The notes beneath the pieces were generated by a model. That model saw only the letters and a program-made list of their open reading frames with translations, was not told the origin of the DNA and searched no databases. DNA of 64,000 nucleotides, from assembly GCA_951406725.2 (NCBI GenBank), contig OX597823.1, positions 62,062,001 through 62,126,000 of the forward strand, written 5' to 3'. Within the stretch, counting starts at the first letter, position 1, and each line of letters begins with the position of its first letter. Shown here piece by piece: positions 1 to 64,000 of the stretch. The translations under genes were made by a program, and so were the position numbers. Source of the stretch: Octopus vulgaris. Its lineage: Eukaryota.

Positions 1-2275
1 GCCATTATTAAGCTGATGTTTGGAACATCAAGTAAAAGTTTTAACTTAGATCTCTTTAAAATTAGAGGTTTGTATCATAGGACAAGGGGTGGTTTCAGGC
101 TGGTTGGTATTGAACAAGTTAAACTGATTGAAGAAATTGGCAGCTTGACATTTGCTGAAGAAGCATATTTGTGATCAACACTATTTCATACTGAACCTAA
201 TTACAATTACAGGATCACTGGAAGATTGTGTATGCATCTCAAAGTTATCAGCATATTATAATCAGCTGAGTTCTAAGATTTAAAACACATTAAAGCTGAT
301 TGTATCAAAAACCTTCAGAATTTATACTAGATCAAAACCATAAAATGGTTTACTCCATTTTCTAAAATTGTTAAAAACATACACTGTTAAGATGACCTGT
401 GTTATATGATAACATGTTGAATAAATAACAATTCAAACTTGCAACAAAAATTATCTGTTGTTGTGAGCATTTGTTATATGATAGGAGAGTAATAACTCTT
501 TGCATTCAGATTTCCCTGTTCAAATGTGATTCTTATTTATTCTTATTGTTTTGAATTAATCATAGCTTGTAACTTTGAGACTTCTAAGAGTCATTGTTTA
601 TTTCTTGGAATATTGCAGAGTAAGTGTGAGAGACCAGATCTGGCTAGTTTGAACATAAAGCATGTAGAATATTTGGGTCGGATACAGCTTGTTTAAATGC
701 TACAGGGATGAAGATATAATTTTTAGCTTCTTTGTCTGAAGCATTTATATTTGGAGTGAATGCTTTCTTTTTTTAAAGCATTCACTCTTTTATTGTTTAT
801 TTTAAAACTACCCTTAAATCCTTATTTCAAAGCAACCCTAAAAACATTTATTCAATTAGATTATAAAATTTCCAAGGGTTTCTAGTCATAGTTGTGCAGT
901 TAGAAGGTTCACTTCACAGATATGCAGTCATGTGTTTGATCACAATTTACGGCACACTGGGCCTGTGTATTCTTTTATAACCTCTACTGTACCAATACCT
1001 TGGGAGTGAAATTTGGCAGACAATGACTGTGTGGCAGCTCATTGTGTGTAGGTATGTGTATTCATGTCTGTCACTTTGTGTATCTTTAACTAATGTATAA
1101 GGCAACAAGCCAGTAGTATTGTTAGAATGCCAGGCAAAATGCTTAGCAATATTTCATCCATCTTTATGTTCGGAGTTCAAATTCTGCCTAGGTTGACTTT
1201 GCCTTTCATTATTTCAGGGTCAATAAAATAAGTACCAATTGAGCACTGGGATTGGTGTAATTGGCTTAACTACTCTTGGGTATGAGTTTAAAAAACTGCA
1301 TCCTTCTATCAATCCATATCTAGCCAGTGTGACAGAGTAAGCTTATAAAAGCTCAAATTCACAGCCTCCACATCAGACTGTGGTTCATGGAGTGTACATG
1401 CTGAGGCCTTTGTCTTGCAGTGGACTGAACATGGGCAATCCAATTCAGTTCAACCAATGTGTATCAGCAAAAAGTACAAATATTGGTGTGAAAACCGAAA
1501 AACTGACACCCTTTGAATGCAATCCTTTGTAATATTTGTTCTGCACTAATTTGCAGACACTCCCTTGTCACACCTGTCATCAGATAAGCAGTGAGCCAGT
1601 GATTAGCCTGTTAAAACATCTAAGAAACTTCACTATTAATATTGCAATGTTTGAAATAATTTTGGAAGTTCACCATAGATTTGTTGAGTGGGTGTAGTGT
1701 AATTTAAATGAATCTCATTCATCACCAGCAGAAATCACAAGACTACAGAGGATTGATAGGAAAAGTTAATTTCATGAGGATATAAGCTCTGGATTTACTG
1801 GGATAAAAGTAAGTATTACCAGAAATTTTAGAATGACTACAGATAAAAATCAAACGTCAGCAAATATCAAAATCTTCCAAATTCCATTAGTGAATAGAGG
1901 TCATACATAGAAGTTATTTAGGATGAGAATTATGACAAACTTATAAAGCTGCACAGATTACATAATAACTGAGGCTGACTACTAAGTTGGATTGTTAAAT
2001 TTAAAACAAACAAACAAACAAACCATCTCAGTAAGCTACCAGCTGAAGAATAGTTTTGATAAATTCTGCAATAATTTGAAATTTGAGACTACAATTTCAT
2101 AGGCTATTTTAAGCCAAGCATAAAAGAAACAGCAAAGCTCTTTGTTTCTAAATAATACACTTTTTATTCTTGAATTCCAAAAATTGTTTAAATCTTTCTT
2201 AATAATGCATGTATACATACACACTGATACTTGCACATGTGCATTTATATATGTAAAGACTGGTTTATAACACTT

Positions 2276-2323
<48 letters not shown>

Positions 2324-3066
2324 GAACTAGATTTGTCATTTACTCTAAAAATCGGAAAGTAGGGCACCTCTTTTCTAATAAGTTATACAAACAACAGCAG
2401 TAGACAAGACACCTGACACTGCAATAGATTGGATATCACAGCCAAACCCAGCGAAGGTTGTTCTGACAAGGGACCTCACACTGAGATAACCAATTTAGTA
2501 TAAGAATGTATTTGCTTCTACAATGGTTAACAATGTCAGAATATCTCTCACAATACCGAAACCGCTATGAATTTCAACCAATAGCTTAAACTGCATTTTA
2601 GACATAATAAAAGCAATTTTTTTTTTGTGGGTAGGGTAGTGGGAATCACAGGCATGGCTGTGTGGTTGAGAAGTACACTTTTCAACCACATGGCTTCAAG
2701 TTCAGTCCTACTCTGCAGCATTGTAGACAAATGTCTTCTATAACTCTTTGGTGGTTTGACCAAAGCTTTGTGAATGTGGATTTGCTCGACAGAAACTGAA
2801 AGATGCCTTTCTCATATGTACACATGTATACACACGCACACACATACACGTTTGTTTACATTTGCAGCTCTTCAAAAATCACTGGACTAGTGACATAATT
2901 GTGATTTTCCCTGTTGACAAATCATCTGCTGGCTTTGTGCCGTCAAGGATGAAGAGATCTAATTTAAGAATAATGAATAAAAGATTCCTTACTTGAAAAA
3001 CTAGTAAGGATTTGTGACAGGAATAGCATCCAACTATAAAAAAATTGCTTCAGTAATATATTCATC

Positions 3067-3330
3067 TGTGGAGGCATGTGGCTTAGTGGTTAGGGTGTCA
3101 GTACCATGATCATAAGATTGTGGTTTCAATTCCTGGACTGGGCGATGCATTGTGTTCTTAAGAAAAACACTTCATTTCACATTGCTCCAGTCCACTCAGC
3201 TGGCAAAAATGAGCAACGCTGCGATGGACTGGCATCCTGTCCAGCTGGGGAGCACATATGCCATAGAAATCAGAAAACTGGGCCCATGAGCCTGGCTAGG
3301 CTTTAAAAGGGCGCATTTATTTTATTTATT
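3067..3330 (+). mobile_element. tRNA-derived SINE with 13-bp target-site duplication
   Basis: A-box-like TGGCTTAGTGG, B-box-like GGTTTCAATTCC, internal GATGGACTGGCATCCTGTCCAG and (TTTA)n tail; TAATATATTCATC flanks both sides (3054-3066, 3331-3343). Confidence 0.85.
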
Positions 3331-3973
3331 TAATATATTCATCAATCTGATGCTAACATGGTAAAACTGACGTAAAACAAATGCAAAATACCTTGTCTTT
3401 ATATACAATATCATTTTTGAGGAGAAAAAGGAGCAGCCAGTTTTAGGCATACTATGTTTGAATAAAAGATATGATTACAGCTGAAATGCTCTTGCTTGTA
3501 GGTATTCTGAATCAGTGCTTAACTGATAATAAACAACACTAAAGGGTTTCTTTGTCCCCATGAAATGTACATTGTATGAAATATTTGTGTGATATTGCAG
3601 AATATCTACGCTAGAGGGATATTAGAAATAAAATCTTGAAAACTGGTGATGGTGTGCATCAGTCACAATTAGTTCATAGAAAGTTCATGCAAGATTCCAG
3701 TAAGTTCAGATGTTCTGAAGAATGAAGAATTTGTAGAACCCATGCCAAAGCAGGCATTAGAGCTTGGTGCAGACTTCAGGTTCATCAGTTCATGTCAAAT
3801 TGACTAATCTATGCCAGCATGGAAAATGTTGGACTCATGATTGTTCATCATCAAAGGGTGTTGGACTCATGATTGTAAGAGTGTGGTTTCAGTTGCTAGA
3901 CTGGGTGATATGTTGTGTCCTTGAGCAAAATACTTCATTTCATGTTGCTCCAGTCCACTCCAGTCCACTCAGC

Positions 3974-4368
3974 AGTCTCCTTTAGAGAGACTTAGAAATA
4001 ATAATATTTCTATTTTTGAAAACCAGTGGATGTATTCCATTGAAATTAGGTAAATAATCCTTCAAAGAGATGGTCAGCAGCGACACCTGCTGGGTTCAGC
4101 TACTCTGCATTGATAAAGGGCAAATACCCTGAAACATGTCTGCAGATGCCTGACCAGCAGGGGAAGCGGCTGACCTCCCCTGTTTGAAGGTTATAATGGA
4201 CACAGGTTCGTGTGTCATATAGCTTGCTAGAGGCAATGGCCTCTTGGAGCTAATCAATGGCAGCTTTCATCCTATATTTATGGACTACCATATTAGTTTG
4301 GCAATAACTATTAATATCCAGTACTGCTGCCGTAGTCTCCTTTAGAGAGAGTTAGAAATAATAATATT

Positions 4369-4375
<7 letters not shown>
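3974..4375 (+). mobile_element. Putative retrozyme / PLE-associated element: 360-nt unit plus ~42-nt terminal direct repeat
   Basis: AGTCTCCTTTAGAGAGA(C/G)TTAGAAATAATAATATTTCTATTT at 3974-4015 and 4334-4375 (period 360); internal hammerhead; extensive self-complementarity; no ORF. Confidence 0.7.
4104..4146 (+). ncRNA. Type I minimal hammerhead ribozyme, U3-A8 core variant
   Basis: Stem I TCTGCA(4104-4109)/TGCAGA(4141-4146); core TTGATAA(4110-4116); stem II AGGG-caaata-CCCT; GAAA(4131-4134); palindromic stem III ACATGT; predicted cleavage after GUC at C4140. Confidence 0.82.
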
Positions 4376-4411
<36 letters not shown>

Positions 4412-4413
<2 letters not shown>

Positions 4414-4690
4414 GTAAATGTAATATGTGACAATTATTCGGTAGCCATAATAAAACTCCGAGTTTCGGATGCCAAGGTGGAGATCCACTCTGCCATCTCT
4501 TCATTTATCCGGCCATCAGAAAAATACTATAAAAAATTACTGTTATACAAAGGGAAATTCTCGGCATCCGAAACTCAGAGTTTTATCATGGCTACCGAAT
4601 AATTGTCACATATTACATTTACAGATAAATTCCTCTATTTATATAATATCGAGGTCTCTTTCATTCTTTTGTTGTCTTACTATTTTTATC
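4412..4690. mobile_element. Penelope-like pLTR fragment with inverted duplication and a degenerate hammerhead
   Basis: About 4412-4472 is the reverse complement of about 4563-4624. The minus strand near 4443-4515 reads GCC-GG-ATAA ATGAAGA [long stem II] GAAA CTCGGAG TT TTATTATGGC. Confidence 0.55.
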
Positions 4691-4691
4691 A

Positions 4692-4733
<42 letters not shown>

Positions 4734-4946
4734 TTGTCTCAAGTTGTAGTTGTGGAGTACTCAGCCATTTGTGAGTTAATTTTATTCTCGTGTGATAATG
4801 AAAAGTGAAACTGACAGCCAATATTTGCTGTGTCTATGTATCTATGTATGAATTGTCTCTCTCTCTTTCTCTTCCTTTGTGTCCCACTTCTCTGCTGCTT
4901 TTGATTGTATATGTATCTATGTATCTACTTCTCTTGCGATGTGATA

Positions 4947-5160
4947 AACATTTAAAAACACAAAACAAATGCCGTCACCATTCACTGTCTCTTTCACTTT
5001 TTCTCACTCTCTTTCTTTCTCTCTTACAACCTCTCTGAAACATTTAAAAACACAGAACAAATGCCACTGTCTCTTTCATTCTTTCTCTCATTCTCTTTCT
5101 CTTTTACTTCCCCTCTGAAACACTTAAAAGAACAAAACGAATCCCATCACCACTGATATC
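4947..5160. repeat. Three diverged tandem units of ~80-90 bp (AAACATTTAAAAACACA...CAAATGCC...CACTGTCTC plus CT-rich spacer)
   Basis: Units start near 4947, 5038 and 5118. Confidence 0.7.
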
Positions 5161-8100
5161 TCCTTCACTCTCTCTTTCTCTCTCACTCTCTCTTTCTCTC
5201 TCTCACTCCCCCTCTCTTTCTCTCATATTTCCTCTCTCTCCTCCTCTCTCTCACTTTGCCACTTCAAAGAAGTGTGACGCTCACAACAGGTACGTACAAA
5301 AACAAAAATTTAGCATATTAATATTATTGATTGTAGTGGCGTGCATAATGTTTGCCCACAATGACTGAAGTTAATGTGATGTCTGTGAAGTTAATGTGTT
5401 AAAATACCAGCCACGTGGTCATAAATCCAAACCTTTTTCTTCTATTGTTCTAAGCCCTACACATATATTGTGTTTCGTGAGTAATGAACTTTGTCTGTAT
5501 GGCATTTGGTTTTGCCTGTTGCACTCATATTGCTTTACAACACTTCCCATTGTTACACTTCATGACTGAAGTATCCACTATTGAAAAAGCAATTTTAGTA
5601 GTGTAAAAGAAAAAAATTATATATCAAATAGTAAAAAAAAAAAAAAATTCTATCTTTCAGAAAATTAATAGGAATTTTAGAAATATTTTAACACTTTTCG
5701 TGTCCTTTTTTCCAGTGAAATACATTGCCTTTGTATTTCAATTGACTTAGAAAATAATTGAAGAATTTTGAGAGAGTTAGTAAAGTAACTAATATTTTTT
5801 CTTAAGTTAGTGTTTGAGACCTTAGCAAAAAAGGTCTTATATAAAATCATGATGCAACGTTTGAATTGAAATATGAACTCGTGGGTTTTTTTTTTTTCAG
5901 TATGAGTTGTTGGAATCAGAAATAGTTAATGTTAGCACATAACTCTCAGTTGTTATATTGTATCTTTGGACTCCTGACTTTTAACAGATATTTTTCTTGC
6001 TAGCAAAAGTTATTTCTTTGGAAGGGCTTTTATTTCTTTGGAAGGACTTTTATTTCACCATATACTTTCCTTTTACACCTCTGTATGCAAAAATAAATAA
6101 GAGAGAACTGTAAATCAGAAATATTTCAGCCTTAAAATGTTCTACTGGTGCATCTAACAGAATCTATGTTAGTGCAGAAAACAAGGTTGAGATTCAGTGA
6201 ATTGAACGTTACATTCTGAAATCTACTTTCTTTTCTGAATTCTTTTGCTTAATCCTTCACACTTTTTACTTACTCTCCTCTTCTTCTTTGGTCATGATTC
6301 ATATTAAAAATCTTTTATTCATTTTTCTATCTTTCATATCCACTGCCAAGTAAGAATTTTACTAATTTTTTTTCTAATTTTTTTTATTTTTTAATATAGT
6401 AGTAAATATATAAAATGTATATCTTTTGATCTGAGACAAATTTTCCAGCTTCAATGGTAAGGACAAGATAAGTTTTTATGCTGCCTTAGCAATTGGCCAA
6501 TTATTCACTATGTAATTCTTGCTGTGTTAGCAAGCAAAATCACTTGTATATAGCTTTAATACAACTCTGTGCCCATATATACAACAAATCTATCACACAG
6601 ATTTTCTCAGCAGAATTAAGTCAACAAGATTCGACTTGTTTTCTCAAATATTATGGTAATTAGATTCTTAATTGCTGTGCTGTATTGATACCTTTGCCCT
6701 TGTTTTATTCAAGTAGGAAGTGATGTAGATAATTAGATAAAACATCATATACTTACACACTTGACTGATAATCAATGATAACAACTTGTGTTCAGATAAA
6801 TTGAAAATCGGAAGTGTTTCCAAGGAGTTTATAAAATTCCTCAAAATATATTGATTTACATTTCATAGTTTTTCTATTGTGATTTTTAGTGGTTTTGCTT
6901 GTTAGATATTTTGTTGTTTTTTTTTTAACTTCTTTACTCCTATTGTTTATGTTAATGGGATTTCTCTGGGTCACAAGCTAATATAAATCATAATACTATG
7001 TGCTAAAATGAGTGTTTCAGTGTTGCTTAATCTGGTAGAAATAACAACCTAATTTCCCTCTAATTTCACTTTATTGACATATAGAAAGAAGGACAATTGG
7101 TGTATTCTTGGATACACTGTGTTGGGGAAAAAATAGACTCGATGGTCACAGCTGGAATGGCTTTGTTTGTACTGTCTGTTTAATCAAGGTTGATTTGGTG
7201 CTACACAACAATAACAATAATATTGTACTCAAAATCAGGCTATTTTTATGTGATATACTTATGAAATATTGAAAAAAAATATTTAGTTTAATGTTGCTGC
7301 TGAAATATCATCAAAGGGAAAATATTTTATCTGGTCTGGATTTGACCAAATCAGTTAAGTGTTGGGCAAAATGCCCGCATTTGTAATCATTTATGCTCCA
7401 AGTTCAAAACCCAGCTAGTTTAACATAGTCTTTCATCCTTTTGAGGTTGATAAAGTAGAGTATTAGTGAAGTACTGGGTGTAAATTATTCTTGTCATGCA
7501 CTCAGAATGTTAAGAAAATTGTATCAGAAAAACCTTATGATATCAAAATGGCCAGTATGGAGAAAAATCTTATTGGCAAGTCTCAAAGCATGGTGTAAGA
7601 ACTGCAAGATATTATAATTGTTTACATGTAATATTATCGTTCAAACTTATACAAATTTTAGATCTCATCTAAGCTTTCAAATTTTGTCACTTTCTCTCTA
7701 TATGCAAGTGTAATACTCAAAGCAGCAAGAATTACTAACAATAATTGTTGTTGTAAGGTTAAATCTACATGTTTTAAATAATATAGTGGCCAGAAGTAGG
7801 TACCAGATCTTCTAACATCATACACCAGCTTCATATATTCTAGGAGATGACAACAGGAAACCATTACACAAATGGCTCTCAATCTTTTTGACTCTGTAAC
7901 ATACCTGGGATAAAATAAAATATTACTGGTACAATTTGTATTGAAAGTTTAATCCTTTGTTTGTCCAAAGCATTTTCATAAGTTTGTCTTAATGTCCATG
8001 CTTGATTTTAAACTTTTATTTAGTCCTTGTTTCATATGTTCTGAGTAATATGAAGCTTACTTTTCATAAGTACCATCTTACTCTGGTGGTTGAAAAAATT

Positions 8101-8329
8101 GGGTATGTCTATATGTGATGTATGGATGCCAGGAAAATTTGTCCTGTATATCATTATGATACACAAGACAGGCAAAGGGTTTAAAAAAACAACTCATTCT
8201 CAAGTTTATAAATGTGTACTATTGTTTACCTTTTTTATTTAGTCTTGTACATAGCAAAAGTAGAAATTGCACCTTTTTCAAGATGGTCAAGTATTAGTAT
8301 GAATTTTCTAAAGACTTAAATCATTTTTT

Positions 8330-8920
8330 AAAAATATCCCTGATGTACCTAGATACTTCCCGTGATACAGTTTAAAACCGCTACGGTTTTCCTTAACATA
8401 GTCATAAACCCATAATGTATTCAAAACAGCTTTTCCAGTACTAGGTGGTCTTCTTTACAGCCTAAAAAGTGCATCAGTTCTGAACAGTTGTTGGTCATCT
8501 GTAAGGTTCAAGCGCAACTCACACTAGAGAACTGACTCTGTACTTGAATCAGTGTAGCTAACAAACACACTCTAAAATAATAGGATATTCAAATATTGGC
8601 AAGTTTTCATCTGTCTCTGTCTCTAATACTACTGCAGTGATTACTCTTCTGATCTAGCAATTAGTATACAATCTCCACCTCGACTCATCTGATGGAAATA
8701 CATTTCCTACTCTCAAAGCTCCATCTTTCTCACTACCCCAGACTCCATACAAAATATTATACTCCATCTGTTTTATCAGTATTTCAAACCCACCTCCACC
8801 ACCTCCATCGCCTGGAATTCCCTTTCTAGCAATATTTCCCATACCGGAGTTTGTCTTGCACATCAGCTTAATCAATCTCACCAATCTTAGAGAGTTTATA
8901 TAACCCATGGGCACTGTGTC
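8330..8920 (-). mobile_element. Highly degenerate non-LTR reverse transcriptase fossil
   Basis: Minus-strand peptides in RT motif order: RKGIPG (cf. RGVPQG), GDCILIARSEE (cf. ADDIVLIAESEE, ~8646-8676), KYLG (~8347-8358); stops and frameshifts. Confidence 0.45.
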
Positions 8921-11423
8921 TCTCCTTCAATCTTTTTTTTTTTTCCATGTAGAAAACTGCAAGCTGTGATCAGCTTTATGGCATTCATACATTTACTGCA
9001 GGTGATGTTTATTTTATATCAGTTCAGTTCTTATCAAGCAAACCCATGATCAAGAGCATTCCAACTTTGACCATCTTGTCTCTTTATTCAGACACTCTGT
9101 ACCATGGACTTCATTATTCAATGTGCATCTTCACCTTTTTCTTTTCTTTAATATATGATTCGGGGGAGATTTGGCTGCTGTGTCTATCAGGTTGAATGGC
9201 GGTCTAGATGTTCTTGTATCGATAGTTTTATTGTTATTGTACTATAGAACTGGAGATGGAACTACAATACATCAATCATGACATATATGGTGAAAAGCAA
9301 GAACAGAAGAAAACAGAAACAACAAACCAGTCTGTGTTAGTCTGAAAAGATAAATAGCAAAGTAACCACATATGCCAGCCATTATCATCTAAACATCTTA
9401 TATATTCTAGATGCATGTCATATAAACATTTCCTAAATAAATGTGACATTGTTGCATGTTTAAACATATCCTTCCACACTCATGCACACATATAACAGAT
9501 GTTCTCATACACATATTTCAAGATATATGTATTTGTACATATCAGTATGTGTGTGTATATATATGTATGTGTACACACATACACACTCACTTAAACAAAA
9601 TCACAGTAATTTCATATTCTTTACACTTTAAAACTTGATTGGTCTCACACAATTACACACACTCTCAATCATATTCATCTCTCTCTCAAACTTACCACCT
9701 CTAGAATGATCCTATTGTAAAAAAAAAAAAGAAAACATTAATAAATTATAATAGAAATTCACATATTAGCTTTTCTTAACTTGAATGTCCTCAGATATAT
9801 TTTTTCAAAAGGTTGTTTACTTTTATCTATTTGTCATGTGTTAAGAAGGGAACATTTTCTAAAATAGGTAAAATGTGTGTTGAATTAGGTTCATTTCGTT
9901 ACGTATTTTGTAATTGCAGTATAAATTATATTTTCTCATCTTCCCGAAATTATTTTGAAAAAAAATCAAATACTGTTATTTTTTTTTTTTATAGTATTTG
10001 TGAATGAAAATAAATTGGTTCTATGCCAAAAGGATTTACGACTTTATATATAAATGAGGTTAAAGAACTTAAGCAATAAACAATATTGGAATATTTGGCA
10101 AGTTCACTATGTTATTCATATAAAACATCAGCTGTTCTTTAAAAGATGTAAAACTTATCCATTCAAGTGGAAGATTCTGTCCGTTTGTTGATAGGCCTTT
10201 TATAAACAGCAGCCAAATAACCTTCAAATTACATTCTACTGTCTTCTATCAAAATAAAAAAGAGGAAGGATGCACTGGATAATATAGTTAGAGTACATTT
10301 TACTATGAAATAAAATTTTTTAAAAAAACTGGTCAGTCACCGCTGGAATCCCTTTGATCATATCTCTGCTCAATTAAGTGCTAACTTGGAGCTAAACAAT
10401 AACCTTACCAGATGCAGCTTTCATCTTTCAATTCAGCATTTCCTCACTTAAAAATCTACTACCATTGCAAATAGCTTTGTAATATATCATTCATTCATTT
10501 AATGTTAATTTTTATCATGCTGGCTTGAATTGGAATTGATTTTAAGGTGGGATTTAGTGGCTGGGTGTTCTACCTGTCACCAACTTCACTTGCTTTTCAA
10601 GTAAGGAACTTTTTATGATCTACCTACAGGTTTTCACACATATGGGGACAAGAGAAACACCAACATTCATTCATTCACAAACACACACACACACGTGTGT
10701 GGGATAGTGACAGAGAGCAAGAGAGAAATAGAAAGAGAAAGAAAAATAGTTTTAATAGAATTTCTTTCTATTAAATTCACACAGAAGATTTTGATTGACC
10801 TGGGATGTTAACAAAAGACACTTGCCAAAGGTGTCTTGTTTACTCTGCTACCCTGCCTTTTTTTTTTTTTGTTGTCAAGAACTTCTAAATATGCTTTGAA
10901 AAATTGTCATTCTAAGGACAGACAGACAAAACCTGAACATTGTGTTGTCATCAGTGATTTTTAATAATTTGAAGATAGGTCCATTGTTAGTCCATTGTTA
11001 GTAGCCTTCTTAGAATCATTTACACTGATTAAGTAAGAACAAAGGAATTAATATAACATTTGATGTTATTGTGTAACCCCAAGGTAAGTTCAGTTAAGTG
11101 GACTTATGAACTAAGTATTTCAATTGTGGTCCATCAATCTTTTATTTACATAAGATGTACAATATGTCCATCCTTTTTAAAGACATTAAGGGTGGGATTT
11201 TATGATAATCTGGATGTAAAATTAGTGCAAAATGTTACCAATCAAATAATATTTTACTCTGTTTCATGATCAAACTATATGACATGGTACTGTTTGGGCC
11301 TGCATCAATTGCAGGAAGTTACTGTTTTATAGTAGCTCCAGTACTCTGTAGCTATTGGATTTGTTGAGTATATAAACAGATTAGCTACATATTTCTCTGA
11401 GATTTGTTAAAATCATGTAGATA

Positions 11424-11693
11424 ACCTCTGATGAGAACCCAATAAGGTTTGAAAATTGATTAACCCTTCTGTTACTGTATTTATTTTGAGATGCTCTGTG
11501 TTTCTTCCAATTATTTTAAATATAACAAAGAATTTAGTAAAATAACTTAGTTATCATTAAGCTAGTGTTAGGAACATAAATTGTGACTAAGGTTTGGTAG
11601 AAGATTTTAATTCAAAACTTATGAAAAACAAGATATTTATACCAAAGAGCCAGAGCCAGTTTCAGCTGGGCTGGTAACAAAAGGGTTAAAGGT
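11424..11693 (+). ncRNA. Type I hammerhead motif interrupted by a MITE
   Basis: ACCT, CTGATGA(11428-11434), GAACC-caataa-GGTTT, GAAA(11451-11454), ATTGA-TTAA, then the MITE, then AGGT (11690-11693), which is complementary to ACCT. Confidence 0.65.
11464..11685. mobile_element. piggyBac-like MITE, family A
   Basis: TTAA on both sides (11460-11463, 11686-11689); TIRs CCCTTCTGTTAC / GTAACAAAAGGG. Related copies at ~1-122, ~20742-20960, ~45316-45540 and 47020-47253. Confidence 0.85.
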
Positions 11694-13201
11694 GTTCATT
11701 TATTTTCAATCTACAGGGAAATAGATAAATTTACCCTATTTCTATATCTGCTACACAGGTTGTGTGTGTGTGTAAAAAACAGTAACTGACCTTTACAGTT
11801 TCTTGATTGCAACCTTAACCTTCCTAAAATTCTGATTACACTCATTGATACTTGAATAGAAGTTGGCGTGAAGAAGAGAGAGAGAGAGAGAGAGATTTTA
11901 GTTCAAACTTTGATGCTTCAGAATTCTGAATTTGATTTTCATCTGTGTACATTTGGTTATTACATGTTTATTAACTGCTTACGCTACACTTCAATGTATG
12001 CCTGTGGATATTATTATTGATTTCTTTTGTCTAGGCCCAAGACTAGTTTCATATGGAAATGAATATTTTTATTATTACTGTTCAATAGGGTGGTGAATTG
12101 ACTGAATAAATAGACCATTGGACAAAGTACCTTGTGGTATCTAATTATGATTGTTTACCTTCTGAGTTCAGATCCCACCAAGTTCAACTTCACTTTTCAT
12201 CCCTCTGGTGTCAATAAAGTTAAGTACCAAACAAGTACTAGTGTCATGGCATTAAATCAACCCTTCCCTTCGAAATTGTTGGCCTTAGGTCTACATGAAA
12301 ATGATTATTACTGTTTCATGCTATACAACACTCTATACTCTCTGTCTTTGGATTGTTCCAGCAGTATATCAGTTTCTCTATGAGAATAGATTGTTAGTTG
12401 TTCACTCAACCTGTCCATGTTACTGGTACAGAGATGCTGTGAATGGTCCCTTAGAGGACTCTGCACAGCACACCATACTTGATTCAGAGAGAGAGAGAGA
12501 GAGAGTGGGGGTGGAAGTTGGATGGTTCTTTATCAACTCCAGAAGGATGAAAAGCAAAGTTGACCATGGCAATAGTTGAACACAGAGCACTGATAGTGAA
12601 AAGAAATATCGCTAAGTATTTTTTAAAATATTTTAATGGCTATGTCAATTTGATGCATAAAGTTGAATAGATATGGTTAATGAGATTAAAGTTCAGTATT
12701 TAGTTTATCTATTATTGACTAATGAATGATAGTTGAATTTGTACAGAGTGTGCTGAGGCTTGACAAATTAATTACTTGTTTGGTCCTCAGTCAATCTTGA
12801 TTGAGCAGATTTATGATAAAAGACATTACAACCATGTCATCTTTTCCCCCCATAAAATGGTATATTGAGAATTAGATACCAATGCATCCCTCCTCACTTT
12901 TGTTTTTTTTTTGCAAATGGTAAAGTATGATTTTATAGCTGTTTCTAGCAGGCCAAGTGTAGATGTGTTTTCAGCTAAAAAAAAAAAAATGTATGTTACA
13001 TAGTATATGACTGTTTCACTATCTTATTCACAAAGCTTATGGTTTCTGCTCTGCATTTTTTAGTATTGTGTTCAGTTTCAGATTCCAGGCACCCTCAGCT
13101 GAGGCTGCAAGGAATCATTTTTTTTCTTTGTGTTTATTTTTTTCAGATTTCTCATACAATACATGAAGATTATATACATTTAATTGAGCTTATTATTTTA
13201 A

Positions 13202-13408
13202 CCCTTTAGCATTCAGATTAAATTGTATTATAATTCCTGTTTATGAACCTTGTCTTAAAATAACCAGGCATTAACCTGTACCATCAAGATTTTGATAATG
13301 TGATTGTCTATTCTTTGAATGACATCATAAGTGGGTGTGAGAGATCCAATCTGGTTGATTCAAACATAAAACAGGTGAGATATTTTGGCTGGTTTAAATT
13401 CTAAAATG
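13202..13408. mobile_element. piggyBac-like MITE, family B
   Basis: TTAA-CCCTTTAGCATT ... AAATTCTAAAATG-TTAA. Related copies at ~490-710, 15342-15540 (inside a SINE) and 31421-~31640. Confidence 0.7.
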
Positions 13409-16400
13409 TTAAAGCAAATGTAAGAACAACAGAACATTTACTGATGGGGGGAGTGACAAGAGTCGATACTAAGAATAGACAAATTTATTTTAAAATTTGC
13501 ATTGACAGTTTATTAAACCAGATGAATTTTATAATATAATATATGTACATACACAAACATTCACACACATATGTATTATATGATGGGCTTCTTTCAGTTT
13601 TCGTCTACAAAATCCACTCACAAGGCTTTGGTTGGCACAAGGCTATAGAAGACACTTGCCCACGGTGTAATACAGTGGGACTAAACTCAGAAACATATGG
13701 TTGGGGATCAAACTTCTTACCACACAGCCACACTTGTGTGTGTGTGTTTAACGTGTGGTAATGTATGTCATCGAATCCTGGGTAAATGGTATTTTAGCAT
13801 ATTTCAGTGTTAAAGAATTGGTGTTTTAAAGTGGGTCCTGCTGTATGAACAAGGCTTAAGTCTTATATACAACTATGCACACAGCCTGCATCCCTCTAAT
13901 AAGATATTTCCCATCCTGTTATTGGCTATCAGCTCAGTATCTCAGTGTATTTAATTGTGTTTATGTTAGAAGGCTGGGCTTTAAGGAGATAGTACTTTGA
14001 TTCCACTGCATGGAACTTTAAGTCTTCTGTTATTACAGCCTATGGCTGACCAGGGTCTTGTGAGTAAAATTTGGTCAGTAGAAACCATACAGAAGCCCTG
14101 TATGTGTGTGTCTTTTATCTTCAAGGCTTTTACATTGACATTACTTGGATTGTGATGACATTCGTTTATGTCTCCATTGAACAATATGTCCTACAGTTTG
14201 GAAGCTTGAGATGTGAAGACCAGTGAAATAAAGTACATTTCATGAATTTACTGTTTATTTCTGACATTGATTCAAGGTCTCACTAGGATGTGAGTTAATC
14301 ATATACTATATAACTGGTATTTTATTTTATCAACATCTGAAAGATGAACAGCAAAGTCAACCTCACCGGTGTGATTTGAACTGAGAATCTAAGGGCACAT
14401 AACTTACTTACAGTAAGGTATTTTTATCAGGCGTTCTTGTGATTCTTCCAATTCACTAAACTTTAATAATCAATAATACAAAATGTATTACTACTTTAAA
14501 AAGAAAAATATTTTGTTACTTGAAATTTAAAGCAAATACTAACATGTGAAATACTTATTTCTGTGGGGGTTTTTTTTTTCTCCACTATGCTTTCCTACAC
14601 AGGTGTATACTTTAATGCACTAGAAAATTATTGCAAATCTCTATACCTAAACCTTATACATAGCAAGACAGTTTTTATAATCTTGTTAAAGACCAAACTT
14701 TCATAAGAACCCTATATATAATTTTGTTCTGTGTTCTATATAACAATGTTTACTTAGTAAATCATTTTCTTGCTTTATTAATTGATTCTTCTTATGCTTT
14801 TTATTTTATACTTTTCACCAGCTACTTTCGTGTAATCAATAATATAATGTCATATCTTCCCTAAATTAATTAAATTCCAATCATATTAAACTGTTGTTTG
14901 ATCATATTTTTCTTTCTTCCTTTTTTTCTTGAAGATAAATATAATCAGTAAATTGCCTCATTAATTTATTTTAGCAATTACCTGATATTATTTGGTTACA
15001 GAGGCATGGTATGTAGTTTAGGTTTATCATTAACTATATCAATCTCATCATACTTTAATTATGTTAGTTTTTTGGGTTTTTGTTTTTTTAGTAATGTTAT
15101 GGCAATAAATTTTCCTCTGACACATTATTTGCTCTCTGAGTACATTTCAACCAGTTTGAAAGGTATTTTGGATTGGTGTTGTTCTTCTTCCTATTTATTT
15201 AAGTTGTTGGTATTATTGTTGTTTAGCCTTCAGATTATCCTTGATCAAGCAGATTGATAATCAAAGACATTCTGGCTATGGTCATTCCATCTTTTTGGTT
15301 TTTCAGTGATAGAGGTTCAACCCCACTGCATGGCACTTTAACCTCTTAGTAGTTAAAAAGGGCCATATCCAGCTCAGATACTCTGTTTTATGTTCAAACC
15401 AATCAGATCTGGCTTCTCATACTTACCTTACACTGTCATTCTAAAAAGTAAACAATCATATCTTCAAAATTTCGAAGCTACAAGATAATGCATAATTAAT
15501 TGAAAACAATATGAAGAAATTAACATTACATTTGATGGAGTTAAGGAAGTATCTTCTGCAGTAGCCTATGGCTAACCAAAGCCTTGTGAATGTAATTTGG
15601 CCAACAGTAACTGTACAGAAGCCCATTGTGTGTGTGTGTCCAAGTATTTAACATTGACATCACTAGGGCAATAATGACATTTGTTTATGTGTCCCATGAG
15701 CAATATGTCCTGCAGCTTGAGGGATTTGAAATGCGAGTACATTTCCTGAACACAAAGCAAAGGTTGATGACAAGAAAGGCATCTAGCCAAAGAATACTGC
15801 GTCTAGACACTTCATCTAACCTGTGTGTGCATGGAAAAAGTGGTCATGATGATGATGAGAATGACTGTATCTAGGACTATGCATCCTTCCTTTTTTTAAA
15901 GTATGAATTGAGGTTGTTATTTCTCGCAGATAGTGTAACCTCATTGAGGCTCACTCATTGGCTCATATTAGCAATGCTGTTGACGTTATTGCTGTTTGGA
16001 CCCAGTTCAATTCTTTCATTCTGTCTTTTTGTGTATTTATGATTACATCCCTTACTTTTTAAGATGGCGGGATGTAATTTGAAGGGATTTGGCTGCTATT
16101 TTTAGCAAGACAAGTGACTATGTTGAGGTTCAATGATGATGTTGATTCTATGGTAAATACCGCTGTTGATCTAAGATGTAAAAGTGTTATTTAGCCATAG
16201 GTTTCCAGGCTTGTATTAATAAGTAAGATATTTGTAGGGCTGTTTCACTGAACAGAATACTTTGTGGTATTTGTTCTGATTCTCTGTGTTCTGACTTCAG
16301 ATCCTGCCTAACTCAACTTGGTTTCTTATCCTTCTGGGGTTGATAAAGTGTTTGTCATATACTAGGGCCAGTTCTTTGCTTTCTCTGTCAAATCCATTGC

Positions 16401-17821
16401 AAGCTATGATAAGCCTGTAGCCCCTAGTTTAAAAACCAGTCCAGAAAACTCTTATGGGAGGCAAACTAATCCGGCACGGTGTACACTGAAACCTTTTTCT
16501 GTCTCTACTTAGGACTACATTACGCTCTCTAATTTTAACAGTAGGGTATGATTTTAAGGAGATTTGGCTACTTCTAGCAGATCAAGGAAAGATACAGGTT
16601 TGCTTGTTGGCTAATTCTCTGAGGTATGTTATTAATAGCTTTGCCACAACACCAAAGAGTGACTCTTTGAATTTACTTGTGCTACTTTTTATGTTATTGT
16701 TATAATATCAGATAATCCATAACATATTTCCAATGAAATATTTTGGGGGTTTTGTATGGTTTTTGTAATAAAAAAGAAAGAGAGAGAGAAATAATCTAAT
16801 GCTAGAATATGCAGAAGTCATCATACTCAACCAACCATATCTTATATATTAAGAAAATATAAATTTATGTAGAAAGCTAATCTTAACCTATGGTGTCTCG
16901 GTTACTTCTCATACATAGGTTTCTATTATTTCATATTTTTCATTCTCGTTCTTTTTATCCTGCTGTTTTATACTCATTTTTTGACCTTGATATGAATGTG
17001 ATTTCTTTTTTTTTTGAGCAATTATTTTTGCAGTAGGATGTTACACTTTGTTTTGAATTGTGCCAGCCAAGCGACTAAAGCAATCAATCAGAAACACATA
17101 AAAAGGAAAAAGATAAAATAAAAGAAAAAAACTGGGCAAACTTCTGTGAAAAAGACTTCTGAAATTTCTAATCTTGACCTTAGGTGTAGGTGTGGCTTTC
17201 TTAGGTGTAGGTGTAGTCTTGGGTTCAGTCTCACTGCATGATATCTTGGACAAGCATCTACTATAACCCTGGCCAGCCACAACCCTATGAGTGCATTTAG
17301 TAGACAGAAACTAAAAGAAGCCCAATGTGTGTGTGTGTGTGTGTGTGATAGACTCTCCTGTCAAAGATGATGTATGAATGTTCAGTGAGAAGGCAGAAAT
17401 AAAAATCCAACCAAAAAGATAATCATCAGCCATTCACCAATGCTTACAGTTCATTCACTTCACCTGGTGACTCCATGTGAGTCCTTAAGCCACACAAAAG
17501 CAATATGGAAACCAGCACATGGTCTAGCTGAGAAATTACAATGTGGACAATGTTGTTTTGCAGGAAGACTGCATGCTTGTGCAATGTTTGTCCTCCACCA
17601 CCACTTGACAGTTGTTGTTGGTTTGTTTATAACCCTGTAATTTAGCAGTTCAGCAAACACATTCTGATAGAATAAGTATCAAACTTAGAAAATTAGTAGT
17701 GAGGTTAATTTGTTTGACTAAAAATTTTCCAAGACAGTGTCCCACCATGACCACAGTCCAGTGACTGAAACAAGTAAAAGATAAAGGTATAATTTTAAGT
17801 TTAATGCCTTAACATCGCAGC

Positions 17822-18620
17822 CATCATCATCATCAATGTTTAGTGTCTGTTTTCCATGCCGTCATGGATTAGACAGTTTGACTGGAACCGGTAAGTCACA
17901 GAGCTGCACTAGGCTCCAGTCTGTTTTGACATGGTTTCTATGGCTGGATGCCCTTCCGAGTGGCTGTGTGGTAAGTAGCTTGCTTACCAACCACATGGTT
18001 CTGGGTTCAGTCCCACTGCGTGGCACCTTGGGCAAGTGTCTTTTACTATAGCCTCAGGCCGACCAAAGCCTTGTGAGTGGATTTGGTAGACGGAAACTGA
18101 AAGAAGCCTGTCGTATATATGTATATATATATATATATGTGTGTGCATGTATGTTTGTGTGTCTGTGTTTGTCCCCCTAGCATTGCTTGACAACCGATGC
18201 TGGTGTGTTTATGTCCCCGTCACTTAGTGGTTTGGCAAAAGAGACTGATAGAATAAGTACTGGGCTTACAAAGATAAGTCCTGGGGTCGAGTTGCTCGAT
18301 TAAAGGCGGTGCTCCAGTATGGCCGCAGTCAAATGACTGAAACAAGTAAAAGAGTAAAGAAAGTACAGATACCTTTAACATACTACCAGCATGGATGCCT
18401 CTAATGCATCACCAGCACTGGCCATGACTACAATTCCACCAAGCTTGATGGGTCTCCTCAAGCGCAGCAAATCACCAATAATCTCGGTGACTTGTCATTG
18501 TCTCCGTGATATTCAACATCTGAAGATCATATTTTACCACTTCATCTCATGTCTTCTACAGGTTCCCTCAATAGTTAGAAATTGGATCTTCTTTATGCAG
18601 CTGTCTGCCTGTATGAAACT
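17822..18620 (-). mobile_element. RTE-type LINE 3' end split by a SINE
   Basis: (CAT)n tail at 17822, with sequence matching the RTE 3' ends at 60340-61360; resumes after the SINE at ~18365. Confidence 0.65.
17958..18362 (+). mobile_element. Near full-length tRNA-derived SINE, the dominant family in the window
   Basis: A-box TGGCTGTGTGG, B-box GGTTCAGTCC, internal (TA)n(TG)n, 3' end GAAACAAGTAAAAGAG; more than ten related copies in the window. Confidence 0.9.
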
Positions 18621-21600
18621 AGCTAATTTCAAAGGAATATTTAAATCATTTGTAGATAATCATAACTGTAATTAGCTCCACATCCTCTTCCTCCATGTCT
18701 CCATAAGAATATGCCTCTTTCTGTAAGAAATCAATTTTTCAACATATCTAACTTCCATGTGAAGATAGATATTGTTGAAAATCTGATCCAAATTGTGTGG
18801 TAAATATCAGGTAATATTACATAACATACAGTGAGTTAAATTAGATTCAATTTAATACATGTAAACATGCTTAAACATAATTTAATCTCCTTTTTTTTTC
18901 TCTTTCTCTCAATTTTCCTTTGTTGAAAGTGTGTGTTTAAACTATGTATTACAAGACAACATTTAAGATTTTCAAAATTTAGTTGACTGTTTCTTTTTAT
19001 TTTCTGTTTCATTTGTAAATTTTTATTATCATTTGTTTCAAATTTATTTTTCTATTTGGAAATAAATACACTCACTTGTAAGTCAAAATATATTTAAACA
19101 TAATTGCGTAACATTTTTCTTCTATAAACATGTTAAGTTTACTTAATCTCATGAAAATTTCTTTTATATTTATGAATTTGCTACAAAACATATGTTACAT
19201 ATCAAAGTTGTAATCCCAGATTCTTCTTTCTTTCTTTCTATTACATTGAAATTAACTCAGTTGCACACATGTATGCATGCATGTGTGTGTAGCAGATTAA
19301 TGTAAGAAACTGTTCAACAGAATGTTTTTAAGATTGAGCCTTGGAATAAATATTTCACGCAATTTTCTAAAATATCAGTTTTTCTTTTCTTTGAGTTTGC
19401 ATTTGAAAATCTCCCAATATTTTCCTGGCTTTTTTTTTCTCCTTTTCACATTACATTATATATATATATATATATATATTTATTTATTTTTCTTATAAAG
19501 TTATCCATTACCTTTTTTCGGTTTCTTCATTTTAATTTTCACTCATTTCTTCCTACATCGAATTCGAAGATTATTCTGAAAAAATACAGTTAGTCTCTAA
19601 CCTAGATTTGGACATATTAGTATGTTAGAATGAAATGTATAGCACAGCAATGATTCTACCAGCTATTTACTAGAGATATCTTGAGAAACCTTTCTAGAAT
19701 TTAATAAGACTAACATGTATCTGAATAACAAAAAAACTTGAAGACAAAATTACTATTTGCAAAGAATATGTTGAAAAAGTAAAAGTAGTGTAGAAATAAT
19801 TATACTTGGAGAATAATTATTAGTATTGTGTGTGTATGTGTGTGTGTGTGTGTGTTTACGTTTGTGGTGAATGTGTTAGTAGTAATAGTAGTAATTTTCT
19901 CATTTCTTTGTGCAACAATTTAGCATTCACATTTGTCACTCTATTCCAAATTAGATATTGAAAACGCTTTCATCTTGGACTATGCAAATTTAAGTAAAAA
20001 AAAAAAAAAAAAGTGAAACGAGTTATGAATATCAATTTTAATATTAAATATGCCAGCATGTATTGCTCAGTGGAATTGTAAATCTTGGTTTGGAAATATT
20101 AAATGAGACAAATCTGTTTCTTAAATTCGAATTGAAGTGTGTGTGTGTGTGTAAGAAGTAGATATTACAGAAAACAAGATTATCCTTTGTATAACCTTCT
20201 ATGGAATTTTGCTTAGTATTGCAATATTTCACTTTTATTTGGTGAAGACGTGTGTTAGAGAATGAATACTTCAAAAGGAACTACCACTTAATCGGTTTTA
20301 TGTATATATGGTGGGCCATAATTTCTAAATAGCTACATAATCTAGTATTAATGCTGCCTGGTCCTACTTTGTGGTAAAATAAGTAACTTAAGCAAAAATG
20401 GGCAGCCATAAAATCTTTTCTCCCAACCAAAATAGTTGAAAGCAGTGAACTGGGTTATCCATAAACATTACCCATAAACTGTGTTAATTGTAAATCCTTC
20501 TTTATTATTCCTAACAACTGCAATTTTATATTTCAAGGCAATATAGATGTGTTGGATAAAAAACGGCCGTGAATCAGCCAGGGCACAAAGAAATACAGTG
20601 AAAGGCTATATTGGGAAGAAATTTTTGAGCTCTAAATAGAGTTAAAGGAATAGGAATAGACTGACTCATTAAGGAAAAATCAATTGATCTGACTGATCAA
20701 AAAATATCAATAAATTTGGTAGCCCAAAACATAAAGATCAGGTTAATCCTTTTCATACCTTTCTATCTGAGATCTCCCTTGGTTCTATAATATAAACTTC
20801 CTGTTCTAAAGTGATTTGAATTAAAAACCTTTCGTTAAAATTTCATATTTATGTTCCAAACATCAGCTTAATAATGGCAAAGATATTTTACTAAATACTT
20901 AAATTATTTTCAAAATTAATTAAAACAAAGTGTGTATTTCAACAGATATATAGTAACCAACAGACATATAGTAACCAAGTTGACTGGTTGTAAACGTAAC
21001 TACAGAGGAATGTCTACAGAAGAAGAAAAATCTTTAAGTTTTGATATTTTTCAAAGAGACCTTGGTAAAATATTCTTGGATACTTTGAGATATTTCTATT
21101 TCCCTTAGGTCCTCACTATTATAAGTCGATTTGAATATACTTATTAAAGCTGTTAGATTAACATAGCTCTGATGTTTGCAATAAAACTTGTTGATTGTAT
21201 TTCTAAAATATTGCAAGTATGAGGGAGCCTTTAGGTAAACATTCCTGAGGGATTAACTCTACTGTCCATTATCAGTTGCCTTGTAATTGACGTCGTATTT
21301 TACTTTATAGATCATTGCTGCCTGAAGCTATACTGGCATCTTAGATTGCGACAGAGCTAATTCCCCAAGTAGAAGTACTTTTACCTGCTACATGAGAGGC
21401 ATGCAAAACTCTTTTTCTAGTTTCAGAGAAAAGCCATTTATATTTAATAGAATGATGAAATAATGTCTATTATTGGTTTTTCTTCAAGTCAGAACAAGTT
21501 TAAGATTTTTTTTTTTGGCTTTTATTTTTTTATTAATTTAAATTCAGGAACTAGTGAAACACGAAGAGCAAGCGAACATCACGACAAGCACTTGATGTTG

Positions 21601-22092
21601 TTGTAAATGTAAATGGAAGTTTTTCAGTAAGGATACCTTGTCAAAAGTAATTTAAGATGCTAAATCATTCCTTTTAATATTATCTTTTCTTTACAAATTT
21701 TATTTTTCTATTCTTATTATCCTGCCATGCTACACACACACACGCACACACTCAAATTTGACAGATAATCGCTGTCTTACATTTCTATATCTACCTCTTC
21801 TGTATTACAGATATTTTTGCCTTTTGATATTTGATATCCAAAGAATTAAAATAAGTCTAACTCTTCATTACATCTTATATCTATTATCAAAAATAATCAA
21901 TTATTTGTTTTAGTCATTGTCATCATCATAAACCTCATTATTTTATCCTCATCGCAGCCATACTGAGGTACTGCTTTGAAGGGTTTACCAAACTATTAAG
22001 TTACATGGATGAGAACAAGCCTATACCCATCATAGGCAGTGAAACAAAAACACAATGACACTTATGCATACTCATACAAAACATATATATAT

Positions 22093-22124
<32 letters not shown>

Positions 22125-23144
22125 TTGAGAAAGTCTGCATTAACTGGGGCTCTGTTAGTTACAGCAGTAGAGTGTTCCAAATTTATTTTCTATTTGGATA
22201 TTTTCTATTTGGCCTACTCATGAAATTAATGTGCAAGTGGCTGAGCACTCCATAGACATATATACCCTTAATGTGGTTCTTGGGGAGAATCAGCATTACA
22301 GAATGGAAAAAGGCTAGGTCTTTGATATACAGGTACTATTCATTTTCTTCTAGTTGAGTGGATTAGAGCAATGTTAAATAAAAATGTCTTGCTCAAGGAC
22401 ACAAATATACCACCAGGAATGAAATTCAATACGCTAACCACTAAGCCACACATCTTCACAAATATATATGTATATATGTATACACACACACACACACGCA
22501 CACACAGTTGCCACACAGTTTCTATCAGCCAAATTTACTCACAAGACATGGGTCTGTCTGAGGCTATTGAAGAAGAAATTTGCCTGAAGAGCTGCACAGT
22601 GAAACTGAACCTAAACCGCATGGTTGCAGCACAAACTTCTTAACCACACAGCCATGTAGGTGAGGATGGGGCAAGAATACTGGCATATACATTGGGTAGG
22701 TGTTATTACATCTCTACATTTATTGTGGTATCTTGTCCTCTGATACATGCACAAACTGAGAAAAAGCCAGCCATAATATTTTTGGCACTGTAGGTTTTTT
22801 TGTTGTTTTTTTTTTGGTGGGGAGGTTATCTTTTTCTTTTCTTTCTTACTTGCTTGGCCTGGCGGAAAAGGTAGCAGCTGTGGTTTTCTCAGGCCTTGCA
22901 AGACTAGTAAGACAGATGCTTTTAATGCTCATCTTAAACCATTGCAAATCAGAACCTGTGGGTTAATACCTTTCCTATCACCAACCACTTTACAATGTGG
23001 ACTCAGTGCCTTTATTGGGCCACAAACCATAGAGAATTAGTCAATAATAGGATTAAGGAGACTTCGTTACCCTTCCTGTCATATAAATTGAATACAATGA
23101 TGACAATAAGGATCATGGCAGCACATTTGTAGTGTATAGTTTGT

Positions 23145-23191
<47 letters not shown>

Positions 23192-23489
23192 TCATTTAAC
23201 ATCAATTTTCCATGTTGGCATGGAGTGGACAGTTCAACAGGAGTTGGCAAGCTGGAGAGCTACACCATGCTCTGTTTGTTCTGGCATGATTTCTACAGCT
23301 GGATGCCCATCCTAACACCAACCACTTTACAAAGTTACTGGGTGCTTTTTACATAGCACCAGCATAAGTGGGTCAAATTTGATGGTACAAGTTTCTGATC
23401 AAAAACATTTCAACTATGGCCATCTCATCTTTTTGGATATCTAGATCAACATTGTTGAATAAGTTCTTACTTTTTTTTTTAAGATGCCA

Positions 23490-23750
23490 GAGCATGGTCT
23501 ACCAGACAGTGATTTTTATTTCTAACAGACATAGTTTGATGGAGGTTGACTGGCATTTCTAGCAGGTAGCGGGTAGGGCTTGATATGAGGGAGATTGATT
23601 GCTCTTCCTTGCAGGTAGAGGGTAGATTGGCTACTGTCTCTGGAAGTTAGCAGATGGGGCATGGCTTAAGGGAGATTGGTTGCTATTTCTAATAGACAGA
23701 GGGTAGGCCATGGTTTGAGGGAGATTGGCTGCTATTTATAACATGTCTAG
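23490..23750. repeat. Local tandem amplification of a ~50-60-bp unit (GGTAGGGC..TTTGAGGGAGATTGGCTGCTATTTCTAGCAG)
   Basis: Four to five diverged units. The same motif is the end of a dispersed repeat seen at ~9160, ~16080 and ~37500. Confidence 0.65.
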
Positions 23751-24403
23751 TGTTTTGGATTGGTAACTGAAGTTCTACTTTAAACTTAAATCTTTCTAAT
23801 GACTATTGACAATCTATTCCATCTGTTTTCTACACATATTGTTTCAATAATGTTAGTTCACTTATAATCCTAGTTCATTGTTAATTGGTGGAGATTACAC
23901 AATTTCCAAAAGATAATTAACTGACAAGAGACAATGTATTGGTGATTCTTTATTGTTAGACAACGTCAACTGATTAATGTTAGAAACCTTTTAGATTATC
24001 TTAGAAGCAATAAAACTACATTTGTTTTGGAATGCTTGGTATAAATTTCAAAAGATTTTAAAAGGAAATCAATGAATGTGTTAATGACAAATTCTAGAAA
24101 TGATATCAAAGTTGACAAACTTGATCTAATAAAAAATTTAGAAATATAAAACAGTTTTTTCTAAATCTTGTAAGTGTGTATTAGTGATTAATCATCTTAC
24201 TAGTTAAGTTAGTTTCAAGATTAAACAGTCACCATCTTGATGATGTCCTTGAAATACAATCTTCACCGTATGATATATTGTTCTTCCACTTCTCTTAGTA
24301 ATTAGCTGAGCCAACCACTGAATGTTCCTTTGTGGTCATTTGAACTTCTAGAAATCAGAGCTAAATCTTCCTTGTACCATATTCTACTAACTTAAGATAT
24401 TGG

Positions 24404-24826
24404 CAGGGTTAGATTAAGACCCTTAGAGGTCCAATGCACTTAAAAGATTTTGGTGCCCCCATATATATGTAATTCAAAATAGAAACAATAATAAACCATA
24501 GAATAAAATTTAATTTTTCAAAATGAAACAAAATTAACAGTAAGATGAGAAATAATCTCTATATGTGTACACTTCCACTTTATTTATATTTCAAAAGTTT
24601 TATCCTTTTTTTTTTTATTGCGAAGTTTTTGATCAGATCCTCAAAATTAATCTTGCATAACACATCTACTTCTATACTAAGTTAAGACAAGGCATCCTAG
24701 ATTTTCTTTTAGTAAGTTTAAAGTGATTTCTTTTGCTCTCTAAACATTTACCATTTCTGTGGTTCCCCACCTTTCCTTGATGCCCAAAACATGTACTTAG
24801 TTTGCTTAATGGTTAATCCAGCACTG
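24404..24826 (-). mobile_element. Non-autonomous hAT element with transposase C-terminal remnant
   Basis: TIRs CAGGGTTAGATTAA / TTAATCCAGCACTG; 8-bp TSD GATATTGG/AATATTGG; minus-strand LSIEVDVLCKINFEDLIKNFAIKK resembles the hAT dimerization domain. Confidence 0.85.
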
Positions 24827-25149
24827 AATATTGGATAATAAAGTCAAGGGTAGCTTTCTACACATGAAAAAATTGTGGGGTTTGAAAGTAGAACACAGAC
24901 AAATTGCCAGGTTTAATAAAATGAAGATAATTTAATTTTTTGTTAATAAAGAGGAAAAAGGACAAAGCAATTTCCCTATGTTTTGTTAGAGAGAACCTAG
25001 TATTTGTCAATTTGAAAACCAGAGGAACACTGGTATATGGTACAGTATTTTTGGACATGAAATGGTCATGTTTAGAATAATCACAGATCTGCTCACTTGG
25101 GTCTGACATGGAATTTGACATCAAACATCATCTGCTACTTCATATGCTA

Positions 25150-25485
25150 AAAAAGGATAAAAATTCCCTTCAGTCATGAATGACCATGGAATTGCACCTA
25201 GAAAGTTCTCCAAGGTACAAGCCCAAGCAAGGTTGTTTATTGAAAATCAGCAGTCACCCATGCATACCAGCCTCTTCTTTCTACGCCACTAATGTTATCC
25301 ATGGGAAAAAGCAAACTTCGATACAGCTTGGCACCAGTGACATTGCAACTAATTTCTACAGAGCTGAGTGAACTGGAGCAACATGAAATAAAGTGTCTTG
25401 CTCAAAAGCACAACACACCACCCAGTCCAGGAATCAAACTCACTACCTCATGATTGTGAACCCAACACCCTAACCACTGAGCCAG
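25150..25485 (-). mobile_element. tRNA-derived SINE (second copy at ~62050-62352)
   Basis: Minus strand begins GGCTCAGTGGTTAGGG with a B-box-like GTTTGATTCC; body shared with 62050-62352. Confidence 0.75.
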
Positions 25486-26339
25486 TTACATATACTGGCT
25501 CATGACACACATTACCTGCACTTTGGCTAATGTATCTTATCCGAACAAGTTTCAGTAAAAGTGATATTATTTTTATCTACAGATATTTTTCGATGATTGA
25601 TTAATGAGTCCTGTTTTAACGAGGGTGGAAATATATTTTTACTGATTTTATATCTAGTTTTGGTCTGTGGATTATTCATTTTTTTTTTTTTTTTTGTTCA
25701 TTTCTGAGGTGTACTTACAAGGCAAGTGGTTTGATATGAGACTGTGTCAAAACTAAAACAATTTCATCATGGAAGACACATATCAGCCATTCAAAAATAC
25801 ACAAAGACTTAACTTCACTTAAACATTTCACTGTGTAACACGATTTTTGTCCTTGAGTAGCAACTGTTATTCCCTATTTGTTTACCCCTAAAAGTATGAA
25901 AAATGGTTGATATTGCCTACAAATTTTGCTTTTATTACATTTATTCAAATCCCAAACAATTCCTCTCAGCACATGGCTATGATGCTCCCCCACTACTCCT
26001 GTTCATCATCAGAGATGCACATATCACCAGCCACTAAGGAACATGTTCAAGTGGTTACAGTCAAGCAATTGATAAGGAAATCTGTGATACTGAGCAGAAT
26101 ATTTGCTATAATGATATTTCTGCTTCAGCATCTCAGCACTGAATCTGTCTGAAATGTAATGGAAAACAGGTCAGTGTCAAAACATTGATGTCCAAGTCAC
26201 AAATGCAAAGTTTGAAGGGAATAGTAGTCAATTCCTTTCATTTCTAGATAGAATCGAATAGGAAATAACATTTATTGACCAAACACGCACAAAAAAAAAA
26301 ATATATATATAAATTTTGTTACACAGAGATATCAAAATT

Positions 26340-27300
26340 TTTGTTGCATGAACTGCAACCTGGTTATGCTGCATCTTAGTGTATCCCCTGCCATCATGAT
26401 AATGCACATTGAAACTAAATGTTTCAACAGGCATGAGTGTGTGGTTAAGATTCTTGCTTTGCAACCACCTGATTTTGAGTTCAGTCTCATTGTGCAGCAC
26501 CTTGGGCAAGTGTCTTCTATTATAGCCCCAGTCTGACCAATATCTTGTGGGTGAATTTGGTAGACAGAAACTGTGAGGAAACCCATCATATATGTGTGTC
26601 TTTGTTCTGTGTTTATTCACCACCATCACCACTTGACAACCAGTGTTGGCATGTTTACATCCCTTCAACTTAGTGGTTTGGTAAAAGAGTCAAATAGAGT
26701 AAGTACTAGATTGTAAAAAGAAAAAGATAAATAAATACTGGGATCGATTTGTTCAACTAAAACCCTTCTAGGCAACACTCTTGCATGGCTGCAGTCCAAC
26801 AATTGAAAGAAGTAAAAATAAAAGATATACGAAAATGCCTTCAGTACTGAGCCTTGGGGTTCACCATATATTACAATCAATAGTTCTTAGCACACTTCGT
26901 TAACCTACTTAAATGCAATCTATTAATCAGAACTAAGTCGCTCTAAGAAAGCTTTCTTTCCTTTTTTCTTTTCTTTTTATACACTTATTATACAAGATAT
27001 GTAAGAGAATCACATAATCAATTGTATGAAATTCAGTAGATAGATCCAACGGGCAGGCGGTACAAATATGGATCATCAATTGTCATGGCTGTTCTTATAA
27101 TCATTGATGAACAACAACTTGTGTAATGACTTGTTCTCTAATTGCCTCACAGAATGCAAACTGACTTCATTGAGAAGTCGACCTACAAGTTTCTCAACTG
27201 ATTTGCCTTGGATGAAACATGTAATTGGATGGAATTCATTAAAGTTTCCATTACAATATTTTCATTTCTCATAATAGAACTTGTGCTGTAGAGCATGGAC
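26340..27300 (-). mobile_element. Ancient L2/CR1-like LINE RT fossil interrupted by a SINE at ~26428-26830
   Basis: Minus-strand motifs in RT order: EFHPIT...GKSVEKLV (~27180-27250), LDLSTEFHTIDYVILLHIL (~26995-27050), GEPQGSVL (~26843-26866), MAGDT (~26380-26395). Confidence 0.6.
26428..26830 (+). mobile_element. Dominant-family SINE
   Basis: Same head, body and tail as 17958-18362. Confidence 0.8.
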
Positions 27301-29658
27301 AGTAAGGTTACAATCTGTTTTAACAAAAGAACAAGACATTGATAGAAGAGATAAGTTTTGATTATATGTCAAGAAGTGACGTAAAGGGTGATTTGAAATT
27401 TGATAGTACGAGGATTTTACTCAATAATTCTTCGACATTCTTCTAAAGATCTTTAGTGCCATAAATCACCAATGTTGATTTGATAACTCTCAAAAATCGA
27501 ACTATTGAAATAATTGGTATTATTTTATTTTGTTTTACATTTTCATTTATATATTTTATTTATTTGTTCAGTTATTCGTTTCAGCAGTAGAAAGAGTTGT
27601 TAAATCCATTGTCTGGCATGGATGCATTATGAAAAGTTGGCAGATGAAGACAATTTCTTCTAATGCATTTTTTCATTTCTTTTATTTTTCTTTCCCTTTT
27701 TGACAATTTTTCAAATTTCATTTTAAAGCGATTGTTTTCCTATATTACACTTAATGGCCGACATTAAACATCATAATAAATAAATTAATAAATAAATAAC
27801 ATGAACTTTCTACTGAAGAAAGGTATTTTGATCTGCCATGACTTTACATAAATTCTCATATTGCTAGAATTACTTCTGAAAGACTAGTTTCAATACTTTC
27901 TGTTTCCCAAATATATTTTTTATGTAATTAGTTATTTTGTTTTCTGTTCTATATTCAAACTCAGTCAAAAGAGCACGTTTCTGTTGTTGTTGCATCGCAG
28001 GCATGTCTTGGTCAAACAAGCCTATGATTAAAGATGTTCCAGGAATGACCACCATTTTTCAGATCTAATGTATCTTAGATCACATTATTCAATGTGTCTT
28101 TTCTTTTTTTTTTTTTTTAAAGTGGTGAGGTATGTTTTGAGAGAGATTTGGCTATTTTTCAACCACATAAAGAGTCCGTCATATCATCATCACATCATTT
28201 AATGTCCAGTTTCCATGCTAGCATATATGTTTATGTGTGTCCAGCTTTGTGTTTGTTCCCACTACCACTTGACAACTGGTGTTGGTTTGTTTACCTCCCT
28301 ATAATTTTACGATTCAGCAAGGAAACTAACAAAATATGTACCAGACTTCAAAATAAGTAATGGGGTCAATTTTTTTGACTAAACCCTCCAAGGCAGTACA
28401 TCAACATGGCTGTTGTCCAATGAGTGAAACAAGTAAAAGATGAAAGATATATATTGTAATTGGTGCTTGAGGATTTAAGGTTTTGGTACCTGAGCTTCTG
28501 AATCTAATGATAAGGAATAAGAAACAATGAGAGAAATTATTTAGGCTTACTGATGTCTAACATGCAAAAACCATTATCCATGTTTATTTTTTTTTTTTTA
28601 CTGTTATTCTAATTTTTCATTCTCTTTTCTCTAGTCTAACATCTGATCTCAATGGGTCTGCCATGCACTGTATCACTCTTTCACCTTCTCATCTGTAAGG
28701 TTTTTGAATGCTACTTCCTGACCCCCCTCATCACCTCCTGTCCCCTTTGCCCACAATACTTTTATCGATTGATGTTCGACATCCGTTCTCATCACAAATT
28801 TTCTGTGTGTAGTCACATCTCCTACACACATCATATGATATCTGTAATGCTTTATCTATTCTCTCAGCTTACCATTTTTTTTTTTATTTTGTAATTTTGC
28901 TTTTCATTCAACTTGCCTGATAGGAATCGAGTGGATCATACTTATCCTATCTCTTCCTATTCCAGATATACACATACACACTACAGTACACTATCACTCA
29001 CACCTTTTATACTCACACCTACATACAGTCTTTTTTTCCACCCCCACCACATAGTAAAATGTAACTGTTGTTGCATGATGCAACAGCTCCCTGTACTTCT
29101 TCTTCTTTACTAGAGCTACTGTATTTTCAATACAGCTACTTCTTGCACTAATTAGATTTCCTATTTAAAAGAAAAAGAGATATTTAGAAAAACAAAAACA
29201 AAAAAAAAAGCAAGAAATATTTTGTACTATTTGCAGTGATCCATATCAGTGAGAAGTATCTTGATGTTATTGGGAGTTATTTTTTCATCTGAATACAATT
29301 GTAAGACCAATATCAATTATGTTAACAGCTTTGTAACTGGATGTTTTTATGACTTATTAATGTTATGGGGATAATTGACTTAACTTTTCTGGAACCTTTC
29401 TTTTTCTCCTCTTTTTTTTTTTTATATTGTTCGTGTGTATATATAAATATATGTATCTTTGTGAAAACCCAAAATGGATGAAAAGAATATTGCAAATGCC
29501 CACTCTGTGTATCCTGCTGTTTAACAAAGCTGATAACGTGTTATATTCAAAATACTTTGAACATGCGATATTTTTCAAAATAAGCTATATATATTGCTGA
29601 CTTAATGGAGTTTTATTTTAGTTTATTAAATTTTTTCCTCTTTGTTTTTCACCTTCAG

Positions 29659-29805
29659 ATCAAACAAGGATTGGTTGTAATACATGATGGAAGAAATCGT
29701 GTTATTACAGCCAGGTTGAAACTCACAGAGGGGTTACTGTCAGTTCAGAAGGAAGAAATTGTATGTACGTCAGCTAATAGCCAAGAGAACAAAATACTTA
29801 ATCAG
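29659..29805 (+). CDS. SNTG1: Gamma-syntrophin-like, internal coding exon (N-terminal split-PH segment), phase 0-0
   Basis: Acceptor tttcaccttcag and donor CAG|gtaag; 147 nt = IKQGLVVIHDGRNRVITARLKLTEGLLSVQKEEIVCTSANSQENKILNQ. Resembles the recalled gamma-1-syntrophin N-terminus (TKTGICLLQDG...VRLHLAKDILMIQEQDVIC) and splices in frame to the PDZ exon. Symbol is approximate (likely co-orthologous to SNTG1/SNTG2). Confidence 0.88.
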
Positions 29806-30738
29806 GTAAGAACTTTCTGTTGCATCAACAAAGTAGCTTCTACTTGGTCGTTCAAATTGCTAGAAATAGCAGTCAGATTCCCTCAAGTTACACTATACCA
29901 TCTTTAAAAAAGGAGGAAAGACATATTTGTTCATGTCCTTGAAAAAAAAATACTAATCTCACCTATGTAGGTGTAGCTGGGTGAATAAGGTATTCTCTTG
30001 TATTCTCAAGGTTTTAAATTCTATCTCAATGCATGGAAAGTTAAGCAAGTGTCTGTGTAGTGTTAGATCAACAAATACCTTGTGAGTAGAATTAATAAAC
30101 AGAAACTGTATAGAAGCCTGTCAGATTTATGCTATCCTGGGTGGGGGGCTCTCTTTTGCTTTACAAACTACATGGTGACTAGTGCTGATGTGACAGAAAA
30201 ACCTCCTGTACACAATTTTAAAAAGGGCTACTAATAATTTTACGCTGTAGAGATACAGATGCAATAATTTGGCAGATTTCTATAACATACCATGTGTCTC
30301 CAAGCAATCTTTCAGGCTCCATGCATACTGTTAGACCTGTTTGAAAACCATGACACTAGTCTGTGATAAAACATGAGAAAAATAACTGGAAGAAAAGTGA
30401 AATGACAGTTAATGCAAAAAGTGAAACAAGAAGAAAGAAAAATTAAGGAAAAAAACCAAAATCTTTATCCTCTTTGTCTGTAGAAATCTAAGTTAATCTA
30501 GCCAAGAGGAGGTGAAAGTAGTGAGATAGCTACTCAATTCAGAGGTCTGATGGTATACAGTGAGCCTGAAAGAGTGCATGAAGATACATGGCATGTTATA
30601 GAAATTTGCCAGATTATTGTATTTCTACAGTATGAAACTATTAGTAACACATTTTTAAAATTGTGTCTATTAAATGATGTTTATCTTTCACTGGATAGAG
30701 TACTTATTTGTTGATCCTGTCAATAACAGAATGGTAAA

Positions 30739-31077
30739 TCATCATCATCATCGTTTAGCATCCGCTTTCCATGCTAGCATGGGTTGGACGATTTTGACTG
30801 AGGGCTAGCGAACCAGATGGCTGCACCAGGCTCCAATCTTGATCTGGCAGATTTTCTACAGCTGGATGCCCTTCCTAATGCCAATCACTCCAAGTGTGTA
30901 GTGGATGCTTTTTACATGAAACTGGCACGAGGGGCCAGTCAGGCGGTACTGGCAACGACCTCGCTCGAATCTTTTTATACATGCCACCAGCACAGGTGCC
31001 AGTAAGGTGATGCTGGTAACGAACACGCTCGAATAGTGCCTTTTACATGCCACCGGCATGGAAGCCAGTTAGCCGCT
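30739..31077 (-). mobile_element. RTE-type 3' end fragment with (ATG)n tail, CpG-retaining (relatively young)
   Basis: ATCATCATCATCGTTTAGCATCCGCTTTCCATGCTAGCATGGGTTGG, homologous to 17822 and 60340. Confidence 0.7.
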
Positions 31078-33989
31078 ATATGTGAGTGTGTGTTTGTGTA
31101 TGTGTGTGCATAAGAGAGATGTTAATAGTTAATTGTGTGGCTAGCATCAGGAAATACATTCAAATATAAAATTCCAAATGAGGTTTTATCCCAGGATTTT
31201 CTGGTGCTTAGTTTATTGACCATGGAATAATGAAAGGTAAAGTTAAGTGTGGTAGAATGTTAACTCAAAACATGAAGATCCAGAAAAAACGGGGAAAGGC
31301 ATTTTGTCAGATGCTGTCAGATTCTTCCAGTCCAAAGCACATAATCTCTCACACATGCCTAATACTGCACATATGCCTACATAACACTTTAGTTTGGGAA
31401 GATGGTGAAATGTTGTTTAACCCTTTAGCATTCAGATTATTCTGCCAAATGTAAAGCTTATTTATTCACATTGTTTTGAATTAATCATGGCTTATCTCGT
31501 AGCTTTGAGATTTTGATGATTTGATTGTTTACTTTTAGAATTACATTGTAAAGTAAGTGTAAGAGGCCGGATCTGGCCAGTTTGAAAATAAAATATGTAA
31601 GATATTTATGCCAGATATGATTGGTTTAAATACTAAAAAGAAACTACAGAATGAGGATGGCTTGTTTCTTTTCTTTCATTTTGTTGTGTGGATACCCCCA
31701 GATGATGAAGTAAGCTAGCCCAATACGTAGATATAGAGGGAGAAGTCTAGATGTCAAGGAGTTGAGTAGAGGTCATCCAAACGTGCGATATAACAGTGAC
31801 AACAAGGTTTTTGGAGCTCACACAGCCACTGTGTTGTATTGCGATATAACACATTTACTGCTTTAAATAGTTGCATTGTTTCTAAGCTAAGGTACTGCTT
31901 TCAAGGTACTACTGTGTTGTTAATTGTATAAACCTCAGTGCTAGTACTTTTTAGATTTGTTAGAAGTATGAAAAGTAAAGGTCACTTCTAACTATTCCTT
32001 TGTAAAATAAAATAAGAACTGTAATCGGACAAGCAGACTCAGGTATATGGTGTTATGTGCCTTGTCTACAAGTGCATCACATTGCTTATAACAAGGTTAG
32101 AAGTCATGCTCTTGTAGTCAGAAATTTGATTCAGAAATACCATATTTTCCAGAATACAAATTGATGTTGTATATAGGGTAAACAAGTACTGTAAATATTC
32201 AAACATTGTCTATTTTTCCAAATCCTGTTGCATTTCACATGGAATTTTTGGACCTCCTTCATGTATAAGTTGGCCCACCTTATTTATTGTAAATTTTGGT
32301 CTGAAAAATTTAACTTGTATGACAGAAAATACTATAGTAATGTTTTGTTCCTAGCTGAACCTTAAACTTTATCATGCTTATAGAACTAATGTCAGCTTAT
32401 TAAAAAAAAAACCCTTTGATGTATCATAAATAATCTCTGATAAACAACTACTACTGGGATTTCATATTCAGAGATGTAATCTCCCACTTATGCATACATG
32501 CCTGTAGACTCAGATCAAAACACATGAATGCATGCACGAACACATTATATGATCACTTGCCAACATAAATATACATCACACAACATGATCAAACACACAT
32601 AGATACTTTCATGTGCATGTGTGTAAGCACACACATGCACACACACATACACACACCGGATCATCCAATAAATGTTATTTCCATATGCAGATTTAAAATG
32701 ACAAAAATGTCACCGTTTTTATAATAATTTTTTCTGATTTATACTACGAAGGACAACCTGGAATATTCAGGAACTGCTCAATGTCACATTTTAAGACAAA
32801 CATCTACAGGCAAAAGTGAAAGCTGTTGCTTCACAACCTTGTGGTTTTCGGTTCAGTTCCGTTTCACAGCACTTTGGATTATTGTTTTCTTCTTCTACTG
32901 GAGCTTCAAGCCATCTAATGTCTTGTGAGTGAATTTGGTAGATGAAAGCTGCATGGAAACTCATAGTATGTGTGTGTGTGTGTGTGTGTGTTTTATATTG
33001 CTGTATCACACCTCATGTAATAGTGTAATAGTCCAGCAAAACTGAAACTGATAGAGTGAGCACCAGACTTAAAATAAGTACTGGAATAGGTTTGATTGAC
33101 TAAAAACCTTTCAAGATGATGCTGTCAGAATAGTTGCTGAGATATGACTGAAATATGTAGGACATAAACTGATAGCTCGTTTTTTTTATTTGGGTTTTTT
33201 TTTTATATATTTTCCTAGTTTAACTACTGAAGGCCAGTGGAAGCAAAAAAAAAAAACTAGTAGTTTTCAGTTAAACCCCTGTTTGTTCTCAGTTCAACTT
33301 TCACTCTTATTTCTTTGCTTTTAGTCTATCCAAGGTTAATAAAATAAGTCCCAATCAGAGTATTTTGGCTGGTATAATAAACTAAAAATAAAATAAAATG
33401 AAAAAAAAAAAAACAACTCAAACACTAGTAAAAGAATGAAAGAATAAAGCATGTTCTTCTCTCATGGAAATAGTTATGTAAGGATTCGATCCCCATCCAC
33501 TAGGCCATAGCCATCAGAGCCAAAAATGAGAGCTAATAGTCTACAAGGTATTTTCAACCACTCTGGTCACATAATTTCACGCAATGACTCAACACCAGCA
33601 GCTTATGTTGAATGTAGTAAAACTATTCAAGTCTTAATATGCATAGAGAGGCAAGCCCTAACATGCTAATTAATCCATAGCTGGGATCTTGACTCCTAGC
33701 TGAGATCTACTACTCTGGGTCAGAGAAGACCTGAGAATAGTTGTGGCTAAGAGGTGGTTTAACACTCCTCAAAACCCTGCAGCTTTCAAACCAGGGTCTC
33801 AATATTGGATGCAGTTTACTGTCATACTCAAGACAGTCATAACCCAACAGCAATATCTATCTATAAGACATAAGGAACAAACTGAACAGTGGAATACATG
33901 TCCAATCCATTCTGCTGCATTACAAATGATTAACCACAGCATTCTGGAACATATAGTATGGTACTCAGCTAAGCAAAAGCATGGTACAC

Positions 33990-34190
33990 CTTGATTTATA
34001 GATTTGTGAGTAACACCTAGTTGTTTTGGGTGACTTCTTGAGTGTGATAGGTCTGTGAACAGAGCTTCCTCGATGTTACACTGGTGTATTTGGGTGAGTG
34101 TCTGAATCTTGGTTGTTACAATCATGTTTCAGTTGTTGTCCCTTCTGGCTTTTTTCAGGTGCTTTTTGCATTCACTGGTATTCTTAGAAT
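33990..34190 (-). mobile_element. Possible Penelope-like ORF C-terminal remnant
   Basis: TTKIQTLTQIHQCNIEEALFT resembles the recalled PLE tail motif (KIL...KRKIKEALFI). Confidence 0.35.
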
Positions 34191-34204
34191 TTGGAATTGA
34201 ACCC

Positions 34205-34592
34205 TTTTATCTCTTTATTTTTTAACTTGTTTCAGTCATTAAACTGTATCCATGCTGGGGCACTACCTTGAAGGGTCTTTAGTCGAATGGATAACCCCAG
34301 TACTTATGTTATTTTTAAGCCAGTCACTTATTCTCTTTTGCCAAACTGTTGAGTTACAGGAATGTAAACACACCAACACTAGTTGTCAAGCAGTGGTGGG
34401 GGACAGACAGACAGACACACACACATATCTATGATGGGCTTCTTTCAGTTTCCATCTACCAAATCCACTCACAAGGCTTTGGTCAGCCCAAGGCTATATT
34501 GGAAGACACTTGCCAAAATTGCCATGGCTTCGCACTGAACTTGCAACCATGTGGTTCAGAGGCAAACTTTTTACCACACAACCATACTTGCA
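34205..34592 (-). mobile_element. Dominant-family SINE (antisense)
   Basis: Reverse-complement match to 17958-18362. Confidence 0.8.
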
Positions 34593-34722
34593 CTCATTGT
34601 TAAATCTGCAAAGGCAGATTGTTCTCATTTCACTGTCTTTACCAGGAATATTCTCATTGGTTATTTTACTACTTGTGATGTTGTTAGTTCATTACACTTC
34701 ATCCAGAATAGACAGACATACA

Positions 34723-35709
34723 TCTCTATATATATAAAACTGAGAATGTCTGTCTGTCTGTGTGTTTCCCTAAAACTTGAACTACACAACCAATTTCATT
34801 CAAATTTTACACATGCCTTACTTGGGGTCCGGGGAGTGTATTTAATATTTTTAACTTCTTGCCTAGAGCGAGCTCATAGCAATATCATATCTTCTCCACT
34901 ATTTCAGTATTACGAGTTAAAAGTGAAACAAAAACATTTCTTTATTTTATGTCAGATACTTTTACTTTAACAATAAAAATAATAATAACAATTGAATTAT
35001 ATGTAGTAAGTAATAATTAAAATCAAACTAAAGTATAATATAATCGTAACATAACAAAAGTAAAAATAGCAATTGGTATAAAATTGCATCAATGACTTGA
35101 GCTTGAATAAGTGGTTTCACATGAATGGGAATAAATTAAAAATAAAATTAGCGTGCAGAAATGGAATAGTCCAGATGGATAATTAAAAATTAAATTAAAG
35201 AAAAGACTATTGTCTATAAAGTATACAATGTAGAGAAAAAAGAAGATTTGAACACCTGGAGGAAAGCACCATCGAAAAGTGTCTTGGTGCGACTATGAAA
35301 GATATCTAACCAGAGGCGGTAAATTCGCCACAATAGAAGCAAGGTTCGAGTCAACGGAGCGTGCAAGAGAGTACTCGACTCGAACTTGCAAAGTGGAAAT
35401 ATTTTATTTTTACCTTTATATCTGGGACGTAGGACGTACCGGATAAAAATTTAAAATGCCCCCCTCCCCCCCAGAAGTTGAAGTAGGCTGAATTGTAGCC
35501 ACACTTCTATACAAGAGGGAGGACATGATACAATTGATCGAAATATTTTGAGTATTGTTATCACTAGCGATATCAAGATATAACTTTGTATTTTGTATTT
35601 TATGTGTAGATGTATATATATAGATGTACATGTAATATGTACACATATATATACACATATATACATGCACTAGCACTATGACCCGGCAACGACGGGTCTT
35701 TAATGCTAG
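34723..35709 (+). mobile_element. Non-autonomous Helitron
   Basis: Inserted between A and T; 5' TCTCTATATATATAAAA; subterminal hairpin GACCCG-gcaacga-CGGGTC (35680-35698); 3' CTAG. Confidence 0.85.
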
Positions 35710-37847
35710 TATATATATATAGCTGAACTTACACAGGAATTAAATTCCTGTCCACTGGTTAATCTGTTACAGTTTAACATTTGATGCTTATATTCACTCT
35801 TGCATTGTCTCTTATGACAAGTAGATAATTAAAGTTTGAGACTTTAAACCTAACTTTAAGAAATTTGGACAGCTCTCTTAGAATTACACAACCCCCACCA
35901 CAAAGGACATTTCATGTACACTCTCTAAAAGATGGAAAAAAAAAACAATTAGAGCTCAGTGTTAGTCTATGATGAGAATACGTACAGTTCCTCTGATACT
36001 CACTTTCATTACTCTCATAAGTACAGATATGGCCACATTAAGAAGTTTACTTCATAACCACTTTCACTTAGATCCACTCCCTCTTAGGCCAGTGCCTTCT
36101 ATTACAGCATAGAGGCCATTATTTTCTTTTGTGTGTGTGTTGTCATTTCTACTTTTCACACAAGATCATCTAAGTAAAACAGGTGTTGTCATGTTTACAT
36201 TGCTATTGAACATATCCTGTAGCTCTTCACTCTCAAAGTATTGGAATAAAAAAAAATCTCTTTGTAAAACAGGTAAGGGCTGACAACAAGAACATTCAAC
36301 TATATAAAAAAAAAACCCTGCCTCAAGTAAGCACCCATCCAACTTAAGCTGGAATAAAAAAAAAACAAAAAACATGTACAGATGAACAAATAAACAAACA
36401 ATACATGACCGAATTGTAGGAAATATAACATGGGATAATGGTGATTAATTGAGTCTTTGGGCCATTCCATTAGCAGTCATAGAACATCTTTAAATGTACT
36501 TGATAACAGATCATTATGGATGTTAACAGAGCATTCAGCTGTTGGATGCTTTGTTGCTAAGTCCTGTCAGACTGTTAATGACCAGAGACCTTTTGTACCA
36601 TCTTTGGTAGGTTCACTACATACAGAAGCTCTGAAATGCCTCATGTGGTTGTTGTAGTCCCAAAGCAATACATACCTTATGTATTCCTTTGTTACTGTGA
36701 TGTTAATGAAGCTTTCAGTTTGATCAATAAATGACAATAGTCATCATCATTATCATAAAATCTTATTAACAAGTAGCAAGATATGACAACACGCCCTCCT
36801 CTGCATATAGCCTTTAGATAATGAACACTTGACAGTATTATGTAAACCAACTTTACTTAAGAGATGCTTTTATATATATCATACACACACACACACATGT
36901 ATGTATGTATGTATGGTAAGCTGGGGTTTACTTTTACCTCAACTCCAAATAAAAAGTATATAAATTCTACTTGATGTATATTGAGTACAGTATATGTTTG
37001 AGTATGCTTTCCTTTTCATTTACATGCACATAAACATACACACACTCACACATCTAGGCACACACACACATCTATGCTCACACACACCCATCTCTACACA
37101 GACCTACACACACAAATGCTTGTTTAATAGGTTTATGTATTTGATGCATTAAACATTCACTTATTGAAGGACTCAAAATAATATTTAATATTAATAGTGA
37201 CTGTTAACATTGAAGTTACTCTATTAATAATGAAAAGCCATTATGTGCTTCAAATATTATAAATTATTATTGGCACGTCTCTAAAAGTTATAGATGGGTC
37301 AAGTTGACTGAATTGTGACAAGTAGGTGTCTTGTATTTATTTGATTGATTTGAACTCGGAAAATAAACATGCTGTTGTTATTGTTTAACCTTAAGTCAGC
37401 CTTGATGTTAAAACCATTCCAGTCATGACCATCTTGTCTTTGATTCAGACTACATAATCCAAATTGGTCCTTTTTTTTTCTTTTAGGTAATAGGGTGTGA
37501 TTTGAGGGATGTTTGGTTAGTTTTTCTTGCCAGTCAGGTAATCCTATAGAGGCTGTCTCAGTGGCTCAATAAACTGATATAATTAAATGATGCAAGGCAT
37601 TCAAATCAGTACGTCACTCTTTCTACTTTCAGTATTCATTTCTTTATAAATAGCTTTCTTTTAGGAGACACACTTCTTCAAGACTGCAATTTTTCTTGAT
37701 CATTGCAGTTTTAGCATTGGAAACAACCAGATTAAGCACATTACAGCATCATGCGTTTGTGGCTATCTAGCAAAAACAGTTCATAGATAATCTATTTTTA
37801 ACAGACACACTTGCACTAGATTTTGACAGCATTTACTAGGCTGTATA

Positions 37848-37888
<41 letters not shown>

Positions 37889-37889
<1 letters not shown>

Positions 37890-38191
37890 TAGCAGTATCG
37901 CCCGACGTTGCTCGAGTTTGTAAGGGAAATAACTATATAAGCATTTTTAGAGAGTTACTTTCCTTATATAATAGCAAAAAAATGCATTAAAAATGGAAAA
38001 AAAATGATGGTATTTTTTTTTTTAAATCGTAGACTCATTGTAGACGCACGCTAATACCCAGAAGGGCTCGATATGAATCATGACTATAAGATATCCGCTT
38101 TTGGTTAAACTGCACCGCAAAATGTGGGAGTAGTTAGGAATCTAAATCATAGGAGACAGACACCACACAACTTTTCTTTTATATATATAGA
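37889..38191 (-). mobile_element. Non-autonomous Helitron inserted in a (TA)n tract
   Basis: Minus strand starts TCTATATATATAAAAG and ends CTAG-T, with a degenerate subterminal hairpin (plus strand CCCGACGTTGCTCGAG). Confidence 0.8.
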
Positions 38192-39432
38192 TATATATAT
38201 ATCACCCATCTATCTAGAAGCCGTTGTTGCTTTAGTTTGTGGTGATAAAGTGATTAATTACTGCTGGAGTGTTTTACAAAAGTATAACTTATCCAATGTC
38301 ATTAAGATGTTCTTAAATCAAGTGAAGTATAATTCTGAACAAGAAAATCATCTTAAGTGTGTAATACATGTTTCACTTTGCTCAGTTGTCATAATCTTGC
38401 ATGTCTCTTGCTAATTAAACTAATAACTATTCTGTTCAGCTTACTATTTATACGTATCTAATATCCCATTCTTAATATGTTTCTGATAGGATCTATCAGT
38501 GGAAAGTAACTCTGATGTATTTTAATCAATTTACTGATGTGTTGATACTATAAATTGTGCATACATTTGGCAACAGTTCCAGAATAGAGGTTAACCTTTG
38601 ATAAGCTAAGACTACTATATGATTTCAATTCACAAGTGAAGCTATTTAACTTGTTTTCGAAATGTTCTTGAGAAAGGCATCAGCTGCATGCAATCTTATT
38701 TCTCATTTGTCTATATATCTAAGACAATATTTCTATGCAAGAAGTCAATATTTTGTTAGTGTCCCTTAATGCCATAATTTGATGTAAACATCACAAAACA
38801 TCATTTCTCATTCCTTTCACAATTTGGTCCATGTGATCAATAAATTAAGTGTCCTTTTAGCTCCAAACTTCAATACATGAACACTCATACCTTATTTTCT
38901 TCCCTTATTATCTTACAATGTCTTTAGGGTTATTATTCTGAGACAGATCACCATAATTGTTATCGTTATTGCTGTGACTTTCCTGGCAGCATTGCAAAAG
39001 CAATTAAATTACTTTTATTTGATGAAAGAGCAGAAAATTTCTATTGCCAAATTCATCTCTAGTTATTATATTTTCTCATTGATTAGTTCATGCAGTATTA
39101 TCATATGATATGCTATATCTATTTTTGGTATTATGGATTTTCAATAGATCTTAATTGTTCTGCAGTTTGGATTAAATGGAAACAAATAGATTCAATCTCA
39201 GCTTGTAATAATAGACTGAAACTGTTTTATACTTATTGTACACTACCAGAAAATGCCAAATGCCATAATAAAAGGATCCTGATGAATAGAATATGTGGCC
39301 TGAATTTTAATCCTGGCTGTAGCTCACCTCATTTTTCTTACAATGATATATCTATGAATGGCATGAATGCTTCACAATCTCAGTTTTCTTTCACCTATTA
39401 ATCCAAGTCCATGACATTAGGGTACAGGAAAT

Positions 39433-39607
39433 AGGAGTGGCTGTGTGGTAAGTAGCTTGCTTACAAACCACATGGTTCCAGGTTCAGTCCCACTGCATGG
39501 CACTTTGGGCAAACGCTTTCTACTATAGCCTTGGGCCGACCAATGCCTTGTGAGAGGATTTGGTAGATGGAAACTGAAAGAAGCCCGTCGTATATATGTA
39601 TATATAT

Positions 39608-39673
<66 letters not shown>

Positions 39674-39868
39674 CTGTGTTTGTCCCCCCAACATCACTTG
39701 ACAACCGATGCTAGTGTGTTTATGTCCCCGTAACTTAGTGGTTCGGCAAAAGAGACCGATAGAATAAGTACTAGGCTTACAAAAGAATAAGTCCTGGCAT
39801 CGATTTGTTCAGCTAAAGGCGGTGCTTCAGCATGGCCACAGTCAAATGACCAAAACAAGTAAAAGAGT
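39433..39868 (+). mobile_element. Dominant-family SINE, near full length
   Basis: Closely similar to 17958-18362, with A/B boxes and internal (TA)n(TG)n. Confidence 0.9.
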
Positions 39869-42800
39869 ATGTGATTAAAAAGATTGGTTCACAATCATGC
39901 AGTTTCAGATTCGATCTTGCTACATGACACTTGGGGCAAAAATTTCCTACAAAAGCCTTCTTTGGAGGCTTGCTGCCCAAATTGTAGTTATTCTGGGGGC
40001 AGTATATTTAATCCATAGCCCTGTTTAAGTCCCATATGGCTAATGGGTGTCATTAATGGATTCTACTTTATTTCAAGCATCGGACATTGTCTTTTATTTC
40101 TTCCTCCTTTTCTGCCATCAGTCTTTGATGTCCTGCAAAACAGTCACAGAAATAGGTCTTCCTGTTTTTGACTAGGCTATAAAACTCTAAAACTATATAA
40201 ATCATACTACTAGAAAAAATGTGAAGCTCTAACTAGTGGTTTCTTAATACAGATTCATTTCATGCTTTCTTTCAAATTAGATCTAACATCCCCAGGGCTT
40301 AAATTTTAACCTTATATAAACTCATTAACTCTTTTATTTCATACTTATATCTACTTTAACAAATTGAGATTTTATGTATTATGATATAATTTTAGTAGAA
40401 TTGAAATGATCTTTTACTCTCCATAATGAACCTCACCACACAAATCTATTTACAAAGTCAAGAGGATCCTATTAAGAAGATGACAACCTTTTCAGTAGTG
40501 ATACATGATAAACTACATCTCGTACACTTTGTAAAGTATTTGGTGTTGAGAAGTGCACCCAGCTGTAGAAACCATGTCAAAAACAGAATACATGAGCAAG
40601 ATATGGCCCCCTAGCTCATCTAGGAGGGCAGTAACTATGACTAAGAATTTACACATGCTAGTAGTATGTAATGGGCACACACTGATGATGACAACAAAGA
40701 AAGATGACCATGACAAGATGCTGTTGATATTTATTCAGTTTAGACACAAATCAGAAGCATTCAGTTTAAATTTTTGATATTCAGAAATTTAAGGAGGATT
40801 TTGATTCAGGTATATCTTCTGCTGATAGCATATATACTGATTTACCAATTAGCAGAATCATAAGTATTTTTATCATTTTGATTAGATGGCATGTGAATGA
40901 TGGTAAGTTAGAATCTCAGTCTTAATACAGTCTGAGAGCCTCTGACAAGTGTGAACAGGACGTCCAAGAGAAATTTAACGAAGCAAAACATGACTGCTTT
41001 CAGGCCTTGGGAAGGAATGTCATCTTAGTAGTCAAAGGGGCTGTGAGATTTCTTTAGAATGAGAGCCTGACAGATTGTCACTGGCCCCTTTTGGACTCTT
41101 CAGGCCCTGTACCAGCTGAACACACTTCTTAAAGGCCTCCATCTTCTTTCTTTTTTTCTCTTGCTCTTTGAAAGAAAATCTATATAGAAGTATGATTAGA
41201 TAATCTATACCTTTAGGTAATTGTGTATAATTTCTCCAGTTCTGTAAATTCTGCCATCTTTAATATATATCATCCCAGCTGTCGTATCTTTACAACCTTC
41301 TGTTGTTTGAATTGAGAAATTGCCTTCATTATTTTTATTTTACTTTCATTTCAGTGCTAGGAATTTTCTAACTTAAAGATTTGTGATTTGTTGTGTAACA
41401 CTTTATATTCTTAAACATGATGACGACAACAACAACAACAAGGGCAAATAACCTCAGTTTACATTACATTACATTTGTGGTTTAGTTTTACTGCAGTGAC
41501 AGTAAAGATCCAATTTTCCTTCTTCTGCGTAGAGATTAATGCCAGTAATGGCAACATTTCTAAAAGCTTCTATTCTGGCTATGTGAATAAGCAATAAAAG
41601 GGAATAAAATTAGCACAGCTACAGATGCAATGTCATGTGTTATGATTCTGTTTGGTATATCAAATAGATGTATTTCCTAAGAGAGTTCCCAGTAATGTCT
41701 AACTATAGAAAAAATTAAACCCAAGCACACAATATATTGTCTGCTCTAGGAATCACCCCCTCTGACCTTGCAATCATGTATCCAAACATATATATATATA
41801 TATATATATATAACAAAATCAAACTCATAACAAGGTGTGTTGTTAGCTCATGGGTTTGTATAACATGTTTATATTCCTCGGGCTGCTTCTAATTCATGTG
41901 TGTATGTGTGTGTGTGTGTGTGCGTGTGCGCACTAAAGGGACTTTTGAATCAGTCTGTATACTATTTGTATATGGTGTCAGTATTAGTTCAGCCAGCTAT
42001 TCAAATTATAAATAAATTAAAATACAACTTATTAATTAGATGGTTGAAAACAATTTCAGAGAACATTTTGACTTTCTTGATCTTTTCACTCAGAGAAGAC
42101 ATGGAAGTCATTCCTTATTAATCATTTTTTTTATTACATGAGATAACAGCAGAGAAGCAGAGATGTCAAAACAACCAATATAAATTTGATAGAATCAAAA
42201 TGTTTACCTTTAAATCTGATTTATAACGAAAAAATAAAGTATAAATATCTATGGTTTGTTTTATTCATACAACTGTCATTATCAATGACAGTTTTATGAA
42301 TAAAATTGCTGTTTTATTCTTGGAAAATGGACTGTGATAAATTTTATTCACATATTTGAAATCCTCCACAACTCCCCATAATTAAGAGAAAGAAACATCC
42401 AGTTAAAGTAACTATGAGAAGTATATTTTGATTTCTGTTTACCAACTCAGAACACTAAACTCCAAAGGCATTAGTAACTTTCCTTGGTGTTCAGAAAATG
42501 GTAAATAGTTTACAAGTGTGATAGATGCTCTAGGAGTAATGCTAAATTGGATAGTTATTGAAATACTGTCAAACTCAGATACTACAAATGGTCTGAGTCC
42601 ATGAAATGCAGCAATTCATTAATTTAAAATCGTATCTATGTTCATTAAGTGACCTTCATCATTTCAAAATACATTAATTTTATAAATTTATCATTATTTA
42701 AATCTATAGGAATTCTATTCTTATAATACGCATAATATATGCACACATTTATTTATAAAACATCAATAAATCTGATCTCAATCAGTAACTAATTATCATT

Positions 42801-43046
42801 AAAATTTAATGACGATGATGATGATGATGAAAATAATAATGCTGATTCATAGGATTCATTTGTCATAGAAACTTCCTGTTGATCAATAGCTCAAGAATTG
42901 GTTCTGTTTGAATGTCAAGACAATCTCTTTGTAACTATTTGGTTTCTAATATCCATTTTATAATGTGAAATGAAAAACAAAGCAAAAACAAATAACATAA
43001 AATTTTCAACAAATTGAAAATTATTTCCTATTTTTCTGTGTTGTAG

Positions 43047-43205
43047 GTCAGACTTGTTACAATCGTCAAAGAAGCTGATGAAGGACTCGGTTTAAGTGTA
43101 AAAGGTGGTGCTGAACACAAATTACCAGTTCTTATCTCCCGTATTGTGAAAGGCCTTGCTGCTGATCGATCTGGTCAACTATTCGTTGGGGATGCCATTT
43201 TAAAG
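43047..43205 (+). CDS. SNTG1: Gamma-syntrophin-like exon, PDZ domain first part, phase 0-0
   Basis: tttttctgtgttgtag|GTC...AAG|gtaac; 159 nt = [65 protein letters not shown] and LFVGDAIL are syntrophin PDZ signatures. Confidence 0.95.
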
Positions 43206-43374
43206 GTAACTGCTTCTAAATATCTACATTGCCACTCGTCAATTATTATCTTTCAGTCTTAAGTATATCTACAGTACTTCACAGAATATTCATGTATATT
43301 CAAACAAAATCTGATAAAAGATTTGGAAAACTTAAGAATATATTTAAAAAAAAAACAAAGCAAAGCAAATAGAC

Positions 43375-43510
43375 ATAGGCATGGCTGTGTGCTAAGAAGT
43401 TTGGTTCCAGACCACTTGGTTCCAGTTTCAGTCCCACTGCATAGCACCTCAGGTAAATGTCTTCTACAATAGGCCTGAGCTGGCCAATGTCTTGTAACTG
43501 AAAGAAATCC

Positions 43511-43578
<68 letters not shown>

Positions 43579-43800
43579 CGTGTGTGCACATATGTTTGTG
43601 TTGTATTTGTCCCCTACCACTGCTTGACAACCAGTGTTGGTTTGTTTAAGTCCACTGTGACTTAGCAGTTTGTCAAAAGAGACCTATAGGATGGATTACC
43701 AGGCTTAAAAAGTAAGTGCTGTGATCATTCTGTTTGATTAAAACCCTTCAAGCAGTGCTCCAGCATGACCACAGTAATCACATAAACAAGTAAAAGGTAA
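43375..43800 (+). mobile_element. Dominant-family SINE with a long internal (TG)n
   Basis: GGCATGGCTGTGTG head, (TG)n at ~43513-43590, AAACAAGTAAAAG tail. Confidence 0.8.
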
Positions 43801-43947
43801 CATAAAAATGCTTACTAAAGGATCATTTCAGTGTAATTCAACAAGTGTCTGTCATGAAAGTTCTTAAATTTTCCTCATTTATTGGTAACTATTGAAAGGA
43901 GCATTTGCAAGGGAAGTCATCGCTCCCATCTCTAGCCTTACGGGATA

Positions 43948-43991
43948 CTCACAGACCTAGGTTTCTGGATGTTTTCATTCCTCAGTGTGAG
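43948..43991 (-). ncRNA. Type I minimal hammerhead motif with damaged stem II
   Basis: Minus strand: CTCACA CTGAGGA ATG-AAAA-CAT-CCA GAA ACCTAGGT C TGTGAG. Perfect 6-bp stem I, palindromic stem III and GUC site. Confidence 0.7.
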
Positions 43992-44115
43992 ACAGCTGAG
44001 GGCTAAAACAACAGTAACATCGTACTTTATAGGATTGCCACATTCTGTTGGCATATAAACATTACTATCCAGTACTGTTACTGTATATCTCTCACTCAGA
44101 GATTTAGATCAAGTT

Positions 44116-44260
<145 letters not shown>

Positions 44261-45544
44261 CCTACATCTGTTTATTGTTTACACATCCGTCTTCATCTTT
44301 TGTTCTTTTGTAAATTCTCTCCCTCTCTCTGTCTCTCTCTCTCTCTCATATATACATATATCTCAAAAGCATCCACACAGTTTTTGTTTACTATGTTTGA
44401 CATGAAAGGCATTGGGAAACTTGATACTATGGTAGAATGCACTTGCTTAAATTCTTATGTTGTGGAATCAAATCCGTGTATATAACTGTAAAACAAATTT
44501 CTTAACCACACAGCCATGCCTGAATTCTTTTTCTTTTTTTTTTTTTTGTCTTTTGAAAGAAAACCTTATATGTTGCTTTGGATTTGTATAAATTCAATAA
44601 TAAATTTTGTCACTACAATTCTTTGATAAAATTTACTTTGATAAATTTCTTTAAAGTTAACAGACAACTTAGTAACCATAAGAGTGATATCAAAAAAATA
44701 AAAACAGCTAATATCAAACTTTTGAGTTTTCTTTTATAGTTTGAGTATCTTCTAAAGAAAGTCAGTTTTAGCAGACCACTATTTTTTGAATTTATCTCAG
44801 AAAGCTGTTTGCAAAAGTTTCCTAATCGTCGTCCTCATGTAGCATTCTAATCCACTTCTAGAAAGCTTACTCAAACCTTAAAGCTGTGAAGAAAGATAAA
44901 TTTTTGACTTATCATACCTTGATCAAAACCAAGTTACTAGAGCTAAACAAAACAGATTTTTTTTAAACTGTCAACTGCAGAAAACCACTACTAAACATTG
45001 AAGTGAACAGTTTTATTGCTAAAAATGTAAACTTCACAAGACTGCTGAATATATCAATCTAAGAATGCAAAATTCCCCTGAGAAATGCTAAAAAGAGACA
45101 ACTAAAAAGAAAGAAAAAATTAGTGAAGTAAATGTAATTATTAGTTATGTAATTTTCAGTCTAAAATTACTCTTGTTACCATTCTCAGTTACTTCATTAC
45201 AAAACAAGTTACTTAAATGTAATTTTGGTGTCTAACTTCGGTACAAAACCATTAATGTAGGGTAAAGGTATATAAATCATCAAACAAAACACCTTCAGTA
45301 CTTAATACTGTCTTTACCCTTTCGTTAGCATGTCTAATGAAATACACTTCCCAATATCAGTTTTTTTTTTAATTAACATGGATTTGTGAGGCTTTAGCAA
45401 TATAACTAACTCTTCCATTAGGGTTTTTTAAACAATATTGAAGGGTCTTGCTTAAAATTATGATACAAGATTTAACTTAAACGCTTTAATTACAAAACTG
45501 AATTTTATGATCATTTGAGTAATGATGTTAGATATTTTTTAATA

Positions 45545-45945
45545 CTCTTACTTGTTTCAGTCATTTGACTATGGCCATGCTGGAACACTGCCTTGAAGAG
45601 TTTTAGTCAAACAAATCAACCCCAGGACATTTTTTCAGTCTAGTACTTATTCTACCAGACTCTTTTGCTGAACCACTAAGTTACAGGGGCATAAACTCAC
45701 CAACACTGGTTGTCAAGTGGTGGTGAGGGGAACAAACACAGACACACATACACAATTATATATATATGTGTGTGTGTGTGTGTGTGCAATAGGGCATCTT
45801 TCAGTTTGCATCTACCAAATCCACTCACAAGGCTTTGGTTGGCCTGAGGCTATATAGAAGACACTTGCCCAAGGTGCCATGCAGTGGGACTGGACCTGGC
45901 ACAATGTGGTTGGGAAGCAAGCTTCTTACCACACAGCCATGCCTG
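45545..45945 (-). mobile_element. Dominant-family SINE (antisense)
   Basis: Reverse-complement match to 39433-39868. Confidence 0.85.
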
Positions 45946-45948
45946 CAA

Positions 45949-45987
<39 letters not shown>

Positions 45988-46177
45988 TACACAAACACAC
46001 CAAAAAATGCTTACTTAATTTCACATAACATCAAGGAAGTAGGGGTAAGGTCAATTGTCAATTGGATTAACCCACAAAATATTACAGGTACTTTATTTTG
46101 ACCTCAGGAGGTGTAAATTAAAAAAAAAAAGTAATCCCTGTAGGTTCTGAATTCATCACAAAGAGAAGTAATAAGAT

Positions 46178-46610
46178 ATTGGTTACAAATTTTGGCACAA
46201 GGCCAGAAATTTCAGGGGAGGGGGTAAATTGATTACATCAACCCCAATGCTCAACTGGTACTTATTTTGTTAACCCCAAAAGGATGAAAGGTAAAACCAA
46301 TCTCAGTGGAATTTGAACTTAGAATGTAATGATGGATAAAATGCTGCTAGGCATACAGTTCTGCCAGCCCACTGCTTTGAAGCATCTAAATATTGGTTTC
46401 AAATTTGGGTACAAGGACAGTGATTTCGGGGGTGGGGTGGGGTGGGGGTTAAGTTGATCACATCAACCCCAGTGCTCAACTGCTACCTATTTTACTGATC
46501 CAAAAAGAATGAAAGACAAACTTGACCTTGGTTGAATTTGAGCTCAGAACATAAAGACAGACAAAATGGTGCTAAGCATTTTGTCCAGCATACTAATGAT
46601 TCTCAAATAG
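46178..46610 (-). mobile_element. Two tandem antisense copies of the SINE-like unit of the 49518-51270 array
   Basis: TATTGGTT(A/T)CAAATT..GGCACAAGGCC...GAATTTGAACT repeated twice; further copies at ~57320-57830 and 63845-64000. Confidence 0.75.
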
Positions 46611-47019
46611 TTGGTAGCTTTTTCTAAGCACAAATATCCTTTACATTAGATTTATGCTAAGAATTACAGGATAGATACAGTTGACTACATAACTTGACTG
46701 TTACTTATTTTGTTGACCTTGAAAGGATGATCATTGACCTCAAGGGACTTGAGATCAGCTCTGCCTTCTGTCTTTGATAATATTAATTACACATAGCTAA
46801 CATTATAAAAATAAAAGTAAGCTCCTGTTTCCGAGAGTTTGAGATCCTGCTTTATTCTTCCATTGTAATTAATTCACTTAACTTAGATTGTTAATGACAT
46901 GAAGAAAGTTGTGAAGGCCACATTTCATTTAATTTCCCCTCTCTTAAAGTTCTCCAACTTCACAGAGATGACTGATACATTGTGATACTAGTTTGAACAT
47001 ATTACACTATCTTGTTTAA

Positions 47020-47253
47020 CCCTTTTGATACCAACCTGCCTGAGATCTCTCTTGGTTTTGTGGTACAAGCCTACTACTTAAAGTGATTTAAATTAAAATC
47101 ACAAAGTGATTTAAATTAGAATTTTCCATTAATATTTCATGTTATGTTCCAAGCATCAGCCTAATAATGACAGAAGTTATTTTACTATTTTCTTTATTTT
47201 CAAAATTAACTGAATCAAAGAGGTATTTCAAGGGAAATATGGTAACAAAAGGA
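47020..47253. mobile_element. piggyBac-like MITE, family A
   Basis: TTAA-CCCTTTTGATACC ... GGTAACAAAAGGA-TTAA. Confidence 0.8.
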
Positions 47254-47546
47254 TTAATGCCTCGCTACTTCTCCGAATTCAAATTCCACTGTGATTTGAC
47301 TTTTCCTTTCATCCTTCAAAAGCTTATGTAATATACTGAATGTTACACTAGAAAACTAGCAATTAGACCTTGTGAGGAAGAATTGATATTTAGTGGAGTG
47401 TGGGTTAAGGGTTAGTGATTTGGATGAAACAGTATAATGCTTGAGAAATTGTATTCAACTATTTATTGAAGATTTATTCTTCCATGTTCTGAGTTCAAAT
47501 CTCATAAGGGTTGAATTTTGCCTTTTACCCTTCTGGATTTGAAGTA

Positions 47547-47769
47547 CAGTAATCTCTTGACTACAGTGGGTGTTATGTACAAACCCCGCATCTTAGGTGA
47601 AAAATCTGTGAAGTAGAAACAGTACTCTACTGTATTTTTTTTTTTTTATCATTTTTATAATTTGTATATATTTATTTTATCATAAATGCAAAGCAACACC
47701 ACAGAGGAATCGACGTAGCTTAAATAATAAACTGTGATTGGTGAACTGCAACATGGCAAGGGATTACTG
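47547..47769. mobile_element. Tc1/mariner-superfamily (Tigger/pogo-like) MITE
   Basis: TA TSDs; TIRs CAGTAATCTCTTG / CAAGGGATTACTG. Confidence 0.85.
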
Positions 47770-48895
47770 TATCAGCTGGAGCAATCTGAAATACCTATAC
47801 ACGTTCTTATGCAATATAAGCTGTTGTGCTTAGTCAGTACATGGAGACAATTCAGTTAGCATGGAAATGAATTATTCTATATAAATCACCAATGTCACCT
47901 CCACCACCACATTCTTTGTTTTCCTATAGAGCTAAGGGTTGGATAAGTTTGCACTACAATAAGCTGTCACTTGTCTTCATCTTGTATTGACTCATTTGGA
48001 TGACTCAAAATGTTGACACATAATCTCATTACTTTCTCCCATGTCTCCAACAATCTATCTGTACATGAAATTTTACAACTGAAGCAGCCACCACAGTGAT
48101 GGATCTCTGTTGTTGCCTTATCTGCTAGAAATAGCTGCTAAATTTCTCTCAAATTACAGCCTGTCATCTTAGAAGAAAGTGGAGGACACATTCATTCTTG
48201 TAATCTCAGGATATGGTATGCCGAAGAAAAAAAACTGACAAGTGGTCATGGTTGGAATGCTTTTTTATCATAGGTCTTTGTTTAGCCCAAAGCCATAGAC
48301 AATGTTGGGTTAAATAACTACTCATGGTTATAATGAGGGTGGTGATAAGAAAATCTTTATTATAATGGAGCTTATGTAAATATATGTATATATGTAACTG
48401 AAATGTTTTCTGCTTTTCTTCTGACCATCTCTCACACCCTTCCTAAATAACACCTACCTCATGCTTCCACTTAAGTGTAACAGAGATGGAGAGAGAAAGA
48501 GAATTGCTTGCTGGCAGACAAATATATCATCCGATCTTCCTGTTGTATGACTGCATAACTGTATTTCCCTTCCACATTTGATGATGCTTATGCATATCAG
48601 CTGGACTTGTTCTTCAACAAGAGAGCGGCTACATGGTCACTTGCCCTGCCTGCTGAAAATAACAGAGCCAAATGTCTCCTTCAAATCGTAAACTAACTTA
48701 AATGAAGGATGTTGGATAGTTCTGGATAAATGGCTAGATGAGATGGTCAAGACTGGATCACCATTCGTTATAAGTTTCTTCAGTCAAGGCTGATCAGGAG
48801 TTACACAACAAACAGATTTAATAACATGTTTAATTTCCCTCAGATCACGACCTACCACCTTAAATTAGGAGAGCTTACACACACGCACATGAATA

Positions 48896-48927
<32 letters not shown>

Positions 48928-49658
48928 TACATAAACTATGAGAATATAGTTCAGAGAGCACTTTTTCTCTTAGTAATAATAAAATCAATTAGAAGATTAG
49001 AAATAAATAAAACAAAAGAAAAAGAAAAACCACTGCTAAACAACACTATTAATATCTTTTCTTCATATATATGTTTTTTATATATTTCCTTATCCATTAA
49101 ATCCTTCTTATAATGTTGTACTGCACACAATCTAGCATTTCTGATATTATCTCAATGTGTGACTAACAGCAAATAAATCAATACATAACTTATTATTTCA
49201 TCTGTGGTTTGTTTCCGTTTTATTTTTATTATCTATTTTTTTTTTTGGAAAACTGTTTTGTTTTTGATATATCGATTATTGATGCAAATGTGTGGGTGTG
49301 TATGTACACACACACACACACACCCTGGTTATTATCTTGGGGATTTTATTGGGGTTTTTTTTATATTCAATTTACCCTTGGATATAATCTTTTTGTTATT
49401 GTTGTTAGCTCTTTACAAATTGAATAATTTATGGATTAATTTCAATATCAAATCCTTGCCGCTCAAATGCAAGATGGAGATTTCGTCTTAATATTTGTTA
49501 CTACTTTCACTTAGTGAAAGGTGACAAGCTGGCGGAATCATTAGTACACTGTGCAAAATGCTTAGCAACATTTCTTCCAGTTATTTAGATTCTGAGTTTA
49601 ACTTCCACCAAGGATAAAATAAGTACCAGTTATACATTGAGACCATTGTATTTAACTA

Positions 49659-50225
49659 CTGGGTTGTCCGGAAAGTTCATGCCGACTTTTAAAGGAAAGA
49701 AAAAGGTCAATAAATACTTGCCATTACATTTTTAATCAACCAAATATGAACCATTTTGTTGCACAATGCGTCTCCATCTTACCTTTAACTTGAAAATACC
49801 CTCTTCCCAGAAATGAGGTGGTTTCATGGCAAAGAATTCGTCAAGGTATCTTTTTACGTCATCCAAGGAATTGAAATTTTTACCATTAAGACTATTCTGC
49901 AGAGACCTGAATAAGTGGAAATCTGAAGGAGCAATATCTGGTGAATATGGAGGGTGGGGTAACACATTCTAGCCGAGCTGCAGCAATTTTTGTCTCATTC
50001 CCAAAACATCAAGTGCCAAAAATGAACTTTCTTATCTTCCATTTTATAGGATTACAGAATTAACACAGGTTATAGGAACATAAATCTTCTTCCACGCAAA
50101 GATAGCTTAAACTGTTCTTTTAAATGGAGGTGTAGTCAAATCTTATTTTATGGACTCAACCATGTTCTAAAATATGTCGAAATGTAAGCTACTATAAATC
50201 GGCACAAACTTTCCGGACAAACCAA
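49659..50225 (-). mobile_element. Internally deleted mariner transposon
   Basis: TA TSDs; ~30-bp TIRs (C/T)TGG(G/T)TTGTCCGGAAAGTT..TGCCGA; contains both ends of a transposase gene. Confidence 0.95.
49732..50042 (-). pseudogene. Mariner transposase remnant (first ~15 codons fused to the C-terminal ~88 codons)
   Basis: MEDKKVHFWHLMFWE* from 50042, then in another frame RQKLLQLG*NVLPHPPYSPDIAPSDFHLFRSLQNSLNGKNF...GSYLVD. YSPD(L/I)APSD is the mariner catalytic motif. Confidence 0.92.
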
Positions 50226-51330
50226 TAGCTCCCACCCTCAAAATTTCAGGCCTTGTGCCCATAGTAGAAAGGATTATTATTATTATTATCATCATTATTA
50301 TTATCATTAATAAGGCAGTGAGCTGACAAAATTGTTAGTGTGCCAGGCGAAATGCTTAGCAGTATTTCACCTGTTGCTACTTTTCAAGTTCAAATTCTGC
50401 CGAAGTCGACTTTGTGTTTCATCCTTTTGGGATCAATAAATTAGGTACTGAGGTCGATGTAATTCACTTACTCCCTTCCCACAAATTTCAGGCCTAGTGT
50501 CCAGAGTAGAAAGGATTATTATTAAGGCAGTGAGCTGGCAGAATTGTTAGCAGGCTGCACAAAATGTTTAGTAGCATTTCATTGATCTGTATGTTCTGTG
50601 TTCAAATTCTGCCATGGCCAACTTTGCCTTTCGTCTTTTGAGATCAATGAAATAAATACCAATCAAGCATGGGGTCAATGTAATTGACTGGCATCCTTCC
50701 CAAAATTCCAGGCCTTGTACTTATAGTAGAAAGGATTACTATTATTATTATTATTAAGGTGGCGAGCTAGCAAGTTCAATAGCACACTGGGCAAAATGAT
50801 AAGCGGTATTTTGCTCATCACTATGTTTAAGTTCAAATTCCACCAAGGTCAACTTTGCTTTTCATTCTTTCAGGGTCGATAAATTAAGTATTGGTGAAAC
50901 ACTAGAGTTAATGTAGTCCCCTCCTCTGAAATTTTAGGTCTTGTGCCCTTAGGAAAAAGGATTTTTATTATTATTATTAAGGCAAGCTGATGAAATCGTT
51001 AGATCATTGGAAAAATGTTTGCTGCCTTTTTACATTCTGGGTTCAAATCGTACCAAGATCAAATTTGTCTTTTATTCTTTCAGAGCTGGTGAAATAAAGT
51101 AAGAGGTTGATGATATAGATTAAGTCCCTTCTCTCAAAACTACTGGCCTTGTGCTTAAATCTGAAACCCTTATTAGTATTAATATTTGGACAATATCTTT
51201 TAGGATTGATGAAATAAGTACCAGTTGAGCCCTGGGGTTGATGTACTGGCCTTGTGCCAAAATTTCGAACGGATATCTGATCAATGTTGTTCTTGAATAT
51301 TAGGTTGTTGTTGAACCCCACTTCAACCTA

Positions 51331-51743
51331 TACTCTTTTACCTTTCTACTTGTTTCAGTCATTTGACTGTAGCCATGCTGGAGCACTGCCTTTAGTCGAG
51401 CAAATCAACCCCCAGGGCTTATTCTTTGTAAGCCTAGTACTTATTCTATCAGTCTCTTTTGCCGAACCACTAAATTATGGGGACATAAATACACTAGCAT
51501 CATTGTCAAGCAATGTTGGGGGGACAAACACAGACACACAAACATACACACACACATACATATATATATACACATATATACAACAGGCTTCTTTAAGTTT
51601 CTGTCTACCAAATCCACTCACAAGGCTTTGGGCGGCCCGAGGCTATAGTAGAAGACACTTGCCCAAGGGGCCATGCAATGGGACTGAACCCAGAACCATG
51701 TGGTTGGTAAGCAAGCTACTTACCACACAGCCACCCCTGTGCC
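51331..51743 (-). mobile_element. Dominant-family SINE (antisense)
   Basis: Reverse-complement match to 17958-18362; accounts for ORF 51284-51751. Confidence 0.9.
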
Positions 51744-52251
51744 TATATTGAGTAGATGCATGATCAAAAGAAATCATTCAAGACCATCCTCTCTTTTCAG
51801 TAGATTATCCAAATTATTCTTCCTTATTTAAAACATCCTGATGTGTTTTGAGGGTGATTGGACATAGCAATCAGTTAATTTAGGTAAAAAGTTTCTCGTT
51901 CAAATCCAGTTAGATGTATGTACATATTTTATTTGATACTTTAATAATTCTGCTAATCCACTAGCCATGATAATATCAACTTAACAAGTGGAACCTCTAT
52001 GTAGTTGCTTAGTCTGATAAAAGATCGTACCCACTAAATGAAACAATAAATTATACAAAATACCCCTACGAGACATGATGGTTATTTGACTTTTACACAC
52101 CTTATAAATAAGGGCTTATTAATAATATTTATTAGTAAAATATTTGAATTTCTCTCAGTTAGGTACATCCCATTACAGCTATCATGGCTGTTTATATGTA
52201 TTCTTTACTTCTTGCCTAGTCAAAAATAACATATATATATATATATATATA

Positions 52252-52470
52252 TATTTATCAAAGTATACAGCATTATAGTTTCATTTCAGCCAATGTTACT
52301 AATTGGTTTTACATTAGATATTAGATAACAGGTATACTTCCCAGCTATGAAAAGCATATATATTCGATAACCAGCCCATTATCTAATATTCATTTATCTA
52401 ATATCTGGTGTGAAACCGATTGGTAAGATTGAATGAAGCGGATCTATAATACTGTATACTTTGATTAATA
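52252..52470. repeat. 77-bp imperfect inverted repeat (fold-back / MITE-like)
   Basis: 52252-52328 versus the reverse complement of 52394-52470: 63/77 identical without gaps by manual alignment. Confidence 0.9.
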
Positions 52471-52512
52471 TACCCATTCTATTGACAAATATGTGTGCTT
52501 ATTTATTTTCAG

Positions 52513-52636
52513 GTTAATAGTGTTAGTGTTGAAATAGCAACTCATGATGAAGTGGTCCAAGCCCTAAAGAACGCCGGGGAGAAGTTAACGCTGACCGTGA
52601 AACATTTCAAGCAAGCATCATATTTTCTCAACAGGG
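52513..52636 (+). CDS. SNTG1: Gamma-syntrophin-like exon, PDZ domain second part, phase 0-1
   Basis: ttattttcag|GTT...AGG G|gtatgt; 124 nt = VNSVSVEIATHDEVVQALKNAGEKLTLTVKHFKQASYFLNR+G. Completes the PDZ domain (H-x-E-V-V-x-x-L-K-N-A-G...LTV) in frame with the previous exon. Confidence 0.95.
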
Positions 52637-54345
52637 GTATGTCTTTTTAACAAGTCACAGTAAATTAATCCTCAATTAGATTTACTCTCTTAATTGACTT
52701 AAATTCACCACCCTTTTGGAAGAATTCCATCATTATCATTTATTCATTTATTGCTTCTCTTATTCTTTTTTACCCTTTTTAAGTTTTTAACAATTCTATT
52801 GAAATATTCTACAAAAAATGATAATAACAAAATAAAGCAAATCTTTTCAAATTTTGACTGTAAAGGCATGAAAGAAAGCACTGATATTGTTACTGTTACC
52901 ATTGTCAATTACACTGCATATGAAGGAATTGCACTAGTTCTACTACAAATCAACTAGAATACTGGTGCATCTCATACAAAACTTTCTTATGAGCCTCTGC
53001 TTATAAATCAAGTGCTTCATTGTCATTGCTGTTTGTTTGTTTGTTTTAAAGCTACTCTTGTTGAAGAAATGTTCTTTTATTTAAGAAAGAAATCAATATG
53101 AGAAGAAACATTGCTATCACGCAGATTATCTCAATTTTGTATGCTTCCTAGTGGGATCTTTTCTGGGATTTATTATGTCTAGTGTATGCAGCTTGTTTGT
53201 GTAACAGTTCTATATTCTCTATCATTTGCAGAATAAAATAAAATGATAAAAATAAAACAAATACTTGTTTTATTTTGTTTTGTTCCGGTTTCAGTCATTT
53301 GGCTGTGGTCATTTGAGACTCTCATCTTCAAAAATTTGATCCAATCATTTTGATCCCTGATCTCGTGAAAAATGAACTGCAAAGACAATATTAGTCCAAG
53401 GGGGAAAATAACTTGAATGAAAATATGGCAGGGTATTTCTGTTTGAATGTACTGCATTTTCTATTCCTTCACTATACTCACATTCATACCTATATATATA
53501 CAAACATGTATGTATATATAGGTATATGTGATTTTATGTATGATGTATATAGGTGTGAGTGTGAATGTATATGTGCATGTGTGTATCATTCAACCACAGT
53601 AGTGGCTGAATATATTAAGTCCACCATTTCGTCAATTGTAGCAGCTTCCAAGCTTCCCCACTAATTCAGTTCTCAACTAAATTGCAAACTGTTAAGTTTT
53701 AAAGAGGACACCTCCTCAGCTACACTTTGGCATAAATAGTTTGAGATTTGGTTCAGTAGAAAAAAAGTTACATCAAAATAACTGCGACCTCAAGGGGGGG
53801 GGGCAATAAGGCACCTATTCACCTTCAATTGGCATAAACTTTTTAATTTTAAAATAAAAGTATAACTTTCTTAGGCTTAAATGATAGGAAAATGTATGAG
53901 GAATTCAGAGTCATTAGTCGCATTGAACAAAAATTAGTAGAAGAAAAGTTATAGGGTGAAATACTATGAAATTTTGAGTCAGTAAGAAAGTAATGCTTAG
54001 CAATAAGAATGAAGAATATATTGCTAAAATGAATGTTTATGTCCTAAGGCGGCGAGCTGGCAGAAACGTTAGCACACTGGGCGAAATGCTTAGTGGTATT
54101 TCAAATTCCACCCAAGTCGACTTCACTTTTTATTCATTTCGGATCTATTCAATTTGACATACATTATTTAATTAATTTTTTTTTAACTAAACACTTTGAA
54201 ACTTCCGATACTGGTACAATGAGTCACATACAACAGGGTTTACTCTTAACATTTTTGACAAAATTTTGTATTTTAGAAGTTATTTTAGAGCCACTTTTCT
54301 AATTTTCAACCAATTAAGAAAAAAATTAAAACTCTGCATGTGCAT

Positions 54346-54378
<33 letters not shown>

Positions 54379-54435
54379 AATTGAATTGAGTGAAACAAAT
54401 GAGAGATGTTTATAGTTTATTGAACTTAATAGTTA

Positions 54436-54478
54436 TCTCATAACTCGGGTTTCATGCCACTGCATTCTTCAGGCAAGA
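54436..54478 (-). ncRNA. Type I minimal hammerhead motif with weakened stem I
   Basis: Minus strand: TCTTGC CTGAAGA ATGC-agtg-GCAT GAA ACCCGAGT T ATGAGA. Core and stem II intact; stem III is one change from the palindrome ACTCGAGT. Confidence 0.65.
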
Positions 54479-55849
54479 ACTGTTGCAATTGGATTTTGGT
54501 AATATATTTGTATTCATTAATATGAGTATGGTTATCTCAAGCTTGTTTTTATTCATTGCTTTCTGTTTTTGCATTTGCTATTTCACTATTTTCCTGCTTC
54601 TGTCATTGGTTAATTTTGTTGGTTTATTTTTGGTGAAGGTGTGTTTTTAATTTGCTTATTCATTTTAGATTTATTAACCTAGTTAAGGATGTTCTTTTAT
54701 GAAGTTTTTTTGTTCTGTTATTATGTTTGTGAAGGATGTTTTGTTGGTGAATGAGTTTAACTGTCACACTAACAGAGGATGCCTCTATTGTAAAAGATGT
54801 TTCATGGCTGAATGATCTTTAAATGGCTTTTTCAATAGGAGCAGTTATTATGTGTGTGTGTGTGAGTGAGTGAGCATCTGGAAATTATAAGTTTGTTGGT
54901 GTGTATGCTTTAAGTTAATTGCTTGGCTTGAATATTTGGGATATTTTGTAGACAATAGACTTTTGTATAATTTAGTGAATAGAATTTGTTATCTGAATTG
55001 CAAGTTCTCAGGTGTGTAAGTTCATGTTTCTTTTTTTCAGTTTCACATTTAAACTCTCACAAATATCCTTTGCAAAAACATTATGCAAGAAATAATGCAC
55101 TCACACACACACACACACGGAAATCTATGATTCAAACAACTCATGCTCCCCATTTAATTATCAAAAATGCTACGCATTATGTTCATAGAATCCCAAATAT
55201 TTTAACTGACATACACACATCAACAAGCATATGAATTTCAGATGCCATGCACGCATTCACACACACTCACACACACTTTTTCTCTCTCTCTCACATCCCC
55301 TAAATACCTACTCCCAACGAAATCACCAAACCAAAATCACTCAACAATGAAACCTCATTTACTATAAAACTATCCTTAATTATTGTTATACTCGGAGATG
55401 GCCATTATTTTATTTTGTCAATTAAACACAGTTGCTATTTATTTGAGCTTTACTTTAGTTTTTATTTGTATTATGTTTAGTATATATGCCTCTCAATATT
55501 CTTTCATCAAACATTCTGTGACCTCATCAGTGACTTTCTGTCCCATGTGTCTCCTCTTGTCCTATTTATTCCATTTTGTCCTTCTGTGGTATGTATCTCT
55601 ATCTGTGCATGTGTTTTTGTCTCTGTGTGTGTGTCTGTATGTATGCTTAGTATGCGAGTCCTATGTGCGTGTATTTGGGTTTGTATATTACACTGTTTGT
55701 ACCCATGTCTTTTTTCTATTTATTTATTTATCTTTCGTTTTTCTTTCTCATTCTACCTTTAGTATGTATACATATGTCTTGTGTGTGTATATAAAGGTTT
55801 GTATCTTACACTGTTAGTACTCACAGCATTTATTAATTTTTCTTCATTT

Positions 55850-56225
55850 TGTTTTTAGTCATCTGGTTGCATAGTGTGGTGGAGTGGAGTGGTATTATTA
55901 CTCCATTCATGATTTCTGTTGAGGTTTTGTCAATCTTCTATTATGTATGTGGCTTCTGCAATCTGAGTATCGTGTCTGTTTTCTGTGTCAATAAGATCCT
56001 AACATCTATGTTGTCAACCAGTCCTCCATGTTCTAAGTGAGCACTGACAAACTTTTCTCTCCTCAAGTTCCCACCAGTGTTCACTTATCTGCTCACCTAT
56101 GTACGTCATTGTCCTGTTTCTGCACCATTCTTCTGTACATCAACTACAGACTACATTCCTATTCTTATAGTTTACCTGTAGGTTTATTCTAGACACTATA
56201 CAGTTCCTATCCATACAGGGAGCTC
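55850..56225 (-). mobile_element. Penelope-like GIY-YIG endonuclease fossil
   Basis: Minus strand NRNVVCS*CTEEWCRNRTMTYIGEQISEH (~56075-56165) matches the PLE pattern NVVY-x-x-x-C...C...YIGE...R..EH. Confidence 0.6.
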
Positions 56226-56674
56226 TTTCAAATGAGTATGTTATACAGATCATGAATTTTTTTTTTTTTTGGTGGATGTGGCAATTGGGGGGGGGGGGGC
56301 ACTGGTCTTTCTACTTCTATAATCTGTAGGTTCACTTTATCTAAGGTTTTCCTAAAAAAATATGCTAGTTTGCCTCCAGGGATAACATTGGCAAACATGA
56401 GACTCTGATATTTTTGGCTGTCATACCATAAGCTGACCTTAATTAGTTTCACAGTTAAACTCGGATTGCAAATAAACAGATTTTGCAATTACAATACAAT
56501 AATACGGTCTTCCACAGATTTTCTGTCTACCAAGTTTCACTCACAAGATATTGGTCAACCCAAGGCTATTGCTGGAAATACTTGTTTAATTCACTGGGCA
56601 CTGAGATCAAATCAACATGTTTACAAAGCTAATTTCTAAACCAGATAAGCAATCAATAACAAAGAAGATATATC

Positions 56675-57030
56675 TTTTTATCTTTTACTTGTTTCATTCA
56701 TTGGACTGCAGCCATGCTGGACGGTGCACCACCTTGAAGAATTTTTAGTTGAATGAATTGATCCCAGTGCTTTTTTTTTTAACCCTGGTACTTATGCTAT
56801 CAGTTTCTTTGGCTGAACTGCTAAGTTATAGGGATATATACACACACACACACATATATATATATGAAGGGCTTCTTTCAGTTTCCATCTACCAAATCTT
56901 CTCACAAGGCTTTAGTTGGCCTGAGGCTATAGTAGAAGACATAGTTCCAAGGTGCCACATGGTGGCTCTGGACTCAGAACCATGTGGTTGGGAAGCAAGC
57001 TCCTTACCAGAAAACCCTGCCTGTGCCTAT
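56675..57030 (-). mobile_element. Dominant-family SINE (antisense, internally deleted)
   Basis: Reverse-complement match to the family. Confidence 0.8.
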
Positions 57031-58289
57031 GTAGTAAAATAAAATAAGTACCATATAAAACCAAAGCATTATGTTGTGAGAGAAAGGAAGAGATCAACCT
57101 TTCAAATAATTTATCTTTTGTCAGAATAAACAAGTAAAGAAGAGATATAAAGTGTTCAGAGAACAAAAATATGCATGTCTTTAAAGAACCAGCATAGCAA
57201 ATTATTGCTAAATGGATATAGGTGAGGGTAAGTAGTTTCTGGAAAAACCAATAATAAAAACCTCTGAATAGTGCTTGATAGAGAGTAGAGAAGGTGGGAG
57301 GTTAGAGCAGTGTGAGTAATATTGGTTTCAATTTTGGCAGAAGGCCAGTAATTTTGGTTGAGAGGATAAGTCAATTATGTTAACCCCAGTGCTTAACTGG
57401 TACTTGGTGTATCAACCCCGAAAGTAATGCAAGACGAAGTTGACCTCAGCTGAATTTGAATGCAGAACATAGAGGCAAGCACAATGATACTAAGCATCTT
57501 GCTCTGCCTTCTAATGATTCTGCCAGCTTGCCGCCTTAAAAGGTGTATTTCCTGGTAAGAATTGAAACTTCCACTTGGCTATTATGTCCCTGCTTTCATG
57601 CCCATAAGGCCACTAAAGCAGTCTCAGTGTGAGTAATATTGATTTCAAACTTTGGCACAAGGCACAATTTCAGGTGAGCAGGGTAAGCCAATTTCATCAA
57701 CCACAGTGCTCAACTGGTGCTTATTTTATCAACCCTGAAAGGGATGAAAGGTAAAATCAACCTCAGTGGAATTTGAACATTTCGTCTATAAAGATGGATG
57801 AAACACCATGAAACATTATGCCAGTTCACCACCTTCCAGTATGAGTAATATTGACATAACAACATGTATGAGTGGTGTGTATGAGTCTGGATGGTAACAA
57901 AAAGGGAATTTTTATTTTCAATAAGGTATATGTGGTTGTGAAGTGAGTGGAAGCAGGACAGGGTTAAAATGCATGCATGAACATGTATCAGTGTGTGTGT
58001 GGATTGGCAAAGAGGGAAATTAATCAGTTATTGCTACTTCAATAGTAGCTGTCCCTGATGGAAGATTAACTGTTATTCCTGAAAGAGTTATAAAGCAGCA
58101 GACACATGGTCTTATGGAAGACTGCTGACAGTTACATGAAGCTGGGAGTAGTTTGAAAAATTGAAATGACAGATGAAAAGATTAAGTAATTCATTGCTAT
58201 TTTGTCACAGATCCAACTTGCTAATCTCTGAACAATTTCTCTTGTATACAACAAATCACAAATTTGGCATTTAATGCAGCAGATTACAG

Positions 58290-58660
58290 ATTACATTTTT
58301 TTTTTTCTTGCGGTGTAAGTGAAGTAGCCAGTGATGGAGAAGAACGGAACAGAACTGCACAAAGTGATAATGTTCTGCAATGGGAGCTGGAATAAGAAAG
58401 TAATTCAAGTTGGGTGTGGCAAGAGGTGAAAGAGATGTGTATAAGATGGTCATCCAGAGTGTTGTTACATCTGGAAGAAGGGAGAAGCTGTTCAAGAAAG
58501 ATGTGGCAGACAATGGGGCTAGACTGATGGACGTGGAACTAATGCAAAATGGTACCCTGGAGTGGTTTGGTTGGGGAAAGGACAGTGAAGGGAAGGGAAT
58601 ATGGTTGGCGGTGAAGCATGTCAGCAAGCTGTGTGAGTGGCTAGTCAGAGGCAAAATAAT
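58290..58660 (+). mobile_element. Degenerate RTE-like LINE C-terminal fossil
   Basis: VYKMVIQSVV and NGTLEWFG resemble RTE motifs VYKTVVRPAL and RRLRWFGH. Confidence 0.45.
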
Positions 58661-59964
58661 CAAATTGCAACAACTCATTTCTGCCCATTACCAACCAATT
58701 AAATTCTCTAAACCACTCCTACCTTCATTTTACTGTCTGTGATCTGCAACATCACAACCGCTGCTTCTCAATCCTTCCAGAAATGACAATCTTATGCTTG
58801 GGAAGAGCTGCAATTTGAAACATCAATAAAAGTTTAGCTTTCCTCTTCTGCCTCCCCCTACACGCTAATGAATATCCACACGTGTAGTTCTGTACCATCT
58901 CTTTTGTATTCACCTGTCTATACCTACAAGGTGACTTGTTTGTACCAACATTTTTTTGTTGTTGTTGTTTTACACTAAAATTGTAGGTACCAATCAAGTA
59001 CTGCAATTTATCTGCCTGGTACTCATTGTGAAGTATCAGTCAAATAAATTGGTAACTACACATCCTCCCCAAAATATGTAGCTTTGTAACTACTTAGGAA
59101 ATCATTAGAAACAAGGTTGGGTGAGTTGTGGTTGTGGTAGCTGAACAGTAGGAAGATTTGGTACAAATTAAGCCAGTAACTTCACTGCTCATTCCTAGTT
59201 GGAACTGTTAGTCTTGGCAAAGACATGAACATCACAATGTTGTTTACTTGTATAAATATGAGATTTATAGTATTATATCAACAAAATCATTATAAGAATA
59301 AAGAACAATCCTTCAAACTTTGCAGCCAGTTTAGATGCAGAGGGGGGAAAAAAATAACCTCATCCAATTTCATATACCAAATTATGGAACAATTAGCCTT
59401 GTGGAAAAAGTTTTACAGTTTTTCAAACCATTATTTGAGAAAGAAATAAGCCTAAAACAAAACACTGCAATAACTTCGTTGATTCCTATAAAATCACTTT
59501 AGGTCAAGATAGAATAAACAAAAGAAATGATATAAAGCTTTTTCTTGCATTGTACTTCCACTACTTGTTCAAGTGGCATATTAATATTTTTATATTTTTA
59601 CTTGCTGAAATTTAGTAGAGGCATGAGAATTAAATTAAGCATAATAATTCATGAAGACTTGTAGTATTCAGTTACAAAAATAAGTTTGATTTTTTTTTAA
59701 ATTAAAATTTCACAAAGTTAACAAAACAGCACATTAGAATTAAACATTAATTTTTTTTTTTATAATTTTACTATTTCCCAAAAACTTCTCCAAAATTATA
59801 TCATTTATCTTCCTGTCCACTTTTTCTTTCAAAATCTACAATAATTTAAACTGAAAAATTTAAATATTAAGTAATCTCAGTTAGCTAAAATGATTTTGAG
59901 CAACTATTCAGACAAATAAAAGGAAAAGACTTGGACATTTATGTGCGTGTGTGTATATATCTTT

Positions 59965-60335
59965 TGTCCATTACTTGTTTCATTAGATTGTGGTCATGCT
60001 GGTGCACTTCCTTGAATAATTTTTAGTCGAATGAAATGACTTCCAGTACCTATTTTCTGTTTTTAAGCCTGATAATTATTCTGTCGATCTCTTTTTGCTG
60101 AAGTGTTAAGTTACAGGGACATAAACACACCACCACCATTTGTCAAGCAGTGGTGGAGGACAGACACAGACATACTCACATGCACATATGACAGGCTTCT
60201 TTCAGTTTCCATCTAACAAATCCACTCACATGGCTTTGGTTGGCTCAAGACTATTGTAAAAGACACACAGTGGGACTGAACTCTGAGCCATGTGGTTGGA
60301 GAGAAAACTTCTTACCACACAGCCATGCCTGCACC
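59965..60335 (-). mobile_element. Dominant-family SINE (antisense)
   Basis: Reverse-complement match to the family. Confidence 0.8.
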
Positions 60336-60339
60336 TATA

Positions 60340-61360
60340 CATCATCATCATTTAACGTCCGTTGTTCATGGGTTGGATGGTTTGACTGGGCTAGCACACT
60401 GGAAGGCTGCACCAGGCTGCAGTCTGATTTAGTATGGTTTTCTACAGCTGGATGCTCTTCTTAATGCCAACCACTCCTAAAATGTTATGAGTGCTTTTAT
60501 ATGCCACCAGCATGGGTGCCATTTGTGTGACACTGGTATCTGCCATGACTGCGATTTTGCTTGGCTTGATGGTTCTTCTTCTCAAGCACAACATAATGCC
60601 AAAAGTCTTGGTCATTGCCTCCATGAAGCATTCGAAAGGAACTCAGCCACCTCGCCCCCATGAGGCCCACTCAAAATGAACTCAGCCACCTTGCCTCTGT
60701 GACGCCTGCTCAAAAGGAACTCAACCACCTTGCTTTCATGAGGCCCAATGCTCAAAAGAAACTCAGCCACTTTGCCTCCATCAGGCCCAACGTTCAAAGG
60801 TTGATTTTTTTTTTTTTACAATCTGCCAGCACAGGTGCACTTAGCTTGATGGGTCCTCTTAAGCAGAGCACATTACCAAAGGTCTCAGTCACTAGCCATT
60901 GCCTCTGAAATTCAAAGTTTGAAGGTCATGCTTCACTACCTCAGCCCATGTCTTCCTGGGTCTATCTCTAGTACAAGTTCCCTCCACAGTTGGAGATTGG
61001 CACTTCTTTACACAGCTGTCCTTGTCTGTATGCATCACATGACCATACCAGTGCAGTCATCTCCCTTGTACGCCACATCTGATTCCTCTTATGCCTAACT
61101 TTTCTCTCAAGATGCTTACACTCTGTCAAACATGCACACTGACATTGCACATCCAGCAAAGCATACTAGTTTCATTTCTCTCAACTCTGCACATGTCCTC
61201 AGCTGTCATAGCTTATGTTTCACTGCCATGCAGTATAGCTGTTCGCACACAAGCATCAAACAATCTGCCATTCACTTTGAGAGAGAGGCCCTGTGTTGCT
61301 AGCAGGGGTAGGAGTTCTCTGAACTTTCCCCAGCCTAATCTTATTCTCACTGCTATGCTC
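60340..61360 (-). mobile_element. RTE LINE 3' portion (ORF C-terminus, 3' UTR, (ATG)n tail) with internal duplications
   Basis: Minus strand LHWYGHVMHTDKDSCVKKCQSPTVEGTCTRDRPRKTWAEVVKHDLQTL (~60915-61060) is the typical RTE C-terminus (LRWFGHV...GRPRKTW); (CAT)n at 60340. Confidence 0.85.
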
Positions 61361-62351
61361 CCAATGTGTGTGTATGTGTGTATGATAAATTTATTGTACT
61401 AAAGTACAGACAAGTAGAAAGAACACAGTACTAAAAACTTAACAGTAAATTGTAATCCTAAATGTTTTAAATTTGGTTAAATACCTGTCTCTCTATCTAT
61501 ACATCCATCTATCCATTCATGCACGTGTGTGTGTGCTGTATTTATAAGTGAATATATATCTTTTATCTTTTACTTCTTTCAGTCATTGAAGTATGACCAT
61601 ACTAGGTTTAGTCAAGCAAATCAACCCTACCACTTATTTTTCTTTTAAGTCTGGTACTTCTTCTGTTGGGCTCTTTTGTCTAACTACTGAGTTATGGGAA
61701 CATAAACAAACCAACACTGGTTGCCATGTGACTTGACAAACACACACACACGCACTTGAATGTTCTATTGATCAGATCAACTGGAACACTCATCATCTTA
61801 ATCAACAGAGAACCAGGCTATAGTAGTCATTTTTGATTTAAACACAAGTTCGGCAAATCTGATGGGAAGACCAGTTGACAACATTGGCTCCAGTATTCAA
61901 CTGTTACTTTATAGTAGTGATCTCCAAGGGGAGGAAAAAGGCTAAGTTGACCTTGGCAGGATTTTATACCAAATGAGAATGTAAAGAGGTGGAGCTAATA
62001 GTGCAAGGTTATTTTGTCTGCTGCTGTAATGATGCTGCCAACTCACTGGATGACCATGGGATTGCACTTAGAAAGTTTCCTTCCAAAGTCCAGGCAAGGT
62101 TGTTTATGGAAGACCAACAAAATACCCATGCATACCAGCCTCCCTTCTCCATGCCACTGATGTTATCCAAATGAAAGGCAAAGGCCGATACAACTTGGCA
62201 CCATTGACATCGCAACTCGTATCTACTGCTGAGTGACCTGGAGCAATGTGAAATAAAATATCTTGCTCAAGAACACAACACACAGCCTGGTCCAGGAATT
62301 GAACTCACTACATCATGATTGTGAGCTTGACACTCTAACCACTGAGCTATG

Positions 62352-62394
<43 letters not shown>

Positions 62395-62397
62395 TAG

Positions 62398-62740
62398 GTG
62401 CAGGCATGGCTGTGTGGTAAGAAATTTGCTTCCCAATGGCATAATTCTTGCTTCAGTCCTATCATGTGGCACATTGGGCAAGTGTCTTGTGCTATAGCTC
62501 CAGGCCTTGTGAGTGGATTTGGTAGACAGAAACTGAAAGAAGCCCGTCATACTTATATAGATGTTTGTGTGTATTGCGCTTGTTTGACCCTCCCCACCAC
62601 CACCACTTGACAACTATTGTTGGTTTGTTTCAGTCCCTCTAGCTTAGTGACAGCAAAAACAGACTGACAGAATAAGTACTAGGCTTAAAAGGCAGTGCTC
62701 AAGCATGGCCACAGTCTAATGAGTGAAACAAGTAAAAGAT
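62398..62740 (+). mobile_element. Dominant-family SINE
   Basis: Head GGCATGGCTGTGTGGTAAG, tail GAAACAAGTAAAAGA. Confidence 0.8.
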
Positions 62741-64000
62741 ACATACATGTATGATATGTACAGTACATATATGCACACACATTCACAAACATGCATTATA
62801 CATATTACACTATGGCTGTTCTTGATGGCTTTCACAGAATTATACTTACTTTCTTTTTCCCCATTTACAAAGTTTCAATTTTAACTATTTTTATTTTGTA
62901 GAATCAATTTTTCTCATCTATAATTGCACCAGAAATGTTTTGTTTATGTTTTTTCCTTTTATTTTTCGTTCTTTTTGACATCATATAGCACAATAAAATT
63001 ACAAAGGCTTGGGAATGCAACCAATTAGATGGAAAATGTTTTGTCATAATGAACAGTTTCCACATCAAATGGAAACTTGCCTATTTAAAGATCTTCGAAG
63101 AATTAGCTATTTATTTATTTATATATTTTCCCCTTTTTTTTTTTCATGTTTTCATTTTTAATACAGGTTTTCTGCTTTCCCACTTACCAAATATAGCTAA
63201 TTATATTCAGATTGGAACCAGACAATAATTCACTAGACCATAATAATTACACAGCTTTCAACATACACTTCCTTCTATTTCTTTGCATTAAGTCTTCTTA
63301 GCAAAAAGAAAAAAATTAAATTAAATTAAAAACTATTCAATATGCATTTTAGATTGTATTTTTATATAATATTTTGATTGGTAGGAGGAGTGACAGTAGG
63401 TTGCTTTCAAAGGACGAATGGATTTTTAGCAATGAAGAGTTTTATGTAACATTTACTATAACAAGGAATACAGTTCGAAAGTGTATTTCTCTCCTGGTTA
63501 TTATTTTAAGGAAATATATTGAATGCATTGACGCTGACTGTTCGCTTTATAATTAGTACATCAATGAATGTATCCCTGCTGTGTTTTAAATTGTTTCAAA
63601 TATAATGCATTGAATTAAAAGAGTGAAACAGAAGACCTTGTTATATAAGTAACATTTTTTTTTCAACATTAGATATATAATCTAAAGCAGTGGTTCTCAG
63701 CTTTTTGTGGTTTAATGTTCCCTTTCACTGAATGGTGCTTTACAAATGACCCCTCTGTATGTTGTGCAGATTGAAAGGTTTTGCATATATAATAAGAAGG
63801 AAAAGAAAGGAAGAAAGAATAAGTACAATATATATATATATTCTTTTCTACTTTAGGCACAAGGCCTGAAATTTTGGGGGAGGGGGCAGTCAATTAGTTT
63901 GACCCCAGTATGCAACTGGTACTTAATTTATTGACCCCGAAAAGATGAAAGACAAAGTCAACCTTGGCAGAATTTGAACTCGGAGCATAATGACAGATAA

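Follow-up and report, generated by a model that had tools for sequence, protein, structure and literature searches.

A 360-nt hammerhead repeat family of the Octopus vulgaris genome with insertion ends of the Penelope-like type

Introduction

The closest described systems are the animal non-LTR retrozymes. Their RNA circles have already been shown in a mussel, where the repeats measure 350-390 bp (Cervera and de la Pena 2020, PMC7229834, available portion). In the accessible text of a 2026 preprint, non-LTR retrozymes were argued to be non-autonomous forms derived from Penelope-like elements (PLEs); no mollusc is present in the vertebrate-retrozyme sample as given in that text (bioRxiv 10.64898/2026.07.22.740005). 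According to the available part of a 2020 review, the repeats show no motif indicating a partner (PMC7761336). Two questions are at stake, namely what enzyme is responsible for moving animal retrozymes and if a circle serves as the template. PLEs themselves leave a "tail", the stretch between two reverse transcription (RT) start sites, which was termed unique to these elements (PMC11167929).

We analyzed a window of 64,000 nt of the Octopus vulgaris genome (assembly GCA_951406725.2, contig OX597823.1, positions 62,062,001 to 62,126,000), in which a first-pass annotation had proposed a candidate circular-RNA retrozyme; coordinates below are those of the window. Our literature search found the family described nowhere, cephalopods included, and paper supplements, Repbase or Dfam could already hold a description. 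The giant-squid genome paper lists 235 Rfam hammerhead matches, without further analysis.

Results

The insertion occupies positions 3974-4375 of the + strand and consists of one 360-nt unit and 42 nt of the next; it is 5'-truncated, and its 3' end is the family end termed B below. The unit (3974-4333, +) is non-coding and has a GC content of 41.7%. The Met-started frames of the tandem unit reach 40 aa at most, in agreement with the first-pass annotation, which had reported no ORF. Animal non-LTR retrozymes are likewise non-coding, below 50% GC, about 360 bp long and highly paired (available portion of PMC7229834). The direct repeat of about 42 nt with a period of exactly 360 that had been reported was recovered at 3974-4015 and 4334-4375, with a length of 42 nt, 98% identity and a start-to-start distance of 360.

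At the 5' junction, a dispersed repeat which we take to be SINE-like (3855-3973, +; 80% identity to a copy at 3092-3197) is interrupted, and its remainder is absent from 4376-7000. The 3' junction lies in a (TA)n tract (4371-4411, strand not assigned), the usual target of the family. No target-site duplication was seen at the window copy. The copy is about 7% (6.6-7.1%) away from its nearest sampled relatives and is an old dead end with a single hammerhead, hence it cannot excise a monomer or release a circle itself.

Other repeats were noted in the window. A second repeat between (TA)n tracts (4391-4692) is built of inverted arms (86 nt, 90%), with additional sequence on just one of the sides; perhaps it is a further inverted insertion of the PLE type that has a tail, and related pieces flank the loci L041, L099, L135, and L165. 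A 52-nt stretch at 44026-44077 matches unit positions 304-353 at 79% and is possibly an old fragment; a tandem repeat of 39 bp in 4.5 copies is found at 60615-60789.

Folding of the 360-nt unit yielded -125.7 kcal/mol (z -7.4; 0 of 100 shuffles equal) and folding of 4055-4195 a z of -6.2 (0 of 200 shuffles equal), which bears out the earlier statement that much of the unit folds. Folded as a circle, the unit reached -123.3 (z -5.6 vs 60 shuffles) and showed no gain in stability over its linear permutations; energy is therefore no argument for a circle. A GC-rich rod (4059-4190, +), indicated by folding and by both-side pair changes between subfamilies, surrounds the hammerhead motif and prolongs helix I, whereas the motif of the local autonomous pLTR described below has no rod. 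Every paired segment previously listed for the stems of this rod was found in place.

The motif itself is a type I hammerhead (4104-4146, +), recognized by sequence and conservation, and its central position had been noted before; its unusual core had passed without remark. As read from the sequence, helix I (6 bp) is formed by 4104-4109/4141-4146 and followed by the core UUGAUAA (4110-4116), helix II (4 bp) by 4117-4120/4127-4130 with a CAAAUA loop, and GAA by 4131-4133. The palindromic ACAUGU (4134-4139, +; ACATGT in the DNA) lies at the 2-bp helix III, and the cut is predicted after C4140, between 4140 and 4141. A type I hammerhead with a 6-bp helix I, a 4-bp helix II, and a short palindromic helix III is also typical of animal non-LTR retrozymes; unlike these, as far as the available portion of the article goes, the octopus family has a U3:A8 core and is known here from DNA sequence alone (PMC7229834). 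U3:A8 replaces C3:G8 in 140 of 141 sampled pieces. The same covariation was described for the Cercyon PLEs of Schistosoma mansoni, whose hammerheads, unlike those of the unit-length tandem family in octopus, are mostly single, heterogeneous, and PLE-tied (PMC4209133, accessible part). An Rfam search returned no hammerhead match at the gathering score, nor at E up to 10. Since the U3:A8 core escapes Rfam, similar families may go overlooked elsewhere.

Pair probabilities were 0.85-1.0 for helices I and II and about 0 for helix III in the monomer. Of 151 pieces, 134 have a palindrome in the six letters of helix III, with three versions by subfamily (ACATGT, ACTAGT, ACGCGT); the palindrome is predicted to pair two hammerheads. 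Both-side changes were found at 13 of 58 pairs in 30 aligned units, a count that 9 of 500 shuffles also reach, with relatedness uncontrolled. We infer that the RNA structure is selected and, because palindrome and core are kept, that the predicted ribozyme is selected to act as a pair.

The genome of O. vulgaris contains 1,885 hammerhead-anchored matches (control: 1), and a 17-mer taken close to end A has 2,320 matches (control: 0). Long copies number at least 40 (40 scored of 3,033 candidates), and full units sort into several subfamilies. Adjacent hammerhead pairs number 17 with the older core and 288 in a young subfamily, in which single insertions comprise 5 to 10 units and have normal ends; the largest example is a 3.86-kb insertion with one arm of 10 units and (TA)n flanks. 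The proposal of a non-coding hammerhead repeat family thus holds, including tandem arrays of up to 10 units. Units within 150-450 bp and tandem dimers to multimers are also found among animal non-LTR retrozymes (available portion of PMC7229834), the window copy corresponding to a monomer. Furthermore, 47 contigs of run X5 (organism C) match the stretch at <95% and represent relatives under another organism label.

Insertion ends were determined for 77 insertions with 128 arms, taken in genome order from one contig and anchored beside end A; a hammerhead-anchored sample of 30 arms served as a check by another anchor. Pieces <25-30 nt (self-matches of internal hairpins), duplicate loci, and the segmental duplicate L131 were left out. 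The 3' ends of the arms fell at A (unit 336-352, mostly 342-344; 4309-4325 of the window, +) in 49 of 128 cases, at B (30-53 of the next unit) in 60, and elsewhere in 19; A and B together hold 109 of 128 arms in two windows spanning 41 of 360 positions. The hammerhead-anchored sample gave 15/30 for A and 10/30 for B, i.e., 25/30 for both. Site A is presumably the first RT start, and A and B are 57 nt apart.

The two fixed 3' ends are the tail signature of PLEs. The tail of about 57 nt from A to B (4318-4375, +) contains the direct repeat as its final 42 nt; the window copy ends at B and is truncated 16 nt into the upstream tail, hence the 42-nt repeat, which is tail plus chance 5' truncation. 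The first-pass annotation had read the longer-than-unit copy as the mark of a circle. This reading has to be amended, since the redundancy taken by itself does not point to a circle: position 4375 is a fixed end of the family, and on the 5' side the copy was cut short at one of numerous places scattered round the unit. Tandem or circularly permuted copies with different endpoints had also been named as support to be sought by a genome search: tandem copies exist, but only the 5' ends are spread and the 3' ends are fixed at two sites. Free circular permutation was rejected because of these fixed 3' ends.

None of the 128 arms has its 5' end at the predicted cut (unit 166-170), and 7 vs 4.1 expected lie at unit 163-173 (p 0.12). 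The 5' truncations gather at unit 200-222 (window 4173-4195, the base of the rod) with 22 of 128 vs 8.7 expected; either the enzyme stalls there, or annealing takes place at a TTCGAA palindrome present in most copies.

Many insertions are head-to-head, with arms unequal in length and joined 5' to 5'. When both ends lie at A or B, there is one of each in 53 of 54 insertions (30/31, 19/19, and 6/6 in three samples, two of the 19 being already among the 31); further inverted pairs have an end elsewhere, 12 in the 77-insertion sample and 4 in the second. An (AT)4 was found within 30 nt of 64 of the 109 A/B ends vs 244 of 3,900 background windows (6%), and duplications of at least 9 bp (9-15 bp) at 19 of 105 insertions vs 19 of 400 controls. 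Duplications >4 bp are also known from animal retrozymes, whereas fixed PLE-type 3' ends with head-to-head arms are not described for retrozymes in the available portion of the same article (PMC7229834). PLE insertions carry the marks seen in this family (bioRxiv 10.1101/2021.04.23.441226 and PMC3846280, accessible parts of both). With PLEs the family has in common two 3' ends with a one-sided tail, truncation at the 5' end, incomplete tandems, head-to-head inversion, AT-rich targets, duplications of around 10 bp, and a hammerhead upstream of the start sites; unlike PLEs, the octopus unit has no ORF, and its tail is about 57 nt as compared to 30-40 (PMC11167929 and the same accessible parts).

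Inverted arms resemble terminal inverted repeats, and this likeness, together with the lack of an Rfam hammerhead match, would suit a DNA-level satellite or MITE-like repeat in which the hammerhead look is incidental. We regard such an origin as very improbable, given that 5' ends are variable and 3' ends fixed, that unequal arms are joined 5' to 5', and that the fold shows compensatory changes. The family is, with high probability, of the retrozyme type and mobilized by PLEs.

Candidate PLE loci were sought with the GIY-YIG profile PF01541; of 6,136 candidates, 150 were scored and 30 fetched. One PLE family has intact ORFs of 781 aa that encode RT plus, at the C terminus, a GIY-YIG domain preceded by a CX4CX2C motif; five copies of this ORF are 0.5-3.5% apart. 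The motif was assigned to the Neptune and Nematis clades (bioRxiv 10.1101/2021.04.23.441226, available text). Judging by these ORFs, autonomous PLEs of the Neptune/Nematis type have apparently been active recently in the O. vulgaris genome, and vertebrate non-LTR retrozymes likewise occur as monomers, dimers, and multimers beside active PLEs (bioRxiv 10.64898/2026.07.22.740005, accessible text). The repeats of the autonomous PLEs contain the motif UUGAUAA...GAAACAUGU; they end at two 3' sites and are flanked by (TA)n. Hammerhead-like motifs occur in other PLE families as well (L076, L077, L081, L082), in part with UUGAUAA and in part with an ACCGGT palindrome. In L091-L096, the sequence downstream of the 781-aa ORF has several motifs which we would call CCAAT-like and TGACGTC, and then a TATA-like box, ahead of the hammerhead motif; they probably form the PLE promoter.

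No pLTR homologous to the unit was found in the 30 GIY-YIG loci (150 scored, 6,136 candidates), the likeness being confined to hammerhead core and palindrome; the single match in this search came from another copy of the unit, lying on the other strand. Since the autonomous PLE repeats show no other likeness to the unit, this PLE is probably a helper, its parentage being unproven, and a PLE partner is inferred. The octopus link thus consists of the insertion ends, unlike in Xenopus, where 24 of 57 retrozyme families matched known TEs, nearly all of them PLEs (bioRxiv 10.64898/2026.07.22.740005, accessible text).

The unit might instead be a solo or truncated pLTR of an unfound autonomous PLE, with the arrays as by-products. 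PLE ends and the PLE-type U3:A8 core, as in Cercyon (PMC4209133, accessible part), would agree with this origin, and the search covered 30 GIY-YIG loci only. However, an ORF for RT plus GIY-YIG between pLTRs is absent from the unit and from its in-register upstream sequence, and copies reaching farther 5' have additional unit sequence there, with 10 units at most. PLE ORF fragments were present in the fetched flanks of only 4 of 163 family loci, and the 3 inspected are not in pLTR position. A solo pLTR is therefore improbable. In-register continuation into a PLE ORF was found in none of the sampled copies; the first-pass annotation had named an ordinary pLTR and a one-off duplication as ways in which its proposal could fail, and hence neither occurred, the 3' end at 4375 recurring across the family. 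At L146 (952-1133 and 1863-2147), part of the start of a PLE ORF is joined to unit 208-307, and the joined piece recurs in inverted orientation; it represents a nested insertion or a template switch.

We finally compared variants within and between arrays, whose counts can be blurred by assembly errors and polishing (L228 contains homopolymer indels). The units of one array have a common haplotype, and these array-specific variants fit rolling-circle copying of one monomer. Among 30 young insertions, 11 private variant sites occur in all copies of their insertion vs at most 0.4 expected from independent hits, and 107 private sites in one copy; older loci have 17 array-wide private sites vs about 1 expected. 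Such private variants may come from unsampled source arrays. Stepwise haplotypes were found as well, 19 of them distinct in the 30 young insertions. Older subfamilies gave no fixed difference from the nearest neighbor in 39 of 62 loci, and their within-locus distance was 3.7% vs 3.6% to the nearest locus. In contigs of four runs taken as RNA, joints that go back 360 nt equal the tail overlap, which is present in DNA too.

The template of the same PLE-mobilized family might also be linear multimer RNA, transcribed from tandem source arrays and left uncleaved; the hammerhead would then be dispensable for copying, and arrays would be homogenized at the DNA level or by self-insertion. Four of the 23 young inverted loci (L231, L232, L233, L234) have between them four sites at which variants are common to both arms in the same unit register only, which fits a multimer template, and the absence of 5' ends at the cut site suits uncleaved RNA as well as a circle. 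RNA that had not been cleaved was what PLE protein mainly used in vitro, and mutation of the hammerhead did not abolish insertion (PMC11167929). Self-cleavage of the octopus RNA is a prediction made for a non-canonical core, and 8 of 9 Xenopus retrozyme dimers showed no cleavage in vitro (bioRxiv 10.64898/2026.07.22.740005, accessible text). However, a register effect is absent overall, as cross-arm divergence in 23 loci was 0.76% in matching and 0.76% in non-matching registers; four other partly shared sites are not register-bound. Furthermore, array-wide private variants and stepwise haplotypes would demand frequent steps from monomer to multimer, and the kept palindrome and core imply a selected ribozyme. 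We consider linear multimers a plausible but less probable source, and give a circular template an even chance of being the main route.

Discussion

On the features that can be tested in sequence, the family belongs to the animal non-LTR retrozymes as a new member with a predicted ribozyme, a variant core, and unusually clear PLE marks. The window element is probably an old, 5'-truncated copy with one hammerhead, likely copied in trans by a PLE reverse transcriptase-endonuclease and possibly from RNA that paired hammerheads had made into a circle. In the cycle that we propose, arrays with at least two hammerheads would be transcribed, and two hammerheads would pair via the palindrome and then cut. 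The released monomer would be ligated into a circle, which would be stable, as helix III cannot form in a single motif. The PLE protein would nick AT-rich DNA and prime at A, at B, or at the two together, with one site for each target strand; copying would go back round the unit and halt at varied points. For the window copy, it would have started at B and halted after 402 nt.

In its full form the proposal is tentative, and we put it somewhat short of even: a circular-RNA parasite of 362 nt, active in recent times, whose U3:A8 hammerhead works only as a dimer, and which is spread by rolling-circle reverse transcription through a PLE protein of the Neptune type, with priming of both target strands from two RNA sites. 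The family has the PLE end signature and young, near-identical arrays, and intact PLE ORFs are present in the same genome; therefore, both the question of the enzyme and that of the template are testable in vitro. The young arrays provide material for such tests, and the rule of one end of each kind in 53 of 54 insertions quantifies how one-sided the PLE tail is. If the proposal is true, the 362-nt circular parasite would lend the proposed retrozyme-PLE cycle direct support from a genome, and the one-sided tail of PLEs would be explained as two-site twin priming.
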